From NCBI GenBank assembly GCA_943788915.1, contig CALSSD010000002.1, forward strand, positions 135,812 to 199,811: 64,000 nt of DNA. Reading direction: 5' to 3'. Position numbers and translations under genes: made by a program. The notes under the pieces are model-generated. The model did not search any database, had not been told where the DNA came from, and saw nothing but the letters and a program-made list of their open reading frames with translations. The stretch's first letter is position 1, and each line of letters starts with the position of its first letter. This DNA comes from an uncultured Acidimicrobiales bacterium (GTDB lineage Bacteria; Actinomycetota; Acidimicrobiia; Acidimicrobiales; UBA10347). Of the stretch, positions 1 to 64,000 are shown piece after piece.

Positions 1-24
1 CAAGCAACGAGGCGTAGTCGGGAA

Positions 25-654
25 CTACAACGTCCACTCGATCGAGCCCACGATGCACCGACCGATGATCTCATCATTGACATCGGTGAAGTTCACAACC
101 ATGCCCAACCGGTCGGCTTGGCCATCGGCGACGTTGACCTCACCGAAGAAGACACCAACTTGTTTAGGCTCCCTGTCGCGTAGGATCGTCTGCTCACCGG
201 TGATGCCGCTGTAGTCGATCGACTCGTTCTCCGCACCCGGGGTGCCGCTTATCTCGCCGGAATACCAGCCGTAGTCAAAGAAAACTTCAATCTGGTTGCC
301 CCCGGTCCATACCCCGACCTCGGAATCGATTGGTTGCACGTCGGACTCGACAAAGTCAACAGGTACCGAGAAGCTGAACGCACTGGCTTCGATCCGTTTC
401 CACTCCATGCCTGGGCAGTTCGTTTCGGCAACTTCAGCTCCATGCCAAGTACCGGTGTCCTCGGGCACTTCGACACCTGGAAGAGGCTCGGCACCATCAC
501 CAATGCCTCCATCGGGTTCAACCGAGACTGGACGTTCGGCCCCGCCATCGCCGTCGGCTGCGGTTGATACACCGGTGGTGTCGTCGCTTCCGCAGGCGGT
601 CGCGAGGAGAAAGAATGTAAGAACAAGCACGAGTAGTGCGGATTTGTGGGGCAC
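25..654 (-). CDS. Hypothetical lipoprotein
   Basis: Signal peptide with lipobox LATA-C (MPHKSALLVLVLTFFLLATAC), acidic/Gly linker, RBS AGGAGG upstream of GTG. Confidence 0.75.
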   Translation of the reverse strand: MPHKSALLVLVLTFFLLATACGSDDTTGVSTAADGDGGAERPVSVEPDGGIGDGAEPLPGVEVPEDTGTWHGAEVAETNCPGMEWKRIEASAFSFSVPVDFVESDVQPIDSEVGVWTGGNQIEVFFDYGWYSGEISGTPGAENESIDYSGITGEQTILRDREPKQVGVFFGEVNVADGQADRLGMVVNFTDVNDEIIGRCIVGSIEWTL

Positions 655-893
655 CGGAGAACCTCCTGAGTTGACGTCGGCAGTAGTACGACGTCGGGGA
701 AGTCCAGATTAGTTCCCGAGTTCACGATTTCTTCTGAGGGTAAGCCGAACAAGTCAATCGGGCTCTTCTCGCACCGGCCAACAGTCCGGAGCATCATCAG
801 CCGAGCCTGCAAACAAGTTGTGGGGTTTTCTGTCGAACCAGGCTCAACAAACCGTGCGGCATATTGCTGCTGCCACGCCAATATCGTGAGCCT

Positions 894-1004
894 GTGGGAT
901 TCGACCCGTCACGTAAACATCAGCGCACCAACTTTGACTACTTCTTCGTCGCCGGCGCCGTCATCGTCTGTGTGCTGTTGGTGGTATGGGCGTTCCTGGG
1001 TTAA
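894..1004 (+). CDS. Small single-pass membrane protein, 36 aa (not in ORF track)
   Basis: Manual translation MGFDPSRKHQRTNFDYFFVAGAVIVCVLLVVWAFLG*. A -10 box TATCGT (882-887) lies 6 nt before GTG, the same leaderless geometry as neighbouring genes. Confidence 0.6.
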   Translation: MGFDPSRKHQRTNFDYFFVAGAVIVCVLLVVWAFLG

Positions 1005-1078
1005 CACCCGACTCACTGGCAGCCAGCCTGCGAATCGACTGGATCGAGGGTGTCACACCCCAGGCGTAGCGTCGAAGC

Positions 1079-1435
1079 ATGGTCAAGAATCAACAGAAGG
1101 CAGCCGCCCAACGCCTCGGACACGACGGCGAGGAAACAGTGGCTCACTGGTACCGCAAGGCCGGCTACACAATCGCCGAACGCAACTGGCGGTGTTTTGA
1201 GGGTGAACTCGACATCATTGCGCAGCGAGGGCGCACCACAGTGGTTTGCGAAGTGAAGACACGGCGGTCGTCTCGGTCGATGGACCCCCTACTTGCGATC
1301 ACACGCGCGAAACAATCCAAAGTTCGCACTGCTGCGTACCGCTGGCTTGATGAGCACCCCAGCAGCGGTCGAGTCCGGTTCGATATCGCCCTGGTGGTGA
1401 ACGGGCGCGTACAAATAATCGAAGGAGCGTTCTAA
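1079..1435 (+). CDS. YraN/UPF0102 family PD-(D/E)XK nuclease-like protein
   Basis: Motifs LGxxGE, ERNWRCxxGELDII, VCEVKTR, RFDI; leaderless TAGCGT-N6-ATG. Confidence 0.9.
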   Translation: MVKNQQKAAAQRLGHDGEETVAHWYRKAGYTIAERNWRCFEGELDIIAQRGRTTVVCEVKTRRSSRSMDPLLAITRAKQSKVRTAAYRWLDEHPSSGRVRFDIALVVNGRVQIIEGAF

Positions 1436-1471
1436 GGCTGAAACACCAGCAGGCACTACTGGCTGGTCGAA

Positions 1472-1819
1472 CTAGAAGTCGCGGAGTTCCTTGACCTTGG
1501 CAGCCTTGCCAACGCGGTCACGCAGGTAGAAAAGCTTGGCTCGACGAACGTCGCCCCGAATCGTGCGCTCGATCTTCTCGACGATCGGCGTGTGCACCGG
1601 GAAGGTCCGCTCTACGCCAACACCAAAGCTGACCTTACGCACGGTGTAGGTCTCATGTAGGCCAGCACCCTGGCGTTTGATGACAACACCTTCGAACACC
1701 TGGATGCGTTCCTTGTTGCCCTCGACCACGCGAGCGTGCACCTTGAGCGTGTCACCCGGACCAAAGTCAGGGATGTCGTCGCGAAGGCTTGCCTTGTCGA
1801 TGAAGTCGGTGGGCTGCAT
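1472..1819 (-). CDS. rplS: 50S ribosomal protein L19
   Basis: [42 protein letters not shown]. Start trimmed to ATG at 1819. Confidence 0.98.
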
Positions 1820-1904
1820 AACAAACTCCGGAAGAAACTGACCGGGGACGCCCGGCACTACAGCCGATCATGATATCGCCCCGACCCAGCATTCGGCCTC
1901 GATG

Positions 1905-1959
1905 ACGCAAATTAGGAGCGTCATGTACGTAATAGGTACCTGTGGCTCCTAATTTGCGT
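1905..1959. repeat. 15-bp perfect inverted repeat with 25-nt spacer overlapping the trmD stop
   Basis: ACGCAAATTAGGAGC (1905-1919) / GCTCCTAATTTGCGT (1945-1959). Confidence 0.75.
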
Positions 1960-2689
1960 TGAGATCGAATTCCGAGAGGAGTTTTTTGTCGGCCGGGGTG
2001 AGACCGCCGCGAGCTTCGATCAGATCAGGTCGGCGCTCTATTGTGCGGGCTAGGGCCTGGGCTCGGCGCCACCGTTCGACCTTGCCATGATCGCCGCTGC
2101 GCAGCACCGGCGGCACCTCCATGCCCCGAAACTCGGCCGGACGGGTGTAGTGGGGATACTCGAGCAGTCCAGTCATGAACGACTCGTCGCCTGCAGAATC
2201 GTCGTTGCCCATAACACCGGGCACGAGTCGGGCGACAGCTTCGATAATGACCAACGCTGCGACCTCACCCCCGGCTAGGACGAAGTCTCCAATAGAGACC
2301 GCGCCATCGCATAGCTCGGTTGCGATGCGTTCATCGACGCCTTCGTAGCGCCCGCACAACATCGAGAAACCTCCAGACGCAGCCAACTCCAGCGCCATCT
2401 CCTGATCGAAGCTTCGGCCACTTGGGCTCATGAGCAACAGCGGCCGTGGCGCATCCACGGACTCAACTGCAGCAAAGATCGGCTCGGGCATGAGCACCAT
2501 GCCCGCTCCCCCACCGAACGGCGCATCGTCGACCGACTTATGGCGGCCGACGGCCTCTTTGCGCAGATCGTGAGCGTTGATCTCAACCAGATCATGCTCT
2601 TGGGCCTTGCCAAGCAGCGACTCGCCAGTGAAGTTGCTGATCAGCGATGGGAAGACGGTAAAGACATCGATCCGGAGAGGGTCACTCAT
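1949..2689 (-). CDS. trmD: tRNA (guanine37-N1)-methyltransferase
   Basis: VDDAPFGGGAGMV, CGRYEGVDER, SIGDFVLAGGE, LLEYPHYTRP; ATG 2689 overlaps the rimM end. Confidence 0.97.
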   Translation of the reverse strand: MSDPLRIDVFTVFPSLISNFTGESLLGKAQEHDLVEINAHDLRKEAVGRHKSVDDAPFGGGAGMVLMPEPIFAAVESVDAPRPLLLMSPSGRSFDQEMALELAASGGFSMLCGRYEGVDERIATELCDGAVSIGDFVLAGGEVAALVIIEAVARLVPGVMGNDDSAGDESFMTGLLEYPHYTRPAEFRGMEVPPVLRSGDHGKVERWRRAQALARTIERRPDLIEARGGLTPADKKLLSEFDLNAN

Positions 2690-3164
2690 CGGTGTCGTCG
2701 ATGGGATCGAAGAGTCCATGGGGCGGATCCACGACGATCGTGCCATCGCCTTGTTGTTCAACAAAGAACGTGAGCGGAATGAGCTTCTGATCCCGCAGCA
2801 CCAGAAGGTCGCTGGCTGGGTTTTCGAGCACCGACTCGACCTCGCCAAGCTCGTTGCCGTCGAGGTCGATCACGCGGGCGTCGATCAGATCGTGGACCCA
2901 GACAGTGTCGGGATCATCGATGGGGTCACCGAACAACATGGTGCCACGGGCTGCCTCAGCCGCTTCGCGGCCCCTGATCTCGGCGAACTCCACGATGAAA
3001 CGATGCTGGTGGGGTCGCGACTTGTTGACCGTGAATTGGAACCCGTCGTCACGAAACAAAACCGCACCGACGTCGAGACGTTCGGTGCGGTCGCTCAGGA
3101 GCGTGACCACCACGTCGCCATGGACGCCGTGGGGTTTATCGATTTTGCCAACTTCAAGTCGCAT
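2682..3164 (-). CDS. rimM: Ribosome maturation factor RimM
   Basis: VGKIDKPHGVHG, PRC-barrel-like C-terminus, rpsP-khpA-rimM-trmD synteny. Confidence 0.95.
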   Translation of the reverse strand: MRLEVGKIDKPHGVHGDVVVTLLSDRTERLDVGAVLFRDDGFQFTVNKSRPHQHRFIVEFAEIRGREAAEAARGTMLFGDPIDDPDTVWVHDLIDARVIDLDGNELGEVESVLENPASDLLVLRDQKLIPLTFFVEQQGDGTIVVDPPHGLFDPIDDTDE

Positions 3165-3182
3165 GCTGCCGGGTCCTTCAAA

Positions 3183-3287
3183 CTCGGCACGAGCCGAAAT
3201 AGATCGGGCTACGCCAGCTTTCCGGGACCGTAGAGCAGGGAGCTCGGACAGCCTTTACGGAGCCTGCGGAGCAAAGGCGAACTACCC
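3183..3287. repeat. Copy of a dispersed structured intergenic repeat (full unit 3214-3287, probable partial unit 3183-3213)
   Basis: CCAGCnnTCCGGGAC...GAGCTCG..CAG-[hairpin]-CGAACTACCC aligns with the units at 53001-53150. Confidence 0.65.
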
Positions 3288-3542
3288 TTAGTCGACGAAT
3301 TCGACGTCGACCGAGGCGCCATCCTTGGCGGCTGCGGCACGAACGAGGGCGCGAATAGCGTGCGCGGTGCGACCGCGCTTACCGATGACTCGGCCCATGT
3401 CGCCGTCGCCGACGCTGACATCGAAACGAATCGTGTCGTCGTCTTCGCTGACGTCGATGCTCACCGCGTCGGGGTTTTCGACAATGGATGCAACCACATG
3501 GCGCAAGAGATCTTGAGCCTCTGGTGCCAAGTCGGCGCTCAT
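3288..3542 (-). CDS. khpA: KH-domain RNA-binding protein KhpA
   Basis: [17 protein letters not shown] GxxG KH motif; located between rpsP and rimM. Confidence 0.93.
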
Positions 3543-3910
3543 TCTTCTTCGCCGGAGTCGGCGGAAGCGTCGGCGGCATCTTCGGCGCTGTCGTCATCGG
3601 CAGGAGCAGCGACAGCTGCTGGAGTGTCGATGGCATACGGCGCTGGTGCTGCTTCGCCGGTGAATTCCGACCAAGCCCCACTAACCGCAAGCAGTTTCTG
3701 GACTCGCTCAGTCGGCTTTGCGCCGTTCTTGAGCCAGCCAAGAGCCTTCTCGTTGTCGATTTCGATCACCGAGGGTTCTGAACGAGGGTTATAGAACCCG
3801 AGAACCTCGATGAACCGACCATCACGGGGTGAACGTGAGTCGGCAGCAACGACGCGGTACGTCGGTTGCTTCTTCTTGCCCATGCGCATAAGGCGGAGCT
3901 TTACAGCCAC
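3539..3910 (-). CDS. rpsP: 30S ribosomal protein S16
   Basis: [34 protein letters not shown]; GTG at 3910 with RBS GAGAGGA; acidic tail. Confidence 0.98.
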
Positions 3911-4059
3911 GATAATTCCTCTCGACGGTTCGGCTTCTTCTCGGTGGGCCGTCGGTCCCAGCGACCTAGTAGTGTGCCTGGAAATCACCACACTTCATGC
4001 ATTCCAGGGCCAAAAGAATGAAATGTGTTTATGGCCATCGTGTAGATGACGCATTCACC

Positions 4060-4094
4060 CCAGGATTCGGCCCCCACCCAGAGCCGAAACCTGG
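4060..4094 (-). terminator. Hairpin just downstream of the ffh stop (possible terminator or stabiliser)
   Basis: CCAGGATTCGGC / GCCGAAACCTGG, 12-bp stem with one mismatch, no clear U tract. Confidence 0.4.
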
Positions 4095-4095
4095 A

Positions 4096-5571
4096 CTAAC
4101 CCATGTCCTTGAGTAGCGCTGCGACGTCTTCGTTCTTTTCGAACTCATCGAGGCCAGGGAGCACGAGCTTGCGCTTGCCTTCGCCCTTCTTAGGTGTAGT
4201 GCGACCTGCCTGGGGATTCCCGCTACGCCGGCCACCCTTACCCTTACCCTTTGCGCCCTTCTTGCGGGAGCGTTTGATGCTCTTGGTGCCCATGCCACCC
4301 ATTTTCTTGAGCATCTTCTGCATCTGCTTGAACTGATTGATCAGCTGGCTGACCTCGTTCTCTCGCGTACCGCTACCGGCAGCGATACGGCCACGACGTG
4401 AGCCATCGATCAGATCGGGTTTCTCGCGCTCTTTTGGCGTCATCGAGCGGATAATGGCCTCGACCCGAGCAACCTGGCGATCATCGATCTCCTGGTTCTT
4501 GAGTTCTTTGGGCATGCCCGGCATCATCCCGAGCAGGTTGTTTAGCGGACCCATCTTCTTGAGTTGTTGCATCTGCTGCAGGAAGTCTTCAAGGGTGAAC
4601 TCACCCTCGAGGATTCGTTCGGCTGCAGCCTCTGCTTCGTTCTCGTCGTAGACCGCCTCGGCCTTCTCGATGAGGGTGAGCATGTCGCCCATACCCAGGA
4701 TCCGACCGGCGAGACGGTCGGGATGGAACTGCTCAAAGTCTTCGAGCTTTTCGCCGGTTGAGGCAAAGGCGATGGGTTTGCCCACGACCTCTTTGACCGA
4801 CAGCGCGGCACCGCCACGGGCATCGCCGTCGAGTTTGGTCAGGATCACACCATCAAGCGACAACGTCTCGTTGAACGCCCGTGCGGTATTCACGGCGTCC
4901 TGGCCGGTCATCGCATCGATAACGAGGAAGGTGTAATGCGGCTGCACGACATCGCTGATCTCGCCAACCTCGGCCATGAGTTCTTGGTCGATCGACAAAC
5001 GGCCGGCGGTGTCAACAATGACGACGTCCCGGCCGGTGTTCTTGGCCTCGACCATGGCGGCACGGGCCACCGATACAGGGTCACTGGGTTCACTGAAGAC
5101 CGGCACACCTACCTGGGCGCCGAGTGTGCGGAGCTGCTCAACGGCTGCGGGTCGCTGCAAGTCGGCGCCGACGAGAAGCGGATTGCGGCCCTGGCTCTTG
5201 AACCACAGGGCAAGTTTGCCGGTGTTGGTTGTTTTACCTGCACCCTGGAGGCCAGCCATGAGCACGACGGTGGGTGGCCTGGATGCATAGGTGATCTGCA
5301 TCGTCTCGCCACCAAGTGTGGCGATGAGTTCTTCGTGAACGATCTTGACGATCTGTTGCGCCGGGTTCAGCGCCTCGTGAACGGCCGAGCCGACAGCGCG
5401 CTCGCGCACACGGTCTCGGAATCCTTTAACGACCGAGACGTTGACGTCGGCTTCGAGCAGCGCGACGCGAATCTCGCGCAACGCCTCGTCGACATCTTCC
5501 TCGCGGAGCTTGCCCTTGCTGCGCAGCCCCTTAAAGATGTTCTCAAAACGATCGGATAACGAATCAAACAT
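4096..5571 (-). CDS. ffh: Signal recognition particle protein Ffh
   Basis: GLQGAGKTT, DTAGR, TKLDGDARGG, Met-rich M domain; Lys/Gly-rich C-terminal extension. Confidence 0.98.
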   Translation of the reverse strand: MFDSLSDRFENIFKGLRSKGKLREEDVDEALREIRVALLEADVNVSVVKGFRDRVRERAVGSAVHEALNPAQQIVKIVHEELIATLGGETMQITYASRPPTVVLMAGLQGAGKTTNTGKLALWFKSQGRNPLLVGADLQRPAAVEQLRTLGAQVGVPVFSEPSDPVSVARAAMVEAKNTGRDVVIVDTAGRLSIDQELMAEVGEISDVVQPHYTFLVIDAMTGQDAVNTARAFNETLSLDGVILTKLDGDARGGAALSVKEVVGKPIAFASTGEKLEDFEQFHPDRLAGRILGMGDMLTLIEKAEAVYDENEAEAAAERILEGEFTLEDFLQQMQQLKKMGPLNNLLGMMPGMPKELKNQEIDDRQVARVEAIIRSMTPKEREKPDLIDGSRRGRIAAGSGTRENEVSQLINQFKQMQKMLKKMGGMGTKSIKRSRKKGAKGKGKGGRRSGNPQAGRTTPKKGEGKRKLVLPGLDEFEKNEDVAALLKDMG

Positions 5572-5724
5572 GGTGGTTTGAGGTTATCGGGAACTCCGCC
5601 GTTGCTCCGCACGCTCCGTAAACGCTGTCGGTGACCAGCACATCGACAATCCCACCGCGTCGATCGGAGCAGACATGTTCAGACGACGCCAGTTCGCCAG
5701 TTGAGGTGTGGGAGGACCTGAGGG

Positions 5725-6027
5725 TTAGCCCCTACGCCACGGGCTGACCAAGGCGCTGACAAGTCGCATCGGCAATTTCACTACTTCAGTCATCGCACGA
5801 AGTACACCGTTCGCGAGTTTGGTCGCGACGCTGATTGGCAGCTTGATAATGCCAACGACAAGCCGAAACGGCGCACCAACAACCGTGGCCACAACGCCGC
5901 GTTTGCCAACCGCCTTCTGCGCAGCCTTGTTGTCCTTCTTTATCTGCTTCGGCGACTTGGTCACCGGTGCAGCACCAAGAAGCTCCTGGAGCGTGTATCC
6001 GCCAAGCCAGTCGTTAGTAGCAGCCAT
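5725..6027 (-). CDS. Hypothetical 100-aa basic amphipathic protein
   Basis: ATG at 6027 with RBS AGGAG, 10 nt after the ftsY stop; MAATNDWLGGYTLQELLG...PWRRG. Confidence 0.7.
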   Translation of the reverse strand: MAATNDWLGGYTLQELLGAAPVTKSPKQIKKDNKAAQKAVGKRGVVATVVGAPFRLVVGIIKLPISVATKLANGVLRAMTEVVKLPMRLVSALVSPWRRG

Positions 6028-6037
6028 GTTGTCTCTC

Positions 6038-7204
6038 CTAGGCGAACAGCGCATCGACGAATTCGTGCGCATCAAATTCAACCAGATCGTCGATGCCTTC
6101 GCCCAAGCCAACAAGTTTGACCGGGATACCGAGTTCCTTCTGAATTGCGAGAACGATGCCGCCCTTGGCGGATCCGTCGAGTTTCGTGAGCACGATGCCA
6201 GTGACTTCGACAGCTTCGGTGAACTGTTTGGCCTGCACCAGACCGTTCTGGCCGGTTGTCGCATCGATGACCAGCAGTACCTCAGAGACTTGACCTTTGG
6301 CCTTTTCGGCGACCCGGCGGACCTTACGGAGTTCTTCCATCAGGTTCGTCTTGTTGTGCAAGCGGCCGGCGGTGTCTGCCAGCACTAGATCAGCGTTGAT
6401 AGCTGCAGCATGTTCGACTGCATCGAAAACAACCGATCCGGGATCGGCGCCTTCGGCCCCACGCACGAATCCAGCATCGCTGCGTTCGGCCCAGGTCTCA
6501 AGCTGCTCAGCAGCAGCGGCACGGAAGGTGTCACCTGCGGCAAGAACGAGCGTGCGGCCGGCATCAGCTTCGCGTTTCGCCAACTTGCCAATGGTTGTCG
6601 TCTTACCAACACCGTTTACACCAACGAACATCCAGATTGCAGGCTCGCCTTCGACGGCCAGGGTGATATCGGTGTCACCGAGTTCAATTTCCATCTCGTT
6701 ACGCAGCAACGCCAGTGCATCGTCGAAGTTTTTGGCCTTTTCTTCCTTGGCCCGATCGCGGACCCGATCAAGAATCGCCATGGTGGTCGGCACGCCTACA
6801 TCGGCCAGGATCAACGCTTCTTCGAGCTCTTCCCATGCATCTTCGTCGATGGAACGACCACGAAGGCCACCAAGCACCCCCGCGAGCCGATCGCGGAAGG
6901 TGGCCTTCGCTATTGGTTCTGGCTCTGGTTCAGGTTCTGGCTCAGGTTCTGGTTCAGGTTCTGGTTCTGCTTCTGGCTCGTCGACGACCGGAGCCGTGTC
7001 GACGTCGACTCGTTCGGCATCGGGCGCGTCCTCTACCAGAACATCGCTGTCGGCCTTGGCCTCGACCTCTTTCGTAGCGGGGGTGGCAACCGCTGGCAGC
7101 GGTGGCGTATCGACCGCAACGTTCTGGCGGCGGAAGAAGAACAGCCCCGCTCCGACAAGAACCAGCGCAGCAACAATTATGACGATCAGTACAAGAGCAT
7201 TCAC
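6038..7204 (-). CDS. ftsY: SRP receptor FtsY with N-terminal TM anchor and acidic linker
   Basis: GVNGVGKTTTIGK, DTFRAAA, DTAGRLH, TKLDGSAKGG. Confidence 0.97.
   Translation of the reverse strand: MNALVLIVIIVAALVLVGAGLFFFRRQNVAVDTPPLPAVATPATKEVEAKADSDVLVEDAPDAERVDVDTAPVVDEPEAEPEPEPEPEPEPEPEPEPIAKATFRDRLAGVLGGLRGRSIDEDAWEELEEALILADVGVPTTMAILDRVRDRAKEEKAKNFDDALALLRNEMEIELGDTDITLAVEGEPAIWMFVGVNGVGKTTTIGKLAKREADAGRTLVLAAGDTFRAAAAEQLETWAERSDAGFVRGAEGADPGSVVFDAVEHAAAINADLVLADTAGRLHNKTNLMEELRKVRRVAEKAKGQVSEVLLVIDATTGQNGLVQAKQFTEAVEVTGIVLTKLDGSAKGGIVLAIQKELGIPVKLVGLGEGIDDLVEFDAHEFVDALFA
6914..6979. repeat. 6-bp coding tandem repeat encoding the (EP)n linker of FtsY
   Basis: TGGTTC/AGGTTC/TGGCTC units give EPEAEPEPEPEPEPEPEPEPEP. 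Confidence 0.9.
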
Positions 7205-7299
7205 AGCGTCTCAGCCTAGGCCCCGATTGTGAGCACCCCGGGCGATCGCACAATTCGTACGGCCCTCAACGACAACCGGTTGAGGACTGACCTTATGGG

Positions 7300-8853
7300 C
7301 TACGGCTCGTTCAGGAGTCCGAGCGTGACGTCGACCACAAGGTTCTCGCCGTTACGAACCAATTCGACGGTGACCGTGGCTTGTGGCGGTTGCAGACGAA
7401 CCGCTGCAGCAAGGTCGCTCATGCTCTTGATCTCGGTGCCGTTGAATCCAACAATCAGATCATCCGACAGAATGCCAGCATTATCAGCACCACTATCGGG
7501 CGTGACGACACCAACAACCACACCAGGTTCACCGATAACCGGCGTAGTTCCATTGATTCCGAGGAAACCTTGTTCGAGCGGCTCGCCGGCAATGATCCGG
7601 TCAGCAATAAGTTTGGCAGTATCGGAAGGCACGGCGAAGCCCACACCGATGTTGCCGCCCGATCCGTCGGTCCGAATCGACGTATTCATACCAATCACTC
7701 GGCCCTGGCGGTCAGCGAGCGCACCACCGGAATTACCGGGGTTGATTGGTGCGTCGGTCTGGATCATGGCGACGACTGATAGTCGACCGTCGTCGGTGAG
7801 GCTCTCGAGGACTCGACCTTTGGCACTCACAATGCCCGAGGTCACGGTCTGTTGCAGGCCAAACGGGCTGCCGATAGCGACCGCGAGTTGTCCAACCTCG
7901 ACCGAAATCTCGGGGGCCAACACTGCGACACCAAACGCAAAGCTGGTGTCGATTTTGACGACGGCCACGTCGGTGAGTTGGTCAGCACCTAGCACTTCGC
8001 CTGGCACTCGCACGCCTGATGCAAGGGTGACCTGCACCTCGGTGAATTGCCCAACGACATGGGCATTCGTCAGGATCAATCCGCTGGCGTCATAAATGAT
8101 CCCAGAGCCCTGACCCAGTTCGTTCTGGATAAGAACCACGGCCGGCGCCACCGCTTGCGCAACTGCTGCTACCGGTTCATCAGCTCCTTCGCCGGGGAGT
8201 ACCGGCGAAGGAGCTTCGTTCACCGGCGGCAGCACTGGTGCCGGGGTAGGCGCCGGCGCTGCTGTCGCCGGGGGCGTGGTGGGTTCAGGAGCCGTAGTGG
8301 GTTGTGCAGTTGTTGGAGCCGCCGCTATGGGAGTGGACACCGACTCCGAAGACGCGACCGAACGCCCAAAGAAAAACCCGCCACCTGCTACGGCCGCAGC
8401 CAACAAGAGAGCCAGCGCGACGAGACTCAACCGGCGCCGTGGTTTCGCAGCCTGTGGCGGTGTAGGAGCGGTCGGGCGACCAACAGTGGGTGGTTCAGTC
8501 GGCCAGAGTGGTTTGTCTGACATGCCTGACCCAGGCGCTGGTGCAGTCATGAAACTGCGGTCGGCAAACGAAGGTCCTGGCCGAGCGGCAAGTGGGACGG
8601 TCGCCGCAGGCTGCGGCGGCGCAACATGCGCTTGTGGCGACAACGGCACTTGTGGTGTTGGCTGAGCAGGTGGGGTCGGCGCAGAAGACGGGTTGACCGG
8701 CGCACCGACCGACGGCACATTTTGGGTGATGTCAGGGACGATCGGCGTCTGCTTGGGATGAGCAGGCGCTGGCCGGTCCCAGATTGGCGGTTTCGGCAGG
8801 TCGGGTTCGGAGCCCGTTGATGAGGGAGTTGGTGGTTGTTCCACGGATGTCAA
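7300..8853 (-). CDS. HtrA/PepD-like serine protease (Pro-rich N-terminus, TM, trypsin, PDZ)
   Basis: Triad motifs TNAHVV, DVAV, INPGNSGG; C-terminal PDZ. Alternative leaderless GTG start at 8844 after TAAGTT. Confidence 0.93.
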   Translation of the reverse strand: MTSVEQPPTPSSTGSEPDLPKPPIWDRPAPAHPKQTPIVPDITQNVPSVGAPVNPSSAPTPPAQPTPQVPLSPQAHVAPPQPAATVPLAARPGPSFADRSFMTAPAPGSGMSDKPLWPTEPPTVGRPTAPTPPQAAKPRRRLSLVALALLLAAAVAGGGFFFGRSVASSESVSTPIAAAPTTAQPTTAPEPTTPPATAAPAPTPAPVLPPVNEAPSPVLPGEGADEPVAAVAQAVAPAVVLIQNELGQGSGIIYDASGLILTNAHVVGQFTEVQVTLASGVRVPGEVLGADQLTDVAVVKIDTSFAFGVAVLAPEISVEVGQLAVAIGSPFGLQQTVTSGIVSAKGRVLESLTDDGRLSVVAMIQTDAPINPGNSGGALADRQGRVIGMNTSIRTDGSGGNIGVGFAVPSDTAKLIADRIIAGEPLEQGFLGINGTTPVIGEPGVVVGVVTPDSGADNAGILSDDLIVGFNGTEIKSMSDLAAAVRLQPPQATVTVELVRNGENLVVDVTLGLLNEP

Positions 8854-8863
8854 CTTATGGGTT

Positions 8864-8907
8864 GCGGGCGAAAGGGCCTGTAAGGCAAATCGAAAGTTCT
8901 CTTAAGG
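8864..8907 (-). promoter_or_regulatory. Putative OmpR-family response regulator binding array upstream of htrA
   Basis: Minus strand reads CCTTAAGAGAA CTTTCGATTTG CCTTACAGGCC CTTTCGCCCGC: 11-bp phased half-sites just upstream of a TAAGTT -10 box. Confidence 0.4.
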
Positions 8908-9005
8908 ATTCGTCGGCGATGCCGTTCTTGGATGCACTTGTCGAACCATCCATGAAACTCCCCTATTCCCTTCCAACAGCACCGCTCCTGTATCTCGCCG
9001 TGAAC

Positions 9006-10322
9006 TCAGCCAACCGGCGTAGGTGCGCCCTTGCGTTTAGGACGACGCCGACGGAACTCGCCAGCCACCTCGACATCGTGGTGTTCTGGCAGCCATATGG
9101 CAAAGGTGGCGCCCACAGGTGTATCAATTATCGAGATGTCGCCCCGATGTGCCTGGACGATCTCCCGCACAATCGCGAGTCCCAGGCCGGATCCCTGGCC
9201 ACCAGCGAGATGAGGTCGCCCGGCTTCGCCTTCGCCGAGGCGGACATATCGCTGGAACACTCGCTCACGCTCATCCTCTGCCACGCCTGGACCCTGATCC
9301 GAAACCGTCAACCACACCCAACCGGCCTCTTGACCAGCCCCGATCGAAATCGCTGTTCCCGTTGGCGCAAAACGCACCGCGTTGGCCAGAAGGTTGGCGA
9401 TCGCTTGTTCAAGCGATCGGGCGTGACCGCGCACATACAGATCAGCTTCGACGTCGATATCAAGCGCCAGGCTCTCCTGGGCCGCAGCTGTCTCAAATTC
9501 ATCGACGAGCATAAGTACAAGCTGGCTTAGATCGATCGTGGTCTCGACCCGAGCCGCTGCCTCGTGGCGGGCATAGGCCAACAGATCATCGACGAGTTTC
9601 GACATGCGCTCACTAGACCTGCGCACGACTTCGGTTGTGTGTTTGTACTGCTCGAGATCGGCGTCGGGATCGCTCAGCGTCACATCGAGGTTCGTTCGCA
9701 TGACGGCCAGTGGGTTCCGCAGCTCGTGTGACGTGTCGTGAATGAGCCGCTGCTGATTGTCGAAGGCCCGTTGCAGACGGTCGAGCATGGCATCGAAGGT
9801 GTCAGCCAGTTGCTTCAGATCATCGTTGGGCCCCAACAATCCAATTCGCCGACTGAGATCGGTCGCTTGAATGTCTCGCGCAACCCTGGTGATCCGTCCG
9901 ATCGGCATGAGCACGCGGCCCGCCGTGAACCAGCCCACGCCAAAACTGACGAAGAAGATCGCTCCCAGTCCAACGAACGAGTAGCGCCGTAATGTGTCGA
10001 GCGTTTGCGCGTCGACCTGGAGCTCGAGCGTCTCTCGGATGTCGTAACGCTCTTGTTCGATATCGAAAGTCGGGCCGCTGCTTGCGCTCGCCATCTCGGC
10101 GGCCACGATCTGGTTGGTCAGGCTGTTCGACAAACTCCAGTACATGCCGCCCATCAGGATCGATGCCACACCGAAGAGCATCAGTGAATACAACAAGGTG
10201 AGCCGGAAACGCACGGACTGCATAACGGTTGGCAGGCGCGATGAGGCAGCGTTAACGGCTCGGGGACTTCCCGGTGGCGGCGCTGGTTTCAATTCGGACG
10301 GCTTCACGTGGTTGGGTATCAC
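9006..10322 (-). CDS. HAMP-containing sensor histidine kinase (MprB-like position)
   Basis: Two TMs, HAMP, DTSHELRNPL, NLLANAVRF, DQGPG, GSGLGLAI. Confidence 0.95.
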   Translation of the reverse strand: MIPNHVKPSELKPAPPPGSPRAVNAASSRLPTVMQSVRFRLTLLYSLMLFGVASILMGGMYWSLSNSLTNQIVAAEMASASSGPTFDIEQERYDIRETLELQVDAQTLDTLRRYSFVGLGAIFFVSFGVGWFTAGRVLMPIGRITRVARDIQATDLSRRIGLLGPNDDLKQLADTFDAMLDRLQRAFDNQQRLIHDTSHELRNPLAVMRTNLDVTLSDPDADLEQYKHTTEVVRRSSERMSKLVDDLLAYARHEAAARVETTIDLSQLVLMLVDEFETAAAQESLALDIDVEADLYVRGHARSLEQAIANLLANAVRFAPTGTAISIGAGQEAGWVWLTVSDQGPGVAEDERERVFQRYVRLGEGEAGRPHLAGGQGSGLGLAIVREIVQAHRGDISIIDTPVGATFAIWLPEHHDVEVAGEFRRRRPKRKGAPTPVG

Positions 10323-11008
10323 TCGACAGGCAGATCCAGAAGCCTGTAGCCGGCACCAATGACCGTCTCGATCGGAGGATCTTCGCCCTCGACCGTGAGT
10401 TTGCGCCGCAGGGTGCCAACGGTGACCCGGACAGTATTGGTAAACGGATCGGCGTTCTCGTCCCAGACGTGTTCGAGCAGCGCCTCCTGCGATATCACGA
10501 CGCCGGGCTGACCCATAAAGTACCGAAGGAGCGCGAACTCTTTAGACGTCAGGCTGACCGGTTCGCCTGAACGCGTGACCGAGTGGGCGGCAGTGTCGAG
10601 CACGACCGGTCCAACTTTCAGAATCGAACCGCTCGTCGCTGCGTCGCGCCGCATGAGGGTCCGGACCCGAGCCGTGAGTTCGGGAAAGGCAAACGGTTTG
10701 ACGAGATAGTCGTCGGCACCGTCGTCGAGGCCACCGACACGGTCTTGGATTTCGTCGCGAGCAGTCAACATGAGGATACGGGGCGGCTCGGCGTGCACTG
10801 GGTCGGCCCGAATGGCGCGGCACACTGCGCGACCGTCCATCTTCGGCATGGTGATGTCGAGACAGATCAAGTCGTACGGCGTCAGTCGCGCCTTTTCAAG
10901 TGCGTCTTCACCATCGTGGGCAAGGTCTACGGCGTAACCCTCGCGCCGCAAGCCGCGGGCAATTGCCTCGGCCAAGTCCACTTCATCGTCAACTACCAAT
11001 ACGCGCAT
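10319..11008 (-). CDS. OmpR/PhoB-family response regulator
   Basis: MRVLVVDDE, LDITMP, GADDYLVKPF, winged helix IETVIGAGYR. Start trimmed to 11008. Confidence 0.95.
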   Translation of the reverse strand: MRVLVVDDEVDLAEAIARGLRREGYAVDLAHDGEDALEKARLTPYDLICLDITMPKMDGRAVCRAIRADPVHAEPPRILMLTARDEIQDRVGGLDDGADDYLVKPFAFPELTARVRTLMRRDAATSGSILKVGPVVLDTAAHSVTRSGEPVSLTSKEFALLRYFMGQPGVVISQEALLEHVWDENADPFTNTVRVTVGTLRRKLTVEGEDPPIETVIGAGYRLLDLPVE

Positions 11009-11147
11009 CGCTGCCACGGTACCAATCCGTTTTACCTCGGGCATGGCGGGGCGAAACCGTTCGTACCGTTCGGCGCTCTACGATTGGCCGTCGATCGACC
11101 GGCGAATGGGGGTGGGCCACACCCGTTTCGCCCAACCCAAGGAACTC

Positions 11148-12443
11148 ATGGCGTCTGAACCTCTTCCACCACCACCGGCAAATGACCCAACCGACGCGTC
11201 AACGCCAGCCGCCAAGATTCCGGCGAAACCATCAACACCTCCGCCGAGCCCGCCAGCCGCAGCGGCAGCTATCCCCCCACCAGCAGCACCTAGCAGCGAT
11301 GCCAAGCTGTCAACCGCACCAGCGCCCCCTGCGGCCGCAAAACCTTCGACTCCGCCACCACCTCCGCCATCAGCGTTGCCCCAGCCTCCGCCTCCCGTTG
11401 AGCGCACGCAATCACCTGCGACTCCGGTCGCTGTAGTCCCGCAATCGGCGCCTTCTACGCCGCTTGAGTCCGCTCTGTTTGAGGTCAAACGAGTGGTGGT
11501 GGGCCAAGGACGCATGCTCGAACGCATCTTGGTGTGTCTGATCGCCGAGGGTCATTGCCTGCTCGAAGGCGTGCCTGGCATCGCCAAGACGTTGAGTGTC
11601 GAGACCCTTTCCAAGGTCGTTGGCGGCTCGTTCGTTCGGCTTCAGTTCACGCCTGACATGCTGCCAGCCGACATCGTGGGAACTCGAATTTGGCGAGCTT
11701 CAACCGAGACCTTCGACATCGAGCTTGGTCCGATCGTCGCCAACATGGTCCTCGCCGACGAGATCAACCGCGCCCCGGCCAAGGTCCAGTCAGCCCTACT
11801 CGAGGCCATGGCCGAGCGTCAGATCAGCATCGGTGGCGAGACGTTCAAGCTGCCCCGACCATTCCTGGTGCTGGCCACCCAGAACCCGATCGAGTCCGAG
11901 GGCGTCTATCCACTTCCGGAGGCCCAACGCGATCGTTTCCTGATGAAGATCGTGATCGATTACCCCACCCCTGCCGAAGAGGTCGAGATCGTGCAGCGCA
12001 TGGGCGTGCGCCCACCAGTCGCCAATCAGGTTCTCGACCTCGACGACCTGTTGGTGCTGCAAGAACACGCCCGCAATGTGTACGTCGATCGCAACGTGGT
12101 GGACTATGCGGTGAGCCTCACCCTTGCGACCCGAGACCCCAGCGCGTACGGACTTGGCGACCTGGCACCGATGATCTCGTATGGGGCCAGTCCACGAGCC
12201 AGCCTTGGTTTGGTGGCGGCCGCTCGTGCCCTCGCGGTAATCCGCAACCGTAACTACGTGTTGCCGCAGGACATCTTCGACGTTGCTCCTGAAGTCATGC
12301 GCCACCGCCTGGTGCTGTCCTACGAAGCACTCGCCCGCGACATCACCGCAGACCATGTGGTTGCAGGAATCCTGGCAACTGTGCCCGCACCCCGGGTCGC
12401 TCCAAGCCAGGAACCGACCTACGGATCAAGCGCAGCGGGTTAG
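11148..12443 (+). CDS. MoxR-family AAA+ ATPase with Pro-rich N-terminus
   Basis: LLEGVPGIAKT, QFTPDMLPADI, LADEINRAPAKVQSALLEAM, ATQNPIESEG, GASPRA; RBS AAGGA before ATG 11148. Confidence 0.95.
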   Translation: MASEPLPPPPANDPTDASTPAAKIPAKPSTPPPSPPAAAAAIPPPAAPSSDAKLSTAPAPPAAAKPSTPPPPPPSALPQPPPPVERTQSPATPVAVVPQSAPSTPLESALFEVKRVVVGQGRMLERILVCLIAEGHCLLEGVPGIAKTLSVETLSKVVGGSFVRLQFTPDMLPADIVGTRIWRASTETFDIELGPIVANMVLADEINRAPAKVQSALLEAMAERQISIGGETFKLPRPFLVLATQNPIESEGVYPLPEAQRDRFLMKIVIDYPTPAEEVEIVQRMGVRPPVANQVLDLDDLLVLQEHARNVYVDRNVVDYAVSLTLATRDPSAYGLGDLAPMISYGASPRASLGLVAAARALAVIRNRNYVLPQDIFDVAPEVMRHRLVLSYEALARDITADHVVAGILATVPAPRVAPSQEPTYGSSAAG

Positions 12444-12451
12444 CCACACCC

Positions 12452-13384
12452 ATGTTCCGACGCCAGGCGACCGACGCCGAGACACAAGCACACCCGTACC
12501 TCGACCGCCGCGAGGCTGTGTCCAGCGTGCTGCGTCGACTCGAACTCGACATCAACATGCGTCTCGACGGCCTACTTCAAGGCGACTACCGCGGCCTCGT
12601 TCCCGGTCATGGGTCCGAACCAGGCGAGACCCGTCGTTACTCCCCCGGCGACGACGTACGCCGTATCGATTGGAACGTCTCAGCACGGATGAGAGAGACC
12701 TACATCCGCCAGACGATTGCTGACCGCGAACTCGAGACCGCGGTGGCTATCGATCTGACACCAAGCCTGGACTTCGGCACCGCCGACAGCGAGAAGCGCG
12801 ACCTGGCAGCAGCAGCCACCGCAGCGATTGGGCTCCTCACGCTGCGTGTGGGCAACCGTTTTGGGGCTGAACTCATTCGACCCGACGGTGTTGAGAGCGT
12901 TCCTGCCAAGCAGGGTCGGGCCCATGTGATGCACATCGTCGAACAGGTGCTGACCGCACCTCGTGCCGACAGTGCGACTACCACGTTGTCCGACGGGATC
13001 GCTCGTCTTCATGGCCCCCATCGGCGTCATGGTATGCGAGCAGTTATCAGTGACTTCATCGACGACAGTGACTGGCGCAGTCGACTCAAGGTGGTGTCAC
13101 TGCACAACCAGGTAGTCGCCGTCGAGATCGTCGACCCTCGAGAAATGGAACTCCCCAACGTGGGCACACTCGCCGTTGTCGATCCTGAAACTGGCCAACG
13201 ACGCGAGATCCATACACAACGGCGCAAAGTCCGCGAGCGTTATGCCGAGGCAGCCCTTGCACAACGCGCAGACATTGCGCAGACGTTCCGCGACTCGCGC
13301 ACCAATCACCTCCAGCTGTCCACGGACCGTGACTGGCTTCTCGACGTGGTCCGTTTCGTTGCCACTCAGAAAGGACCCACATGA
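12452..13384 (+). CDS. DUF58 domain protein
   Basis: RRYSPGDDVRRIDWNVSAR, ISDF; moxR-DUF58-VWA operon. Confidence 0.92.
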   Translation: MFRRQATDAETQAHPYLDRREAVSSVLRRLELDINMRLDGLLQGDYRGLVPGHGSEPGETRRYSPGDDVRRIDWNVSARMRETYIRQTIADRELETAVAIDLTPSLDFGTADSEKRDLAAAATAAIGLLTLRVGNRFGAELIRPDGVESVPAKQGRAHVMHIVEQVLTAPRADSATTTLSDGIARLHGPHRRHGMRAVISDFIDDSDWRSRLKVVSLHNQVVAVEIVDPREMELPNVGTLAVVDPETGQRREIHTQRRKVRERYAEAALAQRADIAQTFRDSRTNHLQLSTDRDWLLDVVRFVATQKGPT

Positions 13385-14391
13385 GTGACGGCGGCGACAC
13401 CGGCCTTTGGTCATCGAAGTTCGACATCCCTGACAATCTTGAGTTCCTACTGCCCGGCCGCCTGTGGTGGCTGCTGGCTATCGCAGGCCTGTTCATTGCC
13501 TATGTCGTCATGCAATTCATCCGTCGTGGAGCTGCTGTGCGGTTCACGAATGTCAGCCTGCTCGACAAAATTGCACCGCAACGCCCGAACTGGCGTCGTC
13601 ATATCCCCGCGTTCTTCCTGCTACTTGGATTGGCGGGCATGATCATGGCGTACGCCGAACCAGCGGCTGTGAGCCAGGTTCCCAGTGAACGAGCGACCAT
13701 CATGTTGGCGATCGATACCAGTCTTTCGATGCAAGCCGAAGATGTCGTGCCCAGCCGAATCGACGGAGCTAAAGAAGCCGCCACCACATTCCTCGAAGAG
13801 GTCCCCGAAGAAATCAATATCGGGCTCGTGAGCTTCAACGGCATCGCGACCGTACGAGTGCCGCCAACCACCAACCGGGCCGCAGTCCGGTCTGCGATCC
13901 AGGGCCTGGATCTTGGCGAGGCCACCGCTATTGGTGAAGCCATCTTCGCCAGTATTGACTCACTCGAAACGTTCATTACCGAGTTCGAGGGCGACGTACC
14001 CCCAGCCCGCATCGTGCTGATGAGCGATGGCGAGACCACCGTTGGCCGCCCTGACGCTGCCGCTGTAGACAGAGCACGCCTGGCTGGCATCACCGTGTCG
14101 ACCATCGCTTTCGGCACCGACGGTGGTGTGATCGAAATCCCCGAGGATCCCCGCCCAATCCCCGTTCCGGTGAACGAAGATGCTTTAGCCGAGATCGCCG
14201 ATGGCACCGGTGGCGAGTTCTACGAAGCGGCTACGACCGACGAGCTCACCGAAATTTATACCGACATTGGTTCCGCCGTAGCGACCCAAGCAGCTCGGGT
14301 AAGCGTGGGCAGCTGGTTCGCCGGCCGAGCCATGATTCTCATCCTGATCGCTGCTGCACTTTCACTCGTCTTCAGCAACCGTCTGCCCTAG
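13381..14391 (+). CDS. Membrane VWA-domain protein (BatA-like)
   Basis: MIDAS DTSLSM, TAIGEA, SDG; N- and C-terminal TM segments. Confidence 0.92.
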   Translation: MSDGGDTGLWSSKFDIPDNLEFLLPGRLWWLLAIAGLFIAYVVMQFIRRGAAVRFTNVSLLDKIAPQRPNWRRHIPAFFLLLGLAGMIMAYAEPAAVSQVPSERATIMLAIDTSLSMQAEDVVPSRIDGAKEAATTFLEEVPEEINIGLVSFNGIATVRVPPTTNRAAVRSAIQGLDLGEATAIGEAIFASIDSLETFITEFEGDVPPARIVLMSDGETTVGRPDAAAVDRARLAGITVSTIAFGTDGGVIEIPEDPRPIPVPVNEDALAEIADGTGGEFYEAATTDELTEIYTDIGSAVATQAARVSVGSWFAGRAMILILIAAALSLVFSNRLP

Positions 14392-14799
14392 GAATGGGTT
14401 CGTGATAGTCACCCCACGCAAAATCACTCCCGAAGACAGGCCCTCGGTAAAGAGGATCTCGCATCCTGACCGTGAAGCGGCTTCGATGATGAGCGAATCC
14501 CAGCGACTCAGCTGATAACTCTGCCCGGCATCTAAGGCATCTACCACAAGGTTTCGGGTCACCGGAACCACTTCCAGCTCAGCAAGGGATCCAACCGCAT
14601 CGCGGGCGTCGCCAGGTGAGAGCGGCGACGTGATCTTTCGGGTGACCGCTCCATAGAACTCATTCAGCACCTGAGCGCTTAACACCAGGTCCATATCATC
14701 GTGCGACAACAGGTCGCGAGCCACGTCTCGTTTGGCAGGATCGTCGCTGCTGTAGAGGTGCACGAAGACGTTGGTGTCGACGAAAGCTCGAACTCCCAT
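14362..14799 (-). CDS. PIN-domain VapC-like toxin, possibly inactive
   Basis: FVDTNVFV, VLNEF, WDSLI, NPF. The last acidic motif reads TEGL instead of the usual (S/T)EDL. Confidence 0.85.
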   Translation of the reverse strand: MGVRAFVDTNVFVHLYSSDDPAKRDVARDLLSHDDMDLVLSAQVLNEFYGAVTRKITSPLSPGDARDAVGSLAELEVVPVTRNLVVDALDAGQSYQLSRWDSLIIEAASRSGCEILFTEGLSSGVILRGVTITNPFLGQTVAEDE

Positions 14800-14816
14800 A
14801 CTCAGAATCAGACGTC

Positions 14817-15020
14817 CTAGTGGGTGTGCAGGTCCTTGCGTGACCACGTGCGCGGTCCCACCGTGGTCACCACGCGATCGGCATTGGCAACGATTGCTTG
14901 GCGCTTAGCCATGCTTTCGTCGCCTACAAATGATTCAAGGTACGAACGAAGAAGTGCGTTGACCGATGTGTCCGCTTCGAGCGCTCGCAACCGGGCACGA
15001 CGGAGAAGGTCATCATCGGG
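14817..15020 (-). pseudogene. RHH-type antitoxin lacking an in-frame start (not in ORF track)
   Basis: Manual translation DDDLLRRARLRALEADTSVNALLRSYLESFVG...WSRKDLHTH*. An in-frame TGA lies just upstream and the nearest ATG (15046) is out of frame. Confidence 0.7.
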
Positions 15021-15227
15021 TCGACCAAGTCGAGGTGATCACGCATGCCTGATGTATCGCGTCCATCGGTTCTCGCCATTCGAAAACACGAGCAACGACC
15101 TGGACTCGTTCGGTGGGCAGATCAGTGAGCACGTGTGTGGGTCAGGGTTTGCGTCTTGGTCCTTCAGGTATCACCCCAGTCTTGTTTATCTTCGGTTGTT
15201 TCGTCCACCGGGATCTAGGATTGACAC

Positions 15228-15683
15228 ATGACTCCTGATCTTGAAGTGTCCCGTGACATCGCTGCGTCCCCGGCCGACGTATTTGCTGCCATCACTGACA
15301 TCACCCGTATGGGCGAATGGAGCCCCGAGTGTGTGCGGGCCGAGTGGAACGAAGGTTTCTCCGAGCCAGCCGTTGGTGCCATATTCACCGGCCACAACCG
15401 CAACGGTGACAAAGAATGGACGGTCCCTGCCACGATCGTCGAACTGGTCGACAACGAGCGCTTCTTCTTCGATTGCATCGCTCGTGACTCCGTATTCGCC
15501 AAGTGGGGTTACGCCATCGACGCGACCGACGAAGGCTGTCGCGTCACTGAGTACTGGCAGGATCTTCGCCCAGAATCTTCACACAAGCGCAGCACCATGA
15601 TCTCTGGGGTCGCCGATCGCGCAGCCCACAATCGGGCCGGCATGGAAGCCACACTCGAACGGCTCGCCGCAGCGGTCGAGTAG
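15228..15683 (+). CDS. SRPBCC (polyketide cyclase/START-like) protein
   Basis: IAASPADVFAAITDITRMGEWSPEC, GAIFTGHNR, GMEATLERL; TAGGAT-N6-ATG. Confidence 0.9.
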   Translation: MTPDLEVSRDIAASPADVFAAITDITRMGEWSPECVRAEWNEGFSEPAVGAIFTGHNRNGDKEWTVPATIVELVDNERFFFDCIARDSVFAKWGYAIDATDEGCRVTEYWQDLRPESSHKRSTMISGVADRAAHNRAGMEATLERLAAAVE

Positions 15684-15687
15684 CCAT

Positions 15688-16503
15688 GTGACCGAAGCCG
15701 ACGCCATAGCCAGCGCATCGAAACCGGCCACCGTGACATCGCTCGTGGATGAGCTTCGGGCGCTCGGTCTCGACGATGGCATGACGGTGATGGTCCACTC
15801 ATCGCTCTCCCGGTTGGGTTTTGTTTTGGGTGGAGCTCAAACCGTCGTTGCCGCTCTCCACGAAACAGTTGGCCCTGGCGGCACGCTCATGATGCCTACC
15901 CACTCGGGCGCGCTCTCTGATCCATCGAAATGGCAAAACCCGCCAGTACCCGAGACCTGGTGGCAGACCATTCGCGACGAGATGCCGGCGTTCGACCCTG
16001 CCCTTACCCCCACCCGCAGTATGGGCGTCGTTGTCGAGTGCTTCCGATGCCTTCCCGGAGTGTGCCGCAGTAACCATCCAACCGTTTCGGCTGCCGCAAT
16101 CGGCCCGAATACGACCGCGCTACTCAACGACCATGACCTCGAAGATCGACTCGGTGCTACCTCACCCCAAGGGAAGCTCTACGACCTCAACGGCCACATC
16201 CTGCTACTCGGCGTCGACCACGGCAACAACACCTCGCTGCATCTCAGCGAGGCCCGATCGGGATTGCCCGCCACGGTGACCGACGCAGCTCCGATCTTGA
16301 TCGACGGCGAGCGCCGCTGGGTCGAGTTCAAGCACCTCGACGACAACGACGAAGACTTCGCCACGATCGGTGAAGCATTCGCTGCTACGGGGAACGAGCG
16401 CCAAGGACCAATTGGGGCTGGCGTCGGTCGACTCATGCGCAGCCGCGACATCGTCGACTTTGGCACCGAGTGGATGCTCGCCAACCGGGTGGCGTCTCGC
16501 TGA
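15688..16503 (+). CDS. AAC(3)/YokD-family N-acetyltransferase
   Basis: VMVHSSLSRLGFVLGG, GTLMMPT, RSNHPTVS, LLLGVDHGNNTSLHLSE. Confidence 0.9.
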   Translation: MTEADAIASASKPATVTSLVDELRALGLDDGMTVMVHSSLSRLGFVLGGAQTVVAALHETVGPGGTLMMPTHSGALSDPSKWQNPPVPETWWQTIRDEMPAFDPALTPTRSMGVVVECFRCLPGVCRSNHPTVSAAAIGPNTTALLNDHDLEDRLGATSPQGKLYDLNGHILLLGVDHGNNTSLHLSEARSGLPATVTDAAPILIDGERRWVEFKHLDDNDEDFATIGEAFAATGNERQGPIGAGVGRLMRSRDIVDFGTEWMLANRVASR

Positions 16504-16757
16504 GATCTCGCACGGGCGAGGTCGCTGACACGCCAGGCTTTGCTGTCAGCACGGCGCCTGCGTTCCAAAGCGTGGTTCTTCGGTCTTTCGAGGTGACCGT
16601 GACATCAACGCAGCTGTCTTTGGTCGTCCAGATACCGCGGGCATAGGCGAGCCAGGCTCCGGTTTGGATCGGGCACAGTCCGAAAACAACCACAGACCAC
16701 AGAATACCGAGACTGCAATCTTTCCGAAGAGAGCGAACGGCGCTGCCCTAACCACAG

Positions 16758-17471
16758 CTACCACGGGTGGTCATAGCCGTCCCAACGAATGAACCGACCC
16801 GTATCGGCAAGAGACAGATTGTCGATCGACGCCACAATTGCGTCGGCTGACTGATCCACGGTGAGCGGAGCGTTCTCGCCTCCCATGTCGGTCTGGACCC
16901 AGCCGGGGTGCAGCATCACCACCCCGATGCCTTCGGGGGCCAGCGCCGCCGCAGACTTGACACTGACCATGTTCAGTGCGGCTTTTGAAACGCAATACGC
17001 GGCGTCGCGCCCATTCCGCGCTGCCACCTGCATGGAGCCGAGCTGCGAGCTGACGTTCACGACCATGGCATCACTGCCCCGCCGGAGCAGCGGCAGTACC
17101 GCCGATGTGAGCACCATCGGGCCAGTCGCGTTTACATTGAGCACAGCGTTGAAGGTTGCTGCATCGAGGTCGAAGATCCCTCGGACATGCTCGCTGGCCC
17201 CGAAGGCCCGCGCATCGACACCAGCACAATTGATCAGCAGATCGAGTGAATCAGTCTGCTCAGCCAGCTTGTTCGCTGCCGCGATGATGCTCTGCTCATC
17301 GGCAAGATCCATAGTGACGCGGCCTGTAAGACCGATGTCAGGCGTAACGCCCCGTGCTGATCCAAAGACTGTGTTGCCAACGGCAGCGAAACGCTGCGCG
17401 AGAGCGAGGCCCAAGCCACGCCCGACGCCAGTGATGAAGATCCGTCGGCCATGGTTTTGCTCTGTGGTCAC
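16758..17471 (-). CDS. Short-chain dehydrogenase (C-signal/CsgA-like)
   Basis: TGVGRGLG, SSQLGS, YCVSKAALNM, HPGWVQTDMGG. Confidence 0.9.
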   Translation of the reverse strand: MTTEQNHGRRIFITGVGRGLGLALAQRFAAVGNTVFGSARGVTPDIGLTGRVTMDLADEQSIIAAANKLAEQTDSLDLLINCAGVDARAFGASEHVRGIFDLDAATFNAVLNVNATGPMVLTSAVLPLLRRGSDAMVVNVSSQLGSMQVAARNGRDAAYCVSKAALNMVSVKSAAALAPEGIGVVMLHPGWVQTDMGGENAPLTVDQSADAIVASIDNLSLADTGRFIRWDGYDHPW

Positions 17472-17483
17472 CTGGCAAGTGTG

Positions 17484-20400
17484 TCAGATGGCTACGGCAA
17501 CGGTTTCTTCGGATGGGGGCGCTTCGGTCACATATTCGGACATGTCGGCACCCGGCCGCTCGCTGACAACGCGGGAGCTCTCGCCTGGCTTCATGCTGAC
17601 GCCATAGAGGCAGTCAGCAGCTTCCATGGTGCGCTTTTGGTGGCTCACGATGATCAACTGTGCTTCGCTGCGAAACTCGGCGACGAGATCCAGGAAACGA
17701 TGCAGGTTCACATCATCGAGTGCTGCCTCGACCTCGTCCATCACATAGAACGGCGACGGGCGGCTGCGGAATACGCCAAACAGGAAAGCCAGCGCCGTCA
17801 GTGAGCGCTCGCCACCGCTGAGCAGCGAGAGCTTGCGCACGTTCTTGCCGCCAGGGCGAGCCTCGACTTCGATACCCGTGTTCAAGATGTCGTCGGGTGT
17901 CGTCAACTTGAGTCGGCCGGCGCCGCCCGGGAACAAGGTGCCGAACAGCAGCTCGAAGTTGGAGGCCACATCGGCGAACGCCGACGTGAATACCTGGACG
18001 ATTTCTTGATCGATCGCTCGGATGACCTTGCCCAGTTCCTTGCGCGATTCTTTGACGTCGTCGAGTTGGCTTTGCAGGAACTCGTGCCGCTCGCTGAGGG
18101 TCACATATTCTTCGAGCGCAAGCGGGTTGATTGGACCCATGATGCGAAGCTCGCGCTCGAGTTCGCTGGTGCGAGCAGCGGCCGTCATACCCTCGGGCAA
18201 TGGCGGCGCTTCGGTTCGGATTGCATCGCCGATCTCGACATCGAGATCACGCCGAAGCGTCTCGATTGCGCCTTCGAGGCGCACGTTGATCTCGGCTTCT
18301 TCGATTTGGCGAGTGGACTGGCGCTCACGCAGTTCGCGGAGGCCAGCGTCGGTTGTCGACCGGTCTCGACGGGCCGACTCGAGCCCGGCTGCGATGTCGC
18401 GGACCTCGTTGGACTGGCGCTGGCGTTGGGTACGCAGCGAGTCGATCCAGGTGTCGAGCTCGGCTTCGCGGCCCGAGAGGTTCACCCGCAGATCGTTCGC
18501 AATAGCGAGCCGTTCTTCGGGTGCCTCATGCGTTTCGGCACTGTGGCGACCAAGACGCGCTTCGACGTCGGTGAGACGCTCGACCAGGAACTTCCGGCGA
18601 TCGCTGATCGCCTTGGTACGCACCGAGATGTCGTTGCGCATGCCGCCCACGAGCTTGTTTTGCTCGTCGAGCATGCCCCGGTCGGTCTCCATCAGCTGAA
18701 GCTGTTCGTTCTGAACTTCTTCGTCGGCTTCGAGTTTGGTGATGTGGCTGTTCAGTGCCTCGGTGCGTTCGTCGTCGGCAACAAGACGGGCATCAATCTC
18801 GGTCAACCGGGTAGCGACCGACTCGAACTCGTTCTCTGCCTTGCTGTTGTTGCGCTGCAGCGCAGACAGCTGCTCGCCTGCTCGCATCAGATCATCGTCG
18901 CAGGTGTTCAGTTCGCCTTGCACGGCCTTCTCGGCAGCGAGTGCGTCTTTGCGTTCAGCGGTGACGGCGTCGAGAGTCGTCGTCTCCAAGACGACAACCG
19001 CTTCGGCCTTTTCTGCTTCGATCGTGGCTTCGTCGAGCGCAGCACCAGTAGCAGCGAGGCGCTCGGCGCCGACTCGCCAGCCATCGGCCGAGAAGGATGC
19101 GCCGTCGGTGGTGACAACATGGGTGTCGCCATCGCTGAGGGCCAGCGAAACTGCCTGCTCCCAGTCGGTAACAACATCGATATGCGCAATCGCAGCGTCG
19201 AGAAGTGTGTCGATGTCTGCGCTGCGACCCCGAACGTGATTGCGCAGTGAGCGACTCGACTTGGGTGCGCCTGCCCGGCCAGTGAGCGGCAGCAGTACAC
19301 CTCCAGCATCAGCCTCGGTCAGGGCCCGAGCGGCAATTCCGGCAACGGTGGCGTCGCGTACGACGACTGCATCTTTGGCATCGCCGATGGCTGCAGCCAA
19401 CGCTGCTTCATATCCCTCGTCGATTTCCACGAGGTCAAGCAGCGGTCCGAGCACGCCATCGATGTCGTTCAATAGCTCGGCGCCTGAGCGAGCGCGAATT
19501 TCGTCGAGTGCGAGGGTGAGAGCCTCGACTCGGGCTTTCCATGTAGCCCGTGACTCACGGCTGGACTCAAGTGCAGTCGAAGCTTTTTCGTGACGTTCGG
19601 TGACTTCGAGCCTGGTCGTTTCGGCTAATTCGAGTCGGGCTACCAGGTCAGCTTCGCGGGCTTCGATCTGCGACAGCTTCTTGCGAATCTCATCGGCCTC
19701 GGGGCCGGTGGCCCCCATCGAGGTCTGAAGTTCTTCATGTTTGGCCGACAGGCGACTGCGCTCGGCTTCGAGCACCTGGCGGTTGCGAATGTGTGCTTGG
19801 AGTTCACCCCGCACGTTGGCGATGTCATCGGCGACATTCTCGATGCCGTCGCTCCAGCTCTGGTCGAAGTCAGCACGTTTCGCTTCGAGTTCTGCTTCGG
19901 CCTGAGCAACTCGGGTAATCTCATCGTTCAGCAATGCTTCGCGAGCGTCGACGTCGGCGAGGTCGCGTTGGATCTGTTCCCGGTCGGCTTCGAGTGCGGA
20001 GATCACGGCGCCGTCGACGGTTGCCTGACGATCACTATCGATGCTGCGAATACGCTCGGCGAGCACCGCGTCGACGCCTCGGAGCCGTTCGCGGAGTGAT
20101 TCACATCGAGACAAGACATCGCCGATGTCGTTTGCGCCAGCGGTAGCCAGCTGTGCTTCGCCGGTGGAAACTTGCTGGTCAAGTTGAGCCAGCTTCTCGG
20201 TCAGTTCTTTTTGCTTGGCTACGAACTTCTTTTGTTCTTCGGTCGAACCTTCGAGTCTTGCTCGAAGGTCGAAGATCTCGCGGCCCACCAGGTGGACCCG
20301 AAGCGTGGTGAGCTCGCCGATCAGGTCGCCGTGGCGGCGAGCGGCATCGGCCTGTCGCTCCAGAGGCTTGAGCTGTCGACGGACTTCACGGAGCAGATCC

Positions 20401-20975
20401 TGCAGCCTGGTCAGGTTCGCTTCAGTCGACTCAAGCCGACGTTCGCTCTTCTCCTTCCGACGACGATATTTGAGCACGCCAGCGGCTTCTTCGATGATCG
20501 AGCGGCGGTCTTCAGGGCGAGCGTTGAGAACGGCATCGATCTGGCCCTGAGAAATGATGACGTGCTGCTGGCGACCAACACCGGAATCGCTCAGGAGATC
20601 TTGGATGTCGAGGAGCCGACAGGGCACGCCGTTGATTTCATACTCGCTGTCACCAGTGCGAAAGAGGCGACGGGTGATCGTGACCTCTTCGAATTCGATC
20701 GGCATGAGTCGGGCGGTGTTGTCGAGCGTGATCGACACCTCGGCTCGTCCGAGCGCCTTCATCTTGGCTGCCCCAGCAAAGATGACATCGTCCATCTTCT
20801 GTGACCGCACCGCAGTGGGACGTTGAGCACCCAGCACCCAAGCAAGCGCATCGACCACGTTGGACTTACCACTACCGTTCGGGCCAACAACAACGGTGAC
20901 GCCAGGCTCGAAATCGAGGCGCGTCGACGAAGCGAACGACTTGAAACCTTTGAGAGTAAGGGTCTTCAGAAACAC
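17484..20975 (-). CDS. smc: Chromosome segregation protein SMC
   Basis: [17 protein letters not shown], coiled coils and hinge, [17 protein letters not shown]. Confidence 0.97.
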
Positions 20976-21182
20976 AACAGAATGACCCTAACGACTAGCC
21001 GAACATTGCGAGCGGCAAGCACCGCACTAATTCTGCATGTGCGCCCCACTGGTGCCTTCTATCCCCACCACCCACAGAACCTGTTTTGTTTGCGCCCAAC
21101 AATCGGCTAGCGGACATAACCAACACAGTGCTGCGTGCCAACGCAGTTTGCGCCGCGAAGCCAGCAAACAAAAGCAGAACAG

Positions 21183-22022
21183 TCAGACTTGGGACTGGTC
21201 GCAGTAGTAGGTCCAGCGGCCGGCGAACTTGCTGCGAACCAATGGTTGCCGGGAACGAGGGCTCAGGCTGCCATGTTTGCCGAAGACCTGCAGGTGGTCT
21301 TGGAAGCTGCCGGGATTTCCGGCGGGATCGACGAATGGGGCAGCGTCGATGGTGGTGCCGCGGTACTTAACTGCGTCATTCAGCACACTGACGACCGAGC
21401 GGAAGAACCGGCGCAGTTCCTGGGTGTTCAGCGATGAACCGGTGCGGTCGTAACGCAGGCTGGCTTCGAACAGGATTTCATCGCTGTAGATGTCACCAAG
21501 ACCAACGATCACGTTGTCGTCGCAAAGGATAGTTTTGAGCTTGCCGTCGAGTTGCAAGATGCGGCGACCGAAGTCGGTCCATGCCATTGGTTTGGCCAAC
21601 GGGTCCATACCGAAGTCCGCAATCTCAGGCACGGTGTCCTCGAGCGGCTGATCAGCTGGCACCAGGAACACTTCGACGGTCTCTTTTGGATCGATCAGTC
21701 GAAGCTGGCCGGTCTGGGTAAACGTAATCGTGAAGACGGTATGGTCCTCGACCTTGTCCTTGTTCGCATTGCGGCGGACCGAGGTCGTGGGTGACAACGC
21801 CAGCACCAGGAGATCGTCGCTGTCGAGGCCGAACACCAGATGGGTGCCGATGCGCTCGAGTGATGTCAGCTTGACGCCGATGAGCGCATTGGCGATCGTG
21901 GTGCGGTTGCCCGAGCGCTTGACGAGCTTCGCGACGGAGACGTCGACATCCTTGATCTTCTTGCCGACCAGGTCCCGGTCAAGGTCTCGTCGGACGATTT
22001 CGGCTTCGGGTAAAAAGATCAC
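21183..22022 (-). CDS. Fpg/MutM-fold protein with degenerate catalytic and zinc-finger motifs
   Basis: GTG 22022: MIFLPEAEIVRR, H2TH GLGDIYSDEILF, GTT, C-terminal GRWTYYCDQSQ; occupies the rnc-mutM-smc position. Confidence 0.85.
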   Translation of the reverse strand: MIFLPEAEIVRRDLDRDLVGKKIKDVDVSVAKLVKRSGNRTTIANALIGVKLTSLERIGTHLVFGLDSDDLLVLALSPTTSVRRNANKDKVEDHTVFTITFTQTGQLRLIDPKETVEVFLVPADQPLEDTVPEIADFGMDPLAKPMAWTDFGRRILQLDGKLKTILCDDNVIVGLGDIYSDEILFEASLRYDRTGSSLNTQELRRFFRSVVSVLNDAVKYRGTTIDAAPFVDPAGNPGSFQDHLQVFGKHGSLSPRSRQPLVRSKFAGRWTYYCDQSQV

Positions 22023-22062
22023 GTGTAGTGCCTTTGTGATGGTGGGGCGTGTTTTGCGGCGT

Positions 22063-22773
22063 TCACAGCGCGCATGTCTGGGATTCGTTGACCACTTCGT
22101 CGACCGCGGACTGTTTGATTGCGTCGACGGCCTGACCAGCAGCTGCTTGTTCGGCTTCCTTTTTGGAACTGCCTGTGCCTGCACCAAGTACATTGCTGCC
22201 GACGCGAACCGCGGCATCGAACACTCGGGCATGGTCGGGCCCGGTTGCCACAACGTCGTAGCACGGGGCGGTATCGAATGTCGCCACAGCGAGTTCTTGA
22301 AGCCGCGTCTTGTGGTCAAATCCGCCAGGGCCGTGGCGAACTGCTGTCGTAACGTGATCGTCCCACAGGCGAAGGACGAAGCCCCGGGCAGCTTCGATAC
22401 CACCGTCGATGTAGACCGCACCAATGACGGCCTCAAGTGCGTCGGCAAGAATCGACTGTTTGTCGCTGCCACCGGTCGTTCGTTCACCCTTACCAAGCAG
22501 CAGCACTGGGCCAAGATCGATTTCTCGGGCGATCTCAGCGAGTGTGGCTGCGTTTACGACGCCGGCCCGCAGCTTCGCAAGTTGGCCCTCGGGCAGTTCG
22601 GGGTATTCGTGGAAAATCTGTTCGGCAATCGTAAGTCCAAGGACGGCATCGCCGAGGAACTCAAGCCGCTCGTTGGACTCGACCTGACCGTTCTCGGCGC
22701 ACCAGGAACGATGTGACAGCGCAAGTTTCAGCAGCTTGGGGTCAGCGAAGTGATAGCCGATCGCTGTCGGCAA
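22063..22773 (-). CDS. rnc: Ribonuclease III
   Basis: NERLEFLGDAVLG, ILADALEAVIGA, dsRBD GSSKKEAEQ. A possible CTG start at 22800 overlaps the acpP stop. Confidence 0.97.
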   Translation of the reverse strand: MPTAIGYHFADPKLLKLALSHRSWCAENGQVESNERLEFLGDAVLGLTIAEQIFHEYPELPEGQLAKLRAGVVNAATLAEIAREIDLGPVLLLGKGERTTGGSDKQSILADALEAVIGAVYIDGGIEAARGFVLRLWDDHVTTAVRHGPGGFDHKTRLQELAVATFDTAPCYDVVATGPDHARVFDAAVRVGSNVLGAGTGSSKKEAEQAAAGQAVDAIKQSAVDEVVNESQTCAL

Positions 22774-22796
22774 GAGGCTAAGGCCGTCGTCCGAAG

Positions 22797-23090
22797 TCAG
22801 CTGTTTGCCCTGCGGTCGATGTAGTCGATGGCGTCGCGTACGGTGCGCAAATCTTCGAGATCTTCGTCGTCGATGCGGAAACCAACGGTGCGTTCGCTGA
22901 GTTCTTCTTCGATAGCTTCGACCAGTTCGATCAACGCCAACGAATCGGCTTCGAGATCATCACTGAAACTGTCGCCTTCGTTGATTGCAGACGGCTCAAT
23001 TTCGAGGATCTCGGCCAGTCGCTCGCGGACAAGGGTCACGATTTCTGAACGATCCATGGGACTCGAATTCATTAGGGTCTCGGCGGGCAT
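22797..23090 (-). CDS. acpP: Acyl carrier protein
   Basis: DDLEADSLALIEL phosphopantetheine motif; RBS GGAGGAGG; acpP-rnc synteny. Confidence 0.9.
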   Translation of the reverse strand: MPAETLMNSSPMDRSEIVTLVRERLAEILEIEPSAINEGDSFSDDLEADSLALIELVEAIEEELSERTVGFRIDDEDLEDLRTVRDAIDYIDRRANS

Positions 23091-23270
23091 GGCACCCCTC
23101 CTCCAGCTTCTCCGGCGGTCACCGGAGCCGCCAGAGTATAGCGAACATCAGCGAAAAAGGTGCATGCCGGGGTGTAGGTCGTGGCCTGCGGTAAGTTACA
23201 GCCACCGGGGTCACGTCCAAGTGCCGATGACATCCCGAATGCTCGAAAAGCCCGTGAAAGGCACCACACG

Positions 23271-23633
23271 ATGGCAAAGGTCACCATTTATCACAACCCT
23301 CATTGAGGTTCTTCAAAGAATGCCTTGGCGGTCGCCGAGGATCTAGGAATCGAACATGATGTTGTGCTGTACATGAAAGAACCGCCCAACGAGGCAACGC
23401 TCAAAAAAATTGTCGCTGGTCTCGAAGACCCCGTAGAAGATCTCGTCCGTAAGGATTCGAAGTTCAAAAAGCTCGAACTGAACCCCGACGACTACGTCGG
23501 CAATCCTGATGCTGTGGTTGCCGTGCTCACCCAGCACAAGGCGTTATTGCAACGCCCGGTTGTCGTCCACGGCAAAAAGGCCATAATTGGGCGACCCAAG
23601 GATCGCATCGGCCCGTTTATCCAAGGGAAATAG
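23271..23633 (+). CDS. ArsC-family arsenate reductase-like protein with in-frame TGA at codon 12, probable selenoprotein
   Basis: ATG 23271 (RBS GAAAGG) MAKVTIYHNPH-TGA(23304-23306)-GSSKNAL continues in frame into ORF 23325-23633 with LVRK, LLQRPVV and IGRP. Confidence 0.85.
23307..23351 (+). promoter_or_regulatory. Bacterial SECIS-like stem-loop
   Basis: Upper stem CCTTGGC/GCCGAGG with loop GGTC starting 23 nt after the TGA; possible lower stem GGTTCTT/AGGAATC. Confidence 0.65.
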
Positions 23634-23704
23634 TCCATTTTTTGGCCCGGTGGAAATACCGGGCACCACTACCCTGTTGTGATCACCCAGGAGGCACCCA
23701 CAAT

Positions 23705-24409
23705 ATGACAAGCCTGCAAACACATACACCCGCCGTACATCTGCCTGAAGAGGACCGGGCGGCATTCGTCATGCGCGTGTATCAACACGTGCTGGCTGCC
23801 ATTCGCGCATTCGTCGCGATCGAAGCTCTGTTCTTCATGACCGGCGTCGCCGAAGGTATCTACAACTTCTTCAGTGGCGGCAAATGGCTGCTCATGATGG
23901 GCCTGTTCATGGGTGGCCAATGGTTCGTCAGCAACGCCTGTCAGTGACCTCGGCAACCCGTCCCGGCAGTACGCCGGCCTGTTCGGCTCATCGGCACTCT
24001 ACGCCGTCATCTTTCGCTCCGATTCCTGCACATCGTCTACTCGGGTACAAGCACTCCGGTTCGACCGTGCAGGCTGCGCAGTCGATCACCGCCATTGGCT
24101 TCGCCATATTGAGTTTCGTTGCGTTCACCACCCGCAAAGACCTGTCGTTTCTGCGACCACTGGTCATGTGGGGTTTCGGCGGCGCAATGCTGCTCATCGT
24201 TGCGTCGCCGTGATCTTTCGGCTTCAACCTCGGCGTTTGGTTCTCGGTAGGAATGATTGTGCTCTCGGGCGCAGCGATCCTGTTCCAGACCCAGTCGATC
24301 ATCCGGACCTACCCCGGCGACGCCTACGTTGCCGCAGCGGTCACGCTATTCGGTTCAGCTTATGACGATGTTCTACTACGTGCTTCGTCTGCTCATGTCA
24401 CGCGACTAA
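23705..24409 (+). CDS. Bax inhibitor-1/YccA family membrane protein, multiply frameshifted
   Basis: DRAAFVMRVYQH, FVAFTTRKDLSFL, GAAILFQT, MFYYVLRLLMSRD* lie in different frames; about 5-6 breaks between 23940 and 24360; RBS AGGAGG. Confidence 0.75.
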
Positions 24410-24471
24410 CAGCCAACCACATCTGAATCTTCGATCCGAACCCGGTGCTATGGCACCGGGTTCTGTCGTTC

Positions 24472-24936
24472 TCAGATAGAACGTTCGATGGCATCGATAA
24501 TGCGGGCATAACCGGTGCAACGACACAGGTTCCCCGAGATCCCAAGCTGGATTTCTTCCCGTGTCGGTGTCGGATTCCGCTCCAGCAGAGCACACGCAGA
24601 CATCAGCATGCCTGGGGTGCAGAAGCCGCATTGCACGCCGCCTGCTTCGAGAATGTTGCGCTGCAGGTCGTGCAGCTTGTCGTCGACGACCAGACCTTCA
24701 ACCGTGGTCACCTGACGCCCCTGCGCCTGCACCGCCAGGTAGGAACATGAGTTCACTGGTTGGCCATCGAGCAGCACCATGCAAGCGCCACATTCGCAGT
24801 CGTCGCAGCCTTCTTTAGTGCCGGTGAGCCCAACCTCGTTCCGGAGCACGCCGAGCAGGTTTCGACTTATCGCGATCGCCAACGGGTATTCGGTGCCGTT
24901 GACACGCAGGTTGACGGCGACGACAGAATCGCTCAT
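24472..24936 (-). CDS. Molybdenum hydroxylase 2Fe-2S subunit (CoxS/XdhC-like)
   Basis: GTKEGCDDCECGACMV, QCGFCTPG, GNLCRCTGY. Confidence 0.93.
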   Translation of the reverse strand: MSDSVVAVNLRVNGTEYPLAIAISRNLLGVLRNEVGLTGTKEGCDDCECGACMVLLDGQPVNSCSYLAVQAQGRQVTTVEGLVVDDKLHDLQRNILEAGGVQCGFCTPGMLMSACALLERNPTPTREEIQLGISGNLCRCTGYARIIDAIERSI

Positions 24937-25826
24937 GACGAAGCTCCAATGCCGAGTGTCCGGTTGACCGGCACAGCTATATGTTCGCCCTGGGCCCGGC
25001 GAGCCGCTGCATCGAAGGCACGTTTCGCCATCACCCCAATGGTGTGGCGCCGGTAATGGTCACTTGCCCGAAGATCCGAGATCGGTGTGGCTTGGTCCGA
25101 CGCTGCAGCTGCGACCATCGCCAGTGCCTGTTCGTCGGCAGGGCGACCAATCAGATCGACGCTGATTGCGACGACTGTCGGGGCAACCGCAGTCAATGCG
25201 ATCTTCGTTGCAGCGATCGTGCCGTCGTCGTTCAGCTGAACCGACGCCGCAGCACCAACAACAGCGATCTCCATCGCCCGACGGTATTCAAGACGAACGT
25301 AGGCGCTGGATGAGCGGTCACGGGGAGTCGAAAGAAAGATAGACGTACACAACTCTGTTGCCGACGCCGCAGTAAGGCGTGGGCCGGTCCAGAGACCAGC
25401 GATTGGCAGTGTCCTCGTGCCGACCTCTGACCGCAGCTCCACAGTTGCATCGAGGACAAGCAGTGGCGCCCCGGTGTCCATCGCAGGTGAACCATTCATG
25501 ATGTTGCCGCCAACCGTGCCCACGTTGCGGGTTGCAGGTGAACCAACCAATGCAGCTGCGTCGGCAAGACCGGGATAACGCTGCACGATGGTCTCGTCGA
25601 CCATAAGCCTGGCATGGGTGACGCCAGCACCAATGGCACAGCCGTCGGTGTTCACCTCGATCTGCGCAAGCTCACGAATACGGTCGATGGCAACCAGGTC
25701 ATCGGGAAGCGAATCGACGCCGTGACGGGCGCCAACAACGAGATCAGAACCACCCGCAACAGGCCTGGCCCCTTGTGCCATGGCCGCAACGGCATCGTCG
25801 ATCGAACGTGCGATCAAGAAACTCAC
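24933..25826 (-). CDS. Molybdenum hydroxylase FAD subunit (CoxM-like)
   Basis: AGGSDL, IGAGVT, RNVGTVGGNI, PISDLRASDHYRR. Confidence 0.93.
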   Translation of the reverse strand: MSFLIARSIDDAVAAMAQGARPVAGGSDLVVGARHGVDSLPDDLVAIDRIRELAQIEVNTDGCAIGAGVTHARLMVDETIVQRYPGLADAAALVGSPATRNVGTVGGNIMNGSPAMDTGAPLLVLDATVELRSEVGTRTLPIAGLWTGPRLTAASATELCTSIFLSTPRDRSSSAYVRLEYRRAMEIAVVGAAASVQLNDDGTIAATKIALTAVAPTVVAISVDLIGRPADEQALAMVAAAASDQATPISDLRASDHYRRHTIGVMAKRAFDAAARRAQGEHIAVPVNRTLGIGASS

Positions 25827-28144
25827 GACTCGCCTCCGGTCCCGTTCGAGATCTCGCTGTGTAACAGTTCATTGGCCGTGAGCCAGACTCGTTCGGCCGT
25901 CATCGGAAGCTGACGCACGGGTTGCCCAATCACTTGGGCGATCGCATTTGAGATCGCAGCCGCGGTCGCCACGTTTGGAGCCTCGGCCAAACCTTTGGCA
26001 CCACGAGGACCAGCGCCCTCTCCCCCAGGTTCGATGAAACACGTTCGAACGGTTGGGGTGTCGGCGGCCGTTTGCAGCTTGTATTCGAGCAGGCCAGGGT
26101 TGAGCTGACGGCCTGTGTCGTCGTACCGGGTGCCTTCGCTGAGCGCCTGTCCGATGCCCATCGTGATGCCACCCTCGATCTGGCCCAGGGCGCCAAGCGG
26201 ATTGAGGATTGTTCCCGAATCGTGTGCTGCACTCACGTCGAGCACTCGGGCGACACCGGTCTCGCGATCAACTCGCACATGAACGGCATGGCACGAGAAT
26301 TGGGGTCCTGCCCATGCAGCGACACCCTGATCGCCGACACAGTTGGTGGCCAACTCGGGATACGGCGCCGGTGTCTCAGATCCTGTCGCCATCAGAAGCT
26401 GATCCCCGGCGGCGATTCCTGCGAGTTCGACGATGGACACGGACTTCGCGGGGGTTCCGGCGACATAGGCGACCCCGGCTTCGAGCACGATGTCGTCAGG
26501 GTCCGCTTCGAGTTCGGCGGCTGCAAGCTCACGAAGCTGTTTGGCAATACGTTGCGAAGCCCCGACGACTGCTCGCCCGTTGTTGATGAGCGTTTGGGAA
26601 CCGGTTGCGCCGGTGTCGTAGGGCCCGGCTGCGGTGTCTTGGTACACGATCTCGAAATCGGTTGGCTTCATGCCCAGTTCCTCGGCCGCAAGGTATCGCA
26701 GCGTCATGACCGCTCCGGTGCCACATTCTTGAGCACCGGTCACGATCTGGCCGCAACCGTCGTCGTCGATACGCACGATGGCTCCCGATGCACCCGGGAA
26801 ACTCGGCCACCACCCGACAGCCACACCAATGGCCTCGTCGGGACCGAGCTCAGTCGCCGGTGTTGCGTTCTCGACTGCAGCGTCGATACAGGCCTGGAGA
26901 CCAATGGCGTCGTACACCTGACCAGCGACCCCGGTGTCTCCCTCGGCCACACAATTGAGCTTGCGGAATGCGACCGGGTCCATATCGAGTAGGTGCGCGA
27001 TCTCGTCGGTATGTGACTCAAGGGCCCAGCATGCTTGTGGGGCCGTCGGAGCTCGGACCGAACCCGACGGTTGGCGATTGGTGTAGATCAGGCTGGCTTC
27101 GATGTGGACATGGTCGACCTTGTAAGGACCAGCTGCATGCATGGCCGCCAGCTGGGGGAAGAACGCAGCGTCGGCAGCATACGCGCCATTGTCGATCAGC
27201 AGCCGCCCCTTACGGGCGGCGATTGTGCCGTTGGATCGCACGCCGGTGGTCAGCTCGACGATCATGCCTTCGCGCCGACGATCCGGTGCGAGGAATTCTT
27301 CGCGGCGAGTAAAGACAAGTTTCACCGGCCGTTTGGCTGCCCGGGCTAGTGCAGCGATGTGTGCTTCGAAGTGGAAACCGCACTTGCCCCCGAAACCTCC
27401 GCCCAAGTGAGGCACGATGATCCGGACCTTGTTGCTCGCCATTCCCAGCGTTTCACAAACGCCGGCACGGGCATCGAATGGCACCTGGGTGGTTGTCCAG
27501 ATGGTGACTTTGTCACCCTGCCATTGCGCCAGAATCGCTCGAGGTTCGATCGGCACCGCGTGGCTAGCGTCGGCTTCGTACCGGCTGGTGACGACATGAT
27601 CAGCTTCGGCCAGGCCAGCCTCGACATCACCTTTGGTGATCGATGAGAACGAGCACACATTACGGTCGCGCACGGTGTCGCCGGTGGCTTCGTAGCTTTC
27701 CCATTGTGGATGGACCAGAGGCGAGTCAGGTCTCAGAGCGGCTTCGAGGTCGGTGACCGCGTCGAGCTCCTCGTAACGCACCACGATTGCGTCGACAGCG
27801 GCATGGGCCTGCTCAAGCGTGGCCGCGGCAACGGCCGCCACGACTTCACCCTCGAAGCGGATCAGGTCGTGGGCGAACAGCTGCCGATCGGGGATTACCG
27901 GGCTGTAGTGAACGTCGGGCACGTCGTGTGCCGTGAGTACGGCCACCACTCCGGGCATGTTTTCGGCAAAAGATGTGTCGACGCTGATCAGTTTGGCCGA
28001 GGCGACCTCGGCGTATTTGAATGCTGCGAACGCCATACCCGCGAGCGCCATATCCGCGGTGTAACGCCCGTTGCCAGTGACTTTGGCCTCACCATCGGCC
28101 CGATCGAAACGAGGCAGTTCAGCAGGAACAACAGGTGCAGCCAT
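25823..28144 (-). CDS. Xanthine dehydrogenase-family molybdopterin-binding subunit
   Basis: KVTGNGRYTAD, LGGGFGGK, GQIEGGITMGIGQAL, GAKGLAE, LPMTAERVW. Confidence 0.93.
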   Translation of the reverse strand: MAAPVVPAELPRFDRADGEAKVTGNGRYTADMALAGMAFAAFKYAEVASAKLISVDTSFAENMPGVVAVLTAHDVPDVHYSPVIPDRQLFAHDLIRFEGEVVAAVAAATLEQAHAAVDAIVVRYEELDAVTDLEAALRPDSPLVHPQWESYEATGDTVRDRNVCSFSSITKGDVEAGLAEADHVVTSRYEADASHAVPIEPRAILAQWQGDKVTIWTTTQVPFDARAGVCETLGMASNKVRIIVPHLGGGFGGKCGFHFEAHIAALARAAKRPVKLVFTRREEFLAPDRRREGMIVELTTGVRSNGTIAARKGRLLIDNGAYAADAAFFPQLAAMHAAGPYKVDHVHIEASLIYTNRQPSGSVRAPTAPQACWALESHTDEIAHLLDMDPVAFRKLNCVAEGDTGVAGQVYDAIGLQACIDAAVENATPATELGPDEAIGVAVGWWPSFPGASGAIVRIDDDGCGQIVTGAQECGTGAVMTLRYLAAEELGMKPTDFEIVYQDTAAGPYDTGATGSQTLINNGRAVVGASQRIAKQLRELAAAELEADPDDIVLEAGVAYVAGTPAKSVSIVELAGIAAGDQLLMATGSETPAPYPELATNCVGDQGVAAWAGPQFSCHAVHVRVDRETGVARVLDVSAAHDSGTILNPLGALGQIEGGITMGIGQALSEGTRYDDTGRQLNPGLLEYKLQTAADTPTVRTCFIEPGGEGAGPRGAKGLAEAPNVATAAAISNAIAQVIGQPVRQLPMTAERVWLTANELLHSEISNGTGGES

Positions 28145-28191
28145 GGCGCGGCATCCTAGTTGGATCCAACGTTTGTTGAATCCGAAGGCTG

Positions 28192-29178
28192 CTAGTCGGT
28201 GGCGAGGGCAGCCGTTAGCTGACCGACGAGATCAGTTTCAGCCAGCTCATGAGCTGCGCGTACGGCATTAAGAATGGCAGTTGCCGATGATGAGCCGTGG
28301 CTGATCATGCACACGCCCTTCACCCCAACGAGGGCTGCACCGCCGACCGAGTCGGGGTTGGTGCGTTCGTACAGCGGAGCTAAGGCTGGCAGCAGCAGTT
28401 GAGCTCCTTGGCGTGCCTCGTCACTGGAATCAAACGCACCAAGGAGCGCATCGACGATGGCCTTAGCGGCCCCTTCGAGCGACTTGAGCGCAACATTGCC
28501 GGTGAAACCGTCGGTAACAATCACGTCGACATCGTCGCCGAGTAGATCGCGTCCTTCGACATTGCCGATGAAGTTGGCACCAGTGGCCTGCTGCCATCCT
28601 GATTCGCTCAACAGCGGGAAGGCCGCCTTGGTCAGCGGGGAGCCCTTGCTGGCTTCTTCGCCGTTGGACAACAGCCCGACCCGAGGGGTCTCGATGCCAT
28701 ATTTTGCCCGAGAGTACACGGCACCCATACGGGCAAAGAGCGCAAGTAGCTCAGGGGTGCAGTCCACATTGGCACCAGCATCGATCAAGATGTTGGGGGT
28801 GCCACCCGAAAACATCGGCAACGGGGTGGCAATAGCGGGACGCCCGACCCCTTTGATGCGTTTCATACGCAACGTGGCAGCGGTAAGGGCTGCGCCAGTA
28901 TTACCAGCGGAGACCATGCCAGACGCGCGACCGTCTCGGACCGCTTCAGCGGCACGAACAAGGCTCGAATCCTTCTTCGTTCGCACGCTCTTAGTTGGAT
29001 CCTCGTCCATGGCGATCACTTCAGAGGCCGCAATGACCTCGAGTGATGTCTCGCCAATGGCTTCGGGTTGCCCGACCAGAATGACGGGGATTCCCTCGTC
29101 GGCTGCTAGCTGGGCGCCCGCGACAATGTGAGCTGGAGCATGGTCGCCACCCATGGCATCGACCGCGATTGGGAGCAT
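28192..29178 (-). CDS. plsX: Phosphate acyltransferase PlsX
   Basis: IAVDAMGGDHAP, SAGNTGA, DAGAN, GNVEG, TDGFTGNVALK, SHGSS. Confidence 0.96.
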   Translation of the reverse strand: MLPIAVDAMGGDHAPAHIVAGAQLAADEGIPVILVGQPEAIGETSLEVIAASEVIAMDEDPTKSVRTKKDSSLVRAAEAVRDGRASGMVSAGNTGAALTAATLRMKRIKGVGRPAIATPLPMFSGGTPNILIDAGANVDCTPELLALFARMGAVYSRAKYGIETPRVGLLSNGEEASKGSPLTKAAFPLLSESGWQQATGANFIGNVEGRDLLGDDVDVIVTDGFTGNVALKSLEGAAKAIVDALLGAFDSSDEARQGAQLLLPALAPLYERTNPDSVGGAALVGVKGVCMISHGSSSATAILNAVRAAHELAETDLVGQLTAALATD

Positions 29179-29197
29179 GAGTGGCTACGACTCTATG

Positions 29198-29377
29198 TCA
29201 GGCGACGTCGATGACCTGGCGGCCGCCATAGTGGCCGCAGTTACCACACACGCGATGTGGCACCTTGACCTGGGCACACTGCGGGCACGTGCTGCGCGGT
29301 GGGACCTTGAGTGACCAGTTTGAAGCCCGGCGAGCACGAGTCTTCGCCTTAGAGGTCTTCTTCTTTGGAACTGCCAT
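29198..29377 (-). CDS. rpmF: 50S ribosomal protein L32, Zn-binding form (not in ORF track)
   Basis: [59 protein letters not shown]. Confidence 0.96.
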
Positions 29378-29480
29378 CGGGCTCTCCCGGTTTACGAACG
29401 ACCCAGAAGACTACCGCGAACAAACCCAATCCGACTCTCTGTCGGCGAGTTCTTTTGCGTTTCTTTGGTACTGGTTGTGA

Positions 29481-29993
29481 CTACTCGTTGAAGGTAATCT
29501 CGGACAAAGCTGCCCACCGCGGGTCAGCCGGCGGCGGTTCGTCGGGGTCCGGTTCGACCACAACGGTCGTAGGGAAACGATCAGGGTCGGGCCCTGCACA
29601 GTCCTCGCTGCACAACGGCGCAACCGGCAGGTTCAACAGCACGGTCTCACGCACCATTGGTTCCAGATCGACCTCGTTCTCCGCCAACAGATAGGTCTCT
29701 CCTTCCACGGGACGTGCCTGAAAGACCTCGCGAAGCGTGATGGTGGTCGTGCCGTCTCGGTCTTCGAGGCAACGGCGACACGGCCCGGTCCAGTCGACCA
29801 GGATCTGGCCGAAAGCGATCAACTCTTCACCTGCGCCTTCGAGCTTCAGGTCAAGATGCAGCTGCGTGGCCCGCACTTCGGCGGTTTCGAGCACCACGCC
29901 CTCTGGCGGTGGGAACGACAACTCAAAATGGTGTTGGGTTCCCGGCTTACGCTTGAGCGGTGTGATGTCGACAGTGAGCGCCGACGTGGCCAT
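29481..29993 (-). CDS. YceD/DUF177 protein
   Basis: CRRCL, VDLEPMVRE, PLCSEDCAG, DPRWAAL; upstream of rpmF. Confidence 0.92.
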   Translation of the reverse strand: MATSALTVDITPLKRKPGTQHHFELSFPPPEGVVLETAEVRATQLHLDLKLEGAGEELIAFGQILVDWTGPCRRCLEDRDGTTTITLREVFQARPVEGETYLLAENEVDLEPMVRETVLLNLPVAPLCSEDCAGPDPDRFPTTVVVEPDPDEPPPADPRWAALSEITFNE

Positions 29994-29996
29994 GAA

Positions 29997-30632
29997 CTAG
30001 TACCCCTGTGCTTCGGGAGGAAGCGGTGCCTGGAGCGGGTCACCCATCGGCGACTGCGTTGGTGCCGGGTGAGGGTCATCAAGTGGATGCGTAGTTTGTG
30101 GCAGGGCTTGTTCGCCAAGTTCATCCAGCAGGTTGCCCTGCAACTTGGCGCGGCCAGCACCGACCTGCTGCAACGTACGTTGCAGGACGTTCTCGAAACT
30201 TCCGAGCTTCTGGTCGCAGTAGTCTTCGGCCTCGAGCCTGAGTCGCCGTGAATCAGTTTCGGCGGTTTCGAGCACCTTGCGAGCGCGTGCCTCGGCGGCC
30301 TTAACGACCTGGGTTCGTTGCACCATCTGCTCAGCCCGATTGCGAGCTAACGCAACGATTTCGTCGCCCTCGCGTCGCATCTTCGCACGAAACTCCTCGC
30401 GCTCCTTCAGAAGCCAACGAGCCGAACGGAGTTCATCAGGCATGTTCGCCTGAATCTCGTCGATCCGGGCGAGCACGTCGTCCTTGTTGATCGTGGAACT
30501 GGCAGACAGAGGAAGCGGACGAGCAGACTCGATCACGTAACGAAGCTCGGCTACGAGATCGGCAACTCCAGCGGGCGCCCCCTGGGCAGGGGCGGCTCCG
30601 TGTATGTCATCGAATGGGGGTGAATCAGTCAC
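29997..30632 (-). CDS. SepIVA/DivIVA-like coiled-coil protein
   Basis: ARPLPLSAS, PDELRSARWLLKERE, EAEDYCDQKL; coaD-X-yceD synteny. Confidence 0.8.
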   Translation of the reverse strand: MTDSPPFDDIHGAAPAQGAPAGVADLVAELRYVIESARPLPLSASSTINKDDVLARIDEIQANMPDELRSARWLLKEREEFRAKMRREGDEIVALARNRAEQMVQRTQVVKAAEARARKVLETAETDSRRLRLEAEDYCDQKLGSFENVLQRTLQQVGAGRAKLQGNLLDELGEQALPQTTHPLDDPHPAPTQSPMGDPLQAPLPPEAQGY

Positions 30633-31113
30633 TACCCGCCATTTTGGCACGCAAACGTGCCAAAACCGGACCAGGCACCATGGAACTTACATCGCCGCCC
30701 AATCGCGCTATCTCTCGGATGTACTTCGAGGCGATAAACGAACTCACCGATGTCGATGGCAAGAACATGGTTTCGACGCCTGAAAGCTGCTTGTTGATCT
30801 GGGCCTGTTGCAGTTCACTTTCGAAGTCGCCTGAAGCCCGAAGGCCTTTGATGATGAAATCGACATCGTTATCACGGGCCAGATCTATGACCAGTCCGCT
30901 ATGCATCAACGGCGTCACGTTGGCCATGCCCGCAAAGGCTTCGGCGATGATTTCGAACCGCTCCTCGAGCGTAAAGACGCCGCTGCCTTTGCCCGGATTG
31001 CCGACGACGGCAACAAACACCTCGTCGAACGCACGAGCGGCAGTTTCCACAATCTCGATATGGCCATTGTGGATTGGATCAAATGACCCTGGATAGAGCA
31101 CTCGTGTCGTCAC
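30625..31113 (-). CDS. coaD: Pantetheine-phosphate adenylyltransferase
   Basis: YPGSFDPIHNGH, KGLR, DFESELQ; RBS AAGGAG before GTG 31113. Confidence 0.96.
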   Translation of the reverse strand: MTTRVLYPGSFDPIHNGHIEIVETAARAFDEVFVAVVGNPGKGSGVFTLEERFEIIAEAFAGMANVTPLMHSGLVIDLARDNDVDFIIKGLRASGDFESELQQAQINKQLSGVETMFLPSTSVSSFIASKYIREIARLGGDVSSMVPGPVLARLRAKMAGSD

Positions 31114-31145
31114 CCGTTGGACTCCTTTGTCGCAGCGTCGGTGTC

Positions 31146-31673
31146 TCAGGAACCGAAATCGGGTCCGCTGATTATCGTCACCACGGTACTTCCATAGGTC
31201 CGCTCCCGCAGTAATCCCCACGGTTCAACGACAACAATCGGCGCGTTGGATTCTGCAACCAGCACCGTTGCGTCGGCGGTGGTTTGCAGGAGTTCCCACG
31301 CATCGAAGTCATAGGGCGGGTCAGCGATAACCACGTCGAAGTGGCCAGCGGTTGCGATCCACCGCATCGAGTCGGTCGCAATAACCGTTGACTCGTCGGC
31401 GAAACCGAGCGTGTCGATATTTTTGCGCAGGGCAGCGAGGGCAGCCCGATCACGCTCTATGAAGGTGACATGAGCTGCACCCCGGCTCAGCGCTTCGAGG
31501 CCGAGCGCGCCGCTTCCAGCGAACAGGTCCACATAGGTCGCGTCGTCGATCACATCGAGGCTGAACAACGCGTTGAACGTCGCCTCGCGTACCCGATCGG
31601 TCGTGGGGCGGGTCGCTGAGCCGTCGGGTACGACGAGCTTTCGACCACGTGCTGTTCCGGCAACTATGCGCAC
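31146..31673 (-). CDS. rsmD: 16S rRNA m2G966 methyltransferase
   Basis: MRIVAGTARGR, RPTTDRVREA, DLFAGSGALGLEALSRGA, DPPY. Confidence 0.95.
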   Translation of the reverse strand: MRIVAGTARGRKLVVPDGSATRPTTDRVREATFNALFSLDVIDDATYVDLFAGSGALGLEALSRGAAHVTFIERDRAALAALRKNIDTLGFADESTVIATDSMRWIATAGHFDVVIADPPYDFDAWELLQTTADATVLVAESNAPIVVVEPWGLLRERTYGSTVVTIISGPDFGS

Positions 31674-31737
31674 CCGTGCAGTATGCCGGAACCACGGCTG
31701 GTCACGGGCGTTGCAACAGCACCAGTAGAGTCACCGG

Positions 31738-31905
31738 GTGGACGTGCCAGACGAGATCATCTGTGTCGAGTGCCAAGGCACCTGTTATCGACTGACCCAA
31801 CGGCCCGAGGACGACCCGTTTCTGCCCGGCGACTTTGTGGCATACCGCTGCCCTGATTGTGCAGAACGTTTCGACCTGGTCATGGAAGCAGACGAAGACG
31901 ACTAG
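31738..31905 (+). CDS. Small Zn-ribbon-like protein, 55 aa (not in ORF track)
   Basis: MDVPDEIICVECQGTCYRLTQRPEDDPFLPGDFVAYRCPDCAERFDLVMEADEDD*; two CxxC motifs; TAGAGT-N6-GTG. Confidence 0.8.
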   Translation: MDVPDEIICVECQGTCYRLTQRPEDDPFLPGDFVAYRCPDCAERFDLVMEADEDD

Positions 31906-31920
31906 TCCCCATGGGGTACG

Positions 31921-32532
31921 TCATCGCGGCGTTCGCCAAAAGTGACGCAGCGGTGGCGAGTCTTCAACCGTAATCTCGCCAGTCTCGACGTAGCCGTGAC
32001 GCTGATAGAAGCCGTAGTTACGAGGGTTGCTCGACTCGAGGAACGTCGGTATGCCCAGCTTGTCGGCCTGCGCGACCATCGTTGTGAGTACCGCGCTGCC
32101 CAAGCCCTGGTTCTGATGATCAGGGTGGGTGCCAAGGATGCCGAGATACCAGTGGGGCTCGTCGGGACGGTGTCGCTTCATCGTCTCGCTAAGTTTGCCG
32201 GTTAGGGAGATTCGATCACCGATCTGTCCAGCGAAGGCTGCGAAATGGGGACCGGTTTGTTCGTCGCGGAGCTGCTCATTGTCCGGCGAAGAGCTTCCGG
32301 CTGGAGCCGACCACAGCGCGACGGCGCCGCATCCCGTGGCAACGTGGATCGCATCGACCGGTGTGCTCTGGGCGACAAGCATGCGAGCAAGCACGATTCC
32401 AGTCTCGATCGGGATTGTCTGATCACCGGTGTTATAGATCCATTGCCAGATCGGATCGTCGGCGAACGACGCCGCAACCGTGGTCGCCACGGCTTCGAGT
32501 TGTTCTTGACCGACTCTTTGCACCTCAGACAT
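31921..32532 (-). CDS. GNAT acetyltransferase (puromycin N-acetyltransferase-like)
   Basis: SFADDP, HWYLGILGTHPDHQNQGLGS, FLESSNPRNYGFYQRHG. Confidence 0.88.
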   Translation of the reverse strand: MSEVQRVGQEQLEAVATTVAASFADDPIWQWIYNTGDQTIPIETGIVLARMLVAQSTPVDAIHVATGCGAVALWSAPAGSSSPDNEQLRDEQTGPHFAAFAGQIGDRISLTGKLSETMKRHRPDEPHWYLGILGTHPDHQNQGLGSAVLTTMVAQADKLGIPTFLESSNPRNYGFYQRHGYVETGEITVEDSPPLRHFWRTPR

Positions 32533-32548
32533 GGCACCATCTTGGTCC

Positions 32549-33265
32549 ATGGATGACCTCGAACAAGCTTCACCGTGGGCGTTACAGCTCGCCGCTCGGG
32601 TCGAGAAACTCGATCCGCCCACGATCCCCGCTGTATGTGCAGCAGCCGCATTAGCCACGATCGAACTGCTCGACGACGACCGATCACGGCCAGACGGCAT
32701 CTGGCATACATCGGTCCAGACGTGGAACGGTGAGCGCATCAGGAAGATCGTGCGCCGTGCACGTGCGTCTGCATGGGACAAGGCGCAAGCGATCAGTGGC
32801 GTCACCGTTCAACGAGATGGGGCCGAGGTCCGGGCCTTCGTCCCGTCGCCTATGGACCAAGCTCCACGCGAGGTAACGAAACTTCAGATTCAGTCGACGG
32901 CGCTCGACGAGGTCGGACCCATAGGTGAGTTACCCGAACTTGCGCCTGGGACGCTTGTCATCGCGATCACGCCCCACTTTGCGATGAGCTGGGGCAAACA
33001 AGCAGCCCAAAGCGCCCATGCCGGACAACGGGCATGGATGTTCGCGGAACCGGCCACGATCCGGGCATGGGACCAGGCCGAACGACCAATCGCAGTGATT
33101 CACCCCGACGCAACGTTATGGGCGGCGCTTGATGACGTGGCGACAACCCGCATTCACGACGGCGGCTTCACCGAGATTCCGCCCGGCACCAACAGCTCGA
33201 TCGCTTGGTTCTCGAGCTCATTCGGTTACTCAGCTGATCACAGCGAACTCTCGAAGCACTTGTAG
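32549..33265 (+). CDS. PTH2-like peptidyl-tRNA hydrolase
   Basis: RIRKIVRRAR, KLQI, MSWGKQAAQSAHA, IHDGGFTEIPPGT. Confidence 0.85.
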   Translation: MDDLEQASPWALQLAARVEKLDPPTIPAVCAAAALATIELLDDDRSRPDGIWHTSVQTWNGERIRKIVRRARASAWDKAQAISGVTVQRDGAEVRAFVPSPMDQAPREVTKLQIQSTALDEVGPIGELPELAPGTLVIAITPHFAMSWGKQAAQSAHAGQRAWMFAEPATIRAWDQAERPIAVIHPDATLWAALDDVATTRIHDGGFTEIPPGTNSSIAWFSSSFGYSADHSELSKHL

Positions 33266-33835
33266 AGCCGCTTCTGGACCTTTGGCAAGCCCTGCCTGAA
33301 GTCCTGCTGCGTGAGCTCCATCGACATTGATCTGATTGTCATCGATGAAGAGGACCTGGTCGGCAGGTAATCCCAGATCGGCGACACAGTGGTCAAAGAA
33401 GTCGCGATCAGGTTTCACCAACCCAAGCTCGAAGGACAGATACGCCCGGGGGCATAGGCCTTGGATAGTCACAGCATCTCGCTGATTCTCCCAATGGAGG
33501 GCGCTGGTGTTGCTCAGCAGGCCAGTGATCACATGGTCAGGCACCGACGCCACCAGGTCGACTGCCCCTGGATACAGGCCTTGTGGGAACGCGACGAACC
33601 GCTCGATGAACGCTTCAGTAGTGCCTTTGAGTTGGAGTTCATCAACGATCGTTTCGGCAAAATGTTCAACGCTGCACCGCCCACGCTCGAATTGTTGCAC
33701 CGCATCACTCAAGATCCATCCGTTCCAGATCTCGTCTGGATTTAGTGTCGAAGGTCCAAGCACATTCTCGAGCGAGTCGAGTTGCACGATCACACCACCC
33801 ATGTCGAACAGCACAGCCTTGATGTCACCCATCAT
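33230..33835 (-). CDS. HAD-family phosphatase
   Basis: LFDMGGV, LSNT, VKPD, FIDDNQIN. Confidence 0.9.
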   Translation of the reverse strand: MMGDIKAVLFDMGGVIVQLDSLENVLGPSTLNPDEIWNGWILSDAVQQFERGRCSVEHFAETIVDELQLKGTTEAFIERFVAFPQGLYPGAVDLVASVPDHVITGLLSNTSALHWENQRDAVTIQGLCPRAYLSFELGLVKPDRDFFDHCVADLGLPADQVLFIDDNQINVDGAHAAGLQAGLAKGPEAALQVLREFAVIS

Positions 33836-33861
33836 CAGATCCTAGAGAGTCTCGCCCCAAT

Positions 33862-33895
33862 GTCTCAGCGTGTTCGCCGTCTCAGCGTGTTCGCC
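33862..33895. repeat. 17-bp perfect tandem duplication
   Basis: GTCTCAGCGTGTTCGCC x2. Confidence 0.85.
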
Positions 33896-33944
33896 GCCAC
33901 GAAGCCAATGGGGCTGCACCTATGCCCGAGATCTACGGTGGCAC

Positions 33945-34076
33945 ATGAGCATTCTCGAAGATTTCTCGCTGAGCGGCAGACGGGCTGTGGCGACCCGCTG
34001 CGCCGCCGTCTTCCTGGCCTCCCCCGCCGCCAGCTGGACCACCGGCCAGGTATTGCTCGTGCACGGTGGCCGATGA
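33945..34076 (+). pseudogene. Internally deleted SDR remnant, 43 aa
   Basis: An SDR N-terminus MSILEDFSLSGRRAVAT is fused to an SDR C-terminus AAVFLASPAASWTTGQVLLVHGG; the core is missing. Confidence 0.7.
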
Positions 34077-34352
34077 CTGATCGGTTGTTACCTGATGGTT
34101 TGACGCCGGGGCGCACAACCCCGTCGTTCACCCACGAGACGGTGCCGAACGCCTTGCGTAATGCACACCACACCACCGTGTGGGCCGAACTCATCGTCGA
34201 GCGGGGCTCTGTGTTGTTCGTCGAGGAGGACCCGACGATGGCAGGTCCTCGTCACTGCCGATTCATCACAACCCATCGTCCCCAACCGCAAACACCATGT
34301 GGAACCGGAGCCCGGAGCCGTGTTCCGGGTCCAGTTCTACGACGGCCCGTAA
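34073..34352 (+). CDS. DUF1971/YeaR-like cupin, frameshifted near 34235
   Basis: RTTPSFTHETVPNALRNAHHTTVWAELIVERGSV, then IVPNRKHHVEP...FRVQFY in another frame. Confidence 0.7.
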
Positions 34353-34472
34353 ACCAGTCCCCCGCCCTGGCTGCGCTCAGAACTGTTCACCCAGCGCTTC
34401 TCACCCAGCGCTTTCTATCTGAAGCTCTCGGGCACCAATCGTTGTCAGAGCAACTTCGCCCGACGGTGTCCG

Positions 34473-36677
34473 TTAGCTCTTGAGTAGGAAGTCGGTTTCG
34501 TCGTCGGCGAGAAGGGTGTCGACCTCCGCCAGCAGGAGCGGATGGTTGCCGAGGGTCGGATCGCTGTCAAGAATCGAGAACGCGTCCTCGCGTGCCTTCT
34601 CGACCCAGTAACGGTCGCGCCGCAACGATGCCAGTTTGAGGTCGCTTCGACCCTTTTGCCGTTCGCCCATGATCGTGCCTTCGCCCCGCAACTCGAGATC
34701 GATCTCGGCAAGTTCGAAGCCGTCGGTCGAGTCGACAAGCGCCTGCAGGCGCGACACCGAGATCTCGGTTGCGCCGCTGGCCACCAGGTAACAGAACGAC
34801 TGGTGGGCGCCACGGCCGACACGACCCCGCAACTGGTGCAGCTGGGCGATGCCGAAACGATCCGCGTCGAGGATCACCATCACGGTTGCGTTCGGCACAT
34901 CGACGCCGACCTCGATCACCGTCGTGGCGACGAGGGCATCGAGGCGACCGGCTCGGAACTGCGCCATGGTCGCTTCCTTCTCGGCCGAACTCACACGCCC
35001 GTGGAGCAGCCCAAGTGCTGAGTCCTTCAGTTCTTCGGCTTGCAACCGCACGAAGGTCTCTTCGGCGGAACTGGCTTCGAGTTTGGCGCTCTCTTCGACC
35101 AACGGCGTCACGATGTAGGCCTGGCGGCCGGCAGCAAGTTCGGCGCGCACGTGGCCCCACATAGCGGCTTCGGCATTGGGGTCGACACCGGTCAGGTCAA
35201 GTTTGCCTTCGTCGTTTTCGAACGGCTGTCGCACCCATGTTGTCTGGATTGGTTGGCGCCCGATGGGCATCTCATCGAGCACCGAGACGTCGAGATCGCC
35301 ATAGACCGTCATGGCTGCGGTTCGAGGAATTGGCGTTGCGGTCATGACTAAAACGTCGGGCACGGCCTCGCCAGCGCCCTTGTCCCGAAGCGCCGCTCGT
35401 TGTTCAACACCGAAACGATGCTGCTCGTCGATGACCACCATGCCCAGCGATGGGAAAGCTGACCGAGTCCTGGATCAGCGCATGGGTGCCAATCAACAAA
35501 TCAATGCGTCCCTCGGCTAGACCGGCATCGATCTTGCGCCGTTCGGCCGCAGTTGTGCGGTTGGAGAGCAGAGCGATGCCCAGCGGCCGTGTCGTCATCA
35601 ACGATCCCTGACTCTGCGACGGGTCGATGTCGACTTCGAGTCCTTCGACCATCTCTCGAATGCTGGCGAAATGTTGCTCGGCCAGCACCTCGGTCGGGGC
35701 CATCAGAGCGCCCTGATGTCCGCCCTGCACCGCTGCCAATAGCCCGGCCACCGCAACGATCGTCTTACCGGCACCAACGTCACCCTGCAGAAGTCGATGC
35801 ATCGGGGCCCGGGCCCGCAGATCGCCGAACATCTCTTCGATCGTGCGACGCTGCGCATTGGTCGGCTCGAACGGCAATGCATCGAGGAAAACGATCAACA
35901 AGTTCGCCGTCGGGATCGTGGGTGACGCCCACCGTGGTGGTTTCAAGTTCGCGTTTGCGACGGACAAGCGCGACCTGAATACGAAACAGTTCGTCGTAGA
36001 TCAGCCGGCGACGAGCAAGCTCAACCTGTCTGAGGGATTCCGGCACGTGAATGTGGAGCAGAGCTGTCGCCCTGATCGATGAGACCATGGCGCTGGAGCA
36101 GCTGCGGCGGAACCGGGTCGGCCAAACCGCGTTGTCTGCTTCGGCGCAACGTCTCGCCAACCGCCGATGAGATCTCGGCCGTGCCGATGCCAGCCTTTTC
36201 GCTATTCGGGTACACCGGCACGATGCGGCCGGTCTGGTCTCCGATCAGGTCCACGATCGGATTCGTCATCTGGCGGGAGCCGCGGAACTCCTCGCACTTA
36301 CCGAAGATGACGGCGGTCATGCCAGCACGAAGCGTTTTTGTGCGCCAAGCCTGGTTGAAGAACGTGATCCGGAGCCTGCCGGTGCGATCTTTGACATCGA
36401 CGAACACCATGGTTCGCTTGTTGTTCTTGGTGCGCCGGCTGGTCACGTTCACGATCTCGACCATGACCATGCCCTCTTCGCCAGGGAAGAGTTCTTCAAT
36501 CGTGGTGTCGTTCGTTCGGTCGATGTACCGACGGGGATAGGTCGTGAGCACGTCGTACAACGTGTACACGTCGAGCGCTGCGAATCCGGCTTGCCGCTTG
36601 GGGCCAACTCCGGTCAGACGGTCGACGGTCATGCCGTCTAGCTCGGCCAGCGTGATTCCCTGAGCGCTCTCCCCCAT
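34473..36677 (-). CDS. recG: ATP-dependent DNA helicase RecG, three frameshifts
   Basis: YPRRYID, IVPVYP, RLLQGDVGAGKT, IDEQHRFGVEQR, MTATPIPR, QLHQLRGRVGRG across four ORFs; breaks near 36070, 35890 and 35455. Confidence 0.92.
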
Positions 36678-36797
36678 CAGCACCAATCTAAACCAGCCCA
36701 CCGACAGCACCGCGCACCTGCATCTGCGAGTAACGCACGGGTGCCTGGCACCGATGCGTTACTAATGGGTAGCGAAGCGGTCCGGGGTCAACGACCT

Positions 36798-38477
36798 CTA
36801 TTCGATACCGAGGTAGTAGTGGTAGAGCGGCTGCTCGCCTTGATGCACTTCGATATCGATATCGGGGTGGTGGTCCTCGAGCCAGGCTTCGATAAGCGAC
36901 GTGCCGGCTTCGGTGGCATCGTCGCCAGCGATCAGCGTCAGGAGCTCGTGGTCCTCGGCGAGCAGTGACTCGATCAAGTTGGTGGTGGCAGTGACGACGT
37001 CGGACGCCACTGCGGTGATACCAGCGGGGCCGATACCGATGTAGTCACCAGCGGTGACGGGACCCGCATCGCTGTTTGCGTCGCGCACGGCCTGGGTTAC
37101 TTCGCCAGCAACAATGCTCGATGCCGCTTCGGTCATAGATACAGCGTTGTCATCAGCGGCAGCTTCAGGATCAAATTCAAGCAGCGCCGCGAAGCCTTCG
37201 GTGATGCTGCGGGTTGGGACAACCCGCACGATCTTGTCGGTCAGGTCATTGACCTGGTTCGCGACCGGGATGATGTTCTTGTTGTTCGGCAGCAGCAACA
37301 CTTCGTCGGCTGGTACCTGATTCACGGCATGCAACAGGAGTTCAGTCGGCGGGTTCATTGTTTGGCCGCCAAGCACCATTGCAGTCGCGCCGAGCGACTC
37401 GAAGATCGCTCGGATACCTTCGCCAACACCAACGGTGATCACGCCACATCGCGACTGTTCGGTTGCGTTGACGATGATGCTGGCTTCGGTGCCATCGGGC
37501 TGGGCTGGAGCATTCGGATCGACGAGCGATTCCATGTGCTCGAGTTCTTCGAGCAGGTCGGTGACCCGGATCTTGTGAGGGCGACCAACGGCGATGCCGG
37601 CTTCGATGCAGCCGCCGATGTCGTCGCTGTGGATATGGCAGTTCCAAATGCCGTCGCCGCCAACGACCACGATCGAGTCGCCGATCTCGGCCCATGCCGA
37701 GCGGAACTCGTCGATGCGGTCATCGTTTGCGTCGAGGAAGAACATGACCTCGTACCGGAGGTCGGCGATGCTCTTCTCGCCGTTGTTCGCTGCTGGAGCG
37801 GGCGCTGGTGCTTGGGAGACTCGCACGAAGTCTGTTGGAGCAATAGGCAGCTCACGTCCGTCGATGGTGTGCAGCAATGCATCGAGCAGGAGTAGCAGGC
37901 CCTGACCCCCAGCATCGACGACACCAGCGTCTTTCAGCACCGGGAGCATGTCGGGTGTGCGAGCGAGCGCATCGTGGCCCTGGGCCTGACCGGCTTCGAG
38001 TGTGGCGACCAAATCTGCGCCGGTTTCGGCGGCAGCGGTTGCGCCCTCGGCGACTTCGCGCACGACGGTGAGGATCGTGCCTTCGACCGGACGCTGGACT
38101 GCGCCGTACGCAGCTGTGGCGGCAACGGCAAACGCCTTGGCCCAAATCTGAGCGTCTTCACCGCCCGCAGCACTTTCGGCTCGGACCGTGTCGGCCAGGC
38201 CTCGCAGGATCTGGGACATGATCACACCCGAGTTACCGCGGGCACCCATGAGCGAACCATGGCTGATCGCCTTGCAGACCTCGTCGAGATCTTCGGCACC
38301 TTCGAGTTCGGCGCATACCGACTCGAGGGTCAACGACATGTTCGTGCCGGTGTCGCCGTCGGGGACGGGGTACACGTTGAGCGCGTTGATCATTTCCTTA
38401 TGACCAAGAAGCAGGTCGCGGAAGGTCGCAATGACAGATTGGATTTCTCGCGCGCCAAGTCGCTGGGCCACAGACAC
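36798..38477 (-). CDS. DAK2-domain fatty acid kinase subunit A-like (YloV)
   Basis: NVYPVPDGDTGTNM, GARGNSGVI, EGTILTV, VVDAGG, GGQTMNP, LPNNKNI. Confidence 0.93.
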   Translation of the reverse strand: MSVAQRLGAREIQSVIATFRDLLLGHKEMINALNVYPVPDGDTGTNMSLTLESVCAELEGAEDLDEVCKAISHGSLMGARGNSGVIMSQILRGLADTVRAESAAGGEDAQIWAKAFAVAATAAYGAVQRPVEGTILTVVREVAEGATAAAETGADLVATLEAGQAQGHDALARTPDMLPVLKDAGVVDAGGQGLLLLLDALLHTIDGRELPIAPTDFVRVSQAPAPAPAANNGEKSIADLRYEVMFFLDANDDRIDEFRSAWAEIGDSIVVVGGDGIWNCHIHSDDIGGCIEAGIAVGRPHKIRVTDLLEELEHMESLVDPNAPAQPDGTEASIIVNATEQSRCGVITVGVGEGIRAIFESLGATAMVLGGQTMNPPTELLLHAVNQVPADEVLLLPNNKNIIPVANQVNDLTDKIVRVVPTRSITEGFAALLEFDPEAAADDNAVSMTEAASSIVAGEVTQAVRDANSDAGPVTAGDYIGIGPAGITAVASDVVTATTNLIESLLAEDHELLTLIAGDDATEAGTSLIEAWLEDHHPDIDIEVHQGEQPLYHYYLGIE

Positions 38478-38673
38478 GGCGGTAATCGTAGGCGGTTGGA
38501 GACCAACTTGAATCTATGAACACAGGGATTGGTGGTCAGACGGAAGAATTTCGCCATTGCTCAGCGGAAATCGAGTGCCGACGCAATGGATTCTGCATGA
38601 CCCGTTGTGACCGATAGCGCGCAAACGACCCACGGACATGATGTGCCAGGTCAGCAAGGACTACCGTCGTGTC

Positions 38674-40320
38674 ATGACGCTAGTGAAGCCTGATCTCGTA
38701 CTCGACAATGCGAATGTGCTGACGGTGGACGGGTCGATGCCCCGAGCGGCGAGTATCGCGATCCTTGGTGACCGGATCGTGGGTGTCGGCGATCGGTATG
38801 CGTTCGCCACAACCGGTGCCCGCACGATCGATATGGACGGCCGGACGGTGGTGCCCGGCTTCAACGATGCTCACAATCACATGGGTGGCTACGGCGCCGC
38901 TCTGAACGAGGTTGCGATCCAACCGACCGTGGCTCGTTCTGTTGAAGAGATTGTCGACGCAATCGCCCGCCGGGCGGCCGAGACACCCGCTGGCGTGTGG
39001 GTTATCGGCACCGGCTACGACGACAACAAACTTGCCGAACGTCGACATCCGACCCGACAAGAACTCGACCGGGTTAGTCCCGACAACCCGGTGCTGTTGA
39101 ACCACACGTCTGGCCACTTCTGCGTGGTGAACACCGCGGCCATGCGACTCGCCCGGGTCGGCGAGGTCGAGGTACCTGAAGGGGGCGTGGTGGCGCTCGA
39201 CGAAAACGGCGAACCCAACGGCCTACTGGAAGAACAAGCCCAGACGCTGGCTCGCGGCCTGTTACATCCTCGGGCCATTGCCGACATGGTGCAGAATCTG
39301 GGGGCGGCTTCTGACAAGTATCTGAGCGAGGGCATCACCAGCTGCCAAGAGGCTGGGGTGGGTGGCATCTTGGGCACCAAGGAGCCACTTGAACTGGCGG
39401 CGTATCAGCAAGCTCGACGCGACGGGCGGCTGCGGGTGCGGGTCACGCTGATGCCGTCGGTCGAGACGTTGCACGCCACCGACCACCACGTCGACGACGA
39501 CGAACCGTTCGTGCTCGACCTTGGCCTGCATTCTGGTTTCGGCGATGACTGGCTCAAGTTCGGTGCAGTGAAAATCTTCGCCGACGGCTCATTGATCGGT
39601 CGCACCGCTGCGATGTTCGATGACTTCGAAGGTGAACCCGGCAACAACGGCTACTTCCAGATGGAAGAGACTCGGCTGCACGGTCTGATCATGAAGGCGC
39701 ACCGATCCGGCTGGCAAGTTGCCGTCCATGCCATTGGTGATCGGGCCGTGGCTTCGGTGCTCGACGGCTACACCGCCGCCCAACAGAAATACCCCCGTAC
39801 CAACACCCGCCATCGCATCGAACACTGTGGCATGACCCGGGCCGTGGATGTCGCCCGTATTGCCCAGCTGGGGGTGATCCCCGTGCCCCAAGCTCGTTTC
39901 ATCAGCGAGATCGGCGACGGTATGGCTCGCGCTATCGGCAGCCGCAAACCCGACTGTTACCGCATGCGCAGCTTCCTCGACGCTGGCATCGTGTTACCAG
40001 GTAGCTCGGATCGGCCTGTCGTCAACGGTGCTCCCCTACTCGGCATCCATGACCTAGTAAATCAATGCACCGCCGACGGCGAGCCATTTAATCCCCACGA
40101 AGCGCTCACCGCAGAACAAGCGCTACATGCCTACACACTCGGTTCGGCCTACGCCGCGTTCGACGAGAACAACAAGGGCTCAATCACCACTGGCAAACTC
40201 GCCGACCTGACCGTGCTCGACCGCGACATCACCACAACCGACCCTGCAGCGATCGACACGACCAAGGTCCTGGCCACTATGGTCGGAGGATCCTTCGAAT
40301 ACGGCACCTACGACTCGTAA
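38674..40320 (+). CDS. YtcJ-like amidohydrolase
   Basis: PGFNDAHNH, KIFADGSL, HAIGDRA, HRIEH, SSDRP, GKLAD; TACCGT-N6-ATG. Confidence 0.92.
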   Translation: MTLVKPDLVLDNANVLTVDGSMPRAASIAILGDRIVGVGDRYAFATTGARTIDMDGRTVVPGFNDAHNHMGGYGAALNEVAIQPTVARSVEEIVDAIARRAAETPAGVWVIGTGYDDNKLAERRHPTRQELDRVSPDNPVLLNHTSGHFCVVNTAAMRLARVGEVEVPEGGVVALDENGEPNGLLEEQAQTLARGLLHPRAIADMVQNLGAASDKYLSEGITSCQEAGVGGILGTKEPLELAAYQQARRDGRLRVRVTLMPSVETLHATDHHVDDDEPFVLDLGLHSGFGDDWLKFGAVKIFADGSLIGRTAAMFDDFEGEPGNNGYFQMEETRLHGLIMKAHRSGWQVAVHAIGDRAVASVLDGYTAAQQKYPRTNTRHRIEHCGMTRAVDVARIAQLGVIPVPQARFISEIGDGMARAIGSRKPDCYRMRSFLDAGIVLPGSSDRPVVNGAPLLGIHDLVNQCTADGEPFNPHEALTAEQALHAYTLGSAYAAFDENNKGSITTGKLADLTVLDRDITTTDPAAIDTTKVLATMVGGSFEYGTYDS

Positions 40321-40628
40321 CGCCGTCGTTCCCGGCTGATACAACGCTGCGCATTGGGACTTTTGGCCGTCGACTCCAGAAACGTTGCGCCTAACAATCT
40401 CTCCAGGCGGGGCCAGATCTCGCTCATGCTGATCGCCAGCGGCGCTGGACTCGTGGCGTTTGCAAAGCGTCGCCGTCGAGCAAGCTCTGCTTGTTAGAGG
40501 TTTGACAGCCGTTCGCACGAGTTTCTGCGATCTATCCTCCAGTCTTCTTGACAGCAATACACGCCGGTCTCGGAGCCGTCTTCAAAGACGCCTTTGGCGC
40601 CTATCAGTGCGCAACCTACGGTCGTGAT

Positions 40629-41070
40629 GTGACCGAAAAGGCTCTACGCACCATTGAAGACATTCGCAAGACCATCCTGAGCATGCCGTTCGCCCAATCC
40701 ATGCAACTATCCATAGATCAGGCCGGTGACGGCGTTGGCGTCGCATCCATGCCGCTGTCCGATGCCGTGAGCTTTCGACGGTGCTGCCTTTGCGGCCCTC
40801 GCTATAGGAACGGTCGCTGACATCGCCGCTGGTGCCGCCACGCTGGCCATGACACCACCCGATCAAATGGCGTACACCTCAGGAATCGACTCCACGATTA
40901 CTGCGAAGACGCAAGGTACGCGACTCTCGGCCCGCGCATCACTTCGAGAACGCCACGGGCAACGACTGATCTTCGATGCACTCGTGTGGGCCCACCCGGC
41001 CGACGGTGACCCTCGACAATGCGGCGAAGCCACGGTGACGATGCACATCACCCGCGCCCCTACACCCTGA
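40629..41070 (+). CDS. PaaI/hot-dog thioesterase-like protein, frameshifted near 40775
   Basis: MPFAQSMQLSI...SMPLSDAVSF joins IGTVADIAAGAA...CGEATVTM after removing one T; TACGGT-N6-GTG. Confidence 0.65.
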
Positions 41071-41094
41071 GGCCAAACGCACTGACCCCCGTCT

Positions 41095-41712
41095 TTAGGG
41101 CAAGCTCACGAACGCTCCAAGTGCAGAACGCAAGTCAAGGTCGGCGGGGCAATGCAATCCGACCATGCCGATGTCGGTCGCTCCAGCCACGTTCCATTCG
41201 AAATCGTCGATGAACAGCACCGTTGACGGCTCAACGATGCCCAGCCGCTGCATCGCCAGTTCATAGATCCCAGGCTCGGGTTTACGATGACCAACTCCTG
41301 CCGAGTCGATTACGATCTCGAACAGCCCCTCGGGCAGGCGGGGTAACCAGAACGGCTGCCATTCGGCAACATTGTTCGTCACCAGCCCGGTCCGTAGACC
41401 TTGCGCCTTGAGTTCTCCGACGAGAGCGAGCCGGTCGTCGATCAGTGACAGGTTCGCCATCACGTTGTGTGCGCCATCCATGGCGAACAATGAGCTGGCG
41501 CCCGGCACGAGCGCCTCTACCCCTGCGCAGAAGTCCACCAGGCTGATCTCACCTCGTTCCAGTTCATGCCATCGGTGCGGTTCAGTAGACGCCAACGCTG
41601 CCGCCATCTCCACGAACAAAGCGTCGGGGTCGTAGGGCACGTCGTCAGTTGGCATGTGCAGGCTGGTAGTCAGCACACCCGAGTAGTCAAACAGCACCGC
41701 CTCGATCACCAT
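41095..41712 (-). CDS. HAD-family phosphatase
   Basis: LFDYSGV, VTNN, RKPEP, FIDD. Confidence 0.9.
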   Translation of the reverse strand: MVIEAVLFDYSGVLTTSLHMPTDDVPYDPDALFVEMAAALASTEPHRWHELERGEISLVDFCAGVEALVPGASSLFAMDGAHNVMANLSLIDDRLALVGELKAQGLRTGLVTNNVAEWQPFWLPRLPEGLFEIVIDSAGVGHRKPEPGIYELAMQRLGIVEPSTVLFIDDFEWNVAGATDIGMVGLHCPADLDLRSALGAFVSLP

Positions 41713-41763
41713 CGGCGCAGCCTAGGCCCCACGACCGGACGGGTCCGAGGCACACATGGCTTG

Positions 41764-42594
41764 CTAGAGCTTGGTCGCATGGAGCGAGAATGCCGACGGC
41801 ACTTGTGAACGCAACGGCTCCGGCAGATACCAACCGTCGGCTTCCTTCACGCAACTCGGCGAATACTGCCACGGGAGCATTTTGTGTTCATCCAGTTGGT
41901 CGATACGCATGCCCGCGCCCACAAGCGCATTAATGATCTCCGGAAGCGAGTGATTCCATTCGTGATGGCGGGTGGACGCGATCGCTGTGCCTTCAGGGTT
42001 GTCGCTGTAGGTCTGGTCTTCGTCCCAGCTAAGCGGAGACTCCGGCGTGTACCAATACGGGAAGTGAGGCTGGATCTTGCCGTCGACCTCTTCGAAGATG
42101 AACAGGAACGGGTGCACATCCCGGATGTAGAACCGTCCGCCAGGTTCGAGCAGGCTGGCCACTGCGGCTGCCCACGCGTCCATATCGTGCAGCCAGCAGA
42201 TGGCGCCGATGCTGGTGTAAACGAAATCGACGGTGTGGCCGACGGCCTGAGGTGCGTCGTACACGCTGGCTTCAACGAAACGACTCGACGCTTCGGCACG
42301 TCGGATCAGCTTGCGGGCTTCAGCAATCGCTACCGGCGAGAAATCCACACCCACGACCGATGCTGCTCCGAGCCGTTCGAGTGAGAGTGTGTCGGTACCC
42401 ACATGGCATTGCAGATGGGCCACGCTCAGTCCGTCGAGCGAGCCAAAGCGCTCCAGATCGAACTCGACAACGTCGCTCGTGGCCCTCGGGTTCGTGGCGT
42501 ATTCGTCGATGCGGTACATCTCCGAACCAACGTGCACTTTGGCCCGATCGTCCCAGTTGTTGCGGTTGTCCTCGTAAAACTGTTCCGTCGCCAT
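41764..42594 (-). CDS. Class I SAM-dependent methyltransferase
   Basis: HLQCHVGTDTLS, GVDFS, YTSIGAICW, LEPGGRFY. Confidence 0.9.
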   Translation of the reverse strand: MATEQFYEDNRNNWDDRAKVHVGSEMYRIDEYATNPRATSDVVEFDLERFGSLDGLSVAHLQCHVGTDTLSLERLGAASVVGVDFSPVAIAEARKLIRRAEASSRFVEASVYDAPQAVGHTVDFVYTSIGAICWLHDMDAWAAAVASLLEPGGRFYIRDVHPFLFIFEEVDGKIQPHFPYWYTPESPLSWDEDQTYSDNPEGTAIASTRHHEWNHSLPEIINALVGAGMRIDQLDEHKMLPWQYSPSCVKEADGWYLPEPLRSQVPSAFSLHATKL

Positions 42595-42796
42595 TGCATC
42601 AGTTTGTCAGTATTCGCAGCCAGCGAACGTCACGTTTATGGTCACCGGCAATGGTTGACACCCGAGGCCACCGACGCGGTAGTGGCAACAATTCCCATAG
42701 TGTGCAAAAAGACCTGCCATTAGAACCATCGCCTGACAGTAGATGCGTTGGTAAGGTCAACAGGTTCATCGACAACCGACCAAGAAGTAGAAGAAC

Positions 42797-43024
42797 ATGC
42801 AAGGCGTAGTGAAGTCATTTGACCCAGCCACCAAAGATGGTGTGCTGATGTCCGACGTCGACTTCGCCGAGTTCGACCTCTCTCCGGTGGCCCTCGAGGG
42901 TTCCGTATTCCGCATGCTGCGCCAAGGCCAGCGAGTGGTATTCGACCTCGACGACAACGGCCGGGCGACCCATCTGCGACTTGGTTCCGAAATCGATATG
43001 GGCACACCAGACTTCTTGCAGTAA
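42797..43024 (+). CDS. Divergent cold-shock-domain-like protein
   Basis: MQGVVKSFDP...FRMLRQGQRVVFDL OB-fold pattern; canonical RNP1/RNP2 aromatics are absent. Confidence 0.7.
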   Translation: MQGVVKSFDPATKDGVLMSDVDFAEFDLSPVALEGSVFRMLRQGQRVVFDLDDNGRATHLRLGSEIDMGTPDFLQ

Positions 43025-43080
43025 CCCCTGCGAATACCCAAGACAATTACAAACCTGTTCCCGATCAAAGGCGCTCGGAA

Positions 43081-44754
43081 ATGACACTTACCCTCGATTC
43101 AACGACGGTTGCTGACCAACTCGCAACCAAGTTCGGACTCAACAATGTGCAGCTGCACTACGGATTGAGCCAGAACGAGTTGTTCCACGCAGCCATTGCG
43201 AACGACCGAGGGCGCATTTCGCTCGACGGCCCAAGCGATGCACAAAAGGCGTACGCAACATCGCTGGGCGAAGACGGCCCGCTCGTGTATTACGGCGACC
43301 CGACATGCACCGGCCGACCGGTACAGGACACCTTTGCTGTGGCGTGGCCTGAGCTCGTCGACGAGATCTGGTGGAAGCCAGACTTCAAACAGTTCGACCC
43401 CACCAAATACGAAGCCCTGCTGGCACGGGTCATCGATCATCTCAACACCAACAACGCCGAGTTGTACTCCACCGATGTGTTCTGCGGCTGGGATCCAAAG
43501 TTCGCCAAGCCATACCGCTTCGTCGGCGAGTATGCCACCCACGCATACTTCGCCAACATCATGTTCCCCAACAACGTCCGCGACGACATCGACCGCGCCG
43601 CCGACGGTTGGACCATGATCAACGTTCCTTCATTCCATTGCGACCCAGAGCGCGATGGCACCGCCAGCGAACGCGCCGTAATCATGGACATCAAGAACAA
43701 GATCGGTCTCGTTGTTGGACGTGCCGACTATTGCGGTGTGGTTAAAAAGACCATGTTCACCGTCATGAACTTTGCGTTGCCAGCCCAAGGCCAGCTCACC
43801 ATGCATTGCTCGGCCAATGTCGGCAGCGACGACGACTCAGCAATACTGTTCGGCCTGTCCGGCACCGGCAAGACCACGTTGTCGGCCGACCCCGACCGCC
43901 TCCTGATCGGCGACGACGAGCATGTATGGACCGACGACGGTGTCTCCAACTTCGAAGATGGTTGTTACGCCAAGCTGATCGACCTCGACAAAGAAAACGA
44001 ACCTGTCATCGCAGCGGCACTATCCATGGCCGGGACACTCATCGAGAACGTTCCGTCGCTACCGGGCAAACCACTAAGCGAAACCCATCCGCAGGAGCTC
44101 GATCTCTTTGACGGGTCGCTCACCGAGAACACTCGTTTCGCCTACCCACTGTCGTGTAACCCGAGCGTCGCCGAAGGTGCACGTGGTCCGCACCCCCAGA
44201 CCATCGTTTTGCTCACCGCCGACGCATTTGGCGTACTGCCCCCAATCTCGATGCTCAACGAGGAAGAGGTCATGTACCATTTCGTCATGGGCTTCACGTC
44301 CAAGCTGGCCGGCACCGAGGTCGGTGTTACCGAGCCACAACCTTCCTTTAGTTCATGTTTCGGCGCACCGTTTATGTCGCAGAAGCCCATGGTCTACGGC
44401 GAACTCCTCGCCCGCCGCATGGGTGACAACAAGGCCCGATGCATCTTGCTCAATACCGGCTGGACCGGTGGCGCCCATGGCACGGGCCAACGTATGTCGC
44501 TCGGCGCAACTCGCGCCTTGCTGAACGCTGCGCTTGCCGGCGAGCTCGACGACGTGGAGACCGAGGTCCACCCCATCTTGGGCTTGGCAATGCCCAAGTC
44601 AGCACGTGGCGTCGATCCATCGATCTTGAATCCCCGCAACACCTGGGAAGACAAGACGGCCTATGACACCGCTGCAACCAAGCTGCGCGACATGTTCCGA
44701 GCCAACTACGACTCCCAGGGATACGAGAAGCTCGGCATCCCCAACGTCATGTAA
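43081..44754 (+). CDS. pckA: Phosphoenolpyruvate carboxykinase (ATP)
   Basis: MHCSAN, FGLSGTGKTTLSADP, LIGDDEH, GCYAK, TENTR, ADAFGVLPP, CFGAPF, NTGW. Confidence 0.95.
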   Translation: MTLTLDSTTVADQLATKFGLNNVQLHYGLSQNELFHAAIANDRGRISLDGPSDAQKAYATSLGEDGPLVYYGDPTCTGRPVQDTFAVAWPELVDEIWWKPDFKQFDPTKYEALLARVIDHLNTNNAELYSTDVFCGWDPKFAKPYRFVGEYATHAYFANIMFPNNVRDDIDRAADGWTMINVPSFHCDPERDGTASERAVIMDIKNKIGLVVGRADYCGVVKKTMFTVMNFALPAQGQLTMHCSANVGSDDDSAILFGLSGTGKTTLSADPDRLLIGDDEHVWTDDGVSNFEDGCYAKLIDLDKENEPVIAAALSMAGTLIENVPSLPGKPLSETHPQELDLFDGSLTENTRFAYPLSCNPSVAEGARGPHPQTIVLLTADAFGVLPPISMLNEEEVMYHFVMGFTSKLAGTEVGVTEPQPSFSSCFGAPFMSQKPMVYGELLARRMGDNKARCILLNTGWTGGAHGTGQRMSLGATRALLNAALAGELDDVETEVHPILGLAMPKSARGVDPSILNPRNTWEDKTAYDTAATKLRDMFRANYDSQGYEKLGIPNVM

Positions 44755-44810
44755 TTCCGGCTCCACGCACATTTGGGACCAGGTGGTCCCGCCACCATCC
44801 GAAAAACGAA

Positions 44811-44842
44811 AGAGCCGACCAGCAGTTTTGCTGGTCGGCTCT
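44811..44842. terminator. Probable bidirectional intrinsic terminator between pckA and the cysteine synthase
   Basis: Perfect 14-bp stem AGAGCCGACCAGCA-GTTT-TGCTGGTCGGCTCT with an A-rich left flank and T-rich right flank. Confidence 0.85.
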
Positions 44843-44862
44843 GTTGTTGGTTTTGGTAGGTC

Positions 44863-45732
44863 TTAGAGGCCGTCGGCCCACGGGCTGCCTGACAGGTACT
44901 TCCAGCCGGCGTCCGGAAGCAAGGTCACGGCTGCACCGCCAAAGCGACTGAGGACTTCTTGTGCGGCATGGATGACCGCACCGCTCGACGTGCCGACGAA
45001 ATGGCCTTCGGCAGTCATGATCTCGCGAACCTTTTCGACCGCTTGCGTGTGGGTGACCTCCCACCTGTGGTTAACCAACGACAGGTTGGCCACAGGCGGC
45101 TGGAACGGGTCGTGCTGGCTGCGCATGCCCCCGATGGGATCAGCCAGAATTTCTTCGACCGAGTGCACCATAATGCCGTCGTATTCGCGGCGCATCCCTC
45201 GGCTTGCACCCGTAAGCGTGCCCCCCGTGCCATAGGCGGCAACCAGATGATCAGGCGGCACGTCGAGCGGCCAATCCCTGGCGATTTCAACCGTCGTGCC
45301 AAACTCATGCGCCGCAGGGTTCGCAGGGTTGCCGTACTGATAACACATGTGACCTTCGCCGGCAGCCACGAGTTCTTTGGCGTGGACGATCGCGTCGTTG
45401 GGACCCCCGTCGACTTCAATCAACTCGGCCCCGTAGGCACGCAGCAGTTGTTTACGCTCGTTACTCGCACGGCTTGGCAGGCAGATAACCGCTTTGTGGC
45501 CGTTGATCAGCGCAACACGAGCCAACCCGATGCCAGTATTTCCCGACGTTGCCTCGATGATGGGCATGCCGTCTGGCAAAAGGCCGTTCTTCTTGGCATC
45601 GTGGAACATGGTCCATGCCGGGCGGTCCTTGATCGACCCTGTCGGGTTGTACCACTCGAGCTTTGCAAACAACCTGGTACCGCTAGGTGCAAGATTGTGA
45701 AGCTCGACGAGGGGTGTGTTTCCAGGTTCCAT
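44863..45732 (-). CDS. PLP-dependent cysteine synthase family (CysM-like)
   Basis: GNTPLV, AKLEWYNPTGSIKDR, EATSGNTG, GTGGT, LPDAGWKYLS. Confidence 0.92.
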   Translation of the reverse strand: MEPGNTPLVELHNLAPSGTRLFAKLEWYNPTGSIKDRPAWTMFHDAKKNGLLPDGMPIIEATSGNTGIGLARVALINGHKAVICLPSRASNERKQLLRAYGAELIEVDGGPNDAIVHAKELVAAGEGHMCYQYGNPANPAAHEFGTTVEIARDWPLDVPPDHLVAAYGTGGTLTGASRGMRREYDGIMVHSVEEILADPIGGMRSQHDPFQPPVANLSLVNHRWEVTHTQAVEKVREIMTAEGHFVGTSSGAVIHAAQEVLSRFGGAAVTLLPDAGWKYLSGSPWADGL

Positions 45733-45762
45733 GATGTGCTGACCAACCGAGGTGCGAGGGCT

Positions 45763-45787
45763 ATTCCTGACTTACTTGGTCAGGTTA
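45763..45787. promoter_or_regulatory. Palindromic operator resembling Rrf2-family (IscR type 1) sites
   Basis: ATTCCTGAC-TTACTTG-GTCAGGTTA, about 30 nt upstream of the cysteine synthase start. Confidence 0.55.
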
Positions 45788-45892
45788 GTCGGGTACCCAA
45801 CTTAAAGACGACCCAAGAGGTCAGGTTAAAGGTCACAGTGAGGACGCGCGCCTACCGCCCGCCCGCCTACCTCGTCTGGCCAGCGCGTTTGT

Positions 45893-47179
45893 TTAAGCCG
45901 GTCGGACAGAAGCCAACCGATTCTCGAACCACGACTGGGCCATGAGCGCGCCGGCTGCGGCCATACCCATAAGCGACAAAATGTGATAGCCAGCGCCGCT
46001 CACAACAATGCCAGCCGTCAATGCTCCGATGCCGCTGGCGGCATTGGTCGCTAGGTCGGCTGCACCTTGCACCGCCACTCTGTCCGACTCAGCAACTGAC
46101 TCGGTGAGTAGTGCACTTCCTGCGACTACACCGAAGCTCCAACCGAGACCCAACAAGAACAAACCAGGAAATAGCAGCCCTCGAGGCGCTTCGCCTGCAA
46201 GTGCCGTGAGTGTGGTAGCGCCAACAAGCGTGAAGCCTGCCAGCACAATCGTCTGCACTCGGCCTATGCCGTCGGAGATACGGCCAGCGATCGGCGCAAA
46301 AGCAAACATGCCTGCGGTGTGCGCCGAGATGACGGCACCGATCCAGCCCTTGCTGTGGCCATGATCTTCCATGTGTAGTGGCGTCATGGCCATAACCATG
46401 ACCATGACGGCTTGAGAGATAACTAATGCAACGAATGCAAGCCGGGCGAGCGGGTGTGCCCATGCGATCGTGACAGCCTCACGGAACGGAACTGCCCGCT
46501 TCTTGACGGTCGCGTTTGGGTCGACGCCGCCACTGACGACCAACGGGTCGGGTCGCATAAAGAACCAGATCACGAGCGACGACAGGCCGAATAACACGAT
46601 CGCCAATAGGAAACCACCGGCATTGGAATCGAGTCCGAGTGACTCGGCGACGGTGCCAAGTCCGCCGATCAGGCTTGGTGCAAGCACCGCGCCAAATGTG
46701 GCAAAGAAGACCACCGAGCCAATGTCACGGCTGCGGGTCTTGTCCGATGCCAGGTCAGCTGCGGCATACCGCGACATGTTCGATGTACCGCTACCGACCC
46801 CGACCATGATCATGCCCAGCAGGAACAGCGGCAACAGGCTTGCTTGGATAGCCACGACACAGGTGATGGCACCGAGCACGGCAACACCAAGTCCAAGCGC
46901 GATGCCTGGTGTACGACCCCGGCGCTGCATAAACGCAGCGAGCCAACCAGCAGCCATAGCCGACCCCAGCGTGCTCGCTCCCGTGGACAAGCCTGCCCAG
47001 GTCTCAGAGCCGAGCATGTCCTTGATCGCCAGCACAGCCACCGGGAACGACGCGGACACCGCTCCCCTACTAAATGTTGAGCTAAGGCGCAGGACGCTCA
47101 ATGCCCGCTTGTGCGCAGCAAGAGTGTCGACCCCATCAATGACGATGGCCTCGGTCTCATACCCAAACGGGTTCTTCAT
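45893..47179 (-). CDS. MFS transporter
   Basis: About 12 hydrophobic segments, RRGR loop, RYAAADL, GRISDGIGR. Confidence 0.92.
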   Translation of the reverse strand: MKNPFGYETEAIVIDGVDTLAAHKRALSVLRLSSTFSRGAVSASFPVAVLAIKDMLGSETWAGLSTGASTLGSAMAAGWLAAFMQRRGRTPGIALGLGVAVLGAITCVVAIQASLLPLFLLGMIMVGVGSGTSNMSRYAAADLASDKTRSRDIGSVVFFATFGAVLAPSLIGGLGTVAESLGLDSNAGGFLLAIVLFGLSSLVIWFFMRPDPLVVSGGVDPNATVKKRAVPFREAVTIAWAHPLARLAFVALVISQAVMVMVMAMTPLHMEDHGHSKGWIGAVISAHTAGMFAFAPIAGRISDGIGRVQTIVLAGFTLVGATTLTALAGEAPRGLLFPGLFLLGLGWSFGVVAGSALLTESVAESDRVAVQGAADLATNAASGIGALTAGIVVSGAGYHILSLMGMAAAGALMAQSWFENRLASVRPA

Positions 47180-48132
47180 GCGTCGAGACCTGGGTTGTCA
47201 ACCGCGGCGAGGAAGTCGATCAGGATTTCATTGACCTGGTCGGGGGCTTCTTGCTGGACCCAATGGCCCGCTCCCTCGATCAGATGAATGCCCCGCAAGT
47301 CGGTGCACCAAGTGTTCATTGCCTGAACGCTAGACCCCAGCGCTCCGTCCGCGGTTGTTGCCACGAAGTCTTTCTGGCCAGCAATAAACGTGACCGGCAT
47401 GGTCAACTTTGCATGAGTCCACGGCCGACTGGCGACCCAGTTCTGATGCAGGTTGCGGTAATAGTTGATCGGGTTACCAAAGCCCGATCGGGTAAAGGCG
47501 CGGTAGTAGTTTTCGAATGCACCATCGCTGAGATACGGCGGCAATCCTGACGGCAGTGGATCACCTTGAGCCCAGTCATCGGGCAGAGCGCCGCACAACG
47601 TCCAATGCATACGACGCAGTGCTTCGATCGGGTCAGCCTCGAACACATCTTCGATGCCTTCATCCTGGAAAGCAAGCATGTACGCGAACGGCCCCTCGGG
47701 GTCCGTGGCCCGGATGTGGTCGATAATGCTTCGTTCACCTCGAGGGGTGTACGGCATGCTGAGCAATGCAATCCCACGAACGCGGTCCGGCCGAAATAAC
47801 CCAACCCACGGGGCGATGATCGCTCCCCAATCATGACCAACGATGACGGCGTCGTCGATTTCCTCGTGGTCGAGAAGTGCAATCACATCGCCGACCAATT
47901 CGGTCATGGCGTAGGCCGCCACTCCCTCGGGCTGATCACTCCATCCATACCCCCGCTGGTCGGGAGCGATGACCTGGTAACCAGCGTCAGCCAACACCGG
48001 AATCTGATGACGCCATGAATACGCAATCTCAGGAAATCCGTGAAGCAGAACAACTGCCGGACCCTGCCCATTACGGCTCACGGTCAACGACAGTTCGGGA
48101 AGGTCGGTCGGACTAACCCTGGTCGCAGCCAT
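47176..48132 (-). CDS. Epoxide hydrolase-like alpha/beta hydrolase
   Basis: HGFPE, PDQRGYG, GHDWG, NYYRN, GHWVQQE. Confidence 0.92.
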   Translation of the reverse strand: MAATRVSPTDLPELSLTVSRNGQGPAVVLLHGFPEIAYSWRHQIPVLADAGYQVIAPDQRGYGWSDQPEGVAAYAMTELVGDVIALLDHEEIDDAVIVGHDWGAIIAPWVGLFRPDRVRGIALLSMPYTPRGERSIIDHIRATDPEGPFAYMLAFQDEGIEDVFEADPIEALRRMHWTLCGALPDDWAQGDPLPSGLPPYLSDGAFENYYRAFTRSGFGNPINYYRNLHQNWVASRPWTHAKLTMPVTFIAGQKDFVATTADGALGSSVQAMNTWCTDLRGIHLIEGAGHWVQQEAPDQVNEILIDFLAAVDNPGLDA

Positions 48133-48154
48133 GATCAATCTCTCCGATCAGCTG

Positions 48155-48180
48155 GGAATAGGCAGGCCGGATGTGTCGTT
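48155..48180 (+). promoter_or_regulatory. SigR/SigH-type ECF promoter for hsp20
   Basis: GGAAT (48155-48159)-N18-GTT (48178-48180). Confidence 0.7.
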
Positions 48181-48227
48181 CTGAACGTTCGCACAACCTT
48201 GACTACCACACGAGGAGAACTCATCCA

Positions 48228-48698
48228 ATGTTGTTTCGTAGCACTGATCTGCTCAACGACTTCGAACGCCTTACCAAGGGACTGAATCTCGGCCCCGAAT
48301 TCGACCGAACGGTCGATGATCTATCCACCAAGTTCACCTCCACCTTTGCCGGGGCCCCGAACCTCGATGTGGTCCGTTCCGACGACCGCTTCGCACTCTT
48401 CATCGATCTACCTGGCGTGGATCCAAAATCGGTCGACGTGACCGTCGATGGGCGAACCCTGACTGTTTCGGCTACTCGAGAGTTTGAGATCGCCGAAGGC
48501 CATGAACACGTTCATGCCGGCCGACGCCACGGTGCGTTCAACCGATCGTTCAAGCTTGCAGACGACCTCGATGTCGACGGCATGTCTGCCAGGTCCGAAC
48601 ATGGCGTGTTGATCGTGACCATTCCAGTCATCGCCGCACCTCAGCCCCGCAAGATTCAGGTCGATGTCGACGTCAACAACGACGTTGTCAACGACTGA
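48228..48698 (+). CDS. Hsp20/alpha-crystallin small heat-shock protein
   Basis: DLPGVDP, GAFNRSFKL, HGVLIVTIP, PRKIQV; RBS GAGGAG. Confidence 0.93.
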   Translation: MLFRSTDLLNDFERLTKGLNLGPEFDRTVDDLSTKFTSTFAGAPNLDVVRSDDRFALFIDLPGVDPKSVDVTVDGRTLTVSATREFEIAEGHEHVHAGRRHGAFNRSFKLADDLDVDGMSARSEHGVLIVTIPVIAAPQPRKIQVDVDVNNDVVND

Positions 48699-48740
48699 AC
48701 CTTGCTCGAGATCCGGTTGTCCCCCACGACCGACCTCGCT

Positions 48741-48773
48741 CGACCCGGCCGGTCCTACTCACTGGTCGGGTCG
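48741..48773. terminator. GC-rich hairpin between convergent genes
   Basis: CGACCCGGCCGGT-CCTACTC-ACTGGTCGGGTCG. Confidence 0.55.
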
Positions 48774-48810
48774 CGGCGCGTCTGGGTTCGCGGTTCTGCG
48801 AGCGCCGGCT

Positions 48811-49182
48811 CTACAGCACGGGCGTGGCGTCGAGCGTCATCGCCCGGATCGCCAGGCCCATAATGAACAGGCTGCCGCCGCCGTACAGAAGGTGGCGGAT
48901 GTGGCTGAGCTGGGTGCGATACCCATACAGGATCGCTACACCGATCAAGGTCAGGAACCCATAGAAGGTGTGAAACTCCGGCGCTTCACCTTCGAGTTGT
49001 TGCAGTCGAGCAACGCCAAGAGCCACCTGAACAAAAAGCAAGACCTGAGCGATCGCCACAAACGCCCACAATGCTCGATGGCGCAACGATTCCACGAAGT
49101 GGGCAGCCAATGCCCACACACCCGCAACCCCATTGGCGATCACGACGACCCAGGCCATCACGGTATGCGCATCAGCGATCAT
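48811..49182 (-). CDS. Hypothetical 4-TM membrane protein
   Basis: Four hydrophobic helices, FHTFYGF motif; downstream of the PIG-L gene. Confidence 0.75.
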   Translation of the reverse strand: MIADAHTVMAWVVVIANGVAGVWALAAHFVESLRHRALWAFVAIAQVLLFVQVALGVARLQQLEGEAPEFHTFYGFLTLIGVAILYGYRTQLSHIRHLLYGGGSLFIMGLAIRAMTLDATPVL

Positions 49183-49199
49183 GGTGTGTTCGGCCTGAC

Positions 49200-50000
49200 T
49201 CAATCGAACAGCGACGTAGCGAGCTCGCCGTGGCGGCGACTGCTCTGTTGATAACGCGCGGCGTCGACCAACCATTCGGTGCCGAAGGCCATGGCGAACA
49301 AATCGTCGGGCATCGCCAGAAAGAAACTCTCGTCGTTGATCTGGCTTGCATGCGCCATGAGTGACCCCCGTTTCCGGTCGAGTGCCGCCGATACATCGAT
49401 GGCATGGGTGAGCTCCTCTTCGGGCATCCCGAACTCGCTGCGATCAACACGGTCGTCTTCGTCGAGTCCTTCTTCGTCAAAGGCGCCAGCTTCCATCGCC
49501 TGCAGGATCATCGTGCGATTCGCTGTGGCCCACAGGACCCGATCAACGCCGGCGATTTCGGCTGCCCGGGCCCCAACCAGATGCACCTTGAGATGGTCGG
49601 GGTGGCCATACACACCGTGCGGGTCGTAACCGATCAAGATGTCGGCCTCGTCGCGCTGCAAGATCTCGGCAAGCCGCTGTGACGCTTCTTCGAGATCGGC
49701 TTGCCAGAAACATGTCGGGTCGTCGTTCGACGGCTCGTCGACCATGCCGGAATCCCGATAACCCAGAAACTCGACCGTGTCCACGCCAAGAATTTCCGCC
49801 GACCTGCGTAGCTCAGCCTCGCGACGGTCGCCAAGGAGTTCACCAGTGTTCAGCACGCCCTCGACCGGCTCACCCATCTCGCCACGAGTGGCGACGACAA
49901 GGGTGACGTGATGGCCTTGGTCCGAAGCCAGCGCCATGGTGCCGCCGGTCGAAATCGCTTCGTCGTCAGGGTGGGCGTGAAAGAAGACCAGGTTGGCCAT
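49200..50000 (-). CDS. PIG-L family deacetylase (MshB/Mca-like)
   Basis: HAHPDDE, TRGEMG, YRDSGM, YGHPDH, AHASQ. Confidence 0.9.
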   Translation of the reverse strand: MANLVFFHAHPDDEAISTGGTMALASDQGHHVTLVVATRGEMGEPVEGVLNTGELLGDRREAELRRSAEILGVDTVEFLGYRDSGMVDEPSNDDPTCFWQADLEEASQRLAEILQRDEADILIGYDPHGVYGHPDHLKVHLVGARAAEIAGVDRVLWATANRTMILQAMEAGAFDEEGLDEDDRVDRSEFGMPEEELTHAIDVSAALDRKRGSLMAHASQINDESFFLAMPDDLFAMAFGTEWLVDAARYQQSSRRHGELATSLFD

Positions 50001-50043
50001 CAGGTGCAGACTCCAGGTTGTGGTGTCTGCACGCTACCGGCCA

Positions 50044-51189
50044 TCAGGCGATAGCACCGGCGTCTCGAAGCGAGCTGAGTTCGTCGGCCGAGAAGCCGAA
50101 CGCCGCAAGCGTGTCGTCGGTGTTCTGGCCGGGGAACGGTGGCGGGGCTGGCACCGCTGTTGGTGTGCCGCTGAAACGAGGAGCAGGCGCTGGCTGGGTG
50201 ATCCCTTCGATGTCGATGAAGGTGGAGCGCTCGGTGTTGTGCGGATGATGCGGCGCTTCGCTCCAGTTGAGGACTGGCGCATAACAGATGTCGGTGTGCT
50301 CCATGATCTCGGACCATTCGTCACGCGTCTTGGTCTTGAAGATCGAGGCAACCTTGACCTTGAGCGCCGGCCATTGTTCGCGGTCATGCTGGCGCGGTAG
50401 ATCAGCTCGGATCGAGTCCGAGCTTGTCGAGCAGGATCGAATAGAACTGCGGCTCGATCGAACCGATCGATACGTATTCGCCGTCGGAACACTCGTAGAC
50501 GTCGTAGAAGTGTGAGCCGGTGTCGAGCATGTTCGAGCCACGTTCTTCGAGCCACATACCGGTTGCGGTCATCGACGAGAACATGGCATGCAGCACCGCA
50601 GCGCCATCGACCATGGCTGCATCGACGACTTGGCCTTGCCCGCGTGCTCCGTGCGCTTACGAGTGCGGCGCAACACCGAACGCTAGGAACATGCCGCCAC
50701 CGCCGAAGTCGCCAACCAGGTTCAATGGCGGTACTGGGCCTTCGCCCTTGCGGCCGAATCATGGATAACACACCAGACAGCGCGATGTAGTTGATGTCGT
50801 GGCCAGCAGCCAGCGCATAGGGCCCGTCTTGGCCCCAACCCGGTCATCCGGCCGTACACGAGCGCAGGGTTCCTTGCCAGACACACGTCGGGGCCGAGGC
50901 CCATACGTTCGGTCACACCTGGCCGAAAGCCCTCGATGAGTACATCGCAGCCCTCGATGAGCCGCAGGACCGTCTCAACCCCAGCGGGATTCTTCAGGTC
51001 AACGCCAATAGAACTTTTGCCCCGACTCGATACGTCTGGAGGGCTTCCCTCAGGCATTTCGTCCGGAACATTCGATGCCCGCTCGACCCGGATGACCTCG
51101 GCACCCATGTCAGCAAGCATCATTCCGCAGAATGGGCCAGGCCCGATTCCTGCCAGCTCAACTACTTTGACGCCCGTGAGCGGTCCCAT
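50044..51189 (-). CDS. CaiB/BaiF CoA-transferase (alpha-methylacyl-CoA racemase-like), several frameshifts
   Basis: [54 protein letters not shown] in different frames; breaks near 50840, 50758, 50640-50675 and 50410. Confidence 0.88.
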
Positions 51190-51273
51190 GGTTTACTCCC
51201 CTAATCGACTGCGATCAGAGCGTAGTGCGTTGCTCTCTGGAGCTACCAAGCGTGCGCCCGACGAAGCCAAGGT

Positions 51274-52164
51274 TCAGCTTGTGTGCACACCAAATAATTC
51301 GCTCATTGCGTGCACGATACGAGGAGCGAACGCGGGCGTTATGTCATGGCCCATTCCCTCGATGAGCAGCAAGTCGGCACCGGGAATCACTTCCGCGGTT
51401 CGCTCACCGCCGGTCCGCGAGATCAGCGTGTCCGCTGTGCCGTGCACGACCAACGCCGGAATACCCAACACAGCGAGTGCTTCGTCTCGAGGTGTGCTGG
51501 CAACAATCGCGCAGAAGTGTCGACCCGCATTCAACGTTTGTGGTCCGCCGACGCGATCCCACGCCCGTTGGAACAGGCTCTCCATGTAAGCAGCGTCGTA
51601 ATGGTCCGGGCTTGCCCACACCTTGGCGCTTCTCATGTTGTGGGAGATGATGTCCTGTCGCTCGGTACCAGGAGCCGAGGACAGGATTGCTTCCATCGCC
51701 TCAGGGGTCGGGTAGCCGACGTCGGCGGCACCGGTGGTGCTCATGATCGACGTCAACGAACGCACCTTGAGTGGGTGACGAATCGCTGTGGCCTGTGCGA
51801 TCATCCCGCCCATGGACACCCCTGCGATGTGCGCCGACTCGATACCGAGTGCATCGAGGAGCCCAGCAGCGTCGTCGGCCATATCGTCGAGTGTGTACGC
51901 GATGTTGGGCCGATCGCCGCGGGCGAGAGCGTCGAGGACTGCTTGGGGATCATGCTCGCCACCTTCAAATGTGGTGGACAAGCCAATGTCACGATTGTCG
52001 TACCGAATGACGAATAACCCACGCTCGACGAGCGGGTCTACAAAGTGAGCCGCCCAGTCGATCAGCTGCACACCCAGCCCAGCAATCAACAACAGTGGCG
52101 GATCGTTGGGGTCTCCGGCCGTCTCGTAGGACAGGTCAAGATCATTAACAGCGATGTGTGGCAC
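51274..52164 (-). CDS. Alpha/beta hydrolase
   Basis: YDNRDIGLS, GVSMGG, HGTAD, GMGHD; TACAGT-N6-GTG. Confidence 0.9.
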   Translation of the reverse strand: MPHIAVNDLDLSYETAGDPNDPPLLLIAGLGVQLIDWAAHFVDPLVERGLFVIRYDNRDIGLSTTFEGGEHDPQAVLDALARGDRPNIAYTLDDMADDAAGLLDALGIESAHIAGVSMGGMIAQATAIRHPLKVRSLTSIMSTTGAADVGYPTPEAMEAILSSAPGTERQDIISHNMRSAKVWASPDHYDAAYMESLFQRAWDRVGGPQTLNAGRHFCAIVASTPRDEALAVLGIPALVVHGTADTLISRTGGERTAEVIPGADLLLIEGMGHDITPAFAPRIVHAMSELFGVHTS

Positions 52165-52285
52165 CGCGCGACTGTAATACCAGGCACGGTCGCGCAAAAT
52201 AGCAACGAGGACTATTTTCCGGGTGCCTTAGGACTCATACACACTGCATACAACGCCGTCCGGTCCTGCGTCCGTGTCGGGACAG

Positions 52286-52939
52286 TTACATGCGGTTGAG
52301 TAGCTCAGATTTCTTGGTCTGAAACTCTGCCTCGGTGATGACACCGCGTAGTCGGAGCTGGTCAAGTTGCTCGATCTGTTCGGGGATCGACAACGCTCGC
52401 TCGACCGTGCCAGCGACGGCGGCGCTGGCTGCCGCGTGCGCTTGCGCCATGGCCGTGAACTCTTGTGTTTTGTTGAGCTCCATCGCCCGGTAGATCTCTT
52501 GCTGGATGAGCTGCGGCTTGCGGACGTTGTCGAAGTTTTGCTGACCGCCTTCGCCCGCCGACTCGACGGTCAGGTCTCCGCTGCCGACTGCACGTTCGAA
52601 CAACGTCGTGTTGAAGAACACCGTGTTGATCCGCTCGAGCGGAATCTCGATGCCCTTCTTGGAGAACACTCCGCTGCGAAAGATCAGCCGGTCGGTGGTG
52701 ATCACGAAGTTGATACCGGACCAATTCACATATCGCCAGGCCAGGTTGAGCAGCGTCAGCAAGATGCCCACGCCTAGGACGTACACCAAGATGTCTGGCA
52801 TGCCGAAGGCAGCAGCCACGGCCGTGACCACGATTGCCGCCACCACCATTGCGGCCTGCGGCGTGATGAACCACCAGTGCGGCCGGACGTCGAGCAGCAC
52901 CTCTTCATTGTTGTTCAGCAGCTTCGGATCAAACCCCAC
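52286..52939 (-). CDS. Membrane protein with bacterial PH domain and C-terminal SHOCT
   Basis: RPHW, two TMs, ITTDRLIFRSGVF, EIPLERIN, GVITEAEFQTKKSELL. Confidence 0.85.
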   Translation of the reverse strand: MGFDPKLLNNNEEVLLDVRPHWWFITPQAAMVVAAIVVTAVAAAFGMPDILVYVLGVGILLTLLNLAWRYVNWSGINFVITTDRLIFRSGVFSKKGIEIPLERINTVFFNTTLFERAVGSGDLTVESAGEGGQQNFDNVRKPQLIQQEIYRAMELNKTQEFTAMAQAHAAASAAVAGTVERALSIPEQIEQLDQLRLRGVITEAEFQTKKSELLNRM

Positions 52940-53000
52940 ACGGCAAGCTTAGATCTCCCACCCGCCACAGGGGGCAACTCGCTGCAACGGCAGACAGCGA

Positions 53001-53150
53001 AGCGGTCCGGGACTATGGACTCGCGCACTCAGAAACAGGGTTTCGGCGAGGAACGAGCTGAAAGCCGGACTACCAGCGGTCCGGGACTATGGACTCGTGA
53101 GCTCGAAAACAGTATTGCGAGCCCCCAAGGCGAGCGAATACGAACTACCC
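53001..53150. repeat. Two tandem ~74-nt structured repeat units
   Basis: Identical 23-mer AGCGGTCCGGGACTATGGACTCG at 53001 and 53075, each followed by a variable hairpin with a CGAG/CGAG internal loop and G(A/G)ACTACC. Confidence 0.85.
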
Positions 53151-53495
53151 CTACCCCCAGCCCAGATCGTGGAGACGGTCGTCGTCGATGCCGAAGTGGT
53201 GGGCGACTTCGTGCACCACCGTGGTGATGACTTCGTGCACGACGTCGTCGTCGGTGTCACACATGGCACAGATCGCCAGTCGATAGATGAAGATCCGATC
53301 GGGCAACTCGCCAATGCCATAACTGTCACGTTCGGTGAGCGGGATGCCGTCGTACAGGCCCAGAATGTCGGGGGCTTCGCCGTGGTCCTCGATCAGGAAG
53401 ACGACGTTGTCGATGAGGGCGGCTAGGTCTTCGGGGATCAGATCAATGGCTTCGCTCACAAGCTGCTCGAAGCGGCGTTCCGGTATCTCGATCAC
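53151..53495 (-). CDS. Zincin_1 metallopeptidase family protein
   Basis: LGLYDGIPLTER, LPDRIFIYR, HEVAHHFG; RBS GGAGG. Confidence 0.9.
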   Translation of the reverse strand: MIEIPERRFEQLVSEAIDLIPEDLAALIDNVVFLIEDHGEAPDILGLYDGIPLTERDSYGIGELPDRIFIYRLAICAMCDTDDDVVHEVITTVVHEVAHHFGIDDDRLHDLGWG

Positions 53496-53566
53496 GGCCT
53501 CCGGGGTTGGTCTCCAGCGTTGGGGCACCGAGCTTGTCACACCAACTCGGTAGTGTCAGGGCCATC

Positions 53567-55574
53567 ATGTCCGATTCATCGCTGAACACCGACGCTCTCC
53601 TCGATGGCCTCGACCCGACCCAGTTCGCGGCAGTGTCCTCGGCCCATAACCCGCTCGCCATCCTCGCCGGCGCTGGCAGCGGTAAAACTCGCGTACTCAC
53701 CCGCCGAATCGCGCATCGAGTTGCCACCGGAGCGATCGATCCCCAGCGAACCTTGTCGGTCACATTCACTCGCAAGGCGGCCAGCGAGCTTCGCACTCGA
53801 CTCCGCGGTTTGGGGTTGCGCGACAACATCACGACCGGCACGTTCCACTCGCTGGCGTATGCCCAGCTGCGCGAGCGGTGGGCTGAGAAGGGCGTCCGCC
53901 CGCCCGACATGCTTGACCGCAAGTTTGCGATGATCGCCAAGTTGCTCGGCCGCAGGGCCAACACATCGATGATCCTGGACACGTTGCATGAACTCGAGTG
54001 GATCACCGCACGAAATCTCTCGCTCGAGCGGTACCCGCACGAAATCGACCGGCTTGATCGCAAACCTCCAATCGCTGTCAGCCGACATTATTCAGACGGC
54101 CAAACGTTATGCCGAAGAGAAACGCAACCAGCGAGTCATCGACTTCGACGACCTCTTGTCGTTGGCGATCCGCGACATCGAGGCAGATCCTGAATACGCA
54201 TCGGTCGTTCACTGGCGCCATCGCCATCTTTTTGTTGACGAGTTCCAGGACGTAAACCCACTGCAGTTTCGGCTCCTCAAGGCTTGGATTGGTCCTGAGC
54301 CAGACCTCTGTGTTGTCGGTGACCCCAACCAAGCGATCTATGCCTGGAACGGAGCTGATTCGTGGTATCTGCGCAAGTTCACCCAGCACTTCCCCAACGC
54401 CGGGGTCATCACGTTGGGTCACAACTACCGCTCAACACCCGAGATCATCGCTGCCGGACACTCGGTGCTTCCCAAACCAGACCGCGAAGCAGAACCGCCA
54501 CAAACCGATCGACCGACCGGCCCGGCGCCAACCATCACCATCTGTGACGACGACGCTGCCGAGGCCATCACCGTGGCCCGGGCGGTGCGCGACCACGCCG
54601 GACCCGGCATCTCGTGGTCACAGCAAGCAGTGCTTGTGCGCACGAACGCCCAAGTGGCACTCATCGCCAGTGCATTCGAGCGCGCCCGGATCCCCCACCG
54701 AGTTCGGGGCCGCTCCAACTTGATCGATCAGCCCGAGATCAAGGTGTTACTGCGCCTATTGCGCGAGTCCACAGGCGAGCTCATAAGCGTGATTCCCGAT
54801 ATTCGGGCCGCTGTCGATGAGACCGCAGTCGAGAACGAAGGCGCCGAGACCGCCGCCGAGGCTGAACGTCAGCGCAACCGCGAGGCACTGCTGCAACTTG
54901 CGATCGATCATGCGGCCTCGTTCCCCACTGCGAACGGTTACGACTTTGCCGGTTGGCTGAGAGCATCTGCGGCCCGGGAGGGCCTCGACGTCGGTGCAAA
55001 CGCTGTCGACATTTTGACCTTCCACGCGGCCAAAGGCCTCGAGTGGAACATTGTGCATCTGGCTGGCATCGAGTCGGGGTATGTGCCGATTGCCCAGGCG
55101 AACGGCCCGGCTGCGCTCAGCGAAGAACGTCGACTGTTACATGTTGGGTTAACCCGCGCCAGAGACGAGGTGCTGATCACCTGGGCAGCACGACGCACCT
55201 TCGGCGAGCGCACAAGCCGACGCCAGCGGTCGCCGTACCTCGACCACGTCGACGGCACTGACAAGGCACCGGTGCTGAAACTTGAAGAAGAGAGTGGCAA
55301 GGCACGCGGCAGGCGCCACCTCAACTCGATCCGGGCCGAATACGAAGACTCCGAACCTGACTCACCGCTCTACCTCGAGCTCAAGAAGTGGCGATCTGAC
55401 ACGGCACGCGAACAAGGTGTGCCCGCCTACATCGTGTTCAACAATCGCACCATGGCAGCGCTCGCCGCCGCCCATCCAACGACACACGATGAGCTACTCG
55501 AGGTAGCAGGCATCGGAGCGGCCAAGATCGAAAAGTACGGCGATGAGCTGCTCGCCTTGATGACTACCCGCTGA
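53567..55574 (+). CDS. uvrD2: UvrD2-type helicase with HRDC domain, frameshift near 54070
   Basis: AGAGSGKT, TFTRKAA, DEFQD, GDPNQAIY, NYRST, HAAKGLEW, EERRLLHV, HRDC VPAYIVF. Confidence 0.88.
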
Positions 55575-55604
55575 GTAGTACCCACTGAGCACTACCCGCT
55601 GTCC
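55563..55604. repeat. Imperfect 14-bp tandem repeat x3 spanning the uvrD2 stop
   Basis: ACTACCCGCTGAGT AGTACCCACTGAGC ACTACCCGCTGTCC. Confidence 0.65.
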
Positions 55605-55620
55605 CTCGACGCTGCGACCC

Positions 55621-57171
55621 TCAGGGCCGGTACGAGAATGACGACGGCCCAACCGGGATCGAGCGCTGGACCAAGTCGATCCATTCAGCCAGCAGCGGCC
55701 GAGTGTCGCGAGGGTCGATAATTTCCTCGATCTCGAAGAACTCTGCGGACCGGTGCGGTGACCGCACCCGGTTGAGCCGCTCACGAATGTCATCGAGCAG
55801 AGCGTCGGGGTCGTCGCTGTCTGCGAGATCTTGTTTGTAGGCGACCTCGATGCCGCCTTCGATCGGTAGTGAACCCCAGTCGCCCGACGGCCACGCATAT
55901 CGAAAGCTGGTGGCGCCGGGTTTGTTGTTTGCAGCCCCAGCTACACCAAACGCCTTGCGAACAACCACACAGGCGAACGGCGTGGTGAGTTGACCGAGTG
56001 CGGCCAGCGCCTGACTGCCATAACGAATCGTCGCGTTCTCTTCGCTTTCCTTTCCAATAAGAAAGCCAGGACAATCCTCGAGGTGAACGACCGGCAGATG
56101 GAAGGTCGACGCAAGATCGAGTAGCCGGATGAGTTTGCGACATCCATCGGAGGTCCAGGCGCCGCCATAGATGTAGCCGTCCTCGGCAAAAACTGCCACC
56201 GGGTAGCCGTCGATTCTGGCCAGTCCAGTGATGATCGAGCGACCCCACCCTTCGCCGATTTCGAAGAAGCTGTCTTTGTCGAACACCGCGTTGATGACCT
56301 TGCGCATTTTGTACACCCGGCGAGGCTCATGGGGCACGATCGAGATCAGCGACTCTTCCCGCCTGGCAGGGTCGTCGCCGGTCAAGACACGAGGAGCATG
56401 CTCGTCGACGTTGGTCGGCAAGTACGACAGGAACTGTCTGGCCCGGTCGAACGCTTCGGCTTCGGTGTCCACGGCGTCGTCGATGGCGCCATTCGATGTG
56501 TGGATGTCGGCGTGACCAAGCTCTTCTTTGGCATGACCTCCGAGTGATGCCTGCTCGACCAATGCCGGTCCGGCGATCATCATCTGCGCGCTGTCACGCA
56601 CGATGACCGAGTAGTGCGACGTTGCCACACGGGCTGCGCCGATCCCAGCAACCGAACCCAACGCCAGCGCCACCGATGGGGCGATCCCGAGATGGCCGAC
56701 GATCGTGTCCCAGCCGGCTACTTCTGGGATGTAGGTGCGGCCAGCAGTCTCGATGGTTTTTACCGAACCGCCGCCGCCCATGCCATCGACCAGCCGCACG
56801 TGAGGGAGCCGTAGCTCGGCCGCCATCTTCTCGGCGGTGCTGCGCTTGGCCGGGATGGTCGCATCGGCCGATCCACCACGCACGGTGAAGTCGTCGCCCG
56901 ACAAGATGACCGGGCGTTCATCGATACGTGCAACGCCGAACAAGAAGTTCGACGGTGTGAGGTGCACCAGGTTGCCGTCGTCGTCGTATTCGGCCACGCC
57001 AGCCGTCTTGCCGATCTCATGGAACGACTCGTCATCGGCCACCGCTGCAATACGTTCGCGAATCGTCATCTTCCCGAAGTGGTGCTGACGTTCGACCTTG
57101 TCGGGACCGCCCAGCTCCTCGGCAAATGCTTCGCGTCGACGTAGTTCTTCGAGTTCAGGTTCCCATGTCAC
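55621..57171 (-). CDS. Acyl-CoA carboxylase carboxyltransferase (beta) subunit
   Basis: GKMTIRERI, DDFTVRGGS, EELG, DCPGF, IIDPRDTR. Confidence 0.92.
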   Translation of the reverse strand: MTWEPELEELRRREAFAEELGGPDKVERQHHFGKMTIRERIAAVADDESFHEIGKTAGVAEYDDDGNLVHLTPSNFLFGVARIDERPVILSGDDFTVRGGSADATIPAKRSTAEKMAAELRLPHVRLVDGMGGGGSVKTIETAGRTYIPEVAGWDTIVGHLGIAPSVALALGSVAGIGAARVATSHYSVIVRDSAQMMIAGPALVEQASLGGHAKEELGHADIHTSNGAIDDAVDTEAEAFDRARQFLSYLPTNVDEHAPRVLTGDDPARREESLISIVPHEPRRVYKMRKVINAVFDKDSFFEIGEGWGRSIITGLARIDGYPVAVFAEDGYIYGGAWTSDGCRKLIRLLDLASTFHLPVVHLEDCPGFLIGKESEENATIRYGSQALAALGQLTTPFACVVVRKAFGVAGAANNKPGATSFRYAWPSGDWGSLPIEGGIEVAYKQDLADSDDPDALLDDIRERLNRVRSPHRSAEFFEIEEIIDPRDTRPLLAEWIDLVQRSIPVGPSSFSYRP

Positions 57172-57273
57172 AGGTGTCTTGTTCCTTGGTTGTGTGGCAA
57201 CGGCGAGCCTAAGCGGACGGGTGATGGCCTAGCGAATCTGTAGCCCGGGCAGGCGGAGAACTAACCTGGCGTC

Positions 57274-57489
57274 ATGTCAACTCCAGTCAAGAGCCCAGTG
57301 GTCGGAACTGTTTGGAAGATCCAGGTTGCCGTTGGCGACACCGTGGCCGAAGGCGACGAGATCATGATCCTCGAATCCATGAAGATGGAGATTCCAATCG
57401 AGGCCGACGCTGCTGGTGTGGTCGCATCCCTGGCTGTCGCCGAGGGCGACACGATTGCTGACCGCCAGCTACTCGCAACTATCGACTAG
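57274..57489 (+). CDS. Stand-alone biotin carboxyl carrier protein
   Basis: LESMKMEIP biotinylation motif; TAACCT-N6-ATG. Confidence 0.92.
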   Translation: MSTPVKSPVVGTVWKIQVAVGDTVAEGDEIMILESMKMEIPIEADAAGVVASLAVAEGDTIADRQLLATID

Positions 57490-57499
57490 TCAGTCAGGG

Positions 57500-58279
57500 T
57501 CACGTCTTCCACCCTTCGCCCGGCTGCATCCGAAGTCCTGCATCGAGTCGAAGCACCGCGCCGTTGAGCATCGGGTTCTCGACGATGTGTTGTGCCAGAT
57601 GCGCATACTCGTCGGGCATACCCATACGTTCAGGAAATGGCGTGTCCGCTCCGACGCTGCTCCGGAACTCATCGGACATCGCTCCGACCATCGGCGTTTC
57701 AAACATGCCGGGTGCGATCGAGACGGCACGGATTCCGTGTTGGGCCAGATCGCGTGCCAGCGGCAGGGTCATCGCGGCCACAGCTCCCTTCGAAGCCGAA
57801 TAGGCAACACCGCCGTCGACACCATCGAATGCAGCGATAGATGCTGTCGTGATCAACACGCCCCGCTCCCCGTCGGGTCCCACAGGTTCAAGCTCACGCA
57901 GACGCCATGCGACCTCACGCAGTACGTGAAAAGTGCCGGTCACGTTGATGGCCATGACCTTTTCGAACGTGTCGAGGCGATGCGGGCCCCGTCGGCCAAT
58001 CATGCGCGACCCGTCGGCTACACCAGCACAACAGACAGCAATACGGGCTGGGCCGAAGGCGGCATGGACCGCCCCGACTGCGTGTTCGACCGACTCAGCG
58101 TCGGCCACGTTGCAATGTTCGTAGTGCACATCGAGTTCCGCCGCCAGCGACGCACCCGCGTCGTCGTTGACATCGAGGATCGCGACCTGTGCACCGTTCG
58201 CTTGGAACCGTCGGGCGGTGGCTTCACCCAGTCCACTGGCCCCGCCGGTAATGATGACTGTCTGCTTGTTCAGCTGCAT
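57500..58279 (-). CDS. SDR, 3-hydroxyacyl-CoA dehydrogenase type 2-like
   Basis: TGGASGLG, GERGV, YSASKG, MTLPLARDLA, NPMLNG. Confidence 0.92.
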   Translation of the reverse strand: MQLNKQTVIITGGASGLGEATARRFQANGAQVAILDVNDDAGASLAAELDVHYEHCNVADAESVEHAVGAVHAAFGPARIAVCCAGVADGSRMIGRRGPHRLDTFEKVMAINVTGTFHVLREVAWRLRELEPVGPDGERGVLITTASIAAFDGVDGGVAYSASKGAVAAMTLPLARDLAQHGIRAVSIAPGMFETPMVGAMSDEFRSSVGADTPFPERMGMPDEYAHLAQHIVENPMLNGAVLRLDAGLRMQPGEGWKT

Positions 58280-58331
58280 CAGCCCAGTCTGGTCTACGCC
58301 ACTCGCCTGACCCAGACGAGGCCAACGAGTG

Positions 58332-60486
58332 TTAGAGGTCGAAGGGCATCAGCACGAGCGCCACCGTTGCATCGCATTCTCGAAGGATTCGCTCGACGGT
58401 GTGGCCCAGGAACGGCCTGCCATCTGGTCGACGTAGGTTGGCCCCCATCACCACAAGGTCAGCGTCGAGTTCGCGGACGAGGTCAAGGATTTCGTCGGCG
58501 GGTTCACCGGTGCGCAACGTTTGTTGCGTCTCGACACCCAATCCTTTGGCCATGACAGCCGCCTGGTCGAGCAATCCCTTGCCGACTTGTTCGCGCGACC
58601 GATGGTCGCCGCCTCGGTTCAGCAGCCCCTGCAACACATGCGGATCGGGCCGGGTCAGCACGTGCGAGAGATGTACCTCGGTACCCAAGTTCGCACTCAC
58701 ATTGAACGCAATCTCGCTTGCGGCTCGAGATGCCGGCGTGCCTCCGATCGGCACAACCACCTTGGCGTAGGCAGCGGGCAAACGATTCGCTCCGAGGGTG
58801 CGGTTCCTCCGCACCAATACAACTGGAATGGGGCTCACCGACAACACGTCGTCGACACGGCCAGAAATGACGGTTTCCTCGCGATCAAGTTCATCGGCAC
58901 CAAGGCCGATCACCCCAAAACCTAGAGCGCTCTCCAGCACGATGACATCGGCGATGGCTGCCTCGGTCGTCTTGACCTTCCGATGTTCGACATCGCGCCC
59001 GTACAACGTGTTCAACAGCGGTTCGATATTTGCACTGTCAGGGTCCTCGCCCGCAGTGATAACGGTCGCGGCTGCTGCTTCTGGCCACGCGAAGTGGAGG
59101 ATCTGGGCCGCTGCAATCGAAGCTGGGTCACCATCGCTGGGCAACAGCATCCGTGATGTATTCACGACGATGTTTTTGTCGAGTGCTGCCTCGCGAGATA
59201 AACGGGCCTGCTCGGCCTCGCTGCCGTCCCACCCACGCACGACAAGGCGCAGACCGATCGACGCGAACACACTGGTCACAACCGGCACCAGCACGATCGC
59301 AGTAAACGCCACCGTGTTAAAGACACCAACGGCCGCACCAACGGTAGCGATCACGATCTCGAGCGCACCTCGTGCGTTGAGCCCGGCACCGAGGGCGAGT
59401 GCCCCGCGATGAGAACGACCGGCCATTCGTGCGCCGGCATAAGCACCGATGAACTTGGCCACGATGGCGACCACGATGATGACGGCGGTCCAGGTGATTG
59501 CCGTTGCGTTGCCGAGTTCTCGAAGGTCAACCCGCAAACCGGCCGTAGCGAAGAAGATGGGAGCGAAGAACCCCAGCGTGAGCCCCTCGATCTGCTCGAG
59601 TGCATGTTCATGCTGGAACCGAGATCGGTGCAACACCACGCCAGCTACGAAGGCGCCCAACACGGCCTCGACACCAAGCTTCTGGGTCACAACCCCGAAA
59701 CCGAGCATCGACACCAGCGCCACGGTCAGCGCACCTGACACACCGGCCTCGACCTTGCGCATCTGACGCAGGGCCCGGTCCACGAAGCCGCTGACCAAGG
59801 GTCATGGCGACAGCCACAAAGATGAGTATCGGCACGACCGTCTTCAGGATCTGGACGACGCCAATCTCGCCCGAGGTAGCGAGCCCGGTGAACACACCCA
59901 ACATGAGCCAGCCAACAACATCGTTTGCCATGCCCGCAGCAACCGTGATCTGCCCGAAGTCCCGGCGCATCAGGCCGAGTTCGCTCAGGATCTTGGCAAC
60001 CACTGCGAGCGAGGACACGCTGAGCGCCAACGCCACGAACAACGCGAAGTTGACTCGTTCGGCGCCGTCGGCCAAGAAGATGTCGGGCAACGCGTACCCA
60101 ACTGCGAGCCCACCAATGAGCGGCAGGATCAAGCTCCCGGTGGTCACCAACGCGGCAGGTCGACCAAGTTTGCGGATCAGATCAAGGTCTGTCTCGAACC
60201 CGGTAACCACCAACAGCAGCGCCACACCAACCCACGCCACACCGAGCAGCGCAGCCGACTGCACCTCCTCGTGACCTTCGTTCAAAAACCAGTTGAAGCC
60301 GTCGGGCCAAACCGTGCCGAACACCGATGGCCCAAGAAGCAAACCAGCGCCGAGTTCGCCAATGACCCCTGGCAATCCGATTTTGCGCATCATCCACCCG
60401 AGCGAACGGGCAAATACCAGGATCACGAACAGTTGCACCCAAAAGACCAGGAGTTCGTGCTCTTCGATAGGGATCAGTTCAGCCAT
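58332..60486 (-). CDS. Cation:proton antiporter (CPA2) fused to USP domain(s), frameshift near 59790
   Basis: GELGAGLLLGPS, GFETD, NDVVGW in one frame; GAFVAG, APIFF, GLNARGALE and USP GHTVERIL in the other. Confidence 0.88.
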
Positions 60487-60511
60487 AAGTTACCTAGGGA
60501 GTGAATTTGGG

Positions 60512-61297
60512 CTAGAGAGCAAAGTCGGCGTAGATCGGAATGTGATCACTGGGTTTGTGCCCATCCCAGACTTTGCGGCCGTTGCGATCAACCAGTGCAC
60601 CAGTCACGGTGGCAAGCAGCGACTCCGTGGCCAGGATCAGATCAATGCGGATTCCCTGGCGTTTGTGGAATCGACCCGCGGTGTAGTCGTAATAGCTGAA
60701 GAGCCCTGGGTTATCGGGATACACGTGACGGAAAGTATCGGTGAGTCCCCAGTCCTTAATCGAGTCCAACGCATCGCGCTCACGCTGGGTCACATGGGTC
60801 TTGCCCGCAAACGCCTTGGTGTCCCACACATCGGCATCTTCAGGAGCGATATTGAAATCACCAAGAACCGCCAACGGTTCTTTCGGATCATGATTCTGGT
60901 CAAGGTGCACTCGAAGTCGGCTCAACCAATCAAGTTTGTAGTGGAAGTGTTCGTGATCGACCTCGCGCCCGTTCGGCACATAGACCGATGCGACACGTAC
61001 CCCACCACACGTTGCCCAGATCACTCGGGCGTCGACATCGGGATCGCCACCGTCGGCGAAGTCATGAACGACGTCGTCGAGCCCCACCTTGCTCAGAATG
61101 GCGACGCCATTCCATTGCCCCTGACCGTGATGGGCCGTGGTGTAACCCATGGCCTCGAACGCTTCGGCAGGAAACGATTCGTTGTCGAGTTTTGTTTCCT
61201 GAATACACACCACGTCGGGCTTCATCCGCTCAAGCCACTCTTCGACACGAGGCATCCGAGCATTGAGCGAGTTCACGTTCCAGCTAGCGATTCGCAT
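60512..61297 (-). CDS. xth: Exodeoxyribonuclease III
   Basis: SWNVNS, QETK, NGVAILS, YVPNG, GDFNIAP, RIDL, PSDH. Confidence 0.95.
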   Translation of the reverse strand: MRIASWNVNSLNARMPRVEEWLERMKPDVVCIQETKLDNESFPAEAFEAMGYTTAHHGQGQWNGVAILSKVGLDDVVHDFADGGDPDVDARVIWATCGGVRVASVYVPNGREVDHEHFHYKLDWLSRLRVHLDQNHDPKEPLAVLGDFNIAPEDADVWDTKAFAGKTHVTQRERDALDSIKDWGLTDTFRHVYPDNPGLFSYYDYTAGRFHKRQGIRIDLILATESLLATVTGALVDRNGRKVWDGHKPSDHIPIYADFAL

Positions 61298-61430
61298 GAC
61301 GCCCGAGACTAGCCATCAATGGCCAGTATGGGAGGACCCGAAGGCCGATGTTGACGAAACAAATGTACGTCAACAAAACACAATGTGAGGTTGAGAGACC
61401 AGCGGCGATTTAAGTTCGTACAATGTACGG

Positions 61431-64000
61431 ATGACTGATTCCGCCGCGCCTGGCGATTCTGAACGACACCCCGGGCCCAACGCTTGGTTGCTCGAAGAGA
61501 TGCGATCCCAGTTCGAGCATGAGCCTGATCGCCTCGACGACGATTCGCTGACCTTCTTTGCCACCGGCCGGTCCAATGGCGCCGCCGCGCTCGCAGCCAC
61601 GGCACCTGTTCAAGCGTTGCCGGCTACGACTACCCCATCAACTCATGGGGCACCAGCGCTGGCAGCTCCCGTTGCAACACCGACAGCAGCAGCGCCCGTC
61701 ACCGCTCCGACTACCGCAACACCAGCTGAGGTCGGAGAAGTTCCAGGCGAGCCGCTCCGCGGAGCTTCTGCCCGCATTGTCGAGAACATGGAAGCCAGCC
61801 TCAGCGTTCCGACCGCAACCAGCTTTCGTGACATTCCAGCCAAAATGCTCGAGGCCAACCGCCGGATCATCAACGGCCACATGAAACGCAGCCGCATCGG
61901 CAAAGCCAGCTTCACTCACCTGATCGCATGGGCCCTTGTCCGAGCCATCGCCGATCATGTCCCAACCATGAACTCGACCTATCTCGAGGGGCCCGACGGC
62001 AAACCTCGTATTCAGCGCCACGACCAGATCGGTCTCGGTGTGGCCATCGACGTGACAAAGAGCGATGGCAGCCGCACGCTGCTTGTCCCGACACTTCGCG
62101 ACGCCGCCGGCACCGACTTCATGGGGTTCGTGGCCAAATACGACGACCTGGTCGCCCGTGCCCGAGTCAACAAGCTCACACTCGACGACTTCGGTGGCAC
62201 CACCGTGTCGCTTACAAACCCTGGCGGCATCGGCACGGTCCAGTCCGTACCCCGACTGATGCCAACACAAGGCGTCATCGTCGGCGTTGGCTCAATCGCC
62301 CTGCCAGCGGCGTGGCAAGCTGCCGACTCTCGCACCGTGGCCGATCTGGGCATCTCCAAGGTCGTCACCGTCACCAGCACCTACGACCATCGCATCATCC
62401 AGGGCGCCGAGTCCGGCGAATTCCTGCGGGCCATTCACAGCCTGTTGATCGGCGAACACGACTTCTACAACCAGATCTTCGAGTCCGTCGGTGTTCCGTA
62501 CCAGGCCATCAACTTCAACCCCGATCGCACCACCAGCACCAGCGACGAGGCAATGACCAAACAGATCGCGGTGAACCAGTGCGTCAACATGCACCGGGTC
62601 CGCGGCCACCTGATCGCCAACCTCGATCCGCTGGGTTTGCGCGAGTCGTATGCCGACGTTGATATCGATCCTGAGACCTACGGGCTCACGGTGTGGGACC
62701 TCGACCGCGAGTTCCTCCACACCGATTACGCCTATGCCGGCAAGGCTGCTCCTCGCAAGATGATCTTGCGAGACATCCTGGGCGAGATGCGCGATGCCTA
62801 CTGCCGCACCGCAGGCATCGACTACATGCACATCCAAAACGCCGAAGAAAAACGATGGATCCAACGATCCGTCGAAGGCGTCAACCGCACCCCCGAAGAC
62901 GACGAGAAACGCCACATCCTCACCCGGCTCAATGCTGCCGAAGCGCTCGAGAGTTTCCTCGATCGCAAGTACCCCGGCACCAAGAGGTTCGGTCTTGAAG
63001 GCGGCGAGAGCGCCATCCCGATTCTCGACGCGATCGTCGGCGACGCCGCGGACGCTGGCCTCGGCGAAGTAATTGTCGGCATGGCTCACCGCGGCCGACT
63101 GAACGTATTGGTCAACATCGTGGGCAAGACCTACGAGCGGCTGTTCCGCGAATTCGAAGTCGGTGTCGAAGAAGGCGCCGTACAAGGCAGCGGCGACGTC
63201 AAGTACCACCTGGGTATGGAAGACGTCTTCACGTCTCGCCACGGCAACGATATTCCGATCCGACTGGCAGCGAACCCATCACACCTCGAAGCGGTGAACC
63301 CGGTTGTCGAGGGGCTCGCCCGGGCCAATTCTGATCTGTATCCGGTGAGTGAGGACACCCCCGAGTATCCCATCCTGCCGCTGTTAATTCACGGCGACGC
63401 GGCCTTCGCTGGTCAGGGTGTGGTCAGCGAGACACTCAGCATGTCGCAAATTGATGGCTTCGGTGTTGGCGGCACCGTCCACCTCGTCATCAACAACCAG
63501 GTTGGTTTCACCACCACTGCTGAGTCACAACGGTCGTCGACCTATCCAACCGACGTTGCCCGCATGATCCAGGCACCGATCTTCCATGTGAACGGCGACG
63601 ACCCTGAAGCCTGTGTGTGGGCCGCCCACCTCGCCTTCGAGTATCGCCAGCGTTTCAACAAGGACGTTGTCATCGACATGTGGTGTTACCGCCGTCGCGG
63701 TCACAACGAGGGCGATGACCCCAGCTACACCCAACCACTGATGTACCGCGTGATCGACGAACTGCCTTCAGTGCGTCATAAGTACCTGGAGCTGCTGGTT
63801 GATCGTGGCGATGTCGACGCGGAAGAAGAAGTGGCCGCACGGTTGGACTTCGACAATCGGTTGCAAGCCGCCCTCGATGCGACCCGCGATGCTGCTCCTC
63901 CCAAGGACCTCAGGGCCGCTGCTCCAGCGCCGGCGATCGGCGTGCTTCCCCATGTCGACACCGCTATCAGCCAGCACAGCGTCGACAAGATCTACACAGC
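61431..64000 (+). CDS. kgd: Multifunctional 2-oxoglutarate dehydrogenase/decarboxylase (E2-E1 fusion), truncated by the window end
   Basis: GPNAWLLEEM, YDHRIIQGAESG, RFGLEGGE, GMAHRGRLN, DVKYHLG, NPSHLE, HGDAAFAGQG, GHNEGDDP in one frame (spot-checked); TACAAT-N6-ATG. Confidence 0.93.
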   Translation, partial: MTDSAAPGDSERHPGPNAWLLEEMRSQFEHEPDRLDDDSLTFFATGRSNGAAALAATAPVQALPATTTPSTHGAPALAAPVATPTAAAPVTAPTTATPAEVGEVPGEPLRGASARIVENMEASLSVPTATSFRDIPAKMLEANRRIINGHMKRSRIGKASFTHLIAWALVRAIADHVPTMNSTYLEGPDGKPRIQRHDQIGLGVAIDVTKSDGSRTLLVPTLRDAAGTDFMGFVAKYDDLVARARVNKLTLDDFGGTTVSLTNPGGIGTVQSVPRLMPTQGVIVGVGSIALPAAWQAADSRTVADLGISKVVTVTSTYDHRIIQGAESGEFLRAIHSLLIGEHDFYNQIFESVGVPYQAINFNPDRTTSTSDEAMTKQIAVNQCVNMHRVRGHLIANLDPLGLRESYADVDIDPETYGLTVWDLDREFLHTDYAYAGKAAPRKMILRDILGEMRDAYCRTAGIDYMHIQNAEEKRWIQRSVEGVNRTPEDDEKRHILTRLNAAEALESFLDRKYPGTKRFGLEGGESAIPILDAIVGDAADAGLGEVIVGMAHRGRLNVLVNIVGKTYERLFREFEVGVEEGAVQGSGDVKYHLGMEDVFTSRHGNDIPIRLAANPSHLEAVNPVVEGLARANSDLYPVSEDTPEYPILPLLIHGDAAFAGQGVVSETLSMSQIDGFGVGGTVHLVINNQVGFTTTAESQRSSTYPTDVARMIQAPIFHVNGDDPEACVWAAHLAFEYRQRFNKDVVIDMWCYRRRGHNEGDDPSYTQPLMYRVIDELPSVRHKYLELLVDRGDVDAEEEVAARLDFDNRLQAALDATRDAAPPKDLRAAAPAPAIGVLPHVDTAISQHSVDKIYT

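What the first reader, a model, noticed from the sequence alone, without database searches (positions are those of the whole stretch)
23271..23633. Hidden selenoprotein: ArsC with UGA at catalytic position 12 and a SECIS-like hairpin
Seen: the ORF track starts this gene at 23325, but an upstream ATG with an RBS gives MAKVTIYHNPH-TGA-GSSKNAL in frame. A 7-bp stem CCTTGGC/GCCGAGG with a G-initial 4-nt loop lies 23 nt after the UGA, with a plausible lower stem out to 23351. Known: R773-type ArsC has HNPAC12GTSRN plus three conserved Arg, all three retained here (LVRK, LQRP, IGRP). Bacterial SECIS elements typically place a G-containing apical loop about 16-37 nt after the UGA. Sec-ArsC has been reported from marine metagenomes, but Sec use is uncommon in Actinobacteria. 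Inference: this organism decodes UGA as selenocysteine, and standard annotation would truncate the gene.
Basis: partly seen in the sequence, partly recalled or inferred. Interest (0 to 1): 0.8.

Follow-up and report, generated by a model that had tools for sequence, protein, structure and literature searches.

The report
Selenocysteine ArsC gene with conserved SECIS
This is a real gene for a small arsenate-reductase-type enzyme whose catalytic cysteine is replaced by selenocysteine, encoded by an in-frame UGA and a conserved RNA hairpin; the selenoprotein family is already known, so the result is mainly an annotation fix.

Summary
Observation confirmed and interpretation supported. Window 23271-23633 (+) encodes a 120-residue ArsC-family protein (PF03960). 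TGA sits at codon 12, where R773 ArsC has Cys12, and the three catalytic arginines are kept. TGA occupies that codon in 18 of 61 genomes of the same order and in 80 of 80 best public loci; more distant homologues have Cys.

A 7-bp hairpin with a GGUC tetraloop starts 16 nt after the UGA. It shows compensatory changes, its synonymous sites are nearly frozen, and Cys forms lack it.

The genome, an Acidimicrobiales MAG, holds selA, selB, a Sec-containing selD and tRNA-Sec(UCA). selB is split by one extra base in this assembly, but contigs from four other runs lack that base, so it is probably an assembly error. TGA is otherwise the commonest stop.

The family ("Arsenate reductase (ArsC) 1", UxxS) has been catalogued from ocean metagenomes since at least 2008, and this scan met it before on other DNA. 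Public databases mostly hold it truncated (100-102 aa) or with W at the Sec position.

Arsenate reduction itself is inferred. The gene is not in an ars operon, though a second Sec-ArsC paralogue lies near ACR3. It is a new member of a known kind, of modest interest.

The parts
23256..23261 (+). Shine-Dalgarno-like GAAAGG, 9 nt upstream of the ATG
   Evidence: Read from the sequence. Not tested further.
23271..23633 (+). Complete coding sequence of the Sec-containing ArsC-family protein: 120 residues, with stop TAG at 23631-23633
   Evidence: Translation with TGA=U. PF03960 scores 56.9 bits against a cut-off of 24. TIGR00014 scores 98 bits against a cut-off of 106.05. PDB ArsC chains match at E 3e-17 to 1e-15.
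23271..23303 (+). The eleven codons (MAKVTIYHNPH) upstream of the UGA that standard gene calling drops
   Evidence: Across 87 distinct orthologous stretches there are 335 synonymous against 118 non-synonymous codon differences from the window. The stretch aligns with MSNITIYHNPA of R773 ArsC.
23304..23306 (+). UGA = selenocysteine codon 12, at the catalytic Cys12 position of ArsC; motif U-G-S-S (UxxS)
   Evidence: TGA at this codon in 18 of 61 genomes of the order and in 80 of 80 best public loci. Cys stands there in 11 more distant loci and in P0054, P0068 and P0080.
23323..23340 (+). SECIS apical hairpin: stem 23323-23329 pairs with 23334-23340, tetraloop GGUC at 23330-23333
   Evidence: GGTC loop in 80 of 80 loci and 7 of 7 pairs in 78 of 80; third-codon-position entropy is 0-0.85 bits here, against a mean of 1.65 bits elsewhere. 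Cys forms lack the hairpin.
23301..23361 (+). Possible extended lower stem of the SECIS; weak
   Evidence: Seen in the minimum-free-energy fold. Only 67.4% of cells are paired across 18 genomes.
23448..23450 (+). Arg60 codon (LVRK)
   Evidence: Aligned with LLRK of R773 ArsC.
23553..23555 (+). Arg95 codon (LQRP), equivalent to R94 of R773 ArsC
23592..23594 (+). Arg108 codon (IGRP), equivalent to R107 of R773 ArsC

Best explanation
The region is an intact gene for a selenoprotein of the glutaredoxin-fold ArsC family, the catalogued 'ArsC 1, UxxS' selenoprotein family.

**Recoding.** UGA at codon 12 is read as selenocysteine. A hairpin in the mRNA starts 16 nt after the UGA and carries an exposed GGUC tetraloop. 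It recruits SelB-GTP-Sec-tRNA(Sec), which outcompetes release factor 2. This step is inferred from the E. coli fdhF paradigm. The hairpin, the machinery genes and the conservation are shown here; Sec insertion itself is not.

**Enzyme.** The protein has no cysteine at all, so Sec12 is its only redox-active residue. It sits at the position of the nucleophilic Cys12 of R773 ArsC, next to the conserved Arg60/Arg95/Arg108 anion-binding triad.

**Likely chemistry (about 0.55 given that it is a selenoprotein).** A selenolate attacks arsenate. The adduct is then resolved by a low-molecular-weight thiol and a glutaredoxin-like partner. In this actinobacterium the partner is probably mycothiol with a mycoredoxin-like protein rather than glutathione with Grx. 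That step is inference only.
For: 1. **Family and active site.** PF03960 hit and near-cut-off TIGR00014 hit. Residue-by-residue alignment to solved R773 ArsC puts U12 on C12 and keeps all three Arg.

2. **The TGA is conserved, not accidental.**
 - It stands at this codon in 18 of 61 genomes of the order, at protein identities from 99% down to 50%. Cys replaces it in 11 more distant loci.
 - It stands there in 80 of 80 best public loci.
 - The 11 upstream codons are under purifying selection: 335 synonymous against 118 non-synonymous differences.

3. **The hairpin is under RNA-level selection.**
 - 88.1% of cells are paired, and 0 of 500 shuffles reach the covariation score.
 - Compensatory variants exist, such as CCTTAGC/GCTGAGG in 10 loci. 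The loop is GGTC in 80 of 80 loci.
 - Synonymous third positions of codons 18-23 have 0-0.85 bits of entropy. The 37 comparable codons elsewhere range from 1.23 bits upward, with mean 1.65.
 - No equivalent hairpin is seen in 11 Cys forms.

4. **The Sec machinery is in the same genome.**
 - selA scores 388 bits, with selB next to it.
 - selD scores 368 bits and has its own in-frame TGA in the GAG-U-GCK motif.
 - tRNA-Sec scores 69.7 bits and has anticodon TCA.

5. **TGA forms track the machinery.** All 18 genomes with the TGA form have selA, and none of the 16 genomes without a selA match has it.

6. **No reassignment of TGA.** It closes 1415 of 2840 long frames in the genome.

Against: - There is no experimental evidence of Sec insertion or of arsenate reduction.
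- The hairpin's folding energy alone is unremarkable: z = -1.71, and 15 of 200 shuffles fold as well.
- Rfam gives no SECIS match, even at E up to 10.
- TIGR00014 scores 98 bits, under its 106.05-bit cut-off.
- selB is split by a frameshift in this assembly. However, contigs from four runs of four studies lack the extra base, and 8 of 8 congeners have selB in one frame.
- The genome is a MAG with 7.7% estimated contamination, so sel genes on other contigs could in principle be foreign. Congeners carry the same set.
- The gene is not beside any arsenic-resistance gene. ACR3 was not found in the flanks of 80 + 30 orthologous loci, and its neighbourhood is conserved only within the genus, in 6 of 80 loci.
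- No glutathione synthetase scores over its cut-off. The MshC-like and mycoredoxin-like hits are also under their cut-offs, so the thiol partner is unknown.
- Related genomes are not independent samples, so the shuffle and rank tests overstate significance.
Confidence: 0.9

Rival explanations
1. It is a genuine selenoprotein, but its physiological substrate is not arsenate. On this reading it is a general selenol oxidoreductase of the ArsC/Spx/YffB superfamily that only looks like ArsC.
For: It stands alone, with no ars context in 110 loci. TIGR00014 is under its cut-off. A second, ACR3-proximal Sec-ArsC paralogue (44% identity) could be the detoxifying enzyme.
Against: The Arg60/94/107 triad that binds the arsenate oxyanion in R773 ArsC is fully kept. 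The best family match by far is TIGR00014 arsC, at 98 bits against 47.5 for Spx/MgsR and 16.8 for the YffB-type. There is no second Cys for a CxxC-type redox function.
Confidence: 0.35
2. It is a pseudogene: an ArsC gene killed by a nonsense mutation at the catalytic codon.
For: Under table 11 the frame is interrupted. The assembly has other broken genes nearby, such as BI-1 at 23705-24406.
Against: The same TGA stands in 18 genomes down to 50% identity and in 80 of 80 public loci. The frame is intact on both sides, the upstream codons are under purifying selection, and a co-conserved hairpin follows.
Confidence: 0.01
3. The annotated short ORF (TTG 23325, 102 aa) is the real product, and the upstream piece is untranslated leader.
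For: Gene callers choose it. By my count of the table, 81 of the 120 best database relatives are 100-102 aa.
Against: That product would lack the catalytic residue and the first beta-strand of the fold. The upstream 33 nt evolve as coding sequence. The TTG lies inside the conserved hairpin.
Confidence: 0.02
4. UGA is read as another residue, either through a reassigned code (as the W-containing database entries imply) or as Cys inserted at UGA.
For: 9 of 14 fetched database relatives carry W at this position.
Against: TGA closes half of the long frames of this genome. One W-form (P0008) also continues past the usual C-terminus of the family. This looks to me like read-through of the real stop codon under a TGA=Trp code, but I did not check its DNA. 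The aligned residue in homologues is Cys, never Trp. A tRNA-Sec and the full machinery are present. Occasional Cys at UGA under selenium shortage cannot be excluded.
Confidence: 0.02

Closest known systems
Selenoprotein family 'Arsenate reductase (ArsC) 1' (pfam03960 / COG1393, UxxS motif), described from ocean metagenomes (PMC2398784; review PMC9312934)
   Same: Same Pfam family, same UxxS motif (U-G-S-S here), Sec at the catalytic Cys position, and a marine origin for the relatives.
   Different: Nothing essential differs. This copy adds a defined host lineage (Acidimicrobiales), a characterised SECIS and a paralogue. I saw only table passages of those papers, not their sequences or supplements.
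R773 / E. coli glutaredoxin-coupled arsenate reductase ArsC (PDB 1i9d, 1jzw)
   Same: Same fold family (E 1.9e-16). The N-terminal HNPxC motif is in register, and Arg60, Arg94 and Arg107 are kept.
   Different: Sec stands in place of Cys12. The protein is 120 aa rather than 141. It is not in an ars operon. The host shows no glutathione synthetase over its cut-off, so the GSH/Grx partner is probably replaced.
E. coli fdhF SECIS (bacterial SelB-binding hairpin)
   Same: A stem-loop lies shortly downstream of the UGA inside the coding sequence, with an apical loop containing G-U. The fdhF loop sequence GGUC is recalled, not tested here.
   Different: No bulged U is evident in the 7-bp stem. The loop starts 26 nt from the U of the UGA. 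No Rfam SECIS model matched.
'Arsenate reductase 2 / ArsC-like' UxxC selenoproteins and Spx/MgsR regulators
   Same: Same PF03960 superfamily.
   Different: There is no second Cys (UGSS, not UxxC). The Spx/MgsR model scores 47.5 bits against a 75.05-bit cut-off.

Membership tests
Bacterial selenoprotein gene (SelB/SECIS-dependent UGA recoding) | In-frame UGA aligned with Cys in homologues | tested here: met
   TGA in 18 genomes and in 80 of 80 loci; Cys in 11 distant loci and in P0054, P0068 and P0080.
Bacterial selenoprotein gene (SelB/SECIS-dependent UGA recoding) | Conserved stem-loop shortly downstream of the UGA, with G/U in the apical loop | tested here: met
   In the diverse set, 13 of 18 genomes have the GGUC hairpin. 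Three have a shifted stem with a CGUGC loop that also shows a compensatory change. Two have other hairpins.
Bacterial selenoprotein gene (SelB/SECIS-dependent UGA recoding) | selA, selB, selC and selD in the genome | tested here: met
   selB is frameshifted in this assembly, but the extra base is missing from contigs of 4 of 4 other runs.
Bacterial selenoprotein gene (SelB/SECIS-dependent UGA recoding) | Selenium shown in the protein (75Se labelling or mass spectrometry) | not testable with these tools
ArsC 1 (UxxS) selenoprotein family | pfam03960 domain with a UxxS motif at the catalytic site | tested here: met
   PF03960 at 56.9 bits. The motif is U12-G-S-S15. The family definition is taken from PMC2398784.
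Glutaredoxin-coupled arsenate reductase ArsC (TIGR00014 equivalog) | Score over the curated cut-off | tested here: not met
   98 bits against a cut-off of 106.05, scored with C in place of U.
Glutaredoxin-coupled arsenate reductase ArsC (TIGR00014 equivalog) | Catalytic Cys12 equivalent plus Arg60, Arg94 and Arg107 | tested here: met
   Alignment to 1jzw/1i9d, with Sec in place of Cys.
Glutaredoxin-coupled arsenate reductase ArsC (TIGR00014 equivalog) | Genomic association with arsenic resistance genes (arsR, arsB, ACR3) | tested here: not met
   No ACR3 in the flanks of 80 + 30 loci. Only the paralogue on contig 13 lies about 2.4 kb from ACR3. arsR and arsB were not searched.
Glutaredoxin-coupled arsenate reductase ArsC (TIGR00014 equivalog) | Arsenate reductase activity | not testable with these tools
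   Needs an enzyme assay.
Spx/MgsR regulators | CxxC motif and a score over the family cut-off | tested here: not met
   The motif is UGSS. TIGR01617 scores 47.5 bits against a cut-off of 75.05.

The most novel reading that the evidence does not exclude
The window-type Sec-ArsC may be a core, stand-alone selenoenzyme of marine Acidimicrobiales rather than part of arsenic detoxification. It would work with an actinobacterial thiol system such as mycothiol/mycoredoxin, on arsenate or on another oxyanion. The gene, with its invariant GGUC SECIS, would also have crossed into Verrucomicrobiota and still function there. That would imply that the SelB proteins of two phyla read the same tetraloop.
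Probability: 0.15. Interest if true: 0.5.

Novelty: new member of a known kind. Interest (0 to 1): 0.28.

Why it matters
The main value is as an annotation fix. By my count of the table, 81 of the 120 closest database proteins are N-terminally truncated and lack the catalytic residue, and others carry a false Trp.

The case also gives a clean, well-sampled bacterial SECIS: a fixed register, an invariant GGUC loop, compensatory stem changes and frozen synonymous sites. Rfam models miss it, so it could seed a covariance model.

It adds to the evidence that selenocysteine use is common, not rare, in marine Acidimicrobiia.

It does not open a new kind of biology. The family has been in print since at least 2008, and this scan has already reported the same kind on other DNA.

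Tried and rejected
- **Rfam scan.** A scan of 23200-23700 at E up to 10 gave no match. It says nothing either way, because bacterial SECIS elements are poorly represented in Rfam.
- **Folding energy.** On its own it did not separate the hairpin from shuffles, so I relied on comparative evidence.
- **Co-occurrence with a Sec-glutaredoxin-like gene.** I checked whether Sec-ArsC travels with it as a possible selenium relay. The TGA form of that gene turned up in only 6 genomes: 5 of the 9 genomes of this genus plus G025. Sec-ArsC is in 18 genomes. G025 has no selA match, so its TGA may be a plain stop. There is no support, and I dropped the idea.
- **G+C content.** The Verrucomicrobiota-labelled loci (0.55-0.61) fall inside the range of the others (0.43-0.71), so this does not separate mis-binning from transfer.
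- **Earlier notes for this genome.** The search of earlier findings returned nothing for this genome.
- **Not attempted.** I did not fold the protein, because sequence homology to solved ArsC structures is already clear. I did not run complex prediction, because I claim no binding partner.

Full report
**What is there.** Window 23271-23633 (+) reads ATG...MAKVTIYHNPH, then TGA (23304-23306), then GSSKNALAVAEDLG... to TAG at 23631-23633. That makes 120 codons if the TGA is decoded. A GAAAGG lies 9 nt before the ATG. Under table 11 the longest ORF starts at TTG 23325 and gives 102 aa.

The read-through product matches Pfam ArsC (PF03960, 56.9 bits). Its best NCBIfam match is TIGR00014, arsenate reductase (glutaredoxin), at 98 bits, just under the 106.05 cut-off. 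Spx/MgsR and YffB-type models score far lower.

Against solved structures the best hits are arsenate reductases (3rdw at 3e-17; R773 ArsC 1jzw/1i9d at 1.9e-16). In the printed alignment U12 falls on Cys12. LVR60K, LQR95P and IGR108P fall on the three arginines of R773 ArsC (their numbering 60/94/107 is recalled). The protein contains no cysteine at all.

**Is the TGA real and meaningful?** I searched 61 genomes: the window's own and 60 relatives in the same order.

- 18 genomes carry a full-length homologue with exactly one TGA, at protein identities from 99% down to 50%. More distant homologues have no stop.
- tblastn placed the stop at query position 12 in all 18, and a Cys there in 11 other loci. 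One of the 30 loci gave no hit at my threshold.
- A scan of species-representative genomes found 200 relatives. The best 80 (74-92% identity) all have TGA at codon 12. These 80 were ranked by similarity and overlap with the first set, so the two sets are not independent.
- The 33 nt upstream of the TGA behave as coding sequence. Among 87 distinct versions there are 335 synonymous against 118 non-synonymous codon differences from the window, and the peptide xxxVTIYHNPH is kept.
- TGA is not reassigned in this genome. It closes 1415 of 2840 stop-to-stop frames of 300 codons or more.

**The hairpin.** The stem 23323-23329/23334-23340 with loop GGUC is part of the minimum-free-energy fold. Energy alone is not convincing (z = -1.71), but the comparative evidence is.

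- In the 18-genome alignment, 13 genomes have the same 7-8 bp stem and GGUC loop in the same register. Three (G041, G019, G059) have a stem shifted a few nt upstream with a CGUGC loop. That stem itself shows a compensatory U-A to C-G change. Two have other hairpins.
- For the 7-bp helix, 88.1% of 126 cells pair. Seven cells have changes on both sides, against 1.4 +/- 1.1 in shuffles (0 of 500 shuffles reach it). Sliding the partner by 1-3 columns drops pairing to 32-66%.
- In the 80 loci the loop is GGTC in 80 of 80, and 78 of 80 keep 7 of 7 pairs. Variants include CCTTAGC/GCTGAGG (10 loci, compensatory) and CCCTGGC/GCTGGGG.
- Synonymous sites are frozen. Among 91 distinct Sec-form genes, third-position entropy in codons A18, L19, A20, V21 and A22 is 0.36, 0.73, 0, 0.18 and 0.85 bits. 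The mean is 1.65 bits (minimum 1.23) for 37 conserved four-fold-type codons outside codons 13-30. E23 is GAG in 82 of 82, while E24 and E37 use both codons. The rank-test p of 1e-6 overstates significance because the genes are related.
- The 11 Cys-form homologues show no hairpin of this shape at the equivalent place.
- Rfam has no match here, even at E up to 10.

**The machinery.** The window's genome has 33 contigs, 94% completeness and 7.7% contamination.

- selA is on contig 5 (388 bits, over the cut-off), with selB directly downstream.
- selD is on contig 9 (368 bits) with one in-frame TGA in the motif SHGAG-U-GCKLAP.
- A tRNA-Sec on contig 8 scores 69.7 bits, and ARAGORN reads it with anticodon TCA.
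- selB is split between two frames in this assembly.
- Contigs from four runs of four studies, 95-99+% alike, all lack one base at L003:1867, exactly at the frame change.
- All 8 other genomes of the genus have selB in one open frame, over the cut-off.
- The split is therefore most probably an indel error of this assembly. Other genes look broken in the same way: the BI-1 gene just downstream in the window and ACR3.
- Across the order, selA was found in 45 of 61 genomes. All 18 genomes with the TGA form have it, and none of the 16 without a selA match has the TGA form.

**Organism and habitat.** The closest public loci are titled Acidimicrobiales / Acidimicrobiia MAGs. The runs that hold the selB stretch are mostly labelled marine, estuary or seawater metagenomes.

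**What it probably does.** The recoding mechanism is inferred from the E. coli paradigm: SelB bound to the hairpin delivers Sec-tRNA(Sec) to the UGA. For the enzyme, homology argues for arsenate reduction by a selenolate at position 12, helped by the arginine triad.

Context does not help. Upstream and divergent lie an acyl-carrier-like protein, RNase III and an Fpg-like glycosylase, and downstream lies BI-1. This arrangement recurs in only 6 of 80 loci, and no ACR3 lies in the flanks of any of 80 + 30 loci.

The genome has a second Sec-ArsC paralogue: contig 13, 18144-18476, minus strand, 44% identity, motif U-G-H-A. It also carries a GGUC-loop hairpin, 20 nt from the U of its UGA. It lies about 2.4 kb from an ACR3 arsenite-pump gene. 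That copy may be the detoxifying one.

The thiol partner is open. No glutathione synthetase scores over its cut-off. An MshC-like gene scores 414.6 bits (cut-off 485) and mycoredoxin-like genes 64-70 bits (cut-off 89.5).

**Comparison with what is known.**
- A 2022 review lists the same family under COG1393, UxxS (PMC9312934, passages).
- 'ArsC-like' selenoproteins were already counted in 2006 (PMC1794560, passages).
- The BSepDB paper uses an actinobacterial ArsC-like Cys protein to find Sec homologues (PMC13326102, passage).
- A 2026 preprint reports Sec machinery in all 84 Actinomarina genomes (Acidimicrobiia) and does not mention ArsC (passages).
- The B. subtilis 'ArsC U89' in PMC4150793 is an engineered LMW-PTP-type enzyme and is not related.
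- A search for 'Acidimicrobiia' plus 'selenocysteine' gave 2 papers.
- Earlier notes of this scan describe the same kind on other genomes, including one in a marine Acidimicrobiales bacterium with a GGUC loop (e1-3227902).

The gene is therefore a new member of a known family.

**Database state.** By my count of the table, 81 of the 120 best protein relatives are 100-102 aa and cover 83-85% of the query, that is, they are cut at the TGA. Of the 14 I read:
- 9 have W at position 12. I take these for calls made with a TGA=Trp code on short contigs; one of them also runs on past the usual C-terminus.
- 3 are true Cys forms at 64-65% identity.
- 1 is the truncated form.
- 1 is a fragment.

**Verdict.** I put the probability of a genuine selenoprotein gene with a functional SECIS at about 0.9. 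Arsenate reductase activity is plausible but unproven, and novelty is low.

Noticed in passing
G000 contig 5, about 466222 (L003:1867): selB is split into two frames by one extra base in this assembly. Contigs from 4 of 4 other runs lack the base, and 8 of 8 congeners have an intact selB. Three of the four runs also lack 10 bases at L003:3210, near the selB 3' end.
   Followed up: yes
window 23705-24406 (+): The Bax-inhibitor-1 family gene just downstream is broken into several frames relative to the intact 235-aa orthologue of a congener. It is either a pseudogene or a stretch with assembly indels.
   Followed up: partly
G000 contig 13, 18144-18476 (-) (L141:6130-6492): A second Sec-containing ArsC paralogue (MTLYFNPG-U-GHARG, 44% identity). 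It has a GGGGC/GCCCU stem with a GGUC loop 20 nt from the U of its UGA, and lies about 2.4 kb from ACR3.
   Followed up: partly
G000 contig 13, 14804-15791 (+): The ACR3 arsenite efflux gene (310 bits) appears split into two frames near its 3' end.
   Followed up: no
G000 contig 9, 107871-108788 (+): Selenophosphate synthetase with an in-frame TGA at the SHGAG-U-GCK position, followed by a strong hairpin. A second selD-like match lies in a 736-aa open frame on contig 10, 570999-571892.
   Followed up: partly
G000 contig 10, 275560-275934 (-) (L142:761-1135): A glutaredoxin-family protein with a hydrophobic N-terminal stretch (possibly a membrane anchor; not tested) and a U-P-F-C motif, so a candidate selenoprotein. 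The TGA form was seen in 5 of the 9 genomes of the genus plus G025. G025 has no selA match, so its TGA may be a plain stop.
   Followed up: partly
L055, L105, L120, L126, L127, L128 (public MAG contigs): Six contigs titled Verrucomicrobiota carry the same Sec-ArsC at 74-83% identity, with the GGTC-loop hairpin. Five cluster together (SH-aLRT 80, weak), and one sits among the Acidimicrobiales sequences. Four of the five genomes checked have a tRNA-Sec over the cut-off. The cause could be transfer between phyla or mis-binning; I did not resolve it.
   Followed up: partly
L032, L036, L037 (G041, G019, G059): An alternative SECIS shape in three genomes: a stem CAAUGC/GCAUUG (CAACGC/GCGUUG in G019, which is compensatory) with a CGUGC loop, a few nt closer to the UGA.
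   Followed up: partly
database proteins P0004, P0008, P0011, P0020, P0023, P0032, P0038, P0044, P0066: Public protein sets hold this family with W at the Sec position. I take these for gene calls made with a TGA=Trp code on short metagenome contigs. P0008 also runs on past the usual C-terminus.
   Followed up: yes
window 24472-28144 (-): Three consecutive ORFs look like the small (2Fe-2S), medium (FAD) and large (molybdopterin) subunits of a CO-dehydrogenase / xanthine-dehydrogenase family enzyme. I judged this by eye from the translations; no family search was run.
   Followed up: no
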